Assembly (NCBI GenBank): GCA_963777315.1
Contig: CAVZQC010000004.1
Span: 832,001 to 896,000 of the forward strand
DNA from: Vulcanimicrobiota bacterium
Lineage (GTDB): Bacteria; Vulcanimicrobiota; Vulcanimicrobiia; Vulcanimicrobiales; Vulcanimicrobiaceae
Direction: 5' to 3'
Length of the DNA stretch: 64,000 bases
Part shown: one piece after another, positions 1-64,000 of the stretch
Layout: each line of letters opens with the position of its first letter
How positions within the stretch are numbered: the stretch's first letter is position 1
The notes under the pieces: generated by a model
What the model saw: only the letters and a program-made list of their open reading frames with translations
Databases searched by the model: none
Told to the model about the DNA's origin: nothing
Program-made: the position numbers and the translations under genes

Positions 1-675
1 AAACTCGGTGAAAATGAATCGTTCGCGCGCCCTGCGCGCCTCCTCGGGCGAACGCGGAGCGTGCAGCGCGCGGTAGGCCTGCTGCAATTGCGGCAGCCCG
101 CGTTCGAGCAAAATCGAGCGCGGCAGCGGCTCTTCGCCGGCGAGGGCGAGCAGGCGTGGAAGATTGCGCCGAACGACCTGATGGATCTTTCGCGAGGTCA
201 GCGCTTTGCCCGCCGGATAGATCGGGATGACTTCTCCTTGGTATCGCTCGCCGTCGGCCAGAACGCGATGCGTTCCCACGCTCATCGTCGCGCCGGCGAG
301 CGTGCGCTGCACGCGGCCCCGCACGAACACCTGCATTCCGGCCTTTAACGCACCCAGCAGATAGCTGCGGCCGAACCACTTGGCGACGAAAACGCCGCTG
401 TCGTCTTCGATCTCGGCTTCGACGATAGCAAGATGTCGAGCGCGCTTCTCGCGTACGCGAACGATGCGTCCGACCGCGTTTTCCTCGCCTTCGGAATTAC
501 CGAGTTGTGCGGCCGGTGTGGGAGCGCGCAGATCTTCGTAGCGAAACGGAAAATCGTTGAGCAGGTCTTCGGGCGTTCGGATGCCGAGCTCGGCAAACCG
601 CGCTGCCGTACCTTGGCCGACGCCCGCGAGGTCGCCCAGCGACGCGGGTGCGCGGTCAGCTTGGCTGCGATCCAC
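1..675 (-). CDS. recG: ATP-dependent DNA helicase RecG, N-terminal part (runs off window start)
   Basis: Not in the ORF track. Manual translation from GTG at 675 gives GVGQGTAARFAELGIRTPEDLLNDFPFRYEDLR...AKWFGRSYL...IPIYPAGKALTSRKI...AYRALHAPRS...ARERFIFTEF, the typical RecG wedge-domain region; open to base 1. Confidence 0.9.
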   Translation of the reverse strand, partial: MDRSQADRAPASLGDLAGVGQGTAARFAELGIRTPEDLLNDFPFRYEDLRAPTPAAQLGNSEGEENAVGRIVRVREKRARHLAIVEAEIEDDSGVFVAKWFGRSYLLGALKAGMQVFVRGRVQRTLAGATMSVGTHRVLADGERYQGEVIPIYPAGKALTSRKIHQVVRRNLPRLLALAGEEPLPRSILLERGLPQLQQAYRALHAPRSPEEARRARERFIFTEF

Positions 676-1630
676 TGTTCGGGCTCTGCGCTTGCAGCAG
701 CTTGACCAACGCGTACACCGTTGACGTATGCTCAGCGGATACGGCGTACAGGCGCGCCAGCTCCACCACCGCACCGACGATCGGCTCGAGTTCGAGCGGC
801 TTTCCGGCCTCGAAGTCCTGCAGCATGGACGTTTTCACGTCGGCGATGTGCTGCGCCCATTTCAGGCGTTCGTCCGCATCGACGCCCGGATCGACGCCGG
901 AAGCGCGCGCGACCGCAAGGGCTTCTTCGATTACCGCGCGCAGCACTGCCCGCGTGCCCGGATCGCGCAGCATCGCGCCAACCGTCGCGCGCGTGAGCAC
1001 GCTCACGGGATTGAGCGCCGCGTTGTTGACGAGCTTGCGCCAAATGTTGCGCCGAATGTGCGCTTCGATCGGCGCCTGCATCCCGGCTCGTTCGAACGCG
1101 GCCGCCAGCATGCGAATTCGCGGCGTCGTGCTGCCGTCGAGTTCGCCCAGCGGATACAGCATGCCGCCGCTTTGATGAACGACGCCCGGCGCGGTCACGT
1201 GCCCGGAAGCGTGCACGACGCCGCCGATGATGCGCTCGTAGGGGATGGCGTTCAACACGCGGCCGCCCGGATCGACGCTCTCCAGCGCGCGATGGCGCTC
1301 GTACCAAAACGGCAAGCCGTTCTGCAGCGTAACGAAAATCGCATGACCGTCGACCGCGCGCCGCAGCTGCGCGAGAACGCCGCTCCACTGATGCGACTTA
1401 AAGGCGAGCAGCACGTAGTCGAGATCGTCGAATTCACGAAGATCGTCCGAAGCGGGAACGGTAGCGGTGAATGGGCCGAGATCGCCGGCTTGCACGCGAA
1501 GGCCGCTGCGGCGAATCGCTTGCAGGTGCGCTCCGCGCGCTACGACGCAAACGTCCGCTCCGCTGCGCGCCAGGGCCGCCGCGATGAACCCTCCGATGGC
1601 GCCGGCGCCGACTACAGCTATGCGACTCAT
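656..1630 (-). CDS. panE: 2-dehydropantoate 2-reductase (ketopantoate reductase family)
   Basis: GAGAIGG Rossmann motif, LQNG, WRKLVNNAALNP, KTSMLQD, LELEPIVG. Confidence 0.88.
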   Translation of the reverse strand: MSRIAVVGAGAIGGFIAAALARSGADVCVVARGAHLQAIRRSGLRVQAGDLGPFTATVPASDDLREFDDLDYVLLAFKSHQWSGVLAQLRRAVDGHAIFVTLQNGLPFWYERHRALESVDPGGRVLNAIPYERIIGGVVHASGHVTAPGVVHQSGGMLYPLGELDGSTTPRIRMLAAAFERAGMQAPIEAHIRRNIWRKLVNNAALNPVSVLTRATVGAMLRDPGTRAVLRAVIEEALAVARASGVDPGVDADERLKWAQHIADVKTSMLQDFEAGKPLELEPIVGAVVELARLYAVSAEHTSTVYALVKLLQAQSPNSGSQPS

Positions 1631-1648
1631 ATATGAAAATGAAAGTTG

Positions 1649-1720
1649 AGGCGACGGGCAGATTCGAACTGCCGAATGGAGCTTTTGCAGAGCTCTGCCT
1701 TACCACTTGGCTACGTCGCC
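1649..1720 (-). tRNA. tRNA-Cys(GCA), CCA not encoded
   Basis: Reverse complement GGCGACGTAGCCAAGTGGTAAGGCAGAGCTCTGCAAAAGCTCCATTCGGCAGTTCGAATCTGCCCGTCGCCT; cloverleaf, anticodon GCA, U discriminator. Confidence 0.95.
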
Positions 1721-1729
1721 CCTGATCCC

Positions 1730-1800
1730 AGCGGGTGGCGGGAATCGAACCCGCACGTCAACCTTGGGAAGGTCGCAGGCTGCCATTACATCACACCCGC
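1730..1800 (-). tRNA. tRNA-Gly(CCC), CCA not encoded
   Basis: Reverse complement GCGGGTGTGATGTAATGGCAGCCTGCGACCTTCCCAAGGTTGACGTGCGGGTTCGATTCCCGCCACCCGCT; anticodon CCC. Confidence 0.93.
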
Positions 1801-1921
1801 CCACCGGGCGAGGCCCTGCGTTCTCCCCTGCCTACGCGCTGCCCTTTGGTGCGTTCCGCAAGGCGGCGTGCTGTACAAGGCTTGACCGGAGAGCTTGGTT
1901 GCAGCGACGAACCGAGCGGGC

Positions 1922-2719
1922 GTGACATGGATCTATGCTCTGCCGGCGTGGCTGTTCACGACCGTTTCGGTCCTCATTTCTTGTGCGCTGTCCGCGGGAC
2001 TGCTGGCTCTGGTACGCGGGCGTATCACGCGCAACGAAGAGATTACGCATAACGACGTCGCGGGTCCGATTTTGGCCACCATCGGCACGGTGCTCGCCGT
2101 CATGATGTCGTTCATGGTGATCGGCGTTTGGCAAGAATACGATGCGGCGGCGCAAACCGCGCAAGCCGAAGCCAGCGCGGCGTCGGACTTGCACCATATC
2201 GCCGACGCGTTTCCGCCGGGTACCCGCGCCGACGTGCAAAATACCGTGGACCGTTACATCACCTTGGTCGTGAACGAAGAGTGGCCGCTCATGCGGCACG
2301 GGCGCGAAAGCCAGCGCGCCCACGATACCGCGTACGAACTGCAACACATGCTAGCGGACTACGCGCCGACCGACCCGGTTCAACAGATGCTTCAGGGCCG
2401 CGCCTTGGACTATGCGGGCGTGATGCTCGACCAGCGGCGCAACCGCATATTGAGCAATCGCCAAGGCATTCCGCTCATCTTGTGGAGCGTCATGCTGCTG
2501 CTGGGCGCAATCACGGTCGTGTTTTCGTTCTATTTCCGAGTCGACCGCCCGCGCGCGCAGTATCTCATGGTCGTTGCACTGTCGGCGGTGATCTCGATTA
2601 CGTTTGCGCTGATCGCCGAATTGGACTATCCCTTCCGCGGGGACATTGCGGTGGATCCCGCCGCCTTCGAGCACGTGATACGAGCGCTGCACGGATCGGT
2701 CAGCAATCTGCGAACTTAA
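1922..2719 (+). CDS. DUF4239-like (bestrophin-like) membrane protein
   Basis: Four TM segments; VWQEYDAAAQTAQAEASA, EEWPLM and ELDYPFRGDIAV patterns. GTG start at 1922 chosen. Confidence 0.7.
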   Translation: MTWIYALPAWLFTTVSVLISCALSAGLLALVRGRITRNEEITHNDVAGPILATIGTVLAVMMSFMVIGVWQEYDAAAQTAQAEASAASDLHHIADAFPPGTRADVQNTVDRYITLVVNEEWPLMRHGRESQRAHDTAYELQHMLADYAPTDPVQQMLQGRALDYAGVMLDQRRNRILSNRQGIPLILWSVMLLLGAITVVFSFYFRVDRPRAQYLMVVALSAVISITFALIAELDYPFRGDIAVDPAAFEHVIRALHGSVSNLRT

Positions 2720-2721
2720 AC

Positions 2722-3396
2722 TCAGCTGCCCAGGATGTTGACCGCGCGTCCGGCGATAATGGCGATCGTCACCAGCGAAGTCATGCCCTCGGTCATCACC
2801 AGGACTTTGGCCATATGCGTGAGCGGAAACGTATCGGTCGGGCTGAACGCCGTCGCGTTCGTGAACGAAAGGAACACGTAATCCAGAAAGCCCGGCTTCC
2901 AGGCCACGTGCGGGCGACGGTCGGGCTGCAATGTCATCTGCGGGAAGAGGAAGTCCGAACAGTCCGGATCGTGCCGGAAGTCCGCCGTTGCGCGCCGCGC
3001 CGGACCGTTGCCGTCGAGCTCCCAAAACCACAGCGCATAGACGATGATGTTCATCAACCAGATTTCGACCGCAGCGAGCAGCAGTTGTTCGCCCGTTATG
3101 GACCTGCGATGATGTTCGGAGAGCTGCCACTCAAAGAGCAGTCCGATGGTGACCACGTTGAACGCATTGAGCACCGCCACGATTCCGATCGAAGACCACC
3201 GCTGCCAAGGCGCTTCTTCGTGCCGGCGCGGCACGAAAATCACGAGCGGCACCAAGACGACCAAAATCAACAGCGGCAGCAGCCAGAGCGGCCCGACGAC
3301 CACTTTGGGTGGAAGCGTTGCGTAGAGCGCGAGCGCAACCAACACCGCTACGGCTGCGTGCCAGCGCGGTTCGCCGGTAATGCCGGTATGCTGCAT
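2722..3396 (-). CDS. DUF1345-like membrane protein
   Basis: WFWELDGNGP...DFLFPQM...WKPGFLDYVFLSFTNATAFSPTDT motif; start trimmed to ATG 3396. Confidence 0.75.
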   Translation of the reverse strand: MQHTGITGEPRWHAAVAVLVALALYATLPPKVVVGPLWLLPLLILVVLVPLVIFVPRRHEEAPWQRWSSIGIVAVLNAFNVVTIGLLFEWQLSEHHRRSITGEQLLLAAVEIWLMNIIVYALWFWELDGNGPARRATADFRHDPDCSDFLFPQMTLQPDRRPHVAWKPGFLDYVFLSFTNATAFSPTDTFPLTHMAKVLVMTEGMTSLVTIAIIAGRAVNILGS

Positions 3397-3462
3397 CGCG
3401 GGTGCTTTCGCAGGTGCACGGAGGATTGCATCCTGGACGGCACCCGCGTGGTTATGGACGGC

Positions 3463-3816
3463 ATGGCTACCGATTTTACCGACGGCAAAACGTTTCCGCG
3501 CCGCGGCCGCGAGCGGATCGGCGAGGCTCTGTGGCTCGCACGGCTCATCGACAAAGCCCGTGCGTCCGCAGCAGGAACCATCTACGACTACATCTATCCA
3601 TGTCCCATGGACCGCGGAGTTCTGGAGCGTTGGGGTATTGCGCCCGAGCAATTCGAAGGTGCGCTGCGCGAGCACGCGAGCGACGAAGCCGTTTTCCGGT
3701 GGCTGACTTTGCATACCACGCCCGAACGCATCCGCAAAGCAAATGCGTGGCTGCTGGAAACCAAGCGATCCAATCTCGATCGCCAGGACGCCGAAGAAGG
3801 CGTGGGGATCTCGTAA
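3463..3816 (+). CDS. DUF5069-like protein
   Basis: C-terminal part of track ORF 2128..3816: PRRGRERIG..WLARLIDKARA..GTIYDYIYPCPMD. Confidence 0.7.
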   Translation: MATDFTDGKTFPRRGRERIGEALWLARLIDKARASAAGTIYDYIYPCPMDRGVLERWGIAPEQFEGALREHASDEAVFRWLTLHTTPERIRKANAWLLETKRSNLDRQDAEEGVGIS

Positions 3817-4514
3817 TGGGGCGAATGATCGAGGTCGAGCGGCCGGACGGCGGCAGCGCACCCGCGTACTATAGCGCGCCGGAAAAACATGATGAATCGA
3901 CTGCGGGTATCGTCATCGTGCAAGAGTGGTGGGGCGTAACTTCGGACATGATGGAGATCGCCGATCGCTATGCAGGTTTGGGATACCGCGCTTTGCTTCC
4001 GGATCTTTTTCGCGGCCGCAAAGCGGCGGTCGGAGATGAGGCCAATCACTTGATGGAAGGACTGGACTTCAAGGACGCTTACTCGCAAGACATTCGCGGC
4101 GCGCTGGCGCACCTCAAGCAAAACGGTGCGAAAGTTGGCATAACCGGTTACTGCATGGGCGGAGCGCTGGCGCTGCTTTGCGCCATGCATCTGACCGAGC
4201 CCGACGCAGCCGTCGCTTTTTACGGTATACCCCCTACGCAAGCCGGCGATCCGGCAACGATTGAGATTCCACTGCTGTGTCATTTTGCAAAACACGACGA
4301 GTTCTTCACGCCCAGCGCCGTCGCGGAGTTTCAAAAGCGCCTCGAGGAAGGCCAAGTGCCGCACCAGATCTACTGGTACGATGCTCGGCATGGTTTTTGC
4401 AATCCCAATCCGCCCGGCAGTGCGGGACTGGGACATTACGACTCGCAGGCCGCACACTTGGCGTGGGAGCGTACCGTGAGCTTTTGGCAGCATGCATTGA
4501 GCACGAGCGGCTAG
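3816..4514 (+). CDS. dienelactone hydrolase family protein
   Basis: QEWWG, GYCMGG nucleophile elbow, HGF(C)N; TAATG overlap with upstream gene. Confidence 0.9.
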   Translation: MGRMIEVERPDGGSAPAYYSAPEKHDESTAGIVIVQEWWGVTSDMMEIADRYAGLGYRALLPDLFRGRKAAVGDEANHLMEGLDFKDAYSQDIRGALAHLKQNGAKVGITGYCMGGALALLCAMHLTEPDAAVAFYGIPPTQAGDPATIEIPLLCHFAKHDEFFTPSAVAEFQKRLEEGQVPHQIYWYDARHGFCNPNPPGSAGLGHYDSQAAHLAWERTVSFWQHALSTSG

Positions 4515-4521
4515 CGCCGTA

Positions 4522-5559
4522 GTGCTCGTGCCGGACCAACACGTTTTTCTGCAGGCGTGCCGGCGCGAACGAACGCCGTATACGCCGGTCTGGCTGATGC
4601 GCCAAGCCGGGCGTTATCTCCCCGAATATCGCAGCATACGCCAGAGGCATTCGTTTTGGGATTTGTGTACGAATTCCGACGCGGCGGCGCAGGTTACCGT
4701 AGACACCGTGCGGCGGCTGCACGTGGATGCGGCAATCATTTTTGCGGACATTTTGCTGCCGCTGGCGGCAATGGGCATGGGTCTTTCCTACGAAAAGGGC
4801 GACGGCCCCAGGATCGAGAGGACCGTTCGCAGCGCCCAGGACGTCGACGCGATCGCGCCGGTGAGCGTCCACGAGTCTCTGGGCTTCGTGGGTCAGACGA
4901 TTCGGTTGGTGCGCAAGGAATTGCAAAACGAGGTTCCGGTGATCGGGTTTGCCGGCGCGCCCTTCACCGTCGCTTCGTACGCCATCGAAGGCGGAGGCTC
5001 TCGAACGTATACGGCCACGAAATCGCTCATGTACAACGATCCGCAAACGTGGGAGCGCTTCATGCGGCTCGTCGCCGGGATCACCGCGGAATACCTGAAC
5101 ATGCAAATCGACGCGGGAGCGCACGCCGTGCAGCTCTTCGACAGCTGGGTCGGGTGTTTGTCGCCCCCGGACTATCGGCGATACGTGTTGCCGTACTCAC
5201 GCCAGGTGATCTCGGCGCTGCCTGCGCACACGCCGGTGATCCATTTCGGCACCATGACCGGCGCGTTGCTCGAAGCGATGCGCGAGGCGGGCGCCAACGT
5301 CATCGGGCTGGACTGGCGCGTCGACCTCGACGAAGCATGGGAAAGGCTGGGAGGCGCGGTCGGCGTGCAGGGCAATTTGGATCCGGTCGTTCTCTTTTCG
5401 GATCGAGACACGATCCGCGAGCGCGTTCGCGATGTCTTGCGACGAGCGGCCGGTCGTCCCGGCCATATTTTCAACTTGGGACACGGCATTTTGCCGCAGA
5501 CGCCGGTCGACAACGTGCTCGCACTGATCGACGCGGTTCACGAATACAGCCGCCGGTGA
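4522..5559 (+). CDS. hemE: uroporphyrinogen decarboxylase
   Basis: PVWLMRQAGRYLPEY, IIFADIL, QLFDSW, QGNLDP, NLGHG. Confidence 0.97.
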   Translation: MLVPDQHVFLQACRRERTPYTPVWLMRQAGRYLPEYRSIRQRHSFWDLCTNSDAAAQVTVDTVRRLHVDAAIIFADILLPLAAMGMGLSYEKGDGPRIERTVRSAQDVDAIAPVSVHESLGFVGQTIRLVRKELQNEVPVIGFAGAPFTVASYAIEGGGSRTYTATKSLMYNDPQTWERFMRLVAGITAEYLNMQIDAGAHAVQLFDSWVGCLSPPDYRRYVLPYSRQVISALPAHTPVIHFGTMTGALLEAMREAGANVIGLDWRVDLDEAWERLGGAVGVQGNLDPVVLFSDRDTIRERVRDVLRRAAGRPGHIFNLGHGILPQTPVDNVLALIDAVHEYSRR

Positions 5560-6440
5560 AACACGAGGCGGTCGTTCTGTTAGGCTTCGGCGGTCCGGAG
5601 AACGCAAACGAGATTCGGCCCTTTTTGGATCGCGTACTCGCCGGGCGGCCGATTCCGCAGGCCCGGTACGAACAAGTCGTCCGGCATTACGAGCACATCG
5701 GCGGAAAATCGCCCTTCAACGAACTCACGCGCAGGCAAGCCGATGCGCTGCAGGCTGAACTTGCGCGGCGCGGCATCTCCGTGCCGGTTCGGGTCGCGTA
5801 CCGCAATGCCGCACCATTCATACCGGACGTCGCACGGGAGCTCCAAGCGCGCCGCGCAACTCCGATCGCGATCGTGCTGGCAGCGCATCAGAGCCAAGCC
5901 AGTTGGGACAAATACGCAGCCGGTCTGCCGGGCGCAACGTACGCGCCGCCGTTTTACGATCGCCCGCTGTTCGTTCGAGCTCAAGCGCAGCGCGTAATGA
6001 CCGCGCTTGAAACGCTGGGAGAAAGCACGTTCGATCGGGTCGCGCTGATGTTCACCGCGCACAGCATTCCGCAGTCGATGGCGGACCGCGGACCCTATGT
6101 CGAGCAATTCCGGCGATCGGCGCAGCTCATCGCCGATCGAGCGGGCGCGTCCTCCCATCTGATCGCTTACCAGAGCCGCAGCGGGTCACCGGCCGAAGCG
6201 TGGCTGGAACCCGACGTGCGTGCGGCGATCGAGCAGCTTGCGCCGGCGGGTTTTGACAAAGCGGTTATCGCTCCGATCGGCTTTTTGTGCGATCACGTGG
6301 AGGTGCTCTACGATCTCGACGTCGATGCTGCCCAAAGCGCTGCGCGCTGCGGCGTGCGTATGGCGCGCGCGGCTGCGCTCAACGATCATCCGCTGTTCAT
6401 CGCGATGCTGGCCGATCTGGTGGAGGAATGCGGAGCATAG
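5556..6440 (+). CDS. hemH: ferrochelatase (possibly coproporphyrin ferrochelatase)
   Basis: LLGFGGP, YEHIGGKSP, FTAHSIP, YQSRSG, WLEPD, GFLCDHVEVLYDLD; GTGA overlap with hemE. Confidence 0.93.
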   Translation: MKHEAVVLLGFGGPENANEIRPFLDRVLAGRPIPQARYEQVVRHYEHIGGKSPFNELTRRQADALQAELARRGISVPVRVAYRNAAPFIPDVARELQARRATPIAIVLAAHQSQASWDKYAAGLPGATYAPPFYDRPLFVRAQAQRVMTALETLGESTFDRVALMFTAHSIPQSMADRGPYVEQFRRSAQLIADRAGASSHLIAYQSRSGSPAEAWLEPDVRAAIEQLAPAGFDKAVIAPIGFLCDHVEVLYDLDVDAAQSAARCGVRMARAAALNDHPLFIAMLADLVEECGA

Positions 6441-7804
6441 CGATTCTGGGCGGCGGAATCGCAGGACTGGCCGCGGCTCATCGGCTGTTCGAACTGGCTT
6501 CCAAACAGCGGCTGGAAATCGACGTAGCGCTGTACGAGCGCGGCGCGGCCGTAGGCGGCTGCGTGCGAACGCTGCGGGAGAGCGGTCTCGTCATGGAACT
6601 GGGCGCGGATTCGCTGCTTATCGACAAACCGCCCGCGAGGCAGTTGCTCGTCGAGCTGGGTTTGGAAGACAGCATTGTGGACGTGTGCCCGCAATTCAAA
6701 GGCGCGCGGATCGTTCGAGCGGGCCGGCTTCGCCGGCTGCCGTCGGCATTTCGGCTATTCGCGCCGACGTCGTTGCCCGCGCTGATGCGCAGCGGAATCT
6801 TCAGCCCGCTGGGCATGGCGCGCGCGGCCATGGAACCGTTTGTTCCGGCGCGCAAGCATGACGCGGACGAATCCGTGGCTTGTTTCGTCAGCCGGCGGTT
6901 TGGACGGGAAGTGCTCGAACGTTTGGCGCAGCCGCTCGTCGGCGGCCTGTACTCGGCCGATCCGAAGCGCCTGAGCATGCGCGCGACGCTGCCGCAATTT
7001 CTGGATCTCGAACGAAGCAACGGCAGCGTTCTGCGCGGGATGCGATCGCGAATCCCCCGGGAGCCGCGCCTGGTGAGCTTGCGCGAAGGGCTGCAGACGC
7101 TGATCGATGCGCTGCAAACGCGCATCGGCGCCGGGGTCCGCACGGGGAACGAAGCGGTCGGACTGCAGCGAAACGATGCGGGCTGGACGATCGCTTTCGC
7201 CGGCGGAAACACCGCGCATGCCGATGCCGTTATTTGCGCGCTGCCGGCCTACGCATCGGCCGCACTGCTGCGCGGCCACGATGAACGCCTTGCCTGGCTG
7301 CTCGAAAACATCCGCTATAACTCGATTGCGACGGTCAATCTCGCATACGATGCGAGTGCAGCGGCCGCGCTGCCCCGGAGCACCGGTTTCATCGTGCCGC
7401 ATGCGGAAGGGCGCTGCGTGACGGCCGCGACCTTCAGCACGCAAAAGTATCCCAACCGAGCTCCGCGCGACACGGCGTTGGTTCGCGCGTTCATCGGAGG
7501 TGCGCTCGCGCCGGAGCTGCTTGAATGCGACGACGACGAATTGGAGAGCATGGCACGGCGTGAGTTTGCCGAACTTACGCAGATCGCGGCGACGCCTCGC
7601 CGCGTCGCAGTTGCGCGCTGGGAGCGTTTGCTGCCCGAATACGGCGTAGGCCACGTGGAGCTCGTGCGTGAAATCGAGCGCCGCATCGCGCAGCTGCACG
7701 GCCTTGCGCTTGCCGGTTCAGCATACCATGGAGTCGGCATCCCGGATTGCGCTCAAACGGGACGAACGGGTGCGGAATCGGTTTTTGGGTACATCTGCGC
7801 CTAG
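6428..7804 (+). CDS. hemY: HemY-type protoporphyrinogen/coproporphyrinogen oxidase
   Basis: GGGIAGLAAA FAD motif, ELGADS, RRFGREV, GVGIPDC; GGAGG SD before ATG 6428. Confidence 0.92.
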   Translation: MRSIAILGGGIAGLAAAHRLFELASKQRLEIDVALYERGAAVGGCVRTLRESGLVMELGADSLLIDKPPARQLLVELGLEDSIVDVCPQFKGARIVRAGRLRRLPSAFRLFAPTSLPALMRSGIFSPLGMARAAMEPFVPARKHDADESVACFVSRRFGREVLERLAQPLVGGLYSADPKRLSMRATLPQFLDLERSNGSVLRGMRSRIPREPRLVSLREGLQTLIDALQTRIGAGVRTGNEAVGLQRNDAGWTIAFAGGNTAHADAVICALPAYASAALLRGHDERLAWLLENIRYNSIATVNLAYDASAAAALPRSTGFIVPHAEGRCVTAATFSTQKYPNRAPRDTALVRAFIGGALAPELLECDDDELESMARREFAELTQIAATPRRVAVARWERLLPEYGVGHVELVREIERRIAQLHGLALAGSAYHGVGIPDCAQTGRTGAESVFGYICA

Positions 7805-7820
7805 AAAGAGAGGGCTTTGC

Positions 7821-8375
7821 ATGCGTCATCTCCTCGCCGCGGCAGCATTGGCGGCCTGCGCATTCTCACTCACTGCAGCGGCGAGCGCCGCACCGGTAGC
7901 CGGAGCACAGTACGCCGGCACCATCTCGAAATCGGTCGACACGAAAAGTGCTTACGTCGGTCAGCCCGTCACGCTTACGCACGTCACGTCGGAGAGCGGC
8001 AGCGTCGCCGGCGCAACGATGTACGGAACGGTCACCAAAGTGGTGCGCGCCGGTCAGGGACGGACCGCGCAGCTCCAGATGACGTTCAACAAACTCGTCA
8101 TGCGCGACGGCAGCACCTACGCCGTTGACGGCGTGGTAACCGGCATGAACACGAGCACAAAGAACAATGCGCTCAAAGAGGCCGGTGGCGCAGTTGCAGG
8201 CATGATCATCGGCAACATGATCGGCAAAACGATTTTCCATTCCGGCGCAGGCGGGTTTCTGGGCGCCGCCGGCGGCTTTTTGGTTGCAAAGAACAACCGC
8301 GAAAACATGAGCGTGCCCGCGGGTTCGGCCGTTCGCGTCATGCTGCGCTCGGTACGCCGCCAGGCCGGCCGTTAG
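7821..8375 (+). CDS. secreted hypothetical protein with glycine-zipper hairpin (TrbI/VirB10-like beta-fold suspected)
   Basis: Signal peptide; GGAVAGMIIGNMIG...GGFLGAAGG; terminal VPAGSAVRV. Confidence 0.6.
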   Translation: MRHLLAAAALAACAFSLTAAASAAPVAGAQYAGTISKSVDTKSAYVGQPVTLTHVTSESGSVAGATMYGTVTKVVRAGQGRTAQLQMTFNKLVMRDGSTYAVDGVVTGMNTSTKNNALKEAGGAVAGMIIGNMIGKTIFHSGAGGFLGAAGGFLVAKNNRENMSVPAGSAVRVMLRSVRRQAGR

Positions 8376-8376
8376 G

Positions 8377-8943
8377 ATGAACGGCGATAGAACCGTTCGC
8401 GATCTCTCCCTGCTGACCGTCAGGATGGTGTTGGGCGGTTCAATTTCGGCGCACGGTTTGCAAAAAATGCTCGGCGCGTTCGACGGACCGGGCATGGAAG
8501 GTACGACGCAGATGATGCGCTCGCTGGGCTTCGAGCCGCCCGAGCGATTCGCGCGAGCCGTTGCGGCGACCGAAACGACGTCGGGCATGCTCATCGCAGT
8601 GGGTGCGCTCGGCCCGGTAGGACCGGCGATGCTGCTCTCGGTGATGCTGACCGCAATAGAAACGGTCCACAAGCCCAAGGGCTATTGGGCCGGCAACGGC
8701 GGTTACGAAATGAACACGATGTACATCCTGCTCGCGCTCGTGCTGGCAACGCACGGGTACGGCCCGTTTTCCGTCGATCGGCTGTTAGGCATGCACGAGA
8801 AAATGGGCGCCATGCTCGGGTGGCTGGCGTTGCTGGGCGGCGTTGCGGGAGCGACGGTGGTGTTGTCGCAGCGTAAACCACCGCCGCAGAACAGCACGCA
8901 AGGCGATACGCCGGCACCTGAACCCGCGATGAGCGCCACATAA
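8377..8943 (+). CDS. DoxX family membrane protein
   Basis: RMVLG..HGLQKMLGAFDGPG, GGYE, GPFSVD. Confidence 0.85.
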   Translation: MNGDRTVRDLSLLTVRMVLGGSISAHGLQKMLGAFDGPGMEGTTQMMRSLGFEPPERFARAVAATETTSGMLIAVGALGPVGPAMLLSVMLTAIETVHKPKGYWAGNGGYEMNTMYILLALVLATHGYGPFSVDRLLGMHEKMGAMLGWLALLGGVAGATVVLSQRKPPPQNSTQGDTPAPEPAMSAT

Positions 8944-8950
8944 CGCACAA

Positions 8951-8975
8951 AGCGCCCGTTCGTCGAACGGGCGCT
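8951..8975. terminator. hairpin between convergent doxX and tRNA-Phe
   Basis: AGCGCCCGTTC-GTC-GAACGGGCGCT, 11-bp stem; only short U tracts. Confidence 0.6.
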
Positions 8976-8986
8976 CTGCTTTCAAC

Positions 8987-9062
8987 TGGTGCCAAGGGCC
9001 GGAATCGAACCGGCGACACCGTAATTTTCAGTCACGTGCTCTACCGACTGAGCTACCTTGGC
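8987..9062 (-). tRNA. tRNA-Phe(GAA)
   Basis: GCCAAGGTAGCTCAGTCGGTAGAGCACGTGACTGAAAATTACGGTGTCGCCGGTTCGATTCCGGCCCTTGGCACCA. Confidence 0.97.
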
Positions 9063-9131
9063 ACGCCGTCCTCGAGGCGACGGCCCTGGATTCGCTGCAC
9101 GAGCTTGCTCCCCTTGCCCATAGCCGCGCAC

Positions 9132-11714
9132 TCACGCGTTGGCGACGGCCTGCACGCCCGCGGGCGGATCGGGCGCGGACGCATCCAGCGCGCGAAAGAG
9201 CAAGACGCGATACCCCTGACTCTCTATCGTAACCGCGACGGTGCATATCTGTTCCCGAGCGAGCACGGAGTCGGTTTCCCAGTCGCCTCGCTCGCTGTTG
9301 TAGACGCGCGAGTGATAGCGCACGTGCGGTTCCAGCAGGTCCGTCAAATCGAGCGGGACGTTTTTAGTCGCCGTTCCGACGTTGCCGACAAGTACCGCGA
9401 ACTCATCCGCGCGGCGAAGCGCTACGACGCGCGCCACCCGCGAAAAAATCGGAATGCTGTCCGACACGTCTTCTTCATACACCGAATGCACGGCGTCGGT
9501 TTCTATTTCACACGTGGTGAACAGATGGAACGTACCGCCCGTGCGAACGGCGAAATACGTGATCTCGCGATCGCCGTACGGCAAACGCCGTAACGCAAGC
9601 CATTTCCATGAAGGTGGAACCAGTGGGTTGATTTGCGGGCGATCCCCCGTGAGGGTCAGTCCGCAAACGCCCTCGATCGCAGCCCACAGAAAGCGGGGCG
9701 GTTCCCACGGACTCAAGCGCATGCCGTGATTCACCAGCGATTCTCCGTCGAACCACTCGCTGAATTGGCCCGGCACGGTTTGGTGTCTGCGCGGATCCGC
9801 GGCGTAGTGATGAAACGACGCTCGCAGCGCCTTGACCATAGAATCCGGATGGTAACGGGCGGCGGCGAACGCGTACCACCACGTCAAGCCGGGCCATACG
9901 CCTCCAATGAGGCCGGCGAACGCTGCCGGATCGTAGCGCGGGTCGAGACACGAAGCCGTGCGCAATCCCGCTTGCGTCCAGAAATCCGCCGAATTGAGCC
10001 GGCTGATGATCCGGTACGCCGTTTCGTCATCGCAGGCGTGAAACATCACCGGAAAGATTTCATCGCCCGTCACGTCGGTGTGCGGGTTGCCTTCGGCATC
10101 GATGTTGAGGTAAAACAAGCCGTTTTCGGGATTGATTAAATGCGTCTGCATCGCTTCCCGGATCGCCGACGAGGCGTCGCTGAACGCCGCAATGCGCTCG
10201 TCGCTCTCGTGCACGCGCTCTCCCAGATGGGCGAGCGCGCGCAGTGCCGCGACGCACTCCGCGTTTATTTCCGTCACTGCTCCGTTGATAGTGTAGTTCG
10301 GAATGATGTTGCGCCAGCTGGCGATCGCCCAAACGTTCCCGCGTGGATCCTTTGCGCTGCAAAACACCAGCCGGCGCTCGTCCATTTGGGACATGATGTA
10401 ATCGCCGGCCTTGGCCAGCGACGGGTAGATGCCGCGCAGCCACTGCTCGTCGCCCGTCGAACGAAAGTGATGGTTTGCCGCAATGATGTATAACGGCGTG
10501 TCGTCGTTGATGTTCAACCCGTCGTCTTCGGCCCGGTCGGTCATGGCGTCGACGTACTCGGGCAACTTGCCGCTCGGGTACTGCAGGGAAGCCCATTTTT
10601 TTAACAGCGACCGAGAAAACGCCGGCATGAAATGATCGCAGCCGTACACGAACCAGGCGCAGTCACGGCAGACCACGTTCGACATCACGCCGGGATCGTT
10701 GGTGAAGAGCCAACCCGTCGGATATTTGGCCATGACGCGCCGCATGTTGACCTTGCTCCAGATGGCGCCGTCGTTGATCACTTCGTCGGGTGTGATGACC
10801 TCACCGCGATGCAGCACGTCTTCCAAATTGTCGATCGTTTGCGAAAGCGCTTGCGTTGCCGGCATTGCTACGGCAAAACGCCGGCGCGCGTCCTGCACGC
10901 CTTTGACGTACAGGCCCGTGCGAAAGGAGAAGGTTTCGCGGTCCCCGGGTTTGAGCGAGAACTCGACCTGCAGGCTTCCGAGGATGTCGCCCACCGCTTG
11001 CGTATGGTTCGACAGCGGCTTCACGCGCGACGCGCTGTAGACGTTGCTGACGTCGAAACTCGTTTCAAATGCGCTGGGCTCGCGGCTGACCGCGAAGATG
11101 CGCACGGATGCGGGGTGTACGGTATTGGTCGCGAGCAGTCCGAAGAGCTCGCTATCATAGATCGCCGAAACGTCTTCGGCCGTATCTCCGCGCAGGCGGG
11201 CAAAGCCGTTGACGCGCAGATCGTGTTCGACCGCTCCGCGGTTTTCGATCTCGACGAGCTGATACAATATCGGCGGATCGCTTTCGGCGTTGTCGCCGCC
11301 CAGCAACGGCAAGAAAACCGTCTCCGAAACGAACAGCGAACCCGCTACGTCGAACGTGCGGCGTTGATAGGCGGGATGGATCTCCACGCTGACTGCATCG
11401 CGGTCCACGGAGAGCGGTGTAAATACTTTCGTGCTGCTGTCGCCGGGGGTGCCCCTCCACGCATCCCGCAACGGCCGCCCGGCGATGGCATAACGCACGG
11501 CGATGGCGCCGACCATCGAACGTCCCGTGGCGACGCAAAACACCCGTTCCACATCGCCGGTGTTCTTGGTATTGACCCACAGAGCGCTATTGCCAAGGCT
11601 GGATCCCACGCCCAGATGCTGAGTGCTCAGGGTGTAGGTCGGCAGGCGTCGCGAACTGTCGAGCGCGTGCTCCGAGGAACCCTTGGAAACGGTCTGATTC
11701 GGTCTAGCCTCCAT
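9132..11714 (-). CDS. six-hairpin (alpha/alpha)6 glycoside hydrolase, amylo-alpha-1,6-glucosidase-like
   Basis: 860 aa; CRDCAW, NINDDTPLY, TEINAE, GGVWP, GQFSEW; paralogous to 52346-54788. Confidence 0.7.
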   Translation of the reverse strand: MEARPNQTVSKGSSEHALDSSRRLPTYTLSTQHLGVGSSLGNSALWVNTKNTGDVERVFCVATGRSMVGAIAVRYAIAGRPLRDAWRGTPGDSSTKVFTPLSVDRDAVSVEIHPAYQRRTFDVAGSLFVSETVFLPLLGGDNAESDPPILYQLVEIENRGAVEHDLRVNGFARLRGDTAEDVSAIYDSELFGLLATNTVHPASVRIFAVSREPSAFETSFDVSNVYSASRVKPLSNHTQAVGDILGSLQVEFSLKPGDRETFSFRTGLYVKGVQDARRRFAVAMPATQALSQTIDNLEDVLHRGEVITPDEVINDGAIWSKVNMRRVMAKYPTGWLFTNDPGVMSNVVCRDCAWFVYGCDHFMPAFSRSLLKKWASLQYPSGKLPEYVDAMTDRAEDDGLNINDDTPLYIIAANHHFRSTGDEQWLRGIYPSLAKAGDYIMSQMDERRLVFCSAKDPRGNVWAIASWRNIIPNYTINGAVTEINAECVAALRALAHLGERVHESDERIAAFSDASSAIREAMQTHLINPENGLFYLNIDAEGNPHTDVTGDEIFPVMFHACDDETAYRIISRLNSADFWTQAGLRTASCLDPRYDPAAFAGLIGGVWPGLTWWYAFAAARYHPDSMVKALRASFHHYAADPRRHQTVPGQFSEWFDGESLVNHGMRLSPWEPPRFLWAAIEGVCGLTLTGDRPQINPLVPPSWKWLALRRLPYGDREITYFAVRTGGTFHLFTTCEIETDAVHSVYEEDVSDSIPIFSRVARVVALRRADEFAVLVGNVGTATKNVPLDLTDLLEPHVRYHSRVYNSERGDWETDSVLAREQICTVAVTIESQGYRVLLFRALDASAPDPPAGVQAVANA

Positions 11715-11942
11715 CGAAACACACTACTGCGCAAGTCGCTCCGAACCATCTGCCGGACCCGCGCGAGTGCGTCGTATCCGCCGCGGCCTGATGCGGCTTA
11801 CGCTGTGATGGCGATGTAAGAGCGGAGTACGGCGGCGTCGGCCGGCCAAAGACTCCCCATTGGAAGCTTTGCCGGCGGCTCTGAAAAAAAGGCGACGCCG
11901 AAGGCTCTCGAACGAACGGCTAAGGCGAAATAGAGGCGCCAT

Positions 11943-13344
11943 ATGATACGGACAAGAGTGTGTTTCAGCACTACGCTCCTCATCTTAACGATTCTCACGA
12001 TCGCGGCGTCGCCGCTCCTCGACCCCCGGGCCGAAGTAGTGAGAATCCGGTCGTTGCGCCTTGAGAACAACCGCGCCATCGCTGCGCATGACGTTGCACT
12101 GATGCGTCGGTCGTGGGCTCCCAATATTCGGCTTATCGCGAGCGACGGCAGGGTCTATTCCGGGTCGGCTGCGCTTGCGCGCAGCTGATAAGGATGAAGA
12201 ATTCAAGGATCCGCGCTTTGTGGCATACGTCCGAAGGCCGTTGAATATCACCACCGATTCGGACGGCGTACGGGCAGCCGAGTATGGCGAGTGGACGGCG
12301 ATCGACGAACCTCCGGAAAAAGTTCGGTCGGGGAGTTATCTGGCATCGTGGCAAAAATTCGGTGATAAGTGGAAGATAGCTTTTGAAGCGTACGCATCGA
12401 CCGATCGCGCGCCGCAAAGCATCACCGACCGGTTACGCCCAACGGCCACACTCACCGTCGGCGGGTCACCGGACTGGCTGGCCATCACGCCGCACGCGGT
12501 GTGGGTTTCGAATGCGGTTTTCACGGCAATACAGCGCATCGACGTACGAACGAACACGCTCACCGCACGCGTTAGCCTGCCCTCTAAGCCGTGTTCGGGT
12601 CTCGCATACGCATTCGGAAGCGTCTGGGTGCCACTGTGCGGGCGGCATCCCGCATTGGCTCGCATCGACGCAGTGTCGAATTCGATTACGTCCATACTTC
12701 CAATTGGACCCGCGCTCTCCGAGGGTGGAATCGCGGCCGGCAACGATAGTATTTGGATGGTGACCGATCACGGAAAGCTCGCGCGCATCGATCCCAAAAC
12801 CAATCGATTGCGACAAGCGATCTCGATTGCAAGCGGATCGTACAATCCGCTCTTCAGCGAAGGCACGATTTGGGTAACAAGCGGCGACAAGAACTTATTG
12901 ACGGCAGTAAATGCCGCCAGCGGCAAAATCGTTGCAACGATCCCGGTCGGGCCGAAACCGCGCTTTCTTACAGCCGGTGACGGCATGGTGTGGACGCTCA
13001 ATCAAGGTGATGGATCGATTAGTAAAGTCGACGCCAAAAGCAGACGACTCATAGCGAACATCGAAGCCGAGATACCCGGCGCCGGCGGCGAAATCACGTA
13101 TGGGGCCGGCTCGGTGTACGCGACGATCGTTGGCGTTCCTCTTACGCAAATCGACGCAAAGACGAACGCAGTGCGCGGTCAATGGGGTGGACGCGGTGGA
13201 GATGCGGTACGCTTCGGACACAATTCGATTTGGCTGACCGATTACTTCCGCGGCTTGGTCTGGCGCATTCCCCCTCGCAGTTTTGGGCGGCGGCATGCAA
13301 GCGCCTTCTTTAGGAAACCGCGAATTGGGAAGCACCGGCAATGA
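11943..13344 (+). pseudogene. secreted NTF2/SnoaL-like + Vgb/YVTN-like beta-propeller fusion, broken by a +1 frameshift at about 12187
   Basis: Track ORFs 11943..12188 and 12175..13344 join as ...ARS-Y-KDEEFKD if G12187 is removed; second half has repeated W-V...RID propeller blades. Confidence 0.65.
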
Positions 13345-13371
13345 CATTGTCCAACATTCTCAAGCCCGAAG

Positions 13372-13380
13372 TGCTATACT
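13372..13380 (+). promoter_or_regulatory. extended -10 promoter element (TGcTATACT)
   Basis: TGn + TATACT about 36 nt upstream of ATG 13417. Confidence 0.45.
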
Positions 13381-13416
13381 GGCCCAACGGCTAGATTGAA
13401 GCCGGGAAAGTTAGCT

Positions 13417-13695
13417 ATGTTTGTACAAGTGATTCACAACATCACCGATAAAACTGTTTGGGCCCGGCGCACCGCGGACTTTGAGAAGCAAGGGCTTCCG
13501 AACGAATTCACGCTGCATTGCAGCGGCACTTCCACCGACCGCACAAAGGCTTTCTGCCTTTGGGAAGCTCCATCGGTAGAGGCTCTATCGTCGATCTTGG
13601 ATAGCGCCACCACCGGCGCGGCTCAAAACATCTACTACGCGATTGATGAAAACGCACCGGTGACGCGTCTTCCGCGCAGCGCCGTAGCGACATAG
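13417..13695 (+). CDS. small hypothetical protein (dimeric alpha/beta-barrel-like)
   Basis: KAFCLWEAPSVEAL motif typical of DUF3303/DUF4242-like proteins; followed by a terminator. Confidence 0.65.
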   Translation: MFVQVIHNITDKTVWARRTADFEKQGLPNEFTLHCSGTSTDRTKAFCLWEAPSVEALSSILDSATTGAAQNIYYAIDENAPVTRLPRSAVAT

Positions 13696-13733
13696 AAAAT
13701 TCGACTTCTACGGAAAACCAGAAAGACGAAAGA

Positions 13734-13762
13734 AAAAGCCCCGAATCGAATTCGGGGCTTTT
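13734..13762. terminator. bidirectional intrinsic terminator
   Basis: AAAAGCCCCGAAT-CGA-ATTCGGGGCTTTT between a convergent CDS and tRNA-Asp. Confidence 0.88.
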
Positions 13763-13766
13763 AAAC

Positions 13767-13843
13767 TGGCGACGCTGAAGGGGCTCGAACCCTCGACCTC
13801 CGCCGTGACAGGGCGGCGCTCTAACCAACTGAGCTACAGCGCC
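13767..13843 (-). tRNA. tRNA-Asp(GTC)
   Basis: GGCGCTGTAGCTCAGTTGGTTAGAGCGCCGCCCTGTCACGGCGGAGGTCGAGGGTTCGAGCCCCTTCAGCGTCGCCA. Confidence 0.97.
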
Positions 13844-13865
13844 ATCGCCGAACGGGCTACCGCAG

Positions 13866-13940
13866 TGGTGGGCACGGTTGGGATCGAACCAACGACCCTC
13901 CGCGTGTGAAGCGGATGCTCTCCCACTGAGCTACGCGCCC
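13866..13940 (-). tRNA. tRNA-Val(CAC)
   Basis: GGGCGCGTAGCTCAGTGGGAGAGCATCCGCTTCACACGCGGAGGGTCGTTGGTTCGATCCCAACCGTGCCCACCA. Confidence 0.96.
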
Positions 13941-14036
13941 GCATGCGGTTCCGGACCCGGGCTATTTTACGTCAACCCCTCTCTCCCTGTCCAGGGACGC
14001 GGCATGAAACAACCGTTACGCGGATATACGGGTACG

Positions 14037-14567
14037 GTGCAGCTGCTTACCTTTGGACACAGCACCCACACCCAAGCTGAACTGGGTGAACTCATACGGC
14101 TTGCCGGGATCGAGAGAGTCGTCGACGTGCGAACGGTCCCGAAAAGCCGCAAGCATCCGTGGGTTTGGAGCACTCGCATGGCAGTCTGGGTGCCGCAGGA
14201 AACCACGGCCGAATACCGCTGGGAAGCCGAACTGGGCGGTTTTCGCAGCCCTCAACCGAGCTCGCACAACACGGCTTTGCGCAATCCGTCGTTCCGAGGA
14301 TATGCCGATTACATGGAAACGGAGCGGTTCTTGAACGCGCTGCAGGGCTTAGTGGATTCGCTTTGCGAACGCCGCTCGGCAATAATGTGCTCTGAAGCGC
14401 TTTGGTGGCGCTGTCACCGCAGACTCATTTCCGACGCTGCGACGTTGCTGCACGCCGTCGAGGTGCGGCACTTGATGGGGAACGGACGAACGCAGGCGCA
14501 CGTGCTTACCCCCGGTGTGCGCCGGCTGGGAAACACCCTGCGTTACGACGGCGATCGAGCCGCATGA
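14037..14567 (+). CDS. DUF488 family protein
   Basis: TFGHS, VDVRTVPKSR, ELGG, FRGYADYM, MCSEALWWRCHR; start could be ATG 14004. Confidence 0.85.
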   Translation: MQLLTFGHSTHTQAELGELIRLAGIERVVDVRTVPKSRKHPWVWSTRMAVWVPQETTAEYRWEAELGGFRSPQPSSHNTALRNPSFRGYADYMETERFLNALQGLVDSLCERRSAIMCSEALWWRCHRRLISDAATLLHAVEVRHLMGNGRTQAHVLTPGVRRLGNTLRYDGDRAA

Positions 14568-15679
14568 ACGCGCCCGTCGAAGCGCTGGTCGACCCCGCTG
14601 CGTCGGCAAAAGCTGCGGGCCTGCGATACGTTACCGACGCGATGCCCGGCATCCGCCGCACGGCCCGTGGAAAGCATTTCGTCTACACGGATGCGAAGGG
14701 CAAGCAAATCCGGGACGACGCCGAGCTCAACCGCATACGCGCGCTGGCCGTGCCGCCTGCGTATACCGACGTATGGATTTGTCCGATTGAAAACGGCCAC
14801 TTACAAGCGACGGGCCGCGACGCGCGCGGCCGCAAGCAATACCGGTATCACAAGCGTTTTCGAGAGATTCGGGACGAGACCAAATACGAGAAGATGATTG
14901 CGTTCGCGCAAGCGCTCCCGGCCATCCGCAAACGAATCGAAGGCGATCTCGCAAAAACCGGGCTGCCGCGCGAAAAAGTTTTGGCAACGGTCGTGCAGCT
15001 GCTCGAAAGCACCGCAATTCGCGTCGGAAACGATGAGTACGCAAGAGACAATAAGTCGTTCGGGCTCACGACCCTGCAGAACAAGCATGCCAAGGTCGAC
15101 GGCTCGACGGTGCGCTTTTCGTTTCGCGGAAAGAGCGGAATCCAGCATGCAATCGACCTGCGCGACCGGCGCCTTGCCAAGATCGTCGGCCAATGCCAGG
15201 ATTTGCCGGGCCAGCAACTCTTCGAGTACGTCGACGACGATGGATCGACCCACGCGATCGATTCTTCGGACGTGAACGACTACATCCGCGAGATTTCGGG
15301 CGACGATTTTTCCGCCAAGGACTTTCGAACGTGGGTCGGCACCGTTGCGTGCGCGATACTGCTTGCCCAAGAGCACGAAGCGCAATCGCAAAACGAGCGC
15401 AAGACTCACGTCGCCGCAGTCATCAAGGACGTCGCCAAGCGCCTGGGCAACACGCCGGCCGTGTGTCGAAAGTGCTACGTGCACCCGGGGCTGCTCGATG
15501 CGTATATGGAAGGCGGCCGGCTCGACATGCAGCGCAAAGTGCGCCATACCGAAGGGCTGCTGCCCGAGGAACAGTTCGTTCTTGCTCTGCTGCACGAGCG
15601 AGCCAGGGAGACCGATTCGTCGCGTACGATGCGCCGCTTGCAGCAATCGCTGCGCAAGCGAAAGAAGAAAGCGGCGTGA
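14564..15679 (+). CDS. bacterial DNA topoisomerase IB
   Basis: VPPAYTDVWI, GRDARGRKQYRYH, IRVGN, FRGKSG, AKDFRTW, LGNTPAVCRKCY (catalytic Tyr). Confidence 0.93.
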   Translation: MNAPVEALVDPAASAKAAGLRYVTDAMPGIRRTARGKHFVYTDAKGKQIRDDAELNRIRALAVPPAYTDVWICPIENGHLQATGRDARGRKQYRYHKRFREIRDETKYEKMIAFAQALPAIRKRIEGDLAKTGLPREKVLATVVQLLESTAIRVGNDEYARDNKSFGLTTLQNKHAKVDGSTVRFSFRGKSGIQHAIDLRDRRLAKIVGQCQDLPGQQLFEYVDDDGSTHAIDSSDVNDYIREISGDDFSAKDFRTWVGTVACAILLAQEHEAQSQNERKTHVAAVIKDVAKRLGNTPAVCRKCYVHPGLLDAYMEGGRLDMQRKVRHTEGLLPEEQFVLALLHERARETDSSRTMRRLQQSLRKRKKKAA

Positions 15680-17109
15680 TCGCCGCTCTTGTTTTAGCCG
15701 CGCTGTTCGCCACAACCCAAACCCACTACGCCGTTGCTACGAGCAGCGCGCAAGCCCAAGCCGATTTCGACCGCGGGCTCACTCTGCTCTACGCGTATAA
15801 CGGCACGCAGGCGCAGCCCGCGTTTACCGGCGCGCTGGACGCCGATCCGCACCTGGCAATGGCGGCCTGGGGTCTTGCGCTAGCCAACGGAACGGATTTG
15901 AACACGGGCTTGGATCCCGTTCGCTTTGCCCGAGCGCAGAGTGCCGCGCAAAAGGCCGCTGGCCTTGCGGCATATGCTACGCCCGAGGAGCGGCTATACA
16001 TCGCGGCCGCCGTGGCGCGTTACGCCGGTACGTACGACCAGCGCGAGTTCGACGAAGCGCGGTACCGTACCGATATGGCGCAACTAGTCGCGCAGTATCC
16101 GCTCGACGATGATGCCGCAATGCTCGACGCCGAAGCGATCATGGAGCACGCCGGAACCTCGGGCATGTGGAACGAGCAAGGCACACAGCCTACGCCGGAC
16201 GGCCAACAGGCACTTTCGCTCATCGAACGCGTACTCGCGCGCGATCCGAACCACATAATGGCCAATCATTTGTGCGTGCACGCGTACGATTATGCCGCCG
16301 ACCGTACCGCGGCGACGGCATGTGCGGACCGACTTGCATCGTGGCGGTTCGATCCGGCGCAGGAACATCTGGCTCATATGCCTGCGCACACGTATGTGGA
16401 AACCGGCCAATACGCCAAAGCGGTGCGCGCGTCGGAATATGCGTGGACTCTGCGCGAGCAATCCGATGCCGAATTGAAATACGGACCGCACGATGCATAT
16501 ACCGGATGGACTGCCGCGCTGATGCTCGGCGATCTCCACGTCGCCGAAGTTTGGGCGGCGCGGACGGGATCGCAATACGGCGGCAGCGACTTGTGGGCGA
16601 CGTGGGCGCGCTTTGGCCAGTGGAATCGCATTTCCGGCTCCCACGCGCAGAATGAATTTTACGCACCGCTCGTGCGCGGATGGACCGACGTGCGCTTCGG
16701 CGTGATGCCGGATGCGAGGAAAATGCTCGCCTTGTACGGCAGCACGGATACCGATTATCGTTGGCTGCTCGAGTCGGTCGTCGACGAAGGGGAAGGCCGA
16801 CTTCAGCCGGCCGTCGCAGCGCTGGCACAGGCCATACGCTACCAGCAACGCGAGGATCGCGCCGAACAGCTGCCCGTGTTTCCCGCGAGCGAGTTGCTGG
16901 GCGCGCTGTATTATCGTCACGCGCTGTACCCGCAAGCAAGTGATGCGTTCGAAGCTGCGCTCGGGCAATATCCGAACGATCCCCGCGCGCTCTACGGTTT
17001 AGCCCTGGCGCAGCGCGCCTTGGGTCAGACCGCGCGTTCCGCCGAAACGCTCAAAACGTTCAGCAGCGTTTGGGATTCGCCCGCACCACCCGATATGCGG
17101 GCTCCCTAA
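15676..17109 (+). CDS. secreted TPR-repeat protein
   Basis: Signal peptide; AQADFDRGL..LYAYN, PNHIMANHLCVH, HLAHMPAHTY, C-terminal TPRs; GTGA overlap. Confidence 0.75.
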   Translation: MIAALVLAALFATTQTHYAVATSSAQAQADFDRGLTLLYAYNGTQAQPAFTGALDADPHLAMAAWGLALANGTDLNTGLDPVRFARAQSAAQKAAGLAAYATPEERLYIAAAVARYAGTYDQREFDEARYRTDMAQLVAQYPLDDDAAMLDAEAIMEHAGTSGMWNEQGTQPTPDGQQALSLIERVLARDPNHIMANHLCVHAYDYAADRTAATACADRLASWRFDPAQEHLAHMPAHTYVETGQYAKAVRASEYAWTLREQSDAELKYGPHDAYTGWTAALMLGDLHVAEVWAARTGSQYGGSDLWATWARFGQWNRISGSHAQNEFYAPLVRGWTDVRFGVMPDARKMLALYGSTDTDYRWLLESVVDEGEGRLQPAVAALAQAIRYQQREDRAEQLPVFPASELLGALYYRHALYPQASDAFEAALGQYPNDPRALYGLALAQRALGQTARSAETLKTFSSVWDSPAPPDMRAP

Positions 17110-17114
17110 CGCGG

Positions 17115-17309
17115 TCATACTTCGCGATTGCGCAGCGCCTGCGCCAGCCCCCCGAGCAGATCGCTCAGCGCTTGCGCGCGGTCCGCTATGTGGCCGCGAA
17201 TACCGCTACTTCGGCCGCTTTCCAGCGTTCGTATCAGCCGGGCGCGAGCAGCGCCGGCATGCAGTTCTTCGCGGCGCCGTTGGATGTCCGCACTGATCCA
17301 GTGCTCCAT
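17115..17309 (-). CDS. 64-aa helical hypothetical protein
   Basis: MEHWISADIQRRREELHAGAARARLIR...; GAGG SD 6 nt before ATG. Confidence 0.65.
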   Translation of the reverse strand: MEHWISADIQRRREELHAGAARARLIRTLESGRSSGIRGHIADRAQALSDLLGGLAQALRNREV

Positions 17310-17341
17310 TGGTCGCCTCTCTTTTAACGAAAGAAGTGTAT

Positions 17342-17374
17342 AAAAAAGCCTCCGTTGCATTTGCGCGGAGGCTT
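17342..17374 (-). terminator. intrinsic terminator inside 5' leader (attenuator)
   Basis: Minus strand AAGCCTCCG-CGCAAATGCAA-CGGAGGCTT-TTTT, 32 nt upstream of ATG 17309. Confidence 0.85.
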
Positions 17375-17399
17375 GGAACGCTACGCCGATCGCCGACGG

Positions 17400-17522
17400 C
17401 TAGGTCGGTCCTCGGCTCACGCAAGCTCCGCAAAATACGGCGTCACTACGAATGACGGTCGGGTCGAACGCCACAGCGAACTGAACGTGCATTCCCTTGC
17501 TCCGCGTTTCAAAAAATTTCAT
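17400..17522 (-). CDS. putative 40-aa leader peptide MKFFETRSKGMHVQFAVAFDPTVIRSDAVFCGACVSRGPT
   Basis: Below the track cutoff; strong SD AAAGGAGTGA 8 nt before ATG; stop 25 nt before the terminator stem. Confidence 0.65.
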   Translation of the reverse strand: MKFFETRSKGMHVQFAVAFDPTVIRSDAVFCGACVSRGPT

Positions 17523-17577
17523 AACTGCCGTCACTCCTTTCTTTATTTGCGCGACGCCTCGTCGAAAAAGTCTCCTC

Positions 17578-17607
17578 ACGATAGCACGCGCCCGCTCGCA
17601 GTGTCAA
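17578..17607 (-). promoter_or_regulatory. sigma70-type promoter for the leader unit
   Basis: TTGACA-N18-TATCGT with extended TG (TGcTATCGT). Confidence 0.7.
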
Positions 17608-17718
17608 ACGGCGTTCCAGCGGCGGTCCAGCATGCGTGCGGCCGCCAATTAACGCGCGTGCCCATCGGGAATCACTTTAGGTAGAGGAATCAATTCGAGA
17701 AGTGAGAGGCTTGGTTCA

Positions 17719-18420
17719 GTGAACAACTCATCGACCATAACGCGACCGCCCGAACAGCAATGGACGCAGGGCGGTCCGGTTAAAACAGTCATTGAAAGCA
17801 CCGAAATTCAGCGCCGTGAGGCAACTTCGGAGGCCAGCATCGGTGAACCCGGCGCCATGGGCCTGTTCGGCTTCTGCGTCGGCACCGTCGTTATTGCTTG
17901 GGTGCTCTCCGGTTGGGCCGCGATGCCCGGGTCGCTCATCGCTGCGGTGCCTGCGCTGCTGGTCTTCGCCGGCGTCGGGCAATTCATCGCCGGCTTGTAC
18001 GCACTATCGCGTACGAACACGTGGTCCGGCACGACGATGTGCGCATACGGTGCGAATAACGTGATCATCGCTGCATTCATATGGATGCAAGCCGGCGGCC
18101 TCATTCCGCGCACTCCGAGCAACATGCTGCTGCTGGCCGTCGATCTATTCTGCATGGGATATATTTCGCTGGCCCTGATGATCGGCGCACTGCGGCTCAA
18201 CGTCACGTACGTGCTTATTACGGCGTGCTTGATCGCCGGCTACACGCTCCCCGGCATTCAGTTCCTGGGCGCGGCCCGCGAACTCGGCATCCTGGGCGGC
18301 TACTTCCTGCTTGCAGCATCGTTCTTTGCGTTCTATGCCGCAACCGCAACGATCGTGAACAGTGCATGGCAACGTGAGGTCGTACCGCTGTTCTCGCTGT
18401 CGCAAAGGCGCCGCGCATAG
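17719..18420 (+). CDS. GPR1/FUN34/YaaH (SatP-like) acetate/ammonia transporter family
   Basis: EPGAMGLFGF (NPAPLGL-like), GVGQFIAG, six TM, AFYAATATIVN. Confidence 0.75.
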   Translation: MNNSSTITRPPEQQWTQGGPVKTVIESTEIQRREATSEASIGEPGAMGLFGFCVGTVVIAWVLSGWAAMPGSLIAAVPALLVFAGVGQFIAGLYALSRTNTWSGTTMCAYGANNVIIAAFIWMQAGGLIPRTPSNMLLLAVDLFCMGYISLALMIGALRLNVTYVLITACLIAGYTLPGIQFLGAARELGILGGYFLLAASFFAFYAATATIVNSAWQREVVPLFSLSQRRRA

Positions 18421-18509
18421 AATAGCGTCGACCCGTTGAGGAAAAGGGGCCCGCGGCCGTGGTGAAAAACTTGGCGGCCGCAGGGTCCTTTTCATACTGT
18501 GGTCGATGC

Positions 18510-18584
18510 GGGCGGTTAGCTCAGTGGGAGAGCGCTTCCTTGACACGGAAGAGGTCAGAAGTTCAATCCTTCTACCGCCCACCA
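18510..18584 (+). tRNA. tRNA-Val(GAC)
   Basis: GGGCGGTTAGCTCAGTGGGAGAGCGCTTCCTTGACACGGAAGAGGTCAGAAGTTCAATCCTTCTACCGCCCACCA; TTGGCG-N16-CATACT promoter-like element upstream. Confidence 0.96.
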
Positions 18585-18604
18585 CTTTGGAAGCGTTCCT
18601 CCGC

Positions 18605-18901
18605 ATGAACGAAAACTTCAACGATCTCTTCAGCATCGAAGGCGCGCGCGTTGACAACGACGGCATCGCGCCCGGCGACAATCTGTGGGGCGCGCCCGAT
18701 CCCGGTTTCACGTCGTCAGAGTTCGTGAAGAAGCCGCGCACTGCGCCGGCCGTTCCGCCACCCGCGCAGTCAATAGATGCAGCGCCCGGGGATGAATCGC
18801 AGGCGAAATCGACGGAACAGTTAGACGCGTTATCCGATGCAATGCACCGCTTGACCGATACGGCGGAAGTGGCGCGGAGGACACGTAGGTTAGACAAATA
18901 A
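18605..18901 (+). CDS. hypothetical protein
   Basis: 98-aa ORF with host-like codon usage directly after the tRNA. Confidence 0.5.
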   Translation: MNENFNDLFSIEGARVDNDGIAPGDNLWGAPDPGFTSSEFVKKPRTAPAVPPPAQSIDAAPGDESQAKSTEQLDALSDAMHRLTDTAEVARRTRRLDK

Positions 18902-19208
18902 AGCGTTACTCAGAGATCGGCACAGAATAGCTCCGTAAGAATGGGCCTCTTGCGCCCGTCTGACCACCAGAGACGACCTTGTGAAATTTCGCCTTTGTCA
19001 GTTGTCGGTTTACGAGGCCGTAGCCGTATTCTACGGCTTCCGAAATGAGGGTACGCTCTACTACGTTTAGGAGTCGTTTTGGCTGTTGTCCTTGTTTTGG
19101 TATAACCTCTCCAATCAATACGGAACGCGCGCCGCTCTTTGCATCGTTAAGAGCCTTCATAAGCGCAATGAAGTTGCCCGGCTCTCGTGGAGAGTTTTAG
19201 ATTGGAAA

Positions 19209-20051
19209 TCACGCCGCGGTTTCCCGCTCATATGCGGCGGGAGAGCGGTAGCCCAGAGCTGAGTGGCGACGATGCCGATTGTACCAGCCCTCGATGAAGT
19301 CGAAGATAGCAAGTTCGGCTTCCTTATGCGTGCGGAACCGGTTCCGATCGAGTAGTTCGCATTCGAGCGTCGCATTGAAGCTCTCGCACATCGCGTTGTC
19401 GTAGCAATCACCAACTGAACCCATCGACGGACGAACTCCAGCTTCCCGGCACCGAGATCCGAAAGCAATCGAGGTGTATTGCGTTCCTTGATCGGAATGA
19501 TGAATGACGCTTTCGGGCCTACGACGTTCAATCGCCATGTTGAGCGCATCGAGTACAAGTTGCGTGCGCATGTTCGAGCTCATTGCATAGCCGACGATTC
19601 GGCGGCTAAACGCGTCGAGAACGACTGCAAGAAACAAGAACCCGGCGTAGGTTGGGATGTACGTGATATCAGCAACCCACAGTTTGTCTGGTGCGTTAGC
19701 GATGAATTTTCGATCGACAAGATCCGGTGCGGGTCGAGCATCTCGATCACGCACGGTCGTCCGAACGCCCTTACGGCGGCTTGCGCCTACGAGATTTCGC
19801 TCGTTCATGAGTCGCGCAAGTCGGTCGTTGCTCAGGGTAATGCCCTCGTCTTTCAACTCGGCCTTGATGCGTGGTCGACCGTACGTGTTGCGAGAGCGTC
19901 GATGAATTGCCTCGATGCGATCACCAAGTTCAATGTCGCGCCGCGCTTGCGCTGACGGTGGACGATTGAGCCACGCATAGTACCCGCTGGCGGAGACCTC
20001 CAGAACCCGGCACATCGTGGAAATGTGGAATTTGGCCTGGTAGCTCTTCAC
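19209..20051 (-). CDS. IS3 transposase OrfB (DDE integrase core)
   Basis: WVADITY, HHSDQGTQY, DNAMCESF, YNRHRRHSALG; in -1 frame to OrfA with GTGA overlap. Confidence 0.95.
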   Translation of the reverse strand: MKSYQAKFHISTMCRVLEVSASGYYAWLNRPPSAQARRDIELGDRIEAIHRRSRNTYGRPRIKAELKDEGITLSNDRLARLMNERNLVGASRRKGVRTTVRDRDARPAPDLVDRKFIANAPDKLWVADITYIPTYAGFLFLAVVLDAFSRRIVGYAMSSNMRTQLVLDALNMAIERRRPESVIHHSDQGTQYTSIAFGSRCREAGVRPSMGSVGDCYDNAMCESFNATLECELLDRNRFRTHKEAELAIFDFIEGWYNRHRRHSALGYRSPAAYERETAA

Positions 20052-20365
20052 GAGTCGGAAGATTTCTTGGGGATCACGTCGGTCTCCCGAGCAAACCAGG
20101 CCGCGGCTTTTGACAAGATTTCATTCTCGATCGTGAGTCGCTTGTTTTCACGTCGAAGTTTCGAGAGTTCTGCTCGTTCTTCGCTGGTCAATCCGTCGGT
20201 GCGCTTGCCAGTATCGAGATCGACCTGCTTTTCCCAATTGCGAATCGTTTGTGGTGCAAGCTCGAATTCGGCGGCCAACTCATCTATGCGGCGACCGGTA
20301 CGCAGCAGTTCAAGAACTTTATGCCGGAAGTCCGGCGGGTAGGAGTGCGGACGCTTTTTGCCCAT
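20048..20365 (-). CDS. IS3 transposase OrfA (HTH)
   Basis: YPPDFR, TIRNW, ELSKLRRENKRL..ENEILSKAAAWF. Confidence 0.93.
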   Translation of the reverse strand: MGKKRPHSYPPDFRHKVLELLRTGRRIDELAAEFELAPQTIRNWEKQVDLDTGKRTDGLTSEERAELSKLRRENKRLTIENEILSKAAAWFARETDVIPKKSSDS

Positions 20366-21173
20366 TGGTGGACCCTTCTCCGCCAAAGCGGAAGTGTCCA
20401 CGAGAGCCGGGCAACTTCACAACGTTCTGTTTCAGATGCTGGTCTATCCGAACTCGAAGGTTATCGGCCTGCCCAATGTAGATTGGCTCGTATGTTTTCC
20501 GCAAACTTTCTGCAAAAAACGTAAATGCCGATTCGTTGCGGTATTCGCTTCTTGGCCTCGTCTGGTACGATATAATACTGAGGAACATCCTTAGGCGCTC
20601 GCGCTAAGTTAACTGGGGTGCGCCAGATGATTTTGATGTCCATAAAACAATCGACTCACCCTTCGTTGGAATGTTTAGTGCATCAACGTATTTGAAGCGT
20701 GAGGCTGTATTCGTTATTTTAAGTTGGTATTCCTCAAGGGAATAGCATTCGGCGCTCGGGACTCCCTCGACGAGCGCGCTCCACGTTCCGCGCCTATGTC
20801 GTGATAGTCGGCCAGCGCAGCGGACTCCGTTGTGAAATATCGCTTCAGCGTAAATCAGCCAGCTAGAGGACAACATTGTCATCAAGTCTGCGAACGCATC
20901 TTGAAGCTCCCCGGCCCGACGATCAACGTGGTAAACACGACCCGAAACTGGCCGGATCCGGGTCGGCCTATTATAATCCGGCGCGAGCGGTTAGCGTCGC
21001 AGATACGATGTTCAATGTGTCGGCAAGATTGGGAATCCTAAACTAGAATTGAGAGCGAGACAATGCGTTTTTTGGGGACGACACGGGCTGAAGGGTTCAC
21101 GCTTCCACCGTAGTGCGGAAACGCAGACGGCGCGGCTATAAAATCTCGCCCGCTGCTTACCGATACCAAATGC

Positions 21174-21800
21174 ATGTTAGGCCATACTGCAGGCGCCCAA
21201 AAACTTACAACCGTTTCGCTCATTTTTACGATAGGCGCCCTGCTAGCGACGTTAAGCACAGCTCAAGCAATTGAACCCCCTAACGCGACGACACTTCAGC
21301 ATGCCCTCACGTTTGGAGCCTCCACCCCTGTGGACGCGCTCGTTGTTTTGCCCGAATGGTATCATAACACTCCGGATAACGATTGGGCGCCTACCTTTAC
21401 AATTGCAACGCCATTCTTCGTGGCTGCATTCGCCGAAGCCAGTGCTAAGAAGACCTACAATGAGATCGCGCCTAACATATTGCACTCACTAAAAACGAAC
21501 GATGTGTTAATGTTCGACATCACACTGACCTCAAGTGTCCTTCACGGTAACGACGAACCGGGGTGTGTAATCAAGCAACGTGCGAGAGTCATACATCCGC
21601 TTGCTGTGAACCTTGGGCCTCAAGAGGTAGTTGATGTCGGGGAGGAGGGTGACTCTGCCTTCAGACGGGAGTTTCGCTGTAATTTTTCTCTAAGCGCCTT
21701 CAAATATAATGAGCCCTTCACGCTCGCCCTTGTAAATATCATGGCGGGTCTGGACGACACAGAGAAGGACTATGATTTGGAACCCAGCACCTTCCGCTAG
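21174..21800 (+). CDS. secreted hypothetical protein (AT-richer, foreign-looking)
   Basis: 208-aa ORF with signal peptide ending AQA; no recognised family. Confidence 0.55.
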   Translation: MLGHTAGAQKLTTVSLIFTIGALLATLSTAQAIEPPNATTLQHALTFGASTPVDALVVLPEWYHNTPDNDWAPTFTIATPFFVAAFAEASAKKTYNEIAPNILHSLKTNDVLMFDITLTSSVLHGNDEPGCVIKQRARVIHPLAVNLGPQEVVDVGEEGDSAFRREFRCNFSLSAFKYNEPFTLALVNIMAGLDDTEKDYDLEPSTFR

Positions 21801-21863
21801 AAGCGCTATTCTCACGATTTAAATAGTTCCGAACCGATGTTCGGTCATTTATTTACGTGCTGG

Positions 21864-22124
21864 TCACGTCAGTACAACACCGCGAGTCCGTCGGCAGCCC
21901 CCGGCTTTGGCGGCAGAACATCTCTCTTCGGGCGTATCGCCGCATTGCCACGTCAGGCCCTCCAGGGGTTCGCCGGGTAACTCCGTCCTCGAGCCGTTCG
22001 AGTCTGCAGCGAAAACCGTGATTTGCGCTTGCTGCATCTGCGACGTATCGATCGGCTCGCCCAATTCGGCAACCAATGCCTCTCGCGTCCACACCGGTAT
22101 CTGTAAATCCGATTCGTCATTCAT
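21864..22124 (-). CDS. small hypothetical protein
   Basis: Co-oriented downstream of 22164-23432; start and C-terminus uncertain. Confidence 0.4.
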   Translation of the reverse strand: MNDESDLQIPVWTREALVAELGEPIDTSQMQQAQITVFAADSNGSRTELPGEPLEGLTWQCGDTPEERCSAAKAGGCRRTRGVVLT

Positions 22125-22163
22125 GACTATGGTGTTTTCCCCCAAATTCAACGCGGCGTCGCC

Positions 22164-23432
22164 TCATCGATCCAAAAAGCGGTCCAGCACGTTGCGCGTA
22201 ATGCCCGCGACGATGGGCTCTCCTGCGTGCAGCACGCGCGCCCAGTCGACCGTCGACGCAGTAAACACCATGCCGTTGTTGCAGCGCACTCCCAGCGTGG
22301 CGCGCGCGTTGGGTGAACGTTCGCCCGAACCGTCGCTTACGGACCAGTCGTCCAGCGACCCCTGAGCGAGTATCTCCAGATCGCTTTGGGGCGCCGCGCC
22401 GTCGCACTCATAACCCAGCAGGCGCTGCTCAAAACCGAAGGCGTCCCCGTCGGACACATTCAACCCCGCGAACGCCCAGTGCCGCACGCCCGTCGCGTGA
22501 TACCCGGACGGCGGCCGCGTGCCGATCCACTTTCCGCCGCCGAAGGCATACGAAACGCCGGTCGTCTTCCACTCCGGAACGTCGGCCCAGCGGCCCACTC
22601 TGCTGATTGCGCGCGCGGCATGATCGTAGCGAACGCAAAACCAGCCGGTATTGCCGCCGAAGAACGCGACGTTGCCTCCAGCCGCAACGAACGCGTCTAT
22701 CCGCGCGCGCATCTCGCGCGTCCAGTACTCGAAATGTCCGAACGATGCCAGCGCAGCGTATTGCGCGAGGTTCACGCTCCCGTCGTGCAATTCCAAATCA
22801 GTGCAGCAGTCGTATTCGTATCCGTGCGTTTCCAGCCACGACAGCGCCTTGGCGTCCCAGTGCGCGAACGTTTGCCGCGGCGATGCCGTATCGTACCGGT
22901 CCACGTTGACTTCATCCCACGGATGTCCGCCCACGCCCCCGCCCGGCCGATGCAGCGTAACCCATTTCGACCCGCTGTATAAACAATCGCCTTGGCCCTC
23001 GCCGCGCGTTCCGTCGACATCCGCAACGTTGTACGCGTGGTAGGTAAATAGCGGGAGTACCACCAGCAGCGGTGCGCGCGGTTTTGCATCGCGCACCACG
23101 AAAAGCGCTCGCGCGGACCGCGCGTCGATCTCCGCCAAACCTTCCGGCCGAACCGGGCTTTCGCCGCCATCGCCGTGCAGCACCGCAATGTACGCGCCGG
23201 GCTTAAATGTGCGCGGTATTTCCACTTCGGACGCCGGCCAGTCCCACGCAATGCCGGCCGCGCGCGCCGGCGCAGGCTCCCCTGCAAACCAGCAGTCGCC
23301 CGTGCTCAGCGCTTCAATACGCGATCCGCAACGCGCGAACGTTACGCGAAACCGGCGCGCGTCGCTGGAAACGTGCAGCTTGAGCGAGCCGCCTGGGGTA
23401 ACGCCGGGAACGCCCGGATATGCGCGAATCAC
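22164..23432 (-). CDS. N,N-dimethylformamidase large-subunit-like (DUF6605-type) protein
   Basis: PGAYIA, TYHAYN, GHFEYW, GGNVAFFGGN, LGYECD. Confidence 0.75.
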   Translation of the reverse strand: MIRAYPGVPGVTPGGSLKLHVSSDARRFRVTFARCGSRIEALSTGDCWFAGEPAPARAAGIAWDWPASEVEIPRTFKPGAYIAVLHGDGGESPVRPEGLAEIDARSARALFVVRDAKPRAPLLVVLPLFTYHAYNVADVDGTRGEGQGDCLYSGSKWVTLHRPGGGVGGHPWDEVNVDRYDTASPRQTFAHWDAKALSWLETHGYEYDCCTDLELHDGSVNLAQYAALASFGHFEYWTREMRARIDAFVAAGGNVAFFGGNTGWFCVRYDHAARAISRVGRWADVPEWKTTGVSYAFGGGKWIGTRPPSGYHATGVRHWAFAGLNVSDGDAFGFEQRLLGYECDGAAPQSDLEILAQGSLDDWSVSDGSGERSPNARATLGVRCNNGMVFTASTVDWARVLHAGEPIVAGITRNVLDRFLDR

Positions 23433-24316
23433 TGAGCCGGTGCGGGATCGAACGCTTCTATGCGCCGCTCGAGCTCTCGCGGAATAACGCGGCGTTCACG
23501 AATGACCCACGGCAGTCCGGCAATCGCTTCGGTAAGCGCGGCGCGCGCTACCCGATCGGTTCTGGCCATTTGCGCGTATCGCGCCAGTTCGCGCGCGGCG
23601 CTTGAGAACGAGCGCCGCAGCAGCACGGTCCACAGCCGGTTGCGCAGCATCAGCCGCCGGCGAGCGTCGGGATTGCGGTTCACCGGCGACGGCCGATGGT
23701 GCAGAACGAGATCGTCGCAGTACCACAACGCCCATCCTCGCGCAGCCAAGTCGATAGAAAGCAGCGATTCCTCCGCGCCCATGAAATAGCGAACGTGATA
23801 CCCGCCGGCCTGCAAGAATGCGCTCGCGCGCATGATGCTCGCGCCGGCCATAAAGTACGCGATCGGCACTCCGGCACAGAGCTGGTCGGTTTGCGCACCG
23901 CGCATTGCAACGCATGCGGGATCCGCGCGGTCGTCCGGCCCCACCAGCACGCGCCCGTTGAGCACCGCAACGTTCGCGAAGCGTTCGAACCGCTGCACGG
24001 CGCGCGAGAGCGATCCCGGTGACCAATAACAGTCGTCGTCGCAGAACGCCACGTAGGCCGTTCCCGCTTCGAGCACGCCCACCGTGCGGGCCGCAGCGCC
24101 GAGATTTCGCGCCAGCGGTATGCAGCGAACTCCGGCGAACGATCCGCACAGCGCCGCAGTGTCCTCGGTCGACCCGTTGTCGACCACCACGATAGGCGGA
24201 CGTTCGGGAAGCTCGCACAGCCGTTCGAGCGTTTGAGCCAGAGCGGCGCACCGGTTGTGCGTTGCAATGACGACGGCGCAGTCCCTTACCGGACTGTCGC
24301 CGCTGCGGCCGTTCAC
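23429..24316 (-). CDS. glycosyltransferase family 2
   Basis: VIATHNR, VVDNGSTE, FCDDD, GAEE. Confidence 0.9.
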   Translation of the reverse strand: MNGRSGDSPVRDCAVVIATHNRCAALAQTLERLCELPERPPIVVVDNGSTEDTAALCGSFAGVRCIPLARNLGAAARTVGVLEAGTAYVAFCDDDCYWSPGSLSRAVQRFERFANVAVLNGRVLVGPDDRADPACVAMRGAQTDQLCAGVPIAYFMAGASIMRASAFLQAGGYHVRYFMGAEESLLSIDLAARGWALWYCDDLVLHHRPSPVNRNPDARRRLMLRNRLWTVLLRRSFSSAARELARYAQMARTDRVARAALTEAIAGLPWVIRERRVIPRELERRIEAFDPAPAQ

Positions 24317-24362
24317 CCGTACCGCATACCCACGAACCGCAGAAGAGCTCGCTTGCGCGATT

Positions 24363-24379
24363 CCACAGGAAACTCTCAG
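24363..24379 (+). promoter_or_regulatory. 11-bp-period direct repeat, candidate OmpR/MprA-type operator
   Basis: CCACAG-N5-TCTCAG 45 nt upstream of the lipoprotein ATG. Confidence 0.35.
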
Positions 24380-24424
24380 GACGCACGCGCCCGCAGGTAC
24401 GTTACCTCACCGGAGGAAGCCAGC

Positions 24425-24868
24425 ATGAACCATCTTCGCTTGATATGCGCTCTCGCGCTCGCTTGCAGTCTGTGCGCCTGCGGCGGCTCCGGCACGGGCA
24501 ACCTGGGCGGCCTGCTGTACAACAACCAGTGCAACACCGGCACGCAAGTGCAGCTCGTTAGTCCCGTTCCGGGCCAGCCTGCTTCGAACGTGAGCCAAAT
24601 CATGATCGTCGCAAACGGCAACAGCAACACGCTGTATAGCTCGTATTCGCAATGGTATCTCTACGTTACCGATACCAACGGCAACCAAGTCCAAGGCGGA
24701 CCGTTGAATCTTGCCGACGGCCGGTCCCAGCCGCACCCGTACACCTCGGATTTCTACTACACGTCGCAGCTGCAGGAAACGCTGCCGCCGGGAGCCGCTT
24801 GGAACGTTTTTCTCACCCAGAACAACGGTTCGTGCACGCCCGTCCCGCTGCAAGCGTTTTCTACGTAG
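24425..24868 (+). CDS. putative lipoprotein
   Basis: GGAGG SD; lipobox LCAC-GG; Asn/Gln/Thr-rich beta-sandwich-like body. Confidence 0.7.
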   Translation: MNHLRLICALALACSLCACGGSGTGNLGGLLYNNQCNTGTQVQLVSPVPGQPASNVSQIMIVANGNSNTLYSSYSQWYLYVTDTNGNQVQGGPLNLADGRSQPHPYTSDFYYTSQLQETLPPGAAWNVFLTQNNGSCTPVPLQAFST

Positions 24869-24885
24869 CCCGCGGATAAGCGCAA

Positions 24886-25830
24886 CTAGCGGATAAGCGA
24901 GATCTCCCGCGGCATCGTAAACACGATCTCGGGCTCGGGTTTGCCGACTTCTTCGAGCTCGAACGTGCCAAGTTGCTGCAGGCGGTCGACGATGGTTTGG
25001 GTCAGATATTCCGGAGACGAGGCGCCGGCGGTTATACCGATGCGCCCGGCGCCTTGCAGCCATGCCGGATCTATCTGATCCGCACGATCCACCAGATAGG
25101 CGCGCGTATCCAGCTGTTCGGCCAGCTCGCGCAGGCGCAGCGAGTTGGAGTGATTTTCCGAACCCACCACAAACAGCACGTCAACGGCCGCGGCCAGCGC
25201 CCGCACCGCATCCTGACGGTTCTGCGTCGCGTAGCAAATGTCGTCGCGCGCCGGCGTGCGAACGTTCGGAAAACGCCGGCGCACGGCTTGCATGATTTCA
25301 GTGGTTTCATCCACGCTTAGCGTGGTTTGCGTGATCACCGCCACGCGGTCGGGGTCGGGCACGCGCACATGCTCGACGCCCGCGACGTCCTCGACCAAAC
25401 TGATTCGATCCGGAATCTCTCCCATCGTGCCGATTACTTCGTCATGATCGGCGTGGCCGATCAGCAGCACGTGCAGGCCCGCCTTGGCGAATTTGATCGC
25501 TTCGTAGTGCACTTTGGAGACGAGCGGGCACGTTGCGTCGATGACGCGCAGCCGGCGATCTTGGGCGGTTTGCCGCACGGCCGGCGAAATGCCGTGCGCG
25601 CTGAACACCAAGATCGCGCCTTCGGGCACCTCTTCGACTTCTTCCACGAAGATCGCTCCACGCGCGCGCAGGCGGTCGACGACTTCACGATTGTGCACGA
25701 TCTCTTTGCGAACGTAAATCGGTCCGCCGTGCTGATCGAGAAGTTGGTCCACGACCGCGATGGCGCGATCCACGCCCGCACAGCAGCCGCGAGGATTGGC
25801 CAACAGCATCTTTTGCGGGCTCACGGTCAT
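24886..25830 (-). CDS. ispH: 4-hydroxy-3-methylbut-2-enyl diphosphate reductase
   Basis: PRGCCAGV, IVHN, SAHG, DATCPLV, QTTLS, ICYATQNRQ, TAGASSP. Confidence 0.97.
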   Translation of the reverse strand: MTVSPQKMLLANPRGCCAGVDRAIAVVDQLLDQHGGPIYVRKEIVHNREVVDRLRARGAIFVEEVEEVPEGAILVFSAHGISPAVRQTAQDRRLRVIDATCPLVSKVHYEAIKFAKAGLHVLLIGHADHDEVIGTMGEIPDRISLVEDVAGVEHVRVPDPDRVAVITQTTLSVDETTEIMQAVRRRFPNVRTPARDDICYATQNRQDAVRALAAAVDVLFVVGSENHSNSLRLRELAEQLDTRAYLVDRADQIDPAWLQGAGRIGITAGASSPEYLTQTIVDRLQQLGTFELEEVGKPEPEIVFTMPREISLIR

Positions 25831-25909
25831 TGTGTTCCTTGCCGCGCCATTCGGCGCCTGCGCAGCTGTTTTCAAGGGGCGGTGCGCCCCCCGACAGTAT
25901 CATGCGCGC

Positions 25910-27145
25910 ATGCCGCATACCGGAAAAGTCTGGCTCGCGCGCCTGCGCACCATGGCGCCGGGCATCGTTTCCGCCGCCTCGGACAACGATCCGACGACGG
26001 TTGCATCGCTGGCCGTCATCGGATCGACCACGACGTATGGGCTGGGATGGCTCGTATTGCTGGTCATTCCGATGCTGGCGATCGTTCAAGCCATCAGCTC
26101 GCAGGTCGGCACAGTGACCAAACGCGGGCTGGAGGATCTCGTACGGCAGCGATACGGGCGAATTGCGGCGTCCGTAGTGCTGATCGCCGTCTTGTTCGTC
26201 AACGTGCTGACGTTTGCGGCGGATTTGGAAGGCGGCGGCGCGGCGCTCGAGTTGCTGACGGGCGTGCACTATGTCTGGTGGGTCGCGCCGCTGGCGGCCG
26301 GGAGTCTGGCGTTGCTCATTTGGGGAAATTACACGCGCGTCGAGCGATTATTAGTCTACATTCCGCTGGCGTTCATCACCTACGTCATCGCTGCATTTTG
26401 CGCTCATCCCGACTGGGGCGCGGTAGTGCGCGGTTCGTTCATTCCGCATCTGCAGCATTCACGCAACTACGTTGCGGGCGCGATCGCACTGCTGGGCACC
26501 ACGCTCACTGCGTACGCGTACGTCTGGCAGGGCGTGGAAATTTCCGAAGAACGCCCGCCGCTGCGGCGCCTGGGCTTGGTGCAGATCGACGCGACGTTCG
26601 GCGCGATAGGTGCGGGTATCACGTTTTGGTTCATCGTCATCGCAACGGGCGCAACGCTGGGCGTTCACGGCAAGCAGGTCCAAACTGCCGCCGAAGCCGC
26701 GAGCGCACTCGCGCCGGTTGCCGGGCGTTTCGCATCGGTGCTGTTCGGCATCGGGCTTTTGGGTTCGGCGCTGCTCGCGCTGCCGGTGCTGCTGGCGACC
26801 AGCGCCTATGTTGCCGCCGAGATGTTTCGCTGGGTCGGCCATCTCGACCGCAAGTTTTTTCAGGCGCCTCGCTTTTACGCGACCATGCTGGTTTTAGCCG
26901 TCGTCGGCTGCGGCATCGCCTTTGCGGGCGTCGCGCCCATTCGCTTGCTGTTCGTCAGTTCGATCGCCGGCGGCATCGCGACGCCGATCACGCTCGTATT
27001 CATGCTGCTGGCCGCCAGCGACAAGCAGACGATGCGCGATCACGGCATCGCGCCCTGGCTTCGTACCGCGGGCTGGTTCACCACTGCGATCGTCACTATC
27101 GCCGCCGCAGTCTTCTTGTACCAAACTTTCACGGGCTCGTCGTGA
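25910..27145 (+). CDS. NRAMP-related divalent metal transporter
   Basis: PGIVSAASDNDP, LGTTLTAY, about 11 TM. Confidence 0.8.
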   Translation: MPHTGKVWLARLRTMAPGIVSAASDNDPTTVASLAVIGSTTTYGLGWLVLLVIPMLAIVQAISSQVGTVTKRGLEDLVRQRYGRIAASVVLIAVLFVNVLTFAADLEGGGAALELLTGVHYVWWVAPLAAGSLALLIWGNYTRVERLLVYIPLAFITYVIAAFCAHPDWGAVVRGSFIPHLQHSRNYVAGAIALLGTTLTAYAYVWQGVEISEERPPLRRLGLVQIDATFGAIGAGITFWFIVIATGATLGVHGKQVQTAAEAASALAPVAGRFASVLFGIGLLGSALLALPVLLATSAYVAAEMFRWVGHLDRKFFQAPRFYATMLVLAVVGCGIAFAGVAPIRLLFVSSIAGGIATPITLVFMLLAASDKQTMRDHGIAPWLRTAGWFTTAIVTIAAAVFLYQTFTGSS

Positions 27146-27166
27146 TCGCCCGGACGCGGCACCGTA

Positions 27167-27670
27167 CTATCGCGCGTTGATCCGGTCGAAAACGATCGCC
27201 GTTACCCATCCGTACAAACAGCGTGGAACGATGTCGGAAATCCAGCCCGAAACACCCCACTGCGCAGGATCGGTTTGCCGCAACGCGGTCGCCGTGCCTT
27301 CACTGAGCGCCATCGTCAGCGCAGCAAGGCCGATGCCCGCCCAAAACCACGAAACGCCGCGCATTGCAGGGCGTACCGCTCCGAATAACGCTCCGGCGCC
27401 CAAGCCGTCCGTATAGCCCAGCAGCGCGCCCAACGCAATGCGGCGATGCCGCTCGTGGTCGCTCAGCGCTGCTTGCGGCTTTGCCAGGTCGCTCGCGCCC
27501 GCCATCTGCGCGAACTTCGCCACCATCTTTTGCGGCAAATCACTGGGTGCGCGTCCGCGAACCGCCATGTCGACGTACGTCGTCGCGTTGAGGATTGCGC
27601 TGCCGGCAGCCCCGGCAAGTATTCCGTCGGCAAGATTCTGCACGCCGTTATCGCTCATCGTGCTCGCCAT
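27167..27670 (-). CDS. hypothetical membrane protein
   Basis: GILAGAAG..LNATTYVDMAVRGRAPS, TDPAQW, DIVP..YG. Confidence 0.65.
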   Translation of the reverse strand: MASTMSDNGVQNLADGILAGAAGSAILNATTYVDMAVRGRAPSDLPQKMVAKFAQMAGASDLAKPQAALSDHERHRRIALGALLGYTDGLGAGALFGAVRPAMRGVSWFWAGIGLAALTMALSEGTATALRQTDPAQWGVSGWISDIVPRCLYGWVTAIVFDRINAR

Positions 27671-28529
27671 GATGCGCGCTTCGCGGCTGACGTAAGCCCA
27701 ACCGCACCATATCTTCGTCCGTGAAGGCGATATCGGCCGCGGCAACGTTCTGCTCCAGATGCACGACCGACGAAGTGCCCGGAATCGGCAGCATCGCACT
27801 TGACCGGTGCAGCAGCCACGCCAGCGCAATCTGGTGAACGTGCACGCCGTGCGCTTTCGCGACGATCTGCACTTCGGTATTTTGGGCGATGTCGTCGGAA
27901 TTTGCCCCCAGCGGAAACCAGGGAATGAACGCCATGCCGCTGCGCTCGCAATAGTCGATGATGTTTTCGCTCGGGCCCCGGTACGCTACGTTGTACCGGT
28001 TCTGCACCGAAACGACGGGCACGATGGCTTCGGCTTCGCGCAGCAAATCCAGCGTCACGTTCGAGAGCCCTGCATGACGTATCTTGCCGGCGTCGCGTAA
28101 ATCTCGCAGCGCGCCGACTTGATCCGCCCATGGAACTTTCGGGTCTACCGTGTGCAGCTGGTACAGGTCGATCGTATCGAGTTTGAGCCGACGCAGGCTT
28201 TCCTCGCAGCAGCGCTTGAGCCGATCCGGACGGCAGTCCGCCATCCATTGCCCCGGGCCGGGACGGGTGTTGCCGCCTTTGGTGGCGATAACCAAATCGC
28301 GCGGATACGGATGCAGCGCCTGCGCGATTTGCTCTTCGTTCACGTTTGGACCGTACGCATCGGCCGTGTCGATGAACGTCACGCCCAGTTCAACCACTCG
28401 GCGCAGCACGCGCAGCGCGTTCTCGCGGTCCGGCGGCCATCCCCATACGCCCGTACCGGGCAGGCGCATCGCGCCGTACCCCATCCGGTTCACCGTTACG
28501 TCCCCGCCGAACGTTATCGTTCTTGCCAT
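27648..28529 (-). CDS. aldo/keto reductase
   Basis: GYGAM, IDTADAYG, IATKGG, IDLYQLH, GLSN, PIPGTS. Confidence 0.93.
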   Translation of the reverse strand: MARTITFGGDVTVNRMGYGAMRLPGTGVWGWPPDRENALRVLRRVVELGVTFIDTADAYGPNVNEEQIAQALHPYPRDLVIATKGGNTRPGPGQWMADCRPDRLKRCCEESLRRLKLDTIDLYQLHTVDPKVPWADQVGALRDLRDAGKIRHAGLSNVTLDLLREAEAIVPVVSVQNRYNVAYRGPSENIIDYCERSGMAFIPWFPLGANSDDIAQNTEVQIVAKAHGVHVHQIALAWLLHRSSAMLPIPGTSSVVHLEQNVAAADIAFTDEDMVRLGLRQPRSAHHGEHDER

Positions 28530-28551
28530 ACGGTCTCTATACCCGAACCGC

Positions 28552-29214
28552 TCACCCGCGTGCGCTGATATCCATCGCGCCCACGAAGCGGCCCTCCTCA
28601 AACGTGTACATCAGGTGGCCCACCACGCGGCAATCGCTCACGCATGCGGGCCGAAACACGGCCACGCACTCGCCATGCGCTCGCCGTACGCTGGCAAACA
28701 GAATGCCGTCCGCGCGGTCGGCTTCGTATAACCGGCGAGCGTACCGCTGCGCAACGCTGAAATCGGACGGATCGTAAATCTTGGAATGCAACTTGGCCCG
28801 CACGTCGTCGTAGTTGCCCGCAATATGGGCGCTGTACACGCGCATGTGCACGATCTCGCTTCGCAAACCGGCATTCGCAATGAACTGTCCTCGATGATGC
28901 GCGGTTTCAGCGATTGCGGTTTGCTCGTCGTGTGCGGCATAGTACACGCCATAGGTTCCGTCGGAAAAGCGGCTGGGCTTGGTGTGCGTGAACGCTGCCA
29001 TGATCGGCGTCGAGCCTTCGCCGGAGATCCGTTCGTGCGGCCGCACCAGCGAAAGTTCTCCGGCTTGGGTGAGAATGCGTGGGTTCGTCGCCGATTCGAG
29101 CGCCAAGACGGCGTCCAGATCCGACGCATCGGCAACGCGATCGAAAATGCCGATGGGCGGATACACCGATGGAATAATGCGAAACGCCTGCGGCCAGTCG
29201 ACCCGCGCTACCAC
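28552..29214 (-). CDS. RES-domain toxin (MbcT/ParT-like NAD+ phosphorylase family)
   Basis: R (FRII), SRFSDGTYGVYYAA, E (IAET), S (FASVR); start overlaps the antitoxin stop. Confidence 0.87.
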   Translation of the reverse strand: MVARVDWPQAFRIIPSVYPPIGIFDRVADASDLDAVLALESATNPRILTQAGELSLVRPHERISGEGSTPIMAAFTHTKPSRFSDGTYGVYYAAHDEQTAIAETAHHRGQFIANAGLRSEIVHMRVYSAHIAGNYDDVRAKLHSKIYDPSDFSVAQRYARRLYEADRADGILFASVRRAHGECVAVFRPACVSDCRVVGHLMYTFEEGRFVGAMDISARG

Positions 29215-29621
29215 CCTCGCTCGCCGTCGAGGTACCGCCGCACCAGGTACAGATCGCTCACCTTGCCCGCCAGCATCAAATCGAGCGGCGCGAATCCGTT
29301 GAACACCGGCGCGCTGTTCTTGCGGCGGATCCATCCGTCGGCGGCCTCGTTGCGCGGCAGTAAGATCTGCAGGGCCTTATAGATGCCTAGGATGTATGAA
29401 ATGCGCTCCAACGTGTCGCGACTCAGGCGCGCGTTGGCGGGGTCGCGCTGGTACTTGAAGTCACTCGACGCTTTCAGTCCCAAAAGCCGCTGCCGCTGCG
29501 CCGTGGCCAAGCCCCACAGGTCCGCGATGTGGAAAAAGGTGCGCAGCGCGGGCCCCGACATGCCGCGCGCATCGTCGAACACCGCCGAGGGTCCCAGTAT
29601 CACCGCCGCCGAGGCGCTCAT
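29208..29621 (-). CDS. Xre/MbcA/ParS-type antitoxin
   Basis: FFHIADLWGL, ERISYILGIYKALQIL, WIRRKN..F.G.APLDLM, VRRYLDGERG. Confidence 0.87.
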   Translation of the reverse strand: MSASAAVILGPSAVFDDARGMSGPALRTFFHIADLWGLATAQRQRLLGLKASSDFKYQRDPANARLSRDTLERISYILGIYKALQILLPRNEAADGWIRRKNSAPVFNGFAPLDLMLAGKVSDLYLVRRYLDGERGW

Positions 29622-29810
29622 GCTACGAAAATACATCTTTTCTGCGATTTAGTCTACTCTCGTATAGGGCAGGTAGGTAAAATAACCATTAATCGGGCCC
29701 GACGGTACTCGCCTACAACGGGGCACGCGTGCGAAAATAGCAAGCGAACGGGGGCTTGGACGGCGCCCGAATTCACGGAAGAGCGGGACATGCAGAAAGC
29801 TCGTCACTAG

Positions 29811-31499
29811 ATGTCCTTTTGGGACACCCGTAGCCGCATTGGCGCGTTGTATCGTTCGCTTCGTGACGCGCACGAGGATCCGGCGGCCTTTATTACGCAG
29901 GTGCTGCGCGAATGCGGGAGCGCGGCGGGCGCGGACCGTACGGCGTTGTTGCACGTGTTGGGCGCTGAAGCGTTCGTTGCATTCGCCGGCGACGCGGCGC
30001 TGCTCGGCATGCGCGTGGATCTTCCGCCCGCGCCGGCAGCCTTGGGCGCGCGCACCGCAACGCAGCGCGAGTTTGCCGCGGCCAATCGCCGCTGGCTGCT
30101 CGTTTTGGGTTCCCAAAGCTCAACGGAAATCGATCCCCATCAGCCCCTCGTCGACGAAGTCCTCAGCCTGCTCTGCGTGCTGCTCGAGCGCACCTACGAA
30201 GGCGAACTGCGCGGCTCGCGCAACGACGAACTCACGGGCCTGCCGGACCGCCCTTCCACGATGGCGCGGCTAACACAAGCGATTGCGGGAGCGACCCGAA
30301 CCGCCACCAACGCAGCGCTGCTGTTCTTGGATCTCGACGGGTTCAAAAAAGTCAACGACAGTTTCGGGCACGCCCGCGGGGACGACGTGCTGCGCAACAT
30401 CGCGGGCCACTTACGCCGCGCACTACGGACCGATGAATTTTTGGGCCGAATCGGCGGCGACGAATTCTCCGTCGTGCTGCCCAGCGTTTCGCACGCCGAT
30501 GAAGCCGCGCAGGTCGCCGAACGTCTCTGCGCGGCAGTGCGCGAATCTGCGGTCGAACAAGAAATCGACGAGCTGGTTTCACTCAGCGTAGGGATTGCGC
30601 TGTACCCGGCGCACGCGCGCACGTGCGAAGAGTGGCTCGCGCACGCCGATGCGGCGATGTACCGCGCGAAACGTTCCGGCAGCGGCTACTGCACTTACGA
30701 TCGTGATTGGACGAGCGAATTGCCCCTGTCTTCGGGCGCGGCCGTCAACATGGCCACCGCCGACGTCGAGCACGAATTTCTGCTGTGCTTCCAGCCGATC
30801 TTTCATATCGCCACCGGACGAATCCACGGCGCGGAAGCCTTCGTTCGCTGGCTGCATCCGCAAGCCGGTATGCTCTCGCCCGCGCAGTTCATCGAATCCA
30901 CCCGCTGGCGTGGAACCGCCAAGCTCGATGCATGGGTCGTGCGTGAAGCCGTGCGTTACGCCGCCAAGTGGCGCCGGGCATACGGGGTCGAGCGACTGTA
31001 CGTCAACGTCGCCGTTCCCAACGAAGCCGCAGCTTCGTTGATCCTGGGCATGCTCGACGGCATCGATCCCCTGGAACGCTCCGCGATCGCGCTCGAACTG
31101 AACATGCCTGCGACGGCGGGGCACGAATCGCTTCCAGGCGTGGTCGACCGCATAGCCGGCAGTGGGGTGAGCGTGGGAATCGACGACTTTGAAGTAAAGA
31201 CCTTTTCGCTCGACGTGCTCGCGCAATTGCACGTGAACTTCATCAAGATGTCGTACGATGCGGTCGCGGCCGGAACCCCGCAGGCAAAGAGCTTGGAAGC
31301 GGCGCTCGCGCTCTCGAAGATTTTCAACTGGTCCACCATCGTGGCGAAAATCGACAACGCATTCGACGTCGACGTACTGCGCCGTCATGGGGCTGCCTAC
31401 GTGCAGGGTTTTGCCTTCGCTCAGCCCCTCACGGCGCCGGATTTCCAGGCATGGCTCGAGCACAACCGTCCCGGCGAGGCTATCGCTCCACGCCATTGA
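29811..31499 (+). CDS. GGDEF-EAL protein (EAL domain degenerate)
   Basis: DELTGL, DLDGFKKVNDSFGH, GGDEF, ADAAMY; FQPI, EAF, IDDFE, VQGF. Confidence 0.9.
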   Translation: MSFWDTRSRIGALYRSLRDAHEDPAAFITQVLRECGSAAGADRTALLHVLGAEAFVAFAGDAALLGMRVDLPPAPAALGARTATQREFAAANRRWLLVLGSQSSTEIDPHQPLVDEVLSLLCVLLERTYEGELRGSRNDELTGLPDRPSTMARLTQAIAGATRTATNAALLFLDLDGFKKVNDSFGHARGDDVLRNIAGHLRRALRTDEFLGRIGGDEFSVVLPSVSHADEAAQVAERLCAAVRESAVEQEIDELVSLSVGIALYPAHARTCEEWLAHADAAMYRAKRSGSGYCTYDRDWTSELPLSSGAAVNMATADVEHEFLLCFQPIFHIATGRIHGAEAFVRWLHPQAGMLSPAQFIESTRWRGTAKLDAWVVREAVRYAAKWRRAYGVERLYVNVAVPNEAAASLILGMLDGIDPLERSAIALELNMPATAGHESLPGVVDRIAGSGVSVGIDDFEVKTFSLDVLAQLHVNFIKMSYDAVAAGTPQAKSLEAALALSKIFNWSTIVAKIDNAFDVDVLRRHGAAYVQGFAFAQPLTAPDFQAWLEHNRPGEAIAPRH

Positions 31500-31509
31500 A
31501 TAGGCGCGT

Positions 31510-32310
31510 ATGCACCGTTCCATACGGCGTGCGGTGGCGGAAATTGCCGGCGGCGCCGGCGACGATTCTCAGCGCCATATCGACCTAGCCGCCGAGCGCA
31601 TTCAGCACGCGCTGCTGGACGTGTCCATTCCGGCGGTGCGCGGGCTGGAAATAGGCGTTCACGCCGAACCCGCTCGCCTCGTCGGCGGCGATTACATCGA
31701 CCTCATCGTGCGTTCGGACGGCTCGCTGGTGTTCGGCTTAGGCGATGCGTCGGGCAAATCGCTTGCCGCCGCGCTCAACGCCATGATGCTGCGCTATCTC
31801 GTGCGAGGATTGATCAGCGCGCTGGGCAGCGACGCTCTTGCGTCGATCGTCAAGCATGCCAATGCGGTCGTCGCGCAAGACCTCAGCGACGATGCCTTCA
31901 TCACGTTTCTGCTGGGCGCAATCGATCCACAATCGGGCGCGCTTCGCGTGGTCAACGCCGGGCACGAACCTCCGATGGTGCTGCGCGAAGGGAGCGATGT
32001 CGTCGAGATGATGGAAGTGCACGAAATCGTGCTGGGCATCGACGCCGCCACCGAGTACGTGCAGCAAGAAACGCAGCTCGGCGTGGGGGATATTGCGCTG
32101 CTCTATACCGACGGACTCACCGAAGCGACCAATTCGCGCGGCGAACTGTTTACCATGGAGCGCCTGGCGCAGACGCTGCTCGCGCAGCGTACGAAGAACG
32201 CTCAGGAACTGGCGGACGCGGTGTTCGAATCGGTCAAAGATCACTCCGGGCAGGCGTTGCGAGACGATGCGACCGTACTCGTGCTGCGGCGCCGGGACGC
32301 AGTGCGTTAG
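31510..32310 (+). CDS. PP2C/SpoIIE-family phosphatase (RsbU-like)
   Basis: VGGDY, GDASGK, NAGH, YTDGLTE, DDAT. Confidence 0.92.
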   Translation: MHRSIRRAVAEIAGGAGDDSQRHIDLAAERIQHALLDVSIPAVRGLEIGVHAEPARLVGGDYIDLIVRSDGSLVFGLGDASGKSLAAALNAMMLRYLVRGLISALGSDALASIVKHANAVVAQDLSDDAFITFLLGAIDPQSGALRVVNAGHEPPMVLREGSDVVEMMEVHEIVLGIDAATEYVQQETQLGVGDIALLYTDGLTEATNSRGELFTMERLAQTLLAQRTKNAQELADAVFESVKDHSGQALRDDATVLVLRRRDAVR

Positions 32311-32606
32311 CGCAGGCCTTCTTCAGCCAAGCGCAGTTTGACGGCAAATTCCAGCCACGACGTCGGCCGGCTGTCGGCCAGCGTGCGCAGCGCATCGCGC
32401 GCGCGCGGACTCAGCGGTACGCCGGGATCGGCGCAGCGCAACACCTGCAGCGCGTCCTCGATACGCGCGGCCGCTTTTTTTTCCGCATTTTCTTTTACCA
32501 GGCGGGTTGCGAACCGAACGACGTCGTTCGGCTTTAGGTTGTCCAAGTTGAATGGATACACGAATCCCTCGCGCGTGGTTGGTACGATCTGCATAACGAG
32601 AGCCAT
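32307..32606 (-). CDS. hypothetical protein
   Basis: 99-aa ORF filling the gap between the PP2C gene and thrS. Confidence 0.55.
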   Translation of the reverse strand: MALVMQIVPTTREGFVYPFNLDNLKPNDVVRFATRLVKENAEKKAAARIEDALQVLRCADPGVPLSPRARDALRTLADSRPTSWLEFAVKLRLAEEGLR

Positions 32607-32684
32607 GCCCCTAAGGTTCTTAAGATTTTCCGAGAATGCGCGAACCGCCAGGCTTGCTGCTTGCTATCGGCCAAAAAGCACAGC

Positions 32685-34436
32685 GTGAGTTCCACCGCCC
32701 AAGAGCGCCCCACGTCGCTGGCCGACCTGCGCCACACCGCCGCCCACGTGCTGGCCTATGCGGTCGCGGATCTTTTTCCGGACGCGAAGCCTACGATCGG
32801 TCCGGCCATTGAAAGCGGCTTCTATTACGATTTCGACCGGAAAGAGCCGTTCACGCCCGACGATCTCGCGCGCTTGGAAGAGCGCATGCGTGAAATCGTT
32901 CGTGCGGATTACCCGATGACCGGCCGCCAGGTTTCTCGCGAGCAAGCCGTCGACCGTTTCGCAAGCAATCCCTACAAAGCCGAGCTCGCGCGAGACATTC
33001 CGGAAGGCGAAGCCGTCACGTTATATACCATTGGAGAATTTACCGACCTTTGCCGCGGCGGCCACGCACCCTCGACCGGGCAAATCGGCGCGCTCAAACT
33101 CACCAGCGTTGCCGGCGCGTACTGGCGCGGCGACGAGCGCAACCCCATGCTGCAGCGCATTTACGGAACGGCGTGGCACACCCAGAGCGAACTCGACGAA
33201 TACCTGCATCAAATCGAAGAAGCGCAAAAGCGCGACCATCGCAAACTCGGACAAGAGCTCGATCTGTTTTCGGTGCAAGACGAAGCCGGCGGCGGACTGA
33301 TCTTCTGGCACCCCAAGGGCGCGTTGATGCGCGGCATCGTCGAAAGCTTCATTGGCGACGGCTTGCGCGAACGCGGTTATCTTCCGGTCGTCACGCCGCA
33401 CGTCGTTCACGAACAGCTCTACGAAATATCCGGGCATTTGGAGAACTACGCCGAGAACATGTTCGGCGCCATAGAGGTCGAAGAGCAGCGCTTCCGCCTT
33501 AAGCCGATGAACTGCCCGGGCCACATTCTCATCTACAAGAGCCGGCCGCGCAGCTACCGCGAGCTGCCGTTGCGGTTCTCCGAATTCGGTACGGTGTATC
33601 GCTTCGAGCGCAGCGGCGTACTGCACGGTCTCACGCGCGTTCGCGGCTTCACGCAGGACGACGCGCATCTGTTCTGCGCGCCCGAACAGCTGCAAGGCGA
33701 GTTCGAACAAACGCTCGACGAAGCGCTGCGCTTGATGGACGCGTTCGGCTTTAGCGAATTTCAGTATTTCCTGTCCACGCGGGATGCGCAGCTGCGAGCG
33801 AACACCGACGCGGTCGGCGAGGACGCCATCCGCAAAGCGCTCGAGAGCCGGCGCTTGCCGTACGGCATCGACGAAGGCGGCGGCGCGTTCTACGGGCCCA
33901 AGCTCGACATCTATCTACGCGACGCCATCGGACGCAAATGGCAGCTCGGCACGGTGCAGGTCGACTTCGTTCTTCCCCAACGCTTCGAGCTGAAATATCG
34001 CGGGGCCGACGGCGTCGATCATACCCCGGTCATGATCCACCGCGCGCTGGCCGGATCGATGGAGCGCTTCTTCGGCATCCTCATCGAACACTACGGCGGT
34101 AATTTCCCCACCTGGCTCGCGCCGGTTCAAGCGGTCGTCGCCCCCATTTCCGAGCATCAGATCGAGTACGCGCAGTCGGTGCGCGCGCAGCTGGCGCAAC
34201 GCGGATTCCGCGTCGAGGTCGACGAATCCAACGAAAAATTGGGATACAAGATTCGCCGCTGGAAGACGCAGAAAGTGCCCTATATTTTGGTCGTCGGCAA
34301 GCAAGAAGCCGCCGACGGAACGGTCAACGTCAACGAACGCGCGCCGCTGTCCGCCGGCGAAGCGCCGCCTAAACGCACCGTTACGGTCGACGCGTTCGCA
34401 TCCGAGCTGGAGGCAAAGGTCGAATCAAAATCATGA
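32685..34436 (+). CDS. thrS: threonine--tRNA ligase
   Basis: HTAAH, GFYYDF, DLCRGGH, RDHRKLG, KPMNCPGH, TQDDAH, FYGPK, IHRALAGSMERF. Confidence 0.97.
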   Translation: MSSTAQERPTSLADLRHTAAHVLAYAVADLFPDAKPTIGPAIESGFYYDFDRKEPFTPDDLARLEERMREIVRADYPMTGRQVSREQAVDRFASNPYKAELARDIPEGEAVTLYTIGEFTDLCRGGHAPSTGQIGALKLTSVAGAYWRGDERNPMLQRIYGTAWHTQSELDEYLHQIEEAQKRDHRKLGQELDLFSVQDEAGGGLIFWHPKGALMRGIVESFIGDGLRERGYLPVVTPHVVHEQLYEISGHLENYAENMFGAIEVEEQRFRLKPMNCPGHILIYKSRPRSYRELPLRFSEFGTVYRFERSGVLHGLTRVRGFTQDDAHLFCAPEQLQGEFEQTLDEALRLMDAFGFSEFQYFLSTRDAQLRANTDAVGEDAIRKALESRRLPYGIDEGGGAFYGPKLDIYLRDAIGRKWQLGTVQVDFVLPQRFELKYRGADGVDHTPVMIHRALAGSMERFFGILIEHYGGNFPTWLAPVQAVVAPISEHQIEYAQSVRAQLAQRGFRVEVDESNEKLGYKIRRWKTQKVPYILVVGKQEAADGTVNVNERAPLSAGEAPPKRTVTVDAFASELEAKVESKS

Positions 34437-35305
34437 AACCAGTCGGTCTCCTTTTTGCAACAGCGCTCCTGGCGTCGGCGTGCTCCGGGAACTTCGACAC
34501 CGGAACGAACCTGCCCAATTCGATTCCGCCGATAGGCAGCCCGACGCCGTTCGGCGCTCCGCAAAACGCCGTGTCGCCGCTGCCTGAGGCGTCCGGAGCA
34601 AACGTCGAGTCCGGCGTCTACGCGATCGGCGAAGCATCCACCGGGTTTGCATGTCCGCAGACCGTCGACGGGTACGCGTGCTTGCTGCGCTTCAACGTTC
34701 CAGCACCCACGCCCACGCCGGCGGCGCGCGCCAAAGGCAAAAAAGCAACGCCCACGCCCAGCCCGACGCCCACACCGACCCCTACACCCACGCCGTCGCC
34801 GTCGCCGCTTGCAAGCGGTCCGACTGCACAGCCTTCACCTTCTCCCACGCCGTCGGGACCGACCGTCGCGCTCAAAGCGGAAGCATTGCCGAAAGACGCG
34901 CCGGCGATGTACCGCACTCCCAAGAATTCGCTCGACGTCGTGCCGTTGATGATGGTGAGCATCACACCGACGCAAGATTTCGCGCTGGACGGTTCGGCGG
35001 CAATCGCGCAGTTTACGCTGCCGCAGGAACAAACCGCCCAACGCGGATTCGCCGTGCAGCTCTTCGCGCTGACCATGCATAAAAAACACAAGGATTACCG
35101 GCCGATCTGGACATTCGACAAATCGAATCTCAAAGACGGCACGCTTACCTTCGTATTCACCCCGCCCAAGATGACGATCGCAAAGGCAAGCACGTACGTG
35201 CTGGTGCTTTACGGCGACGACAAAGCCAAAGAATCGCCCGGCCCCAGTGCGTCGCCCGGCGCTGCGCCCAGCGAATCACCCAGCCCGAACGCATCACCGA
35301 CGTAG
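34433..35305 (+). CDS. Pro/Thr-rich putative lipoprotein
   Basis: Lipobox ASAC; (TP)n/(SP)n linkers; ATGA overlap with thrS. Confidence 0.7.
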   Translation: MKPVGLLFATALLASACSGNFDTGTNLPNSIPPIGSPTPFGAPQNAVSPLPEASGANVESGVYAIGEASTGFACPQTVDGYACLLRFNVPAPTPTPAARAKGKKATPTPSPTPTPTPTPTPSPSPLASGPTAQPSPSPTPSGPTVALKAEALPKDAPAMYRTPKNSLDVVPLMMVSITPTQDFALDGSAAIAQFTLPQEQTAQRGFAVQLFALTMHKKHKDYRPIWTFDKSNLKDGTLTFVFTPPKMTIAKASTYVLVLYGDDKAKESPGPSASPGAAPSESPSPNASPT

Positions 35306-36547
35306 TTGCTCTCGGGTCTCACGCGCGACCAGCGCAACACCTTCGTCGCGAGCTTTCTTGGCTGGACGCTCGATGCGTTCGACTATTTTTTGGTCGTCGT
35401 GGTTTTGCGGCACGTCGCTGCGGATCTGCACTCCACGTTCGTAGCTGCATCCATTGCCGTAACGCTCACGCTTGCGCTGCGACCGGCCGGTGCGCTGATC
35501 TTCGGCTGGTTTGCCGACCGCTACGGGCGCAGAACGCCGCTCATGTGGGACGTTGCGGCGTATTCCGTGCTGGAGCTGGCCACCGCGTTTTCGCCGAATC
35601 TCACGGTCTTTATCGTGCTGCGGGCGTTGTACGGCATCGCGATGGGCGGTGAGTGGGGCATCGGCGCCGCACTGGCGATGGAAGCGCTTCCGGCGCGCAA
35701 GCGCGGCCTGTTTTCCGGCATCCTGCAAGAAGGTTACGCCGTCGGCAATCTGCTTGCGGGCGCCGCGTTCGGCGTACTGTTCACGCACATCGGGTGGCGC
35801 TGGATGTTCGTCATCGGAACGCTGCCCGCGCTGCTGATCTTCTATATCCGGGCGAGTGTTCCCGAATCGCCCGTCTGGCTGGCCGGAAAAACGGCAGCGG
35901 CGCCCGGGCCGCATCCGCTGCTGGTCGCCTTGAAAGCGAAATGGCCGCTGTTTCTTTATGCAGTGCTGTTCATGGCGGCGTTCAATTTCATGTCTCACGG
36001 CACGCAGGACGCGTACGTGAGCGCTTTCCTGAACGGTCAGCACCGTTTTAGCCCGGGCCTCTCGGGCGCAATCAATTCGATTGCCGCAGTCGGCGCTATC
36101 GCCGGCGGCATCTTCTTCGGCGCGATGTCGCAGCGCTTCGGACGACGCAGCATCATCCTCGTTTGCGCGGTTCTCGGCGGGGCGCTCATTCCGCTATGGG
36201 CGTTGAGTTCGACTGTCGCGCTCCTGGCGTTGGGCGGCTTTCTCATGCAGGTCATGGTGCAGGGTGCGTGGGGAATCATTCCCGCGCATTTGAACGAAAT
36301 CTCTCCGCCGCAAATTCGCGGAACGTTTCCGGGCTTTACCTATCAGTTCGGCAATTTGATCGCATCCGCAACGCTCACCATCGAAGCGCTGCTTGCGTCC
36401 AAGACGTTCGTGCTGCCCGGCGGCCATCCCGATTACGCGATGGCGATGGCAGTTTTTACGGGCGCGGTTTTTGTGTTGGTCATCGCGCTCACGGCGATTG
36501 GCTATTTCGTAGTGCCGGAACACCGCGAGCGCAATCTTTCATCGTGA
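35306..36547 (+). CDS. MFS transporter, sialate:H+/JEN-like carboxylate family
   Basis: GWTLDAFDYF, ADRYGRR, MGGEWG, SHGTQD, QGAWG..PAHLNE. Confidence 0.88.
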   Translation: MLSGLTRDQRNTFVASFLGWTLDAFDYFLVVVVLRHVAADLHSTFVAASIAVTLTLALRPAGALIFGWFADRYGRRTPLMWDVAAYSVLELATAFSPNLTVFIVLRALYGIAMGGEWGIGAALAMEALPARKRGLFSGILQEGYAVGNLLAGAAFGVLFTHIGWRWMFVIGTLPALLIFYIRASVPESPVWLAGKTAAAPGPHPLLVALKAKWPLFLYAVLFMAAFNFMSHGTQDAYVSAFLNGQHRFSPGLSGAINSIAAVGAIAGGIFFGAMSQRFGRRSIILVCAVLGGALIPLWALSSTVALLALGGFLMQVMVQGAWGIIPAHLNEISPPQIRGTFPGFTYQFGNLIASATLTIEALLASKTFVLPGGHPDYAMAMAVFTGAVFVLVIALTAIGYFVVPEHRERNLSS

Positions 36548-36557
36548 CTCATTTCCG

Positions 36558-37556
36558 CTACTGCCGCTCGCTGTCGAGGAATTCGAGCTGAGCCGGCGGA
36601 TACCGGCCTCCGGCAATGCCGCCGGCCGGAATGGCAGCATCGATTCGCAGCTCGTCGTTCGCGGACAGCTGCACGTCGAGCGCGCCCAATGCTTCGTTCA
36701 ATCGTTCGCGCGTACGCGCTCCGACCAGCGGTATGATATCCTTGCCGCGCGTCAATACCCACGCGATCGCCATCTGCGCGACCGAAACGCCCTTCTCTTG
36801 GGCAACCGTCCGTAGGCTCTCGACGATCCGCAAGTTGCGATCCAGATTGTCGCCGCTGAACCGCGGATAACGCGCGCGAAACTGCCGTTCGGCGTTGGAA
36901 CGCTCCTTGCTCCAATGGCCGCTGATGAGACCGCGCGACAACACGCCGTATGCCGTGATCCCGATGCCCAGCTCGCGGCATGCCGGCAGAATGCTGCGCT
37001 CTATTCCGCGCGTAACCATCGCGTACTCGATCTGCAGGTCGCCGATCGGATGTACCGCCGCTGCGCGCCGAATCGTGTCGGCACCCACCTCGCTCAATCC
37101 GACGTACCTGACGTAGCCCGCTTGAATCATCTCACCTATCGCACCGATGGTTTCTTCAATCGGCGTCGCTGGATCCAGCCGCGATGGCCGGTAGATATCG
37201 ATGTAGTCGACGCTCAGCCGCCGCAGCGTATACGAGAGCGCCGTCTTTACCGCTGCCGGCCGCGAATCGTAGCCGATCCATACGCCCGCAGGGTCGCGTT
37301 GCGCACCGAATTTCACGCTGAGCACGGCGCCGTCGCGTTTGCCGCCGCGCAACGCTTGCCCGATCAGCATCTCGTTGTGGCCCATGCCGTAGAAATCGCC
37401 CGTGTCGATCAGCGTGATTCCCGCATCGAGCGCGGAGTGCAGGGTCGCGATGCTTTCGTTTCGGTCCGCAGCACCGTAAAAATCCGACATGCCCATCGCT
37501 CCAAGGCCAATCTCGGAGACTACGGGCCCTGCAGCACCCAGTTTACGCGTCCTCAT
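36558..37556 (-). CDS. aldo/keto reductase
   Basis: GLGAMGMS, DTGDFYG, SVKFG, GLSE, LQIEY. Confidence 0.93.
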   Translation of the reverse strand: MRTRKLGAAGPVVSEIGLGAMGMSDFYGAADRNESIATLHSALDAGITLIDTGDFYGMGHNEMLIGQALRGGKRDGAVLSVKFGAQRDPAGVWIGYDSRPAAVKTALSYTLRRLSVDYIDIYRPSRLDPATPIEETIGAIGEMIQAGYVRYVGLSEVGADTIRRAAAVHPIGDLQIEYAMVTRGIERSILPACRELGIGITAYGVLSRGLISGHWSKERSNAERQFRARYPRFSGDNLDRNLRIVESLRTVAQEKGVSVAQMAIAWVLTRGKDIIPLVGARTRERLNEALGALDVQLSANDELRIDAAIPAGGIAGGRYPPAQLEFLDSERQ

Positions 37557-38552
37557 CTACTGCGGCGGCGATGCAGTCGGCGTGGGATTCACGCGCTTTA
37601 CCACCGGCTTCTTGCCGAACAGCGAAGTCAACTGCTGCATGAGCGCGTGCACGTTCGTTCCGGCGTTATTCAGCTGCGCACGGGTTTGCGGATTTCCCGT
37701 TACGTTGTGAAGATCGCTCTTTAGCGCCGCGGCATTGTCCGTGGCGGTGCCGACGTTGCGGCTCGTTGCCTTGGCGTTCGCTCGCAGCGCAGGATTCGCC
37801 GTAATCGCCCGCGCGGCCAAAGCGGTCTGGGATAACCTGCTGCGCGCCTGCTGCATAGATCCGGCTAACCTCGTGAGCCTGCGGCGGTTCGCGGCGGTCA
37901 GTCCCTCGCCGGGACGGTGCAAGCGGCTTGAGATTTCATCTTGTCGCGCTTTCAGCGACGCATCGAGATCGACCACACTCTGCTCGAGCTGCGCTCGCGA
38001 AGCCACCGCATTGCGGTATTTTTGCTGCATGCCGGCCTTGGTGGCGCGCATTATCGTGAGCAACGACATCGCGCGCCTTTCCACGCCGAAGCCCTCGCGC
38101 ATGACCTGTTCTATGCTCAGCGGCGTAACGCCGACGACTTGCTGGGATAGCGGAAGCACGCGTTTGGGCAGCGCATCGCCGCGCGGCCAGGGCGTCGGCG
38201 AAGTATCCTGCGCAATCCGAATGCTCGGCGGAACGATTACGACGCTCGGCGCTCCGGTCAGCGACGGCCGAATCGTGAACGTCGATTGTTTGGGGATGTC
38301 GATGTTTCGATGAATCGAGAGGATGACTTCGACGCTGGCGTCCGGCAGAATGCGCACTTTGTTGACCGTGCCTACGTCGACGCCACTGAAGAACACCTGC
38401 GAGCCTGCCGGCATTCCCGAAGCGCTCGCAAAATGCACCGCCATCCGATAGCCGCTGCCGATCCCGGCGAAACTTCCGACGATGTAGAGAAATCCCAACA
38501 ATAGGGCTATGGTCGCCAGAGCGAATAAACCCAGCCGCGCCGATTTGGACAC
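37557..38552 (-). CDS. MlaD/MCE-domain protein
   Basis: N-terminal TM, FASASGMPAGSQVFFSGVDVGTV, long helical tail. Confidence 0.8.
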   Translation of the reverse strand: MSKSARLGLFALATIALLLGFLYIVGSFAGIGSGYRMAVHFASASGMPAGSQVFFSGVDVGTVNKVRILPDASVEVILSIHRNIDIPKQSTFTIRPSLTGAPSVVIVPPSIRIAQDTSPTPWPRGDALPKRVLPLSQQVVGVTPLSIEQVMREGFGVERRAMSLLTIMRATKAGMQQKYRNAVASRAQLEQSVVDLDASLKARQDEISSRLHRPGEGLTAANRRRLTRLAGSMQQARSRLSQTALAARAITANPALRANAKATSRNVGTATDNAAALKSDLHNVTGNPQTRAQLNNAGTNVHALMQQLTSLFGKKPVVKRVNPTPTASPPQ

Positions 38553-38623
38553 TCCGCTCGGCTACCTCCGGGCGGCGCGAATGTCCTCCAAATAGTGCGC
38601 ATCGCTCGTACCGCGCACCGAGA

Positions 38624-40417
38624 TTACCACCCGACGGCCTCTCCGTCCTTACCGAAATCCGAGCCGGCAGCATATGCGCCGTTCGGTAACACCATGATTG
38701 CCTGATAGCCGCCCATCGGCGCGCGATTCGTCGGTTGCACGCGATGGCCCATCGCGCGCAGACGTTCGCCCACCAGCGCGTACAGCGGCGACTCCAACCA
38801 CAGCGTATTCGCAATCTCCGACTGCCGAAAACGGGCCATATCGCCGGCCTGCTGCACGTTCGCACCCAGATCGATGATGTCGACTGCTATCTGCTCGTGC
38901 CCCTGCGCCTGCATATCGCCGCCCATCAAACCCAGCGTCATCAGCGGGCGGCCGTCGCGCGCGAGGAACCCGGCCGCGAGCGTATTGTAAGGGCGCTTGT
39001 GTGGTGCGATCGCATTAGGACTGTTCGGATTCAGCGAAAACAGGCCGCCGCGATCGTGCAAAATAAATCCGTAATGCGGCACGGTAATGCCCGAGCCGAA
39101 TTCGTCGTAGTTGCTGTTGACCCACGACACCATGTTGCCCCAGCGGTCCGCGGTCGACAGGACGATCGTATCGCTCGAGCCGGACTGCGGGCCCGGCGGC
39201 GCGGGCGTGGATGCCCGATGCGGATCGAACTTGGCGCACAGCGACGCCGCGTGCTGCGTTGAAAGCAGCCGCGCTACCGGTACGCGAACGACGTCGGGAT
39301 CCGCGTTGAAGCGATAGAGATCCGCGTACGCGAGTTTTTTGGCTTCAACGAGCAGATGCCAGTACTCGGGGTTCCCAGGTCCCAGCGATGCCAGCGACTG
39401 ACCCGGCACAGCCTTGCGCATGCATTGCGCCAAAATATTGAGCGCCTCGTTTGCCGCAAAACCCTGCGAGGGCGGCGGCAGCTCCAATAGGTGCGCGCCA
39501 TGATACGCCGTGTCGATCGGCTGCTCCCACTCGCCGCGGTAGCTCGCGAGATCGCTCAGCGTCATCGTGCCGCCGAACGCGCGGGATTTCGCGACGATCG
39601 CCCGCGCGATCTCGCCGCGGTAAAATACGTTGCGCCCATATTTCTGCAGCAGGCGCAGCGAACGTGCCAAGTCGGGATTGCGGAAGATTTGTCCGGTTCG
39701 CGGCGGCGCGCCCTCGATGTACCACGTTCGTACCGAATCCGGGTCCAGCCGCGTACAGCACCCTCGCAGCGGGAGCGCGTCGGGCAGGCGCCATTCGCCG
39801 GCGATGCGTTCCGACACCGGAAAACCGTTTTGCGCGTAATCGATTGCCGGGCCCAGCACGCGATCGAACTTCATCGTACCGAACCGGCGCAGCACTTCAT
39901 CCCACCCCCAAACCGAACCCGGCACCGTGACGTCCAAAATTCCGCCGGACGGCATGCCCGAGCCCGGCCCCCAATTTGCCGGATCGAACCTGTATCCGAG
40001 CGCGTTGAAATGCGCGATCGTCGCTCCGGTGGGCGCTTTGCCGCTGGCGTTGAGCGCGTAATACTTGTGCTGCTTTGCAATATAGATGATTGCAAACACG
40101 TCGCCGCCCATGCCCACCATCATCGGTTCAGTCACGTTCAGCGTGGCGACCGCCGCGACCGCGGCGTCAACGGCGTTGCCACCCCGCATCAAAATGCGCA
40201 GCCCGGCTTGCGCAGCCAGCGGCTGGCTCGTGACGACGACGCCGTTGCGCGCCAGCACCGGAGACCGGCTTTGCGGCAGCCATCCCTCCGCGCGATCGCC
40301 GCGCACGGCGCTATCCGCCGGAACTTTCGGCGGTGCGGGCGCCGCGCACACCAGCGTGTACGCAGCAAAAGCGCCGGCAATGATACAACTCATAACTACA
40401 CGTCGCATGAGCCGCAC
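38624..40417 (-). CDS. ggt: gamma-glutamyltransferase family protein (exported)
   Basis: GGNAVDAAVA, TVPG, DT(I) nucleophile Thr, FGSG, PHKRPYNT, MGGDMQAQG. Confidence 0.9.
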   Translation of the reverse strand: MRLMRRVVMSCIIAGAFAAYTLVCAAPAPPKVPADSAVRGDRAEGWLPQSRSPVLARNGVVVTSQPLAAQAGLRILMRGGNAVDAAVAAVATLNVTEPMMVGMGGDVFAIIYIAKQHKYYALNASGKAPTGATIAHFNALGYRFDPANWGPGSGMPSGGILDVTVPGSVWGWDEVLRRFGTMKFDRVLGPAIDYAQNGFPVSERIAGEWRLPDALPLRGCCTRLDPDSVRTWYIEGAPPRTGQIFRNPDLARSLRLLQKYGRNVFYRGEIARAIVAKSRAFGGTMTLSDLASYRGEWEQPIDTAYHGAHLLELPPPSQGFAANEALNILAQCMRKAVPGQSLASLGPGNPEYWHLLVEAKKLAYADLYRFNADPDVVRVPVARLLSTQHAASLCAKFDPHRASTPAPPGPQSGSSDTIVLSTADRWGNMVSWVNSNYDEFGSGITVPHYGFILHDRGGLFSLNPNSPNAIAPHKRPYNTLAAGFLARDGRPLMTLGLMGGDMQAQGHEQIAVDIIDLGANVQQAGDMARFRQSEIANTLWLESPLYALVGERLRAMGHRVQPTNRAPMGGYQAIMVLPNGAYAAGSDFGKDGEAVGW

Positions 40418-40463
40418 TTCGCTGCGCGCAGCCGTTACTCTTTACCGAAGCTGTGCCGTCGCC

Positions 40464-42479
40464 TCACTCTTGACCCAAGGCAAACCGCTTTGCCGCCACC
40501 CACCGGTACAGCCCCAGAGCAAGCGCAATGAACGCGACACCGCCGATAACTTCGGACGGAATCAAAAACCGATCGCCTACCAGCGATAACGGCGCGCCCT
40601 TTCCGCTAAATACGATGATTCCGGATAGCAAAACGCCGAACAAGCTCTCCCCCACTATCAGGCCCGACGCGAGCAACACGCCCAAGCGCTTTGCCACCTC
40701 GGAATGCGGCCCGCGCGATACGCCGCGATTGTACGCCCAGCCGAGAACCGCCCCCAGCACGGCGGCCGCCGTCGTCGACGTCGGCAGGTAAATGCCCAGG
40801 CCCACTGCAAGCGGAGGCAACTTCGCGCGTCCGTTCGTGCGCGCGCGCAGTATTTCGTCGACGACGATGACGCCGATGCCCACCAGCGCGCCGATCGAAA
40901 TCAGTCCCCAGTCGATCTGCCCGCTGATTACGCCCTTTGCCAGCGCCGAAATCAGCGTGGCCTGCGGCGCGGGCAGCGGCTGCGCTACGGCTGCTGCATG
41001 CGCGCGCGGCGCGCCCGCGAAACCGTATGCGGCATTGAGCAAATCGAGGATCGGCGGAATCACCAGCGACCCGAACACCACGCCCGCAACCAGCGCCACT
41101 TGCTGACGCCACGGCGTTGCGTCGACGAGTTGCCCGGTCTTGAGATCCTGCAGATTATCGTTGGCAATCGTCGCCGCCGCCAGAACGACTGCCGTTACGA
41201 ACAGCGCAAACGCAACCAGCGCGTCCTTTGCGCTCCCCGACGCGCCGTGCGCAACGAACAGCACGATGAGCGAAATGCCGATGATCGCCAGTATCGCAAG
41301 CCCTGAAACCGGACTATTCGAAGAGCCGATCAGGCCGGCCATGTATCCCGCAACCGCTGCCACGATAAAGCCGACGACGACCACGTAAATCACCGCGGCG
41401 ATCGTCAACGGAACGATGTACGCTCCCAGAGCGCCGCCGTGCAAAAACGCGACCAGCAAAAACGCCATCGGCACCAAACAGGCAAGGCTAATGATTCCCA
41501 CGATGCCGATCGGCATGTCGTGCTCGGTGCGCGCGAGCAAGTGCGCCTCCCCCGCGGATCTGCGGCGGGATGCTTCGATCGCTGCAAGCAAACCCGTCCA
41601 CACCGGAACCGCCAGGCGCGCGAGCGTCCAAATGGCCGAGATCCCGATAGCGCCCGCGCCGATGAAGCGCACCTGGTGCGACCACACGGCCGTCGCAACG
41701 TCCGCCGCGGGACCGATTGCAGGATGAAGCGCAGTAAGTGCCGGCACGGCGACGCCCCAAGCAATCACGAATCCCGTTAGAATCGCAAGTCCGACCGCCA
41801 AACCGATCAAATGTCCGGCACCCAGCAATGCGAGCGACAGGGAAAAACCGATGCCGCTGGCCGAAGCACCCGCGCGAAAATAGTAATCGATCTCCCCGGC
41901 GAACACGCGCGTTGCCGTTATCGCCGCAAAGATCGCCGACGATATCGCGCCCCACACCACTGCCGACAGTCCGGCTTTGCCTTCGGCGGCCCCTTCGCGC
42001 GTGCCGGTGCCGACGCGCAGGATCTCGGCGGCCGCGACGCCTTCGGGATACGGAAGGTCCGATGTCGTCACCAGCGCGCGGCGAAGCGGAATGGTGAACA
42101 TCACGCCCAGCACGCCGCCCACCACGCAAACGCCGAACGAGGGCCAAAACGGAAATCCGCTCCACCAGCCGACCATGACCAATCCCGGAAGCACGAAGAT
42201 GATCGATGAAATCGTCCCCGCCGCGGACGCGACGGTTTGAACGATGTTGTTTTCGTAGATCGTGCCGGTCTTGAACGCGCGCAGCACGGCCATCGAGATG
42301 ACGGCCGCGGGAATCGACGAGGCGAACGTGAGGCCCACCTTGAGGCCCAGATACACGTTTGCGGCGGTGAAGACGAGCGTAATGGCCGCGCCCAGCACCA
42401 AACCGCGAACGGTTAATTCAAGCCGTGCCCGTGCAGCGTCCGGCGCAGCCGCCGAAGCCGCGGCAGAGGATCCAAGCAT
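40464..42479 (-). CDS. OPT-family oligopeptide transporter
   Basis: ELTVRG, YLGLKVG, ENNIVQT, LPYPEG, NDNLQDLKTG, LPAPQA. Confidence 0.93.
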   Translation of the reverse strand: MLGSSAAASAAAPDAARARLELTVRGLVLGAAITLVFTAANVYLGLKVGLTFASSIPAAVISMAVLRAFKTGTIYENNIVQTVASAAGTISSIIFVLPGLVMVGWWSGFPFWPSFGVCVVGGVLGVMFTIPLRRALVTTSDLPYPEGVAAAEILRVGTGTREGAAEGKAGLSAVVWGAISSAIFAAITATRVFAGEIDYYFRAGASASGIGFSLSLALLGAGHLIGLAVGLAILTGFVIAWGVAVPALTALHPAIGPAADVATAVWSHQVRFIGAGAIGISAIWTLARLAVPVWTGLLAAIEASRRRSAGEAHLLARTEHDMPIGIVGIISLACLVPMAFLLVAFLHGGALGAYIVPLTIAAVIYVVVVGFIVAAVAGYMAGLIGSSNSPVSGLAILAIIGISLIVLFVAHGASGSAKDALVAFALFVTAVVLAAATIANDNLQDLKTGQLVDATPWRQQVALVAGVVFGSLVIPPILDLLNAAYGFAGAPRAHAAAVAQPLPAPQATLISALAKGVISGQIDWGLISIGALVGIGVIVVDEILRARTNGRAKLPPLAVGLGIYLPTSTTAAAVLGAVLGWAYNRGVSRGPHSEVAKRLGVLLASGLIVGESLFGVLLSGIIVFSGKGAPLSLVGDRFLIPSEVIGGVAFIALALGLYRWVAAKRFALGQE

Positions 42480-42509
42480 GGCGCACCGTTAGATGACCGG
42501 GCGCCGGTT

Positions 42510-42797
42510 TCATGCGCGGCGCGTCACCACGATTTCGCTGCCGGTGGGCGTCACGTTCTTTTCCAGCGCTCGCCCGGCGAGCCAAACGAAAGCCGTACAC
42601 AGCAGCGCGAGCAGTGCTGCATCGTCGAACAGTCCCAGGATCGGGATGTCGGCGAAAATATCCAGCGGTGAAATGATCAGCAGCCCGAGCGCGACGGTAA
42701 GTACTTTGAGCAGCGCGGGAACGCGGGTGTCTCGCATGAGCGGAACGGTCGCCTTGAAGCTGCGGACCGCCCAGAATATCGCGCGCGGAAGAGCCAT
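42510..42797 (-). CDS. DUF1232/YkvA family membrane protein
   Basis: SPLDIFADIPILGLFDD. Confidence 0.8.
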   Translation of the reverse strand: MALPRAIFWAVRSFKATVPLMRDTRVPALLKVLTVALGLLIISPLDIFADIPILGLFDDAALLALLCTAFVWLAGRALEKNVTPTGSEIVVTRRA

Positions 42798-42899
42798 ACG
42801 TTATGAATATCGGTCGCCTACCGGAAAAGTTGCAGAACCTGCGCTCCGCAGGCAGCCGTACGGCGGGAACACCCGGCCCTTTGGACCAAAATTGCGGCT

Positions 42900-43562
42900 A
42901 TGGAGACGATAGAAAGCGTTACGGAAGTCCGGCGCATGCTCTCGCCGGCGCCGCGCCCGCAAAGCGTGGCCTTCGACGGTGAAACGCTCTGGATGGGCTC
43001 GCTCGAGACTTCGCGCCTGTATGCTCTCGACCCGCTGCACTGGACGGTGCGCGAGGAAACCGAAGCGCCCGGTAAGCCGTACGGCATCACCGTCATGGGT
43101 GAGGAACTTCGGGTGCTGCTCTCGGAAGGGCCTGACGACAAACGCATCATTCGGCGGTACATTCCGGGCCACGGATTTAAAAACAACGGCGCGATTGCAT
43201 GCCCCGACGACACCGGCTCGCAACTGGGTTACGACGGGGATCGGCTCTACGTCAGCCAGTGGTACAATAGGCGCATCATTTCGCTCGATGCGGACGGACG
43301 AATCGGAACGGTGATCGAAGCGCCGCACGGCATTTGCGGGCAAGTGATTTTCGGCGGCGCCTTTTATCTGCTGGGCACCGACGATGAAGAATCCGACGAG
43401 TATTTCCTCTCACGGATCGACGCGCGCGACGGAACGGCGAAAGCCGACGACATCGCCCGCGTCAACTTTCAGGGCCGCGGTTTAGCGTTCGACGGAACTC
43501 GCTTCTGGAGCAATCATCGCGAGAAGCACGAGATCGTCGCTTTTACGATTCCGTCCTGGTGA
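42900..43562 (+). CDS. beta-propeller protein (glutamine cyclotransferase-like repeats)
   Basis: Repeated AFDGETLW / GYDGDRLY / AFDGTRFW blades. Confidence 0.6.
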   Translation: METIESVTEVRRMLSPAPRPQSVAFDGETLWMGSLETSRLYALDPLHWTVREETEAPGKPYGITVMGEELRVLLSEGPDDKRIIRRYIPGHGFKNNGAIACPDDTGSQLGYDGDRLYVSQWYNRRIISLDADGRIGTVIEAPHGICGQVIFGGAFYLLGTDDEESDEYFLSRIDARDGTAKADDIARVNFQGRGLAFDGTRFWSNHREKHEIVAFTIPSW

Positions 43563-43582
43563 CGGGTCCGTTCGTCACGCCT

Positions 43583-43903
43583 TTACTGATGAGTCTTGGG
43601 CACCTTCGGGTGCGCAGGCGCAGAAACCGCCCGCATCTCGATCTTCATTAAATTCAACTGTTGCTGCAACTCTAAATATTGGGTTTGCAGCAGCTGCTGC
43701 TGCATCTGGGCCTGCAGATTTGCGCGTGAAAGATTCTGCTGGCTCTCAAGCCGCACGGCCTGCGTATTGAGCTGGTTCTGCATTTGCTGCTGGAGCGCTT
43801 GCGTTACGATGACGCGGTTGACCCGTGGACTCACGTCCGCCCGTACGGCAACCGGCAAAAGGAACGCGGCGGCAATCAGCGCGGCCGCAAACGATCTTCT
43901 CAT
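43583..43903 (-). CDS. secreted Gln-rich small protein
   Basis: Signal peptide; poly-Q helical body; directly downstream of the kinase gene. Confidence 0.6.
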   Translation of the reverse strand: MRRSFAAALIAAAFLLPVAVRADVSPRVNRVIVTQALQQQMQNQLNTQAVRLESQQNLSRANLQAQMQQQLLQTQYLELQQQLNLMKIEMRAVSAPAHPKVPKTHQ

Positions 43904-43918
43904 AGCGGGATCATGACC

Positions 43919-45283
43919 CTACGCCACGGGGTTTGGTTGCTGCTCGCGAGGCAAGCACAGCGTCACGCGCGTGCCCTTGCCCGGAGCGGTTTCCAGCCGA
44001 GCCGTCCCGTGTGCCCGCTCGACAGCGCGCCTGGCTATCGCAAGCCCCAAGCCCGAACCGTCGATTTCGCCGTGCGCGCCGCGATAAAAGCGGTCGAATG
44101 CATGCTCGGCATCCTCGGGCTCCATCCCCGGCCCCGAATCGGAAACGCTGATGCAGGCAGCATCGGAATCGCTGGTTACGTCGATTCGCACATCGGACTT
44201 CGGTGCATACTTGAGCGCGTTGTCGACCAAATTTTTCACTGCTTCGTATAGTTCGGATTCATCCGCCGTAACGATGGCGGACCCGGCGGCGGCATCGGTC
44301 CGGATGCGCCCGTTTGCCAGCGGATGCAACGCGTCGGCCGCGCGTTGCGCCACCGCGTTCAAGTCTACCGGTACGGGGCGCGTTGCCGCCGGCGCGCGGT
44401 CCAAGCGCGCGAGCAGAATGAGCTTTTCGATGATCGACCGCATCTTGCGGCTCTCGTCGAGCATGGTTTCATACGTGCGTTGAGTCCCTTCGCTGCCTTG
44501 AACGATCCCTTGGCGCAGCACATCGAGATAGCCCATGATAATCGTCAGCGGCGTGCGCAGTTCGTGCCCCGCGTCGGCGATGAACTGGCGCATCTGCGCT
44601 TCGGTTTGCCGGCGTTCCGCGGTCGCCGTCGCCAAGCTGTATGCCACGTCGTTGTACGCGTTGGTCAACTCCCACAAGTTGTTGCCTTCGCTCAAAAGCC
44701 GGCGCGGTGAAAAATCACCCGCTGCGACCACGCGAAGTGCCTGCGTCACTTCGGCCAGCGGAACCACGGCACGCGCGGTAATGCGCCGGCCGATCAGCCA
44801 TGCTGCCAGCACGCCCAGCGCGCCGATGGGCAGCATGATCGACCAGTACCACAGCAAGATTTGGCCGAAGCGATCGAAATCCGCGCTGATCGCGATCGTG
44901 CCGCCGGCGATCGGCACCTGCACTCGCGGCAGTCCCACGAGCCGCCCGATCGCAATGACCACGGCGCGGCCGGCACCGGCCGATTGCCGGCGCTCGTTTT
45001 GCGCAAGCGGGCGTCCGCGATCGTCGAGCACCAGTACGCGAAAGCGTGAACGGCCCACGGATGCCGCAAGCCGGGGCGCAACCTGCGCGAGCGGATGCGC
45101 GGGAGTTATCAGTCGCCCGGCGATTTCGGACGCGCGCTGCGCCGCCGACGCAACGGCGTCGTTCATGCCGCGCGCGTACAGCAAAAATGCCAGCGCGGTA
45201 GACGCCGCAACGATCGCCAGAATCAAAACGACGGCCAGCGCCACGTACGCGCGCGTGATGCTCCGGCTCAGCGATGCAAACAT
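43919..45283 (-). CDS. HAMP sensor histidine kinase
   Basis: DAGHELRTPL, NLVDNALKY, DSGPG, GSGLGL. Confidence 0.95.
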   Translation of the reverse strand: MFASLSRSITRAYVALAVVLILAIVAASTALAFLLYARGMNDAVASAAQRASEIAGRLITPAHPLAQVAPRLAASVGRSRFRVLVLDDRGRPLAQNERRQSAGAGRAVVIAIGRLVGLPRVQVPIAGGTIAISADFDRFGQILLWYWSIMLPIGALGVLAAWLIGRRITARAVVPLAEVTQALRVVAAGDFSPRRLLSEGNNLWELTNAYNDVAYSLATATAERRQTEAQMRQFIADAGHELRTPLTIIMGYLDVLRQGIVQGSEGTQRTYETMLDESRKMRSIIEKLILLARLDRAPAATRPVPVDLNAVAQRAADALHPLANGRIRTDAAAGSAIVTADESELYEAVKNLVDNALKYAPKSDVRIDVTSDSDAACISVSDSGPGMEPEDAEHAFDRFYRGAHGEIDGSGLGLAIARRAVERAHGTARLETAPGKGTRVTLCLPREQQPNPVA

Positions 45284-45955
45284 CTATTCGATACGCAGGG
45301 TGTAGCCGACGCCGCGCACGGTATGAATCAGCCTTTGCTCGAAACCGTCGTCGACCTTGGCGCGCAAGTACGAAATGTAGCGCTCGACCGCCGCGGGCGT
45401 CACGTCCCGTTCGTCGCCCCATACCATTTCGAGCAGCTCGTCGCGGGTGAACACGCGTTTGGGGCGGCGCAGCAGCGTGACGAGCAGATTGAATTCCAGC
45501 GGCGAAAGGTCCAAGCGCGTGTCCGCGCGCTGCGCGACGTGCGTCTGCAGATCGACGATCAGGTCCGCGTACCGCAGCACGTCGCCGTGTTCGATGTGCG
45601 GGCGTCGCAGTTTGGCCTCGATGTGCGCGATCAGTTCGGATATCTCGAAGGGCTTGCTTAAGTAATCGTCCGCGCCGTGAGACAGGCCGGAAACCTTGTC
45701 TTCCACCTCGCCCTTTGCGCTGAGCATGATGACCGGCGCGTCGGTGATGCGCCGCAGCATCGGCAGCAGCGAGATCCCGTCGATCTTTGGCAGCATCACG
45801 TCCAGCACGATCGCGTCGGGCTCCCACTGCGTTGCCGCCGTCAGCGCGGTCTGTCCGTCGGGCGCGCTCTGCACGTCGTAGCCGTGGTGGCGCAAGCTGA
45901 GTTCGAGCAACTCTCGGATGCGCCGCTCGTCGTCCACCACAAGCACGCGAGTCAT
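45284..45955 (-). CDS. OmpR/PhoB-family response regulator (MprA-like)
   Basis: VLVVDD, LDVMLP, GADDYLSKPF, YISYLRAK, IHTVRGVGY. Confidence 0.95.
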   Translation of the reverse strand: MTRVLVVDDERRIRELLELSLRHHGYDVQSAPDGQTALTAATQWEPDAIVLDVMLPKIDGISLLPMLRRITDAPVIMLSAKGEVEDKVSGLSHGADDYLSKPFEISELIAHIEAKLRRPHIEHGDVLRYADLIVDLQTHVAQRADTRLDLSPLEFNLLVTLLRRPKRVFTRDELLEMVWGDERDVTPAAVERYISYLRAKVDDGFEQRLIHTVRGVGYTLRIE

Positions 45956-47163
45956 TCGAAGCGCAGCGCCTCGATCGGCCGCAAGTTGGCGGCTTTGCGC
46001 GCCGGATAGTATCCGAAGAACACGCCGACCATCGCCGAGAACAGCACGGAAAACGCGATCCATGCGGGTGGGATCATCATCGGCCACTTCGCGAGAAGAG
46101 CGACCACACCCGTACCGCCCAGGCCGAACACGACTCCGATCAGGCCGCCGACCGTGGATAGCACGATCGATTCGGTCAGGAACTGGCGCAGAATCACCCG
46201 TCCGCGCGCGCCCACCGCCATCCGCAATCCGATTTCGCGCGTACGTTCGGTAACGGACACCATCATGATGTTCATGATGCCGATGCCTCCGACGATGAGC
46301 GAAACGGCCGCAACGCCCGCGAGCAGAAATTCCATCACCGCTCCGGTCGACGATGCGGCCGCTGCGATGTCCTGAAGATTGCGAACCGAGAAATCGTCCT
46401 GCTGCGCAGGCGCAATCCGATGGCGCTGCTCGAGCAGTGCGGTAACCTCGTTCTGCACGTCCGTTACGCTTTGAGAATCCTGCGCCGAAACCATCAGGGT
46501 GTTCACCGTCGTTTGTCCGGTCAGCCGCTGCATGGCGGACGTGTAGGGAATCATGATCGTATCGTCTTGATCTTGCCCCATGCCGCTTTGCCCGAGCGCG
46601 GACAGTGTCCCTACCACCGTAAACGGCACGCCTTTGACGAACACCGTTTTGCCCAGTGGCGACGATCCGTCCGGAAACAGATTCGCAATGACCGTTTGGC
46701 CCAATACCGCGACCTTTGCGGCCGAAGCAACGTCGTTTTGCGTGAAGAACGTGCCGCTCGCCATCGGCCAGCTGCGCACGAACGTATACGTGGGCGCCAC
46801 GCCGGAGATCGACGTCTGCCAGTTGTTGCCGCCCGAAACGACTTGCGATCGGACGCTCACGACGGGCGACACCGCCGCAACGCCGGACAGCTTGGCAATG
46901 GCCATGCCGTCGTCGGGCGTGAGGGTCGAAGCGCCGCCGAAACCGCTGCGCGCGCCGCTTTGCGTGACGCTTCCCGGCATGACGACGATCATGTTGCTGC
47001 CCAGGCTGTTGATTTGATTTTGCACCGATATGCGCGCACCCGCGCCGATCGCGACCGTGACGATCACCGCCGCGACGCCGATGATGACGCCCAGCATCGT
47101 GAGCAGCGAGCGCCCGCGATTGCGCAGCAGCGCATCCAACGCGAGTCGAAGCGTCGACATCAT
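45952..47163 (-). CDS. MacB-type ABC transporter permease
   Basis: RSLLTMLGVIIG, VGGIGIMNIM, ERTREIG, PIEALRFE. Confidence 0.93.
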   Translation of the reverse strand: MMSTLRLALDALLRNRGRSLLTMLGVIIGVAAVIVTVAIGAGARISVQNQINSLGSNMIVVMPGSVTQSGARSGFGGASTLTPDDGMAIAKLSGVAAVSPVVSVRSQVVSGGNNWQTSISGVAPTYTFVRSWPMASGTFFTQNDVASAAKVAVLGQTVIANLFPDGSSPLGKTVFVKGVPFTVVGTLSALGQSGMGQDQDDTIMIPYTSAMQRLTGQTTVNTLMVSAQDSQSVTDVQNEVTALLEQRHRIAPAQQDDFSVRNLQDIAAAASSTGAVMEFLLAGVAAVSLIVGGIGIMNIMMVSVTERTREIGLRMAVGARGRVILRQFLTESIVLSTVGGLIGVVFGLGGTGVVALLAKWPMMIPPAWIAFSVLFSAMVGVFFGYYPARKAANLRPIEALRFE

Positions 47164-47861
47164 GCCGCCTCCTGCATACGGCACGTGTCGGAAACCACAC
47201 GGCCGTCGCGGAATGCGATCACGCGCTTCGCGTAAGCGGCCACGTCCGGCTCGTGGGTGACGAGCAGAATCGTTATCCCGCATTCTCGATTCAGACGCGC
47301 GAACAGGTCCATGACGTCCTGCGACGTCTTCGTATCCAACGCGCCGGTGGGCTCGTCGGCCAGAATCAAACCCGGATTGTTCACCAGCGAACGCGCTATG
47401 GCGACGCGCTGCTGCTGACCGCCGGACATCTGGTTGGGCGCATGCTCGGCCAAATGTGCGACGCCGACGATCTCCATTTTCTCCAGCGCGATGCGCCGGC
47501 GTTCTTCGTCGGGCACTCCCGCATAGACCATCGGCAATTCGACGTTCTGCAGCGCGCTGGTGCGCGGGAGCAGATTGTACGACTGAAACACGAAGCCCAA
47601 GCGCCGGCTGCGAATGTCCGCGCGCTCGTCGGGGCACAGGTTCGAAACGTCGCTGCCTTCGAACGTGTACTTACCGGCGGTAGGCTCGTCGAGCAGTCCG
47701 ACGATGTGCATGAAGGTCGATTTGCCCGAACCCGAGGGCCCCATCACCGCGACGAACTCGCCCGGTTCGATCTGCACGCCTACATCGTCCAGCGCGCGCA
47801 CGCGCTGGGTGCCTAAGTCGTACACTTTCTCGAGTGCTTCAACCTTTACTACGGGTACCAT
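47160..47861 (-). CDS. ABC transporter ATP-binding protein (MacB/LolD-type)
   Basis: GPSGSGKS, MSGGQQQR, LADEPTG, VTH. Confidence 0.95.
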   Translation of the reverse strand: MVPVVKVEALEKVYDLGTQRVRALDDVGVQIEPGEFVAVMGPSGSGKSTFMHIVGLLDEPTAGKYTFEGSDVSNLCPDERADIRSRRLGFVFQSYNLLPRTSALQNVELPMVYAGVPDEERRRIALEKMEIVGVAHLAEHAPNQMSGGQQQRVAIARSLVNNPGLILADEPTGALDTKTSQDVMDLFARLNRECGITILLVTHEPDVAAYAKRVIAFRDGRVVSDTCRMQEAA

Positions 47862-49513
47862 TAGCGTATCGCCCTTCCGATGCCGCCCATGCCGGCGGGA
47901 CCGCCGCCGTGCGTACTTGCAGACGGCTTACGAGCGCCCGCGCCGGACGAACCGCTCGCGACGATCACGTTGTCACCGGCGCTCAGCGAGCCGTGCACGG
48001 GCGTTACCGCGGCTTGCGTTCCGCTGATGAGATCAACGCGCACTCGAACGGGCTGCGGCTTTCCATTTGCGCTCACGAACACGACACCCGTACCGCCCGC
48101 GCTCACCGCACTGCCTGCGCCCGAGGCGGTTTGCCCCCACGGCGCGGCTGCAGATGCGGTCCCGGACGATGCAGAGCCTTGCACGTTTTGCACGTTTTGC
48201 ACGTTCTGCACGTGTTTGTGCGTCGTCTTCGCATCGCTGGGACGAAAGCCGAGCGCCTGCGTCGGCACCACCAGCGCGTTATGGCGCGTTTGCACGGCTA
48301 TCGTAGCGTTTGCCGTCATGCCCGGAAGCAGCTTGTTCTGCGGATTGCCGACCAGCGTGATCACGGTATAGGTCACGACGTTCGAAACCGTGGTCGGATT
48401 CTCGCGCACTTGCGTAACCACGCCGTCGAAAGTTTGATTAGGATAGGCCAGTACGCTGAAACTCACGGGGTTGCCCGGGCGCACGTTGCCGATGTCCGGC
48501 TCGCCAACCGCGATGTCGACTTCCATCTTTTTCAGATCTTGGGCTATCGTGAACAGCGTGGGCGTTTGAAAGCTGGCCGCAACGGTCTGCCCTACCGAAA
48601 CGTTGCGCGCGATCACGGTGCCGTCGACCGGCGAGGTAATTACGGCGCGCTGAATGTTCAGCTGGTCCTGCGCCACCTGCGCGCCGGCCGCAGCGACGGC
48701 CGCTTGCGCGGCCTGGGCCGTATCTTGCGATGCGCTCGCCTGAGCGGCGTTCACGGCGCTTTGCGCGGAACTCGCCTGGGCCTGACTTACGCTCGACGCC
48801 GCTTGCGCGCGTGCCTGCACGGCTGCAGCCTGCGCTGACTTGAGCGCGCTTTGCGCGGCCACGAAATTTGATTGATCGGCATCGTATTGGCTTTGCGCGA
48901 TGTAGCCCTGGGAAAGCAAGGAACGGTCGCGGCCGACGGTTTGCTGCGCGACGTCGAGCGCGCTTTGCGCCTTGGCTACGTTTGCGTCCGCCGTGGCGAT
49001 GCCGGCCTGCGCGGCCTGCGCGTTCGCGTTCTGCGCAGCACTGTTTGCCTGCGCGACGACTATGCTGGACTGCGCTCCGCCGGCGGTTTGCTGCTGCGCT
49101 GCGGCTTGTGCCTGCGCTTGCGCGAGCGACGCCTGCGCCTGCTGCAGCTGCGCCTGCAGTTGGCTCGTGTCCAGTTTGGCCAGCACCTGGCCTTTGCGGA
49201 CCTTACTGTTGTAATCGACGTAGATTGCGTCGATCGTGCCCGACACCTGCGTGCCGACGGTGATCGTGTCTTGCGGATTGACCGTTCCGGACGCAGTCAC
49301 GCTCTGCGTGAGATCCTGCGTGACGACCGGCTGCGTTTGGTACGCTGCAGACGCGCCCGAGCGGGTCGCCAGCATCATGCCGGCGGCCAACGCCGCAATG
49401 AGCAGCAGAGCGGTCAGAATCGCCGGCATTTTGCGCCGTTTGAGGCTCGCGAACACGCCGTCCAGCCGCGGAAGCGACGGAAGGCTGATGGTGGCTTGAT
49501 ATTTTCCTAGCAT
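47861..49513 (-). CDS. MacA-like periplasmic adaptor (membrane fusion protein)
   Basis: VGTQVSG, VRKGQVLA, Ala/Gln coiled coil, SPVDG, GQTVAAS, LLPGMTA; start trimmed to ATG 49513. Confidence 0.9.
   Translation of the reverse strand: MLGKYQATISLPSLPRLDGVFASLKRRKMPAILTALLLIAALAAGMMLATRSGASAAYQTQPVVTQDLTQSVTASGTVNPQDTITVGTQVSGTIDAIYVDYNSKVRKGQVLAKLDTSQLQAQLQQAQASLAQAQAQAAAQQQTAGGAQSSIVVAQANSAAQNANAQAAQAGIATADANVAKAQSALDVAQQTVGRDRSLLSQGYIAQSQYDADQSNFVAAQSALKSAQAAAVQARAQAASSVSQAQASSAQSAVNAAQASASQDTAQAAQAAVAAAGAQVAQDQLNIQRAVITSPVDGTVIARNVSVGQTVAASFQTPTLFTIAQDLKKMEVDIAVGEPDIGNVRPGNPVSFSVLAYPNQTFDGVVTQVRENPTTVSNVVTYTVITLVGNPQNKLLPGMTANATIAVQTRHNALVVPTQALGFRPSDAKTTHKHVQNVQNVQNVQGSASSGTASAAAPWGQTASGAGSAVSAGGTGVVFVSANGKPQPVRVRVDLISGTQAAVTPVHGSLSAGDNVIVASGSSGAGARKPSASTHGGGPAGMGGIGRAIR
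48180..48215 (+). repeat. 9-bp in-frame tandem repeat x4
   Basis: tgcacgttt tgcacgttt tgcacgttc tgcacgtgt, encoding (VQN)3VQ on the minus strand. Confidence 0.85.
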
Positions 49514-49555
49514 GGCAACAGCGAGCGTATCGCATGTTGCTGACAACACCCGGAG

Positions 49556-49588
49556 ACCGGATGAGAACCGGATTAAAGGCAGCTGAGG
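49556..49588 (-). promoter_or_regulatory. 11-bp-period direct repeats upstream of the exporter operon, candidate response-regulator box
   Basis: Minus strand CCTCAG-N5-TTTAAT-N5-TCTCAT; ACCGGAT repeated at 49556 and 49567. Confidence 0.45.
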
Positions 49589-49958
49589 ACTTAAAGCCGT
49601 ACAGTCCGTGGCCTTGCGGGTTCGCGACGTAGACTTTGTACGCATGGCGCACACCGAGCGACTGCGTGAAGATCACGTGTACCGGAGTGCCGGGCTTGAG
49701 GTCCTTGGACTGCAGCGTCTTTCCGCCGGGCAGCGAAACGAACTTGGGCCAGGACAGGAACGACATGTCCGACGGAACGCCGTCGATGCAGTGAACCCGG
49801 ACGTTTTCGATTGAAACGTGCCGCACGTAGCCGTGGCAATCGTGGTATTTACCGCCGGGCGGAAGACTGCCGCCGGCCGCGGAAACCGGAATCGTTGCAC
49901 CCATGCACAGCGTGAGCGCGAGCAGCAGGCGCGCAAGTGAGCCGAATCTATACATCAC
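49583..49958 (-). CDS. secreted small beta-barrel-like protein; stop codon uncertain
   Basis: Signal peptide and DLKPGTPVHV OB-like strand. The track ORF runs on to 49203 over the adaptor gene; removing G49585 gives TAG after GFKS. Confidence 0.5.
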
Positions 49959-50002
49959 GTGTCACTCTCCTTATTATAAGGGCTTTTACCCGCCGCCGGC
50001 AG

Positions 50003-50275
50003 TCAAACCAGCCGCGCATCGGCTCCGATTGGAGCGTCGTCCGGCGTGACGAGCGCTTCCTCGGCAGCGACATCGTCGGGCACGCTCAAACCGGTGGCGT
50101 GGCCGTTACGGCACGTAAGCATCACCGCGAGCTGCGAACGGCCTTCGTCCTGCGCAACGTTGAGCGGATTGCCCTGCGCATCGACTACAAATGAACGCGC
50201 GCCGGCCTGCGCGAGCACCTGCCCGCAGCGCGCGCACGCGAGCTCGCGCAGGTGGACCAGATTCACATAAGGCAT
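50003..50275 (-). CDS. small zinc-ribbon-like protein
   Basis: CARCG ... CRNGH knuckles; 90 aa from ATG 50275. Confidence 0.55.
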   Translation of the reverse strand: MPYVNLVHLRELACARCGQVLAQAGARSFVVDAQGNPLNVAQDEGRSQLAVMLTCRNGHATGLSVPDDVAAEEALVTPDDAPIGADARLV

Positions 50276-50286
50276 GCAGCGTAGAC

Positions 50287-51510
50287 CTACGCCTGCTCGC
50301 CGGCCAGAGTATCGAAGCGGCGCAACTGCGGAAACAGCACCGACCACACCGCAATTACCAGCAGCGTAGCGACTCCGCCGGCCACAACGCAAGCTTGCGC
50401 GCCGATGAGTGAGGCCAAGCCGCCGGACTCGAACGCGCCCAGTTCGTTGGAAGCGCCGATAAAAACGTTCTCGACTGCGCCGATGCGCCCGCGCATGACG
50501 TCCGGCGTACGCAACTGCACCAGCGCGCTGCGGATGACGACGCTCACCATGTCGAAACCCCCCGTCAGCACGAGCGCCAAAATCGAAAGGGCGAAATTGC
50601 GCGACAATCCGAACGCAATCGTCGCCAATCCGAAACCTGCGACGCACACCAGCAGCAAGCGCCCCGCGCTTTTATTGATCGAGCGCCGAGCGACATAGCC
50701 GGCCACAAGCACCGCGCCCATCGCCGGCGCCGCGCGCAAGACGCCGAAACCGGTGGGGCCGACGTGCAGAATCGTCGTTGCGAAAACCGGCAGCAGCGCG
50801 GTTGCACCGCCGAATAGGACCGCAAACAGATCCAATGATATCGCCGCCAGGATGATCCGCCGCGAAAAAATGAAGCGCAGCCCTTCCAGCGCTGCGCGCA
50901 CGACCGGCTCAGCTTCGTAAGGGACGTCATGCCTGCTCAGAAGGCTAAAGGCAAGTGTTGCGAACACGTACGCCGCTGCGCCCAGTATGAACGCCGCCGA
51001 GGGACCCAGCGCGATAAGCGCGCCGCCCAGCGCGGGTCCCGCGATCGTGATGAGCTGCGTTGCCGACGACGTCGTGGCCTGCGCGCGCACATAGCCGTGC
51101 GCCGGCACGATGTTGGCCAGAAGCGAGCGTTGAGCGGGAGTGCCCAGCGAATGGGCAATGCCGATAAACGCCACGGCGGCCAAAGCGATCGGCAGCGAAC
51201 GCACGTGCAGAACGACGAGCGCCACGAATCCGCCCAGCCCAACGCCTTCGGCCAACGACGCTGCGGCGCATATGCTGCGACGATCGACGCGATCGGCCAG
51301 TACGCCGGCAGGCAGCGCCAGCACCAGCTGCGGTACGAACAGCACCAAGCCTACCAGTCCCAGATCGAACGGATTGTGGCGCAACCCGAAGATCTGCCAG
51401 CTCACTGCGACGTCTTCCACCGTAAACGCCAGCATCGAGCTCTGGCGCGCGACGAAGTACCAATAAAATTCGCGCGGAAATGGCCCCCTTAAGATTCGCT
51501 CTCGGTCCAC
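50287..51510 (-). CDS. MFS transporter (EntS/DHA3-like)
   Basis: GVLADRVDRR, SLDLFAVLFGGATALLP, FIGASNELGAFESG; GTG start at 51510 inferred. Confidence 0.88.
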   Translation of the reverse strand: MDRERILRGPFPREFYWYFVARQSSMLAFTVEDVAVSWQIFGLRHNPFDLGLVGLVLFVPQLVLALPAGVLADRVDRRSICAAASLAEGVGLGGFVALVVLHVRSLPIALAAVAFIGIAHSLGTPAQRSLLANIVPAHGYVRAQATTSSATQLITIAGPALGGALIALGPSAAFILGAAAYVFATLAFSLLSRHDVPYEAEPVVRAALEGLRFIFSRRIILAAISLDLFAVLFGGATALLPVFATTILHVGPTGFGVLRAAPAMGAVLVAGYVARRSINKSAGRLLLVCVAGFGLATIAFGLSRNFALSILALVLTGGFDMVSVVIRSALVQLRTPDVMRGRIGAVENVFIGASNELGAFESGGLASLIGAQACVVAGGVATLLVIAVWSVLFPQLRRFDTLAGEQA

Positions 51511-52349
51511 AAGCGCGCGAAGGCTTCGCGGTTTTTCGCCAGCACTCGATCCATGTCGGCCTTCCAGAGCGATCCTTCCAAATGCAGAGACGACAAAATC
51601 TCGACGACCCACGGACCGTTGTAGCCGGTGGCTCGTATCGAACGGATCATGTCGGCCAGCGGTATCACTCCGTCGCCCAAGCTGTAGCGGTCGGCCGTCG
51701 AACGCGGCGTCTTCCAGTCGCTCAATTGCACGAGCAGAATCTTTTTACCGCACTGACGGATTCTTTCGTCCAGCCCAGCGGTTTGCCACACGTTCCAACT
51801 GTCGATGCAGATTCCCACGTGCGGGTGATTGACGTTGTCGACCAGTTCGAGCCCCTGATCCAAATACCATACGGCCGTATCGGTGTGGATGTTGACCGGA
51901 CTGAGCGGCTCGAACGCGATGTTCATGCCGCGTTCGCCCGCAAAGTCGCCCAGTTCTTTGAGCGCTTGCGTCGTGCGCCCCACGGCCGTGCGAAAGTCGC
52001 GGTTGGGCGGTATTCCGGTGATGACGACGAAGGGCGTGTTCTTGGGCAAGTGCGGCGCGCTCATTGCGATGGCGCGTTTCATGGCATCGATGCGATCACT
52101 CGGATCCTCCGGCGTGCTCGCCATCGAGTCGACGAAGACGGAATGAATCTTCATTTGAATCGAGGAAGGCCTGAGCTCGTTCTCGGCCAGCATGTCGAGC
52201 TGCGCGCCGTAGTCTTCGTGCGCGAGTTTGAACTCGCAAATTTCGATGACGCTCGCGCCGTGCTCCCGGTACTTGCGTAAATCGGTCTGGAATGACCACG
52301 GCCAAGTCGTAAACTCGCTAAAACCAAATGTGTATGGCGTTGCCATCAT
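51489..52349 (-). CDS. sugar phosphate isomerase/epimerase (xylose-isomerase-like TIM barrel)
   Basis: IAFEPL, IDSWN, QLSDW, GDGVIPL, VVEILS. Confidence 0.82.
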   Translation of the reverse strand: MMATPYTFGFSEFTTWPWSFQTDLRKYREHGASVIEICEFKLAHEDYGAQLDMLAENELRPSSIQMKIHSVFVDSMASTPEDPSDRIDAMKRAIAMSAPHLPKNTPFVVITGIPPNRDFRTAVGRTTQALKELGDFAGERGMNIAFEPLSPVNIHTDTAVWYLDQGLELVDNVNHPHVGICIDSWNVWQTAGLDERIRQCGKKILLVQLSDWKTPRSTADRYSLGDGVIPLADMIRSIRATGYNGPWVVEILSSLHLEGSLWKADMDRVLAKNREAFARLWTESES

Positions 52350-54788
52350 GCCTCCGTATGCAGTTCCAATAGACAAAAGCCGCGTCGGCTGACTTGAACC
52401 GGAATCCCCTCGCGCAGCCGCGGTCCCTCGAAGCCGGGCTGTTCCACCCATTCTCCTCGCAGCGTATTGTACACGCGCAGCAGATAGCGATCGCGCAGAG
52501 CGTCGGCGCGGAAGCTCAGCGACGTCGTCACCGTGCGATCGCGCGTGTTGCCGATAAAAATTACCGTGCGGTCCGCGCGCTGGAGCGCCACGCGGATGAC
52601 GCTGTCTCCGCTCACGTGCACCAGCTCGCTCACGTCCTGCTCGAATTCCCGCTCCTGGTCCACCGACGGAAACGGGTGGTTGGCGTAGATGCGCAGCGCG
52701 TCCAACCGCACGACGAACCACGAAACTTCCCGCCCGCGCAAATGCAGATTGCGCACGCCCATCCAGCTCCACCCGTTGGCCGGACGCGGATTGAGCGTGG
52801 GCGGGTTCACGCTGATGTCCAAGCCTGCGGCGCCCTCGATGGCGGCCCACAAATACTTGGGCGCGAACCACGGCGAGAGCATCATGCCTTGATTGGTGAG
52901 CGTTTCACCGTGCAGCCACTCCGAAAACTGTCCCGGCACCGTGTTGTTGCGCCGCGGGTCCTGCGAGTAGTGCTCGAAACTCACCGACAGTGCGTACGCC
53001 ATGAATTCCGGATTGAACGCGGCGGCTGCGAATGCGAACCAGAACGTCGGTCCGGCCCAAACGCCGCCCAGCAGCCCGTATCCGTGCGTCGGGCCGTAAT
53101 TGATGTCGTTGCGCGGCACGGTGTGCAGCCCCGCCTCGCTCCAAAACTCCGGTATGCTCAAACGCGCGATGATATTGGCGGCCACGTCGTGCTCGGCCAC
53201 CCCGAACATCACCGGAAAGACCAAATCGCACGTCACGTCGGTACGCGGCGTGCCGTCTAAGTCGATGTTGAGATAGTACAGGTTGCGGTTCTTGTCGAGC
53301 AGATGCTCGTTGATTGCAGCCCGCAGCGCATCCGCCTGGTCGTCAAAATAGCGCGACTTCTCGTGGTCGGCCATCTCGCGCGACATCGTGGCCATCGTGC
53401 GCAGCGCAGCGTAGCATTCCGAGTTTACCTCGGTGGTTGCGCCGGAAAGCCGGTAGCCTTTGATGACGTTGCGCCACCCGACGATTCCCCAGTCCGCGGT
53501 TCCGTCGGCGGTGCACCATACGAGACCCTTGTCGTTGCGTTGAGACAGGATGTAGCGTGCGGCGCGTTCGGCTTTGGGATACACGTACTGCAAAAAGTCG
53601 CGATCGCCGGTAATGCCGTAATGATGCCACAGCGCCAGAATGAGCAGGGGAGTGTCGTCGTTGATGTTCAAGCCGTAGTCTTCGGACTTGCCGTTGCGTA
53701 TGTCGAAGTACTCGACCACCATGCCGTTTGGTTCGAGATGATCCGCGTACCACAGCAGCGACTCCCGCGCAAAATGCGGCGTAATGTAGTCGGCGCCGAA
53801 AGCAAACCAGGCCGTATCGCGCGAAACGCTGTTGTTCGAGCGGGTCGGGTCGTTGACGAAACACCAGCCCTGCGAGGTAAGCGACTGCGCGCGAAGCATG
53901 TTGGCCTTGGCCCACAGCGCGCCGCGGTTGACTTGCGCGTCCGGGGTGACGACCACTGCGCGGCGCAGAACGGCATCGTAGTGCTCTCGCGTGCGCGTCA
54001 GGGCCTCCTGCGCGGTGGGCAAACTCCTCAACGACTCGCGAGCGCCTTCTAGGCCGTGCATGGAAAACGTCAGCACGAGGTAAAACGCGGCGTGCTGTCC
54101 GGGCTTGAGCCGGTGCTGCAAGTGAAAAATTCCGATCGGATCGTCCGATGAGTCCAGCGTCGTGTTTGAAAGCTCGCCCGGAAACTGCGCCGCACTGGTC
54201 TTCGCGCTGTCCAGCGTAGCCTCGTAGTCTGTTGGGCCGCACCGAACACGCTGCCATGCGCACGAGCTCGGGCTGCTCTTGATTGCGCACGACGAACGCA
54301 TGCTTTGAGGCATCGTACGCAGTCTGCGTTCCGCTGCCGAAATCGCCTCGAAGCCGCAGCGATGCGTAGGTCGCGACGTCGACCGGTTCGGTGCCGTCGT
54401 TGCGCAGCTGCACGGTGTAATAGGCGCCCGGGGGATCGACGGCGTGCCCGTTCGGGCCTTGCGGCTGCCCGCTGAGAATGAAGATATCCTCGCACACCGT
54501 GATGCCGTTGACGAGTTGAAAGATGCGCTCCTGATGATCCGGATGGATGATGAACTGCCCGGGCCCGGGCAGCAGCGGAATGCCGCTGCCGGCATCCCAG
54601 TGATGCAGCACCAGCGTTCCGAACACGGCCAGTCCGGCTTCGCTCGAATACAACTTTTCCAGCGCTCCGGTCGCCTTGATCAGCACGGTGCCTTTGGGAG
54701 CGCCCAGCGTGCTGCCCACGGCCATTTCGCGATCGGAAATCTCGTATTTGGAGATTGCGTGGCCGGGACCGGAAATCGCGGCGATCAT
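52346..54788 (-). pseudogene. six-hairpin glycoside hydrolase paralog, +1 frameshift at about 54232-54236
   Basis: N-terminus MIAAISG...CSVRP is in one frame and PTDYEATLD...GQFSEW in another; total span 3n+1. Confidence 0.75.
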
Positions 54789-55552
54789 AAGCTGCCCGAC
54801 TGCTTGCTCATGCCTCCGTCGATGACCAGCGAAGCACCGGTAACGTACCCGGCATCGTCGGAGGCGAGGTAAACGCACAGCGCGGCGATTTCCTGCGGTT
54901 TGCCCATGCGCCGCATCGGAATCTCGCTGAGCAGTTCGTCGTATTTTCCTTGCTGTTTCTTCAAGTTCGCGTCCATCGGCGTATCGATCGCTCCGGGGCA
55001 CACATTGTTGACCGTTATCCCGTACTGCGCCAGTTCCACGGCAATCGTTCGGGTGAGCATGCGTAAACCGCCTTTGGTCGCGCAATAAGCAGCGTTCGTC
55101 GGCATCGCGAGATCTTCGTGGACCGAAGAAATGTTGATGATGCGCCCGCCGCTCTTTTGCTGCGCCATCTGCCGGCCGGCAATCTGCGATCCCAGCCATG
55201 CCCCGGTCAAATTTACGGAAACGATCTCGGTATACACGTCCAGCGGCATTTCTAAAAACGGATACTTCTTTTCGATGCCGGCGTTGTTGACCATCACGTC
55301 GATTTTGCCGAAGCGCTGCACGGCAAAATCGATCATCTGCTGTACGTCGGCAGGCTTGCTCACGTCCGCGCCGATCGCGCAGGCACTCCCGCCGAAAGCT
55401 CGCAGCTCGCCAACCAAAGCGTTGGCAGGAGTTTGGTCGCCGTGATAGTCGATGACGATTTTGGCGCCTTCGCGCGCCATCGCGATGCAAATCGCTTTGC
55501 CGATTCCCGTATCGCCTCCGGTGACGATGGCGACTTTGTCGCGCAGGCGCAT
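54785..55552 (-). CDS. SDR oxidoreductase, glucose 1-dehydrogenase-like
   Basis: TGGDTGIG, NNAG, SSVHE, YCATK, PGAIDTP. Confidence 0.9.
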   Translation of the reverse strand: MRLRDKVAIVTGGDTGIGKAICIAMAREGAKIVIDYHGDQTPANALVGELRAFGGSACAIGADVSKPADVQQMIDFAVQRFGKIDVMVNNAGIEKKYPFLEMPLDVYTEIVSVNLTGAWLGSQIAGRQMAQQKSGGRIINISSVHEDLAMPTNAAYCATKGGLRMLTRTIAVELAQYGITVNNVCPGAIDTPMDANLKKQQGKYDELLSEIPMRRMGKPQEIAALCVYLASDDAGYVTGASLVIDGGMSKQSGSL

Positions 55553-55614
55553 TCCGGTCTCCTGCGTCGTCTCGGCCTTTTCGACGCGCACGCCGAACAT
55601 CGACAGCAGGTTTT

Positions 55615-58600
55615 TCACAGGAGGCCTCGGCGCAGAAGTACGACGCCGTATGTTGCCGTCACGGCCGCAGCGGCCGCAACCGCGAGAACTGCGTAGCCCT
55701 GCGCTATGACTTTGCGGCGTTTGGCGCGGTGATCGGGCATGAACCGCAGTTCGGGGTATGCGTCGTCGCGATCGAAGCCGCGGTCGTCCAAGGCTATCTT
55801 CATCACTTCGGCCGGATGCAGCGCTTGCCGCTTCGTGGTTTGCATAATTTGCTCGCGGCAGCTGAACCCGTCGGCCACGACGATCGTCTGCGGCTTGGCC
55901 TCGCGCACTTTGGGCAGCAGCACGCGCTCCCCGCACTTGACCGACATGTCGTAGTGGCTCTCCTCGAAACCGAACGCCCCGGCCATGCCGCAGCAACCGC
56001 TGTTGAGCTGCTCGTACTGCAGGTCCATTTGCTCGAAGACGTGCGTCTCCGCCATCGGATCCAGCAGCGATTTTTTATGGCAGTGCTCGTGCACCACGGC
56101 GCGGCGGCGAAGTTTGGGGGGCTTGTACTGCAGCTGCTGCTCGGCCTTTTTGTTCAAAAACGTTTCGAACATGTAGCATTGCTGGGACAGCCGGTGCGCG
56201 TCCTGATCGTTGCCCAGCATGTTCTGCATCTCGTCTTTGAACACCGATAAACAGCTGGGCTCCAATCCAACCACCGGAACGCCTTGGCGAATGAGCGGCC
56301 GCAGATCGGCCAGAATAGCCTGCAGCTGACGTTTGGCCTGATCGAGCAAACCGTAATCGTACAGCGGTCGCCCGCAGCAGATTTGATTGGGCGGGACGAG
56401 CACCTCGTAGCCGGCGTCTTCGAGCACCTCCACCGCCGCCTGCGCCGTCTGCGGATGAAAATGCTCGTTCCACGTGTCGGTCCACAAAAGAACGCGATTG
56501 TCGAAACCCCGCGACGGCTGCGCGGGCCGGCGCGGACGGTTCTTGAACCATTGCCGGAACGTACGGCCCGCGAACATCGGTATCTCGCGCTCGGGCGCGA
56601 TGGAGCCGAGCTTCTTCGCGATCGTGCTGAACGGCGGGGCCTGCGTGAAGAAATTGGCAACCCCGGGCGCGAGCGCGGCGAGCTTTGCCCACCAGAACAT
56701 GTAGCCGAACAGCCACATGTGCAGCGGGCGCACTTTGCCTTTGAAATAGTGAAAGAGAAACTCCGCCTTATACGTGGCCATGTCGACGTTGACGGGACAT
56801 TCGTGCTTGCAGCCCTTGCATGCAAGGCAGTATTCCAGCGACTCTTTGACCGTTTCGTCCTTCCAGCCGTGTTTCATCGGATTGCCTTGCAGCATCTCGA
56901 ACAGCAGCCGCGCGCGCCCGCGCGTCGAATATTTTTCCTCTTTCGTCACCATGTAGCTGGGACACATGGTGCCTTTATCGTGTTTCCGGCACACGCCCGC
57001 GCCGACGCACCGGTTGGCCGCATAGGCGAAGCTGTGATGATCCTCACCCAGGGCAAATTTCGTGGGCGGATCCCAAGGCTGATAGTTGACGCCCCAGCGC
57101 AAGTGCGCGTCGATGGGATACGGCCGAACGACTTTTCCGGGGTTCATTTTGTTTTCGGGATCGAACGCGGTCTTGAACTCCCAGAACGCCTGTACCAAAT
57201 CATCGCCGAACATAATCGGCAGGAGCTCTGCGCGAATCTGCCCGTCGCCGTGCTCGCCGGAAATCGAGCCTTCGTACTTGACGACGATGTGCGCCATTTC
57301 CGTGACGAATTTGCGGTACTTGGCAATGCCGTCTTTGGTGAACAGGTCGAAGTTGATGCGGCAATGCACGCAACCCTGACCGAAGTGCCCGTAAATGGAC
57401 GCGAAGTAACCGTACTCCTGCATCTTGTGCTGAAAGTCGCGCAGGTAATCGCCCAGGTGTTCGGGCGCAACGGCGGCATCTTCCCATCCCGGGTAAAACT
57501 CCGGTTCGTTGGGGATTTTCGCGTTCACGCCCAGTCCGGCTTCACGCGTCTGGAAGATCTCCTCCATCGTGTGCGGATCGCTGGTAACGTCTGCGCCTTT
57601 GACCTTGTCGCTATGTTTTTTGATATCGTCGATCAGCTTGCGCCCTTTGGCTTCGACCTCGTCTTTGGTGTCGCCGCCGAATTGAATGACCAGCCACGCC
57701 CGCCCGTCGGGAAAAAGCTCCTCCTGCTGGTGCGGGTTCTTGCCTTTTTCATGCATGTGCTGAAACAGCGTTTCATCCATGCCCTCTATCGCATGCGGCA
57801 TGTAGGCGTTGCAAAACGCCACGTGATCGCCCGCAGCGGCGATGTCTTCAAAACCCAGCAAGGTTACGGCGGTGGTCTTGGGATTGGGCACGAGCACTAG
57901 GGTCAGCTCGAGAACGTGTACGCACGTGCCTTCCGTTCCCACGAGCGCACGGGCCACGTTGAAGCCGCTTTGCGGCGACAGCTGTTCCAAATTGTAGCCC
58001 GATACGCGGCGGGGAATCTGCGGAAATTTCTCGCGAACCAGCGCCTGATATTTCTCATGAATTTGCGCGAGCTTGGCGTAAATGTCAGCCTTGCGGCCGC
58101 CTTCGCGAACGATGGCTTCGCGCTCCCGTTCGCTGGTCGATCCCACGCACAGCCGCGTGCCGTCGTGCAGCAGAACTTCGGCTTGCTCGACGTTTTCTTC
58201 CATGCGGCCAGCGAACTGCGCGGGTATGCCGCAGGCGTTGTTGCCGAACATTCCGCCGATATTGCAGCGGTTGTGCGTCGACGGCGCGGGGCCAAACGTC
58301 AAACCGTGTTTTTGAGCGGCGTGCCGCAAGTCGTCCAGCACGACGCCCGGTTCCACTCTAGCGCGGCGGTTCTCGAGGTCGATCTCCAGGATGTGGTTCA
58401 TGTACTTGCTGTAGTCGAAGATCATCGCGACGTTGCAGCTCGCTCCCGTCAAGCTCGTGCCGCCGCCCCGCGGCGTTGCAGGCACGCCGTAGCGATGGGC
58501 GACCGCCATCGCGCGCTGCGCGTCGTCGGCGTCTTTGGGCAGCACCACGCAAATCGGGACCTGCCGGTAGTTGGCCGCGTCGGTAGAGTACATGGCGCGA

Positions 58601-58695
58601 TACGCGTCGCTGAAATGCACGTCCCCACGCACTGCGGCGCGGAGGTCGCGTTCGAGCGAACGAACGTCGATCTCGGGTTCGATGACCTCGATCAC
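55615..58695 (-). CDS. FAD-binding and Fe-S/CCG-domain oxidoreductase (GlcD/GlcF-type fusion)
   Basis: PRGGGTS, SGEHGDG, CVGAGVC, CLACKGCKHECP, CCGRP, CCGMAG. Confidence 0.9.
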   Translation of the reverse strand: MIEVIEPEIDVRSLERDLRAAVRGDVHFSDAYRAMYSTDAANYRQVPICVVLPKDADDAQRAMAVAHRYGVPATPRGGGTSLTGASCNVAMIFDYSKYMNHILEIDLENRRARVEPGVVLDDLRHAAQKHGLTFGPAPSTHNRCNIGGMFGNNACGIPAQFAGRMEENVEQAEVLLHDGTRLCVGSTSEREREAIVREGGRKADIYAKLAQIHEKYQALVREKFPQIPRRVSGYNLEQLSPQSGFNVARALVGTEGTCVHVLELTLVLVPNPKTTAVTLLGFEDIAAAGDHVAFCNAYMPHAIEGMDETLFQHMHEKGKNPHQQEELFPDGRAWLVIQFGGDTKDEVEAKGRKLIDDIKKHSDKVKGADVTSDPHTMEEIFQTREAGLGVNAKIPNEPEFYPGWEDAAVAPEHLGDYLRDFQHKMQEYGYFASIYGHFGQGCVHCRINFDLFTKDGIAKYRKFVTEMAHIVVKYEGSISGEHGDGQIRAELLPIMFGDDLVQAFWEFKTAFDPENKMNPGKVVRPYPIDAHLRWGVNYQPWDPPTKFALGEDHHSFAYAANRCVGAGVCRKHDKGTMCPSYMVTKEEKYSTRGRARLLFEMLQGNPMKHGWKDETVKESLEYCLACKGCKHECPVNVDMATYKAEFLFHYFKGKVRPLHMWLFGYMFWWAKLAALAPGVANFFTQAPPFSTIAKKLGSIAPEREIPMFAGRTFRQWFKNRPRRPAQPSRGFDNRVLLWTDTWNEHFHPQTAQAAVEVLEDAGYEVLVPPNQICCGRPLYDYGLLDQAKRQLQAILADLRPLIRQGVPVVGLEPSCLSVFKDEMQNMLGNDQDAHRLSQQCYMFETFLNKKAEQQLQYKPPKLRRRAVVHEHCHKKSLLDPMAETHVFEQMDLQYEQLNSGCCGMAGAFGFEESHYDMSVKCGERVLLPKVREAKPQTIVVADGFSCREQIMQTTKRQALHPAEVMKIALDDRGFDRDDAYPELRFMPDHRAKRRKVIAQGYAVLAVAAAAAVTATYGVVLLRRGLL

Positions 58696-59810
58696 AGCGC
58701 GTACCTCTGCGCGTCTTGGCGCTTGAAGTCCAGGCCGATGCCGGGCCGCTCGAGATCCGGCGCTAGGCAGCCGTCCTTGGGATCCGGCGTTCCGTCGAAA
58801 AACATCCGTTCGATGCGCACGTGGTCGTAAAAGTACTCGACGTGGCGAAGCATCTTTGCCGCGCTCGCCGCGGGCAGCGTCACGTACGGGGCGCAGTGAC
58901 TCGAGAGCGGCATCATGTGCGCTTCGCACAGTCCGTCGACGGCAATGAACCCGCTGTAACCCCCGCATCGCGTGACGTCGGCCTGCAACACGTCCGCAGC
59001 CTGCGCGGCGATGATTTGCGCGAAATTGTACGGCGCAAAACCGTATTCGCCGTTGCTGATCTCCATGACCGCAGGCGCGTGTTCGCGCACCATGCAATTG
59101 CCTTCCAAATCGTTATGGTAGACCGGTTCCTCGTACCAGCAGACATTTTGCTCGGCGAAGAGGGCGGCCATCTCCAGCGCCTGTTTGCGCGCGTAGGCGC
59201 CGTTTGCGTCGACGAAGAGCTGCGCGCCGCTTCCGATCGCTTTGCGAGCGGCCGCTACGCGCTTGCCATCCTGCTCGGGTTCGCGTCCGATTTTCATCTT
59301 GACCCGCGGAATCTTCATCGCGTGCACCCAATGGCCGAGCTGTTCGCCAAGCTGCGCGATGCCGTACGATGTGAATCCGCCGCTGCCGTACACCGGCGTG
59401 CGGCTGCGCGCTGCCCCCAGCAGCACGCTCACGGGCGCTTCGAGTATGCGTCCCTTGAGGTCCCACAGCGCGATGTCGACCGCGGATATCGCCATCGACG
59501 TGATGCCTTCGCGCCCGTTGTTGCGTATTTTCGCGTACATGTCGGCATAGCGGGCGGCGGTTTGCAGCGCGTCGCGATGCAGGATCGCATCGCGCAGCAC
59601 ATCGGCGATAACTGCGGCGGCGGCGGCGTCCGCGTACGTGTAGCCGATGCCTTTCTTTCCGGCCGCCGCGACCTCGACGAGCACCATCGTCGTCGAGGTC
59701 CACTCGAGCGTGCCGTCCGATTCCTCCGGTTCTTGGGTCGGTATCTTGTACGCTTGCACGTCGATCGCTTCGATCGGACACTCCGCTCGAACCGCACCGG
59801 CGACGGGCAT
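58692..59810 (-). CDS. enolase-superfamily enzyme (mandelate racemase/muconate lactonizing family)
   Basis: SAVDIALWDL, KMK, VDANG, YEEP, GEY, SSHC. Confidence 0.88.
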   Translation of the reverse strand: MPVAGAVRAECPIEAIDVQAYKIPTQEPEESDGTLEWTSTTMVLVEVAAAGKKGIGYTYADAAAAAVIADVLRDAILHRDALQTAARYADMYAKIRNNGREGITSMAISAVDIALWDLKGRILEAPVSVLLGAARSRTPVYGSGGFTSYGIAQLGEQLGHWVHAMKIPRVKMKIGREPEQDGKRVAAARKAIGSGAQLFVDANGAYARKQALEMAALFAEQNVCWYEEPVYHNDLEGNCMVREHAPAVMEISNGEYGFAPYNFAQIIAAQAADVLQADVTRCGGYSGFIAVDGLCEAHMMPLSSHCAPYVTLPAASAAKMLRHVEYFYDHVRIERMFFDGTPDPKDGCLAPDLERPGIGLDFKRQDAQRYAL

Positions 59811-59811
59811 G

Positions 59812-61615
59812 CTATTCGCCCCTCTTTACGTGCTCTTCCGTCTTGTGCGGAATGACGCCGGCGAAGATTTGCTTGATCGACTCTTTGAGCATGCCGCCTT
59901 CTTGCGGGTCGCCTTGACGCGCGGCATTGAGGAAGTTTTCCGCCTGCTTCATCGAGATGTGCGGAGGCAGAGTGGCGACGTTGCCCGACGTGACGGCTTC
60001 GAACACCACCGGACGATCCGCGCTCAGCGCGTCGCGCCAGCCCCGTTCGACGTCCTCGGGCGATTTGACGCGAATGCCTTTGAAGCCCAAGGATTCCCCG
60101 AACGCGGCGTACGGAAAGTCCGGCAGCTGCTGGGTGCTCACGTTTTCGGGATTACCCGAAAGGATGCGCATCTCCCAAGTCACCTGGTTCAGATCCTGAT
60201 TGTTGAGCACCAAGAAAATGATCCGCGGATCGCTCCAGGTCTTCCAATACTTCTTGACCGTGAGCATCTCGTTCATCCCGTTCATTTGGAACGCGCCGTC
60301 GCCGGGCAACGCGATCACCACGCGATCCGGAAAGGCGAACTTCGCGCCGATCGCATAGGGGACCGCCGAACCCATCGTGGCCAGCGTGCCCGACAGCGAG
60401 ATCTTCATGCCGCGGCGCACCATGATGTGCCGGCCCAGCCAATTCGTCGGCGTTCCGGCATCGCCGGTGAGGATTGCGTTGGCGGGAACTTGATCGTTCA
60501 GCTCGGCGAACAGCAGACTGCGGATTGAGCGGGTCGGCGCTCTGATGCGCGCGCTCGCGCTCGACTTCGTACCACTCGTCCTTATTCTTTTTGATGCTCT
60601 GCCGCCACGAACCATCGTCCTTTTGGTTCAAATGCGGCAGCAGCGCGGACAGCGTGTCGGCCGCGTCGCCGATCAGGTTGACGTTGGTGGGATAGCGCAG
60701 CCCGATAAAACGCGGATCGATGTCGATCTGAACCGCCGGCACGGAGCCGTCTTTGGGCAGAAACTCCGCGTACGGGAAATTGGTTCCGACCATCAGCAGC
60801 GCGTCGCACTCGTTCATGATGTCCGAGCTGGGCCGCGTGCCCAACAGGCCGATCGTTCCGGTCACCCAGGGCAGGTCGTCGGGGAGCACGTCTTTGCCCA
60901 GCAGCGCCTTGGCGCAGCATGCCTGCAATTTGTCCGCAACGGCGACGATCTCGTCGGCTGCATTCTTCGACCCGGCGCCGACGATCATCGCGATCTTCGT
61001 TTGACCGTTGAGAATCTCGGCGGCGCGCTGCAAATCGTGCAGGCGCGGGATGATCATCGGCGCAGAATACCCAACGCCGCTGTGAATCGTGTTGTGCTTG
61101 CGGGCCGGCTCGGAGAAATCTTCTTCCTGCAGGTCTTTGGGAAAGATGACGGTCGCTACGCCGCGCATTCCCATTGCGACGCGGCACGCGCGATCGACGA
61201 TGTGCCTGGTGGAGCTCGGATTCATGATCGTGGCGTTGTAGTCGCTCACGTCCTTGAAGAGCGTCTGCAGATCGACTTCCTGCTGATACGAGCCGCCCAT
61301 CGCAGTCGTTGCCGCTTGGCCGACGATCGCCAGCACCGGGGCGTGATCGCCTTTGGCATCGTACAGACCGTTGAGCAGATGAATTGCGCCCGGCCCGGAA
61401 GTGGCCATGCAAACGCCCAGTTCGCCGGTGAACTTGGCATGCGCGCACGCCATGAACGCGGCCATTTCTTCGTGTCTGGCTTGGATGAACTGAATCTTGT
61501 CCGTAAAATCTTCCAGCGCTCCCAACATTCCGTTGATGCCGTCGCCGGGGTACCCATAGATGCGCTTTACGCCCCAGTCCACGAGCCGCTGCAGCAAAAA
61601 ATTGCTTGCTTTCAC
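59812..61615 (-). pseudogene. ThDP-dependent enzyme (pyruvate oxidase/PoxB-like), +1 frameshift at 60517
   Basis: YGYPGDG, RHEE, TSGPG, then GDGAFQM..LNN ThDP motif in the second frame; NPQ-(T)-LLFAEL joins the frames. Confidence 0.85.
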
Positions 61616-61719
61616 AGGTTGTTTGTCCGCCTTTTACTGAGAGATATCTTCAGTCTTACCACGGGCGGTTGTACAGCAAACGACGCCCGGCGAGCGAGCG
61701 CGCGCTTCAGGTGAGGCGG

Positions 61720-62508
61720 CTACTGCGTCGAACCGATGCGGCGAATCAGCAGCACGAGCAGTCCGATGCCGAAGGCCCACGTGACGAAGCCTTCGGAAAC
61801 GGGCCCCCAGTTTGCCAGCTGCATGCCGCCCGGATTATATTTGGCGCGCTGCAGGTAGCGGATGTACGCGATCAGATCGTTCAGATGTGAATCGTCGATG
61901 ATCGCCGGCCCGAAGCGCGGCATCACGTCGGGTCCGGTGCGAACTGCTTCGGCGATTTGCAGCGGATCCGAGTCCATCAAGTCCGGAGCCACGTCGAGAT
62001 AGCCCACGGAATCCCCGCGTCCCGTGGCGGCGTGGCATTGCTGACAGTTTTCTTCATAGACTTCGCGTCCGCTGCGCAGCATGTCGTTCGAGGCGTGCGC
62101 AAGCGTGGGAATCTGCACCGACGGCAGCTTTCTGTTCCCGGAGGAGCGCGACATCACGAACTCGACCAGCGAATCGATCTGTGCCCGGTTGAATGTCGGC
62201 GCTTTCTGGTATTCCTGCTCGAACGGAACCGACGCCGGCATGCGGCCCGTGCGAAGCTGAAAATCCACCGACGCGGCATCCACGTCGATCAGCGGGGGTC
62301 CTTGCGCGGTGCCCTGCTCGTTCAAGCCGTGACAGGATGCGCAGTGCACGTTGAAGATCTGCTCGCCTTGCCGTAGATCCGCAATCGAGGGATGCTCGGC
62401 AAACGTCGGACTGCGCGTCGCGGCGGGCGTAGGGGTAACCAGCACGTTGCCCGAGGAGGGAACGGTCGCGCTCTGCATGAGGACGATCAACGCGTATGCC
62501 GCGATCAC
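61720..62508 (-). CDS. qcrC: diheme cytochrome c subunit of actinobacterial-type cytochrome bc complex
   Basis: CASCH and CQQCH, DFQLRTGRMP, GPVSEG, C-terminal TM. Confidence 0.82.
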   Translation of the reverse strand: MIAAYALIVLMQSATVPSSGNVLVTPTPAATRSPTFAEHPSIADLRQGEQIFNVHCASCHGLNEQGTAQGPPLIDVDAASVDFQLRTGRMPASVPFEQEYQKAPTFNRAQIDSLVEFVMSRSSGNRKLPSVQIPTLAHASNDMLRSGREVYEENCQQCHAATGRGDSVGYLDVAPDLMDSDPLQIAEAVRTGPDVMPRFGPAIIDDSHLNDLIAYIRYLQRAKYNPGGMQLANWGPVSEGFVTWAFGIGLLVLLIRRIGSTQ

Positions 62509-63281
62509 GATTCGGCAGCCGCTCCGCCGCGTTCGGCGATTGCCCACGCCGCAGCCGTAAGCATGAAGGCCGTGAACAGCAAAAAACCGCCCGCGATCCA
62601 CATCACCGCGCCGCCGTTTTGCTGATCGGCCAATGCCAAACCGGGCGTTTGCTCCAGCAGATAATGCGGATAGAGCACTCCGCGCGCGGCGTAGATCGCA
62701 AGGCCCAAGAACGCGCCCTGCGGGATCGCCAAAAAGACGTATAACATCCGCGCCGGGAACGGCACCGGGCGCGGGACGTATCCCACCTGCACGACCACGC
62801 CCCAAAACAAAAACGCAGCCCCCAAAAACAGCACGTGCTCGACCACGTGCACGCCCGGATAGTCGAGTGCCGATTCGTACAGCGGTGAGAAATGCGATCC
62901 CCACAGCACCGCCACCATCGCCAGCCATCCGGTCAGCGGCGCAAAGATCACTTGCCCGAGGCCGCTGTGCGCGAAACCCGTAATGCGCCGGGCGACCCGC
63001 GCGGGCGGCACGGCAACGAGCAGCAGCAGGGGCGCGCCCAAAAGAATCAAGGGCGGCGCGATGAGCAGCAAAGTCACGTGCTGCACCATGTGCGAGGCAA
63101 ACGAACGCTCTGCCAGCGCATCGATCGGCGGCAACAGCGCCAGCGTGAGCAGTGTGACGCCCGCGACATATGCGGCGACGCGCGCAAAAGTAAACGCGCG
63201 ATCCGGAAAGCGTGCGTTATACGTTTTGACGGCCCACAGGTACGCGGCGATCGCGCCCGTGCCCAGCGCGATTGCAATCAC
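62505..63281 (-). CDS. ctaG: cytochrome c oxidase assembly factor (caa3-type CtaG)
   Basis: HMVQH..L..APPLILLG, HVVEH, DQQNGG..MW. Confidence 0.85.
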   Translation of the reverse strand: MIAIALGTGAIAAYLWAVKTYNARFPDRAFTFARVAAYVAGVTLLTLALLPPIDALAERSFASHMVQHVTLLLIAPPLILLGAPLLLLVAVPPARVARRITGFAHSGLGQVIFAPLTGWLAMVAVLWGSHFSPLYESALDYPGVHVVEHVLFLGAAFLFWGVVVQVGYVPRPVPFPARMLYVFLAIPQGAFLGLAIYAARGVLYPHYLLEQTPGLALADQQNGGAVMWIAGGFLLFTAFMLTAAAWAIAERGGAAAES

Positions 63282-64000
63282 AACACCGGCTCCTCTTCGT
63301 AGCCGCCTTCGGGCGTGCGCCGCAGCCGAACCCGCTCGGCTTGGTGCGAGCCGCCGCGGTTTTTCAACTCGGCCGCCATAGCGTAGGCGATCCAGAATCC
63401 GACGACCGGAGCGACTACGCAAAAGAACCGGTAGCCCCACACCATGTCGTTGATCGGAAGGTGCAGATACCGCGCCTGCACGTCGTCGCCTCCGGCCAAA
63501 AACAATCCGAGCATGAACAGGAAAAACGCTACGCCCAGGCCGGTTCGAACCGGCGCGTCGCGCGGCCGGTCCAGCAGATGGTGCTGCTTATGATCTCTGC
63601 GCAGCAGCGCTTCGGCGAACGGATACGCGAACAGCCCAAGCATAATGACGAACGGAAGAACTATGCCGGGCCAGAAGGGCGACGGTATCATGTGTCCGGG
63701 GAAGTGGATCGCCCAGCGTGGACCGATGCGCAGCGCACCCTCCAGCCAGCCGATGTACCAGTCCGGCTGTGCGGGTGAAATCGCTTTCCAGGTTTGATAC
63801 GGTCCCCACAGCCAGATGGGATTGATCTGTACGAATGCCCCCAGCGTGCAGCACACGGCAATAACGCCCATTTGCAGAGCGATCGATTTTGCCGTGTAGT
63901 GCGGGAACAGCGGCGATCCGACGACGTTTTCTTGCGTGCGCCGGGGCCCGGGGAATTGCGTATGCTTTTGGCGCCACAGGATCATCAAGTGCACGGTAAT
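63278..64000 (-). CDS. qcrB: cytochrome b subunit, C-terminal part (runs off window end)
   Basis: QKHTQFPGP, QINPIW..GPY, QPDWYIGWLEGALR, HHLLDRPRD. Confidence 0.9.
   Translation of the reverse strand: MTVHLMILWRQKHTQFPGPRRTQENVVGSPLFPHYTAKSIALQMGVIAVCCTLGAFVQINPIWLWGPYQTWKAISPAQPDWYIGWLEGALRIGPRWAIHFPGHMIPSPFWPGIVLPFVIMLGLFAYPFAEALLRRDHKQHHLLDRPRDAPVRTGLGVAFFLFMLGLFLAGGDDVQARYLHLPINDMVWGYRFFCVVAPVVGFWIAYAMAAELKNRGGSHQAERVRLRRTPEGGYEEEPVL

Follow-up and report, generated by a model that had tools for sequence, protein, structure and literature searches.

On the minus strand of a 64,000-nucleotide stretch of genomic DNA from a member of the Vulcanimicrobiota (hereafter the window, meaning that stretch at its full length), a 40-codon open reading frame (ORF) and an intrinsic terminator precede a gene for a 64-residue protein of no known family, raising the question of whether a ribosome on the short ORF decides if the gene is transcribed and, if so, what that ribosome reports. 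A first-pass annotation had read the locus as a leader-peptide attenuator, and every element it named was found in its place. At the head of the cassette, all of whose parts lie on the minus strand, is a sigma-70-type promoter (TTGACA-18-TATCGT with an extended −10 TG; 17578..17607), identified by sequence scan and conservation; it is the sole promoter-like site between 16800 and 18000, where 0.2 would be expected from shuffled sequences. There follow a strong, purine-rich Shine-Dalgarno (SD) sequence kept in relatives (17534..17542), the leader ORF (17400..17522), whose frame and stop position are conserved and whose peptide is not, the terminator hairpin with its T tract (17342..17374; folding and alignment of relatives), the conserved SD sequence of the small gene (17314..17320), and the small gene itself (17115..17309), recognized from its ORF, profiles, and predicted structure. 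The terminator hairpin (17374-17346, then six T) folds with −17.0 kcal/mol and was missed by a simple scanner whose loop limit is 8. The small gene has a convergent TPR gene on one side and a divergent GPR1/FUN34/YaaH gene on the other and is therefore a one-gene unit. At the Rfam gathering score the leader is uncovered, the only matches in the window being six tRNAs elsewhere, and at an E-value threshold nothing relevant appeared, the one sub-threshold match being to MicL (16 bits versus 56).

Within the window, the leader can pair with the terminator. Apart from one bulge, leader nucleotides 17431-17422 (10 nt) pair with 17375-17365, in a helix that continues in both directions; folding and covariation place the 5′ strand of this antiterminator at 17420..17435 (leader codons ~30-35, which happen to read C-G-A-C) and its 3′ strand at 17360..17380, overlapping the 5′ arm of the terminator. 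Across 17445-17335 the antiterminator and terminator folds are isoenergetic (−43.7 each). Stacked inside the antiterminator helix is a further predicted hairpin, around the leader stop codon (17385..17416), that had gone unseen in the first pass; it folds in 16 of 16 loci, with z ranging from +0.25 to −3.9.

The small gene is widespread in its class. Among 61 related genomes searched at an E value of 0.01, the window protein had a match in 19; a profile built from 16 sequences had matches in 116 of 206 genomes of its own family, weak rows including chance matches. With a broader profile, matches came from 101 of 165 genomes of the own family, from 22 of 32 in a second family of the class, and from 0 of 3 in a third. 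In 69 genomes of the phylum's other families, the profile of distant members gave no match, nor did a distant member match plasmids or the window protein match phages. The near and distant profiles align with one another (hhalign 97%, E = 7e-11). Most genomes carry one copy of the gene, and no second copy of gene or leader was found in the window's own genome. A separate promoter, SD-led 28-codon ORF, and hairpin-T tract were seen in that genome near 220819 (+) of G000:C2.

From the profile matches, a hand-picked subset of loci was parsed. The near set comprised 79 non-duplicate loci, 3 of them false matches, with 60 parsed automatically and 14 by eye; the distant set comprised 36 loci, 1 of them a false match, with 31 parsed automatically and 2 by eye. 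False matches (L018, L019, L069, and L137) and duplicates (L021, L022, L025, L026, L030, L031, L039, and L145-L148) were dropped before counting, and the counts leave out L087-L113 and most of L151-L162, many of which duplicate earlier loci. With the cassette defined as an extended −10 promoter, a start signal, a leader ORF of 22 to 48 codons, the antiterminator/terminator, and the small gene, it is complete in 74 of 76 genuine near loci and 33 of 35 genuine distant loci, that is, in 107 of the 111 genuine loci examined in the class Vulcanimicrobiia (Eremiobacterota). Genomes of three near loci (L009, L010, and L013; 3/74, in alignments A1-A4 and A6 and model R1) and of two of the 30 actinomycete loci discussed below (L176 and L191) carry an unpublished flag; none of the conclusions depends on these loci by themselves, and L009 supplies one of the three CxxC leaders.

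Conserved across the loci are the promoter (TTGAC, TG, and TA are invariant in 16/16), the start signal, the open frame, the terminator, and the SD sequence of the gene. Among the incomplete loci, L034 has a frameshifted leader that runs into the terminator, and L118 and L120, in the distant set, are second copies (tandem paralogs) without a leader. At L064 the leader and the 5′ part of the gene have been lost beside a tRNA gene, in a manner that suggests integration. L160 likewise has a leaderless second copy downstream of the gene, such copies lying near or adjoining the leader-controlled one. At L059 the leader has no SD sequence and its ATG stands 6 nt past the −10 box, making it leaderless, with frame and stop position kept.

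The RNA pairing itself is conserved through compensatory change. In 74 aligned sequences 98.1% of terminator cells are paired; the 9-pair core of the antiterminator is paired in 81.0% of cells (74 aligned leaders), 67 cells having changed on both sides, and the true register beats slid registers. Alignment column 127 pairs both with column 49 (CG 47, UA 14) and with column 158 (GC 47, AU 15), so that one shared base covaries with its antiterminator and its terminator partner alike (G with C and C, A with U and U). Leader-terminator duplexes within a locus are stronger than cross pairs between loci (−24.0 versus −19.2 in 16 loci; −24.1 versus −20.7 in 74 loci, with a control segment at −13.6 versus −13.3; −26.6 versus −22.4 in 31 distant loci), and 0 of 500 shuffles gave antiterminator pairing as high, although these permutation and shuffle counts and duplex controls are overstated because the genomes are related. 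The antiterminator 5′ strand lies within the ORF in 74 of 74 loci, at a median of 34 to 11 nt before the stop. A short ORF with a conserved translation start thus stands ahead of an intrinsic terminator in 107/111 loci, and the antiterminator overlaps that ORF, excludes the terminator, and covaries. These comparisons indicate that the attenuator is real, the layout and covarying pairs shared with relatives exceeding chance, and they support the proposal that a ribosome-dependent transcription attenuator gates the 64-residue gene.

If the RNA is conserved, is the peptide? Leader ORFs vary from 22 to 48 codons, while the distance from the stop codon to the terminator 3′ arm is kept at 40 to 62 nt (44 to 51 nt in 71/105), which indicates that the position of the stop is tied to the RNA switch and not to the start. 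Met1 is the only invariant residue among 16 leaders. When close leaders of equal length were compared in 17 disjoint pairs, substitutions numbered 77, 77, and 82 at codon positions 1, 2, and 3 (42 synonymous and 131 non-synonymous codon changes); over target-gene codons 1-30, these pairs give 58, 38, and 112 (75 synonymous and 80 non-synonymous). The leader peptide evolves neutrally, and the target gene is under purifying selection. The locus therefore offers a clean natural case in which the peptide of a leader is neutral, yet its start, frame, and stop position are kept.

The polarity of the switch was modeled on nascent RNA that reached the start of the terminator 3′ arm and was folded after removal of everything 5′ of the leading edge of a ribosome, whose footprint was taken as +16 from the P site. 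Without a ribosome, the antiterminator is the dominant fold in 95 of 105 loci; with a ribosome 16, 14, 12, or at most 6 codons before the stop, it dominates in 91, 63, 26, and 0 of the 105, a fall that is partly built into the model, since the scan removes the 5′ strand by construction. In the window, P for the antiterminator stays at 0.83 until the ribosome is 16 codons from the stop and is 0.28 at 14 and 0.01 at 12. Real leaders reach P > 0.5 in 97/105 cases, versus 296/525 trials for shuffled leaders, whose folds are 11 kcal/mol weaker; the switch was blurred in a simulation that left upstream RNA free to pair across the ribosome. In full-length RNA at equilibrium and with no ribosome, the terminator wins with P of 0.8 or more in 11 of 16 loci, so read-through would need kinetic trapping. 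From the position scan we infer that a fast ribosome would turn the gene off and a late or early-stalled one would turn it on. A pyrBI-like polarity was rejected, since a ribosome on the stop codon leaves ~15 nt between its leading edge and the terminator.

On this model, the consensus promoter and strong SD sequence would load ribosomes onto the leader directly behind RNA polymerase. As long as translation kept up, the antiterminator 5′ strand (~34 to 11 nt before the stop) would be covered by a ribosome during synthesis of the terminator, and transcription would stop ahead of the small gene; when initiation is late, or a ribosome stalls more than ~14 codons before the stop, the antiterminator would form first, and the polymerase would read into the gene, whose protein product would act in trans. 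The commonest residue has a median share of 0.15 of a leader, so that none dominates, and no cluster of cognate codons is present. We favor a general translation-stress attenuator of the whiB7/wblC kind, probably on when no ribosome gets as far as the last ~12 leader codons, a reading that agrees with the "translation stress" listed among the candidate signals in the first pass. If the peptide is a neutral spacer, many insults should count, among them ribosome-targeting antibiotics, uncharged tRNA, and a shortage of ribosomes, and the cell probably makes the small protein when its ribosomes slow down.

The composition of the leaders suggests a more specific signal. In 50 non-redundant leaders, Asn (86 versus 45), Thr (144 versus 99), Met (51 versus 24), and Gly (173 versus 116) exceed the numbers expected from dinucleotide shuffles, His, Arg, Trp, and Asp fall below them, and Thr occurs in 49 and Asn in 44 of the 50; at leader codons 2-14, Asn and Thr each make up 11.7%, versus 3.3% and 5.6% in 189 control gene starts. 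The attenuator might on this basis be tuned to the aspartate-family amino acids Asn, Thr, and Met, the protein then serving nitrogen or amino acid homeostasis, and a whiB7 upstream ORF (uORF) described as tuned to alanine would be a precedent (bioRxiv 10.1101/2023.06.02.543512). We consider such tuning unlikely relative to a general gauge of translation: the window leader has no Asn, cognate codon runs are absent, substitutions are neutral, the co-oriented neighbors scanned include no biosynthetic gene, and the residue bias may instead serve to keep the start region unstructured.

Leaders that appear to be specific for an amino acid do exist in the same class. Weak extra matches of the covariance model were leaderless, amino-acid-rich mini-ORFs with terminators in relatives. 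Those at L213, L215, L222, L223, and L224 each lie ~170 nt ahead of their terminator. Met-rich and Met/Cys-rich mini-ORFs precede Cys/Met PLP enzymes, a Cys run precedes sulfite reductase, and Phe/Tyr-rich and Tyr/Trp-rich ones precede a prephenate dehydratase-DAHP synthase gene (the target of L224 was judged by its likeness to L222). Met/Cys-rich and aromatic mini-ORFs ahead of matching genes suggest that the class uses coupled attenuation, and by their sequences these leaders look different from that of the small gene.

A trigger other than the ribosome was also weighed. The switch might be thrown mainly by temperature or by an RNA-binding protein, for which the Arg-rich product would be a candidate, and the uORF would then act as a modulator: arginine-rich helices can bind RNA, the basic composition of the small protein (median pI 11.1, 17% Arg) resembles such helices, and the two folds are isoenergetic in the window. 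Across 105 otherwise diverging leaders, however, the start signal, the open frame, and the stop-terminator distance are kept, and no conserved loop or unpaired motif that might serve as a binding site was found, nor any Rfam match, which leaves such a trigger only a small chance of being the main one.

The annotation of the window had treated the leader as a nascent-peptide sensor, in which a CxxC motif would bind copper or report Cys supply or redox state and an RGP end would arrest the ribosome, as in CruR or SecM. Both motifs are present in the window leader, and RGPT appears among the motifs listed for uORFs that cluster with ApcA (PMC10987492). Among 105 leaders, however, CxxC occurs in 3 and RGP-x-stop in 2, the two together only in the window leader; a same-genus relative has neither, 22 leaders contain no Cys at all, and RAPP, RAGP, RGPP, and RAPG occur in 0/105. 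The conserved arrest motif of RAPP-type peptides (SecM, ApcA, ApdA, and ApdP) therefore has no counterpart here. A peptide segment two residues from an arrest site would be inside the ribosomal tunnel, and with a CxxC-RGP spacing of 2 residues, not 45, the cysteines of the window leader would sit there. No match to DUF2946 was found, and the terminator is intrinsic. A ribosome held on Cys31, Cys34, or RGP would moreover cover the antiterminator 5′ strand, favoring termination and leaving the gene off. The C-G-A-C codons do pair with the terminator 5′ arm, as proposed, and form the antiterminator 5′ strand. Copper or Cys sensing was accordingly rejected, as was RGP arrest as an on-switch, and with a neutral peptide we regard a nascent-peptide sensor as very improbable. 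Gly-Pro-x-stop does end 16 of 74 near-set leaders, its codons forming the 5′ arm of the stop hairpin; together with the listing of RGPT in the ApcA cluster, it makes a pause at the last codons possible, one that would help termination and not read-through. The case cautions that, in any one leader, CxxC or RGP may arise as a consequence of RNA pairing.

Slighter still is the chance that the terminator merely ends a small RNA or peptide gene and that the 64-residue gene has a promoter of its own: the terminator is strong and often wins at equilibrium, and the paralogs at L118 and L120 do without a leader, but only ~35 nt separate the T tract from the start codon, the search of 16800-18000 gave no second promoter-like site there, the gene begins within ~15 nt of the terminator 3′ arm in three loci (L138, L139, and L148), and the antiterminator covaries. 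In those three loci, the GGAGG of the terminator 3′ arm apparently doubles as the SD sequence, so the switch could control translation too.

As a general gauge of translation, the cassette can be set beside several known systems. Attenuators of the trpL, hisL, and pheL type place a cluster of cognate codons before a biosynthetic operon; ours shares their leader ORF, antiterminator, intrinsic terminator, and coupling to RNA polymerase but has neither cognate cluster nor biosynthetic operon, and its antiterminator strand lies wholly inside the ORF. The closest likeness is to whiB7/wblC, an attenuator on which Lee, Lee and Roe reportedly worked in 2022, as cited by others. There, full translation of the uORF leads to an intrinsic terminator and impaired translation to an antiterminator (bioRxiv 10.1101/2023.06.02.543512; PMC11550727). 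The two systems share a uORF variable in length and sequence (here 22 to 48 codons with neutral substitutions), the choice between intrinsic terminator and antiterminator, a small downstream protein, and a soft amino acid bias. They differ in that our target is not a WhiB-family Fe-S transcription factor (it has no Pfam match, and 75 of 91 members lack Cys) and in that the cassette belongs to a phylum other than the Actinomycetota and has no known regulon or feedback. No WhiB protein was found in the window's own genome, which is 90% complete.

In Pseudomonas aeruginosa PA5471.1-armZ, impaired translation of a leader peptide relieves termination, and the armZ product acts in trans as a protein-protein regulator (PMC12057347). 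Leader-gated termination is common to both systems; the target is unrelated, the phylum is another, and no efflux or repressor gene is linked to our cassette. Because its target differs, the cassette is a member of neither whiB7/wblC nor PA5471.1-armZ. A DUF1127 gene of Sinorhizobium meliloti also encodes a small Arg-rich protein and is induced through a uORF when translation is impaired; its switch is Rho-dependent with an element at the uORF start (PMC12218461), in contrast to the intrinsic terminator and antiterminator found here, and DUF1127 was not among the families matched by 91 near and 26 distant members of our protein family at E values up to 1. CruR has 45 residues between CXXC and RAPP and is Rho-dependent (PMC9426467). 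Only the window leader resembles CruR/DUF2946 and RAPP-type arrest peptides, in having CxxC and an RGP-type end; the motifs are not conserved, RAPP is absent, the terminator is intrinsic, and no copper genes are linked. In the open-licence literature no description of the cassette was found, and supplementary uORF or Term-seq tables could list it.

What, then, does the attenuator control? Family members are 60 to 76 residues long, and the product is predicted to comprise two helices, residues 3-30 and 34-63 (pLDDT 81, pTM 0.38), a basic, Arg-rich one and an amphipathic second one. Conserved positions are Trp4, Arg12, Arg13, Arg24, Arg38, and Arg60, with a stripe of small residues on helix 2. 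Searches of 91 near members against Pfam and NCBIfam and of 26 distant members against Pfam gave only scattered matches in one or two members; searches of the PDB by profile, Foldseek, and VIA-align gave no informative match, the best (Z = 6.9) being to generic helices. In ESM Atlas, the protein falls in a cluster of its own with 367 members from Vulcanimicrobiota, and two unnamed Chloroflexota clusters at 0.88 and 0.87 are leads only; no named cluster was found for a distant member. The gene is mostly stand-alone: its commonest neighbor is a convergent TPR-type gene (58/105 loci), and a same-strand gene of no Pfam family clusters with it in 8 loci. A membrane toxin was rejected, there being no transmembrane stretch (median best 19-residue hydropathy, 0.84). 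Our best guess, a tentative one, is that the protein binds RNA or the ribosome. The search for a tie to the ribosome found none, the match to a uL29 profile being weak (E = 0.29 to 0.36), Foldseek giving no match to the low-pTM model, and the neighbors being mostly convergent. Binding to a regulator or to RNA polymerase is possible, somewhat less so than binding to RNA or the ribosome, and a place at the membrane surface or some other role is possible to the same degree.

Proteins that resemble the family occur in Actinomycetota. A profile that included two actinobacterial-type matches found 27 of 201 Actinomycetota genomes at an E value of 5e-4, and one actinomycete member matched the distant profile (hhalign 94%); given that low-complexity helices are involved, homology judged from these sequences is probable, not certain. 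A scan of genome contigs with one actinobacterial-type look-alike gave one false match, and a metagenome scan with another gave none. No terminator-like hairpin was found within 250 nt upstream in 30 actinomycete loci (0/30), and the divergent neighbors scanned include 7 ABATE/CGNR, 2 WYL-HTH, 1 MarR, and 1 GntR regulators. In L166-L195, the look-alike genes sit directly behind promoters, several of them divergent from such regulators, and some retain the first helix only or are fused to longer ORFs.

The mechanism is of a known kind and conserved throughout the class, and the target family is new. Known general translation-stress attenuators precede genes for translation protection and repair or for resistance (whiB7, armZ, and ABC-F genes). 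A stress-type attenuator kept class-wide before a lone protein of unknown family therefore marks that protein, from a soil phylum that has received little study, as a candidate for a new part in how cells respond to stalled ribosomes, and the 300-nt cassette is directly testable as a reporter. A broader idea, which we find possible but doubtful, is that the small protein founds an undescribed, widespread family of translation-stress effectors, either a ribosome- or RNA-binding factor or a regulator like WhiB7 or ArmZ in another fold, wired to a peptide-neutral gauge of ribosome speed in Vulcanimicrobiia and to ABATE/CGNR, WYL, MarR, and GntR regulators in the Actinomycetota look-alikes. If this were true, the attenuator would be the first functional handle on very common, unannotated genes for Arg-rich two-helix proteins.

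Several features of the surrounding DNA were also noted. In 64 of 105 loci the opposite strand carries a tRNA-Val gene upstream, and a tRNA gene in the window (18510-18581) matches it in place. Just past that gene are two overlapping ORFs (19209-20401, minus strand) that resemble an IS3-type transposase pair. On the other side of the cassette, a gene for a bacterial type IB topoisomerase (14567-15679, plus strand) lies between a DUF488 gene and the TPR gene.
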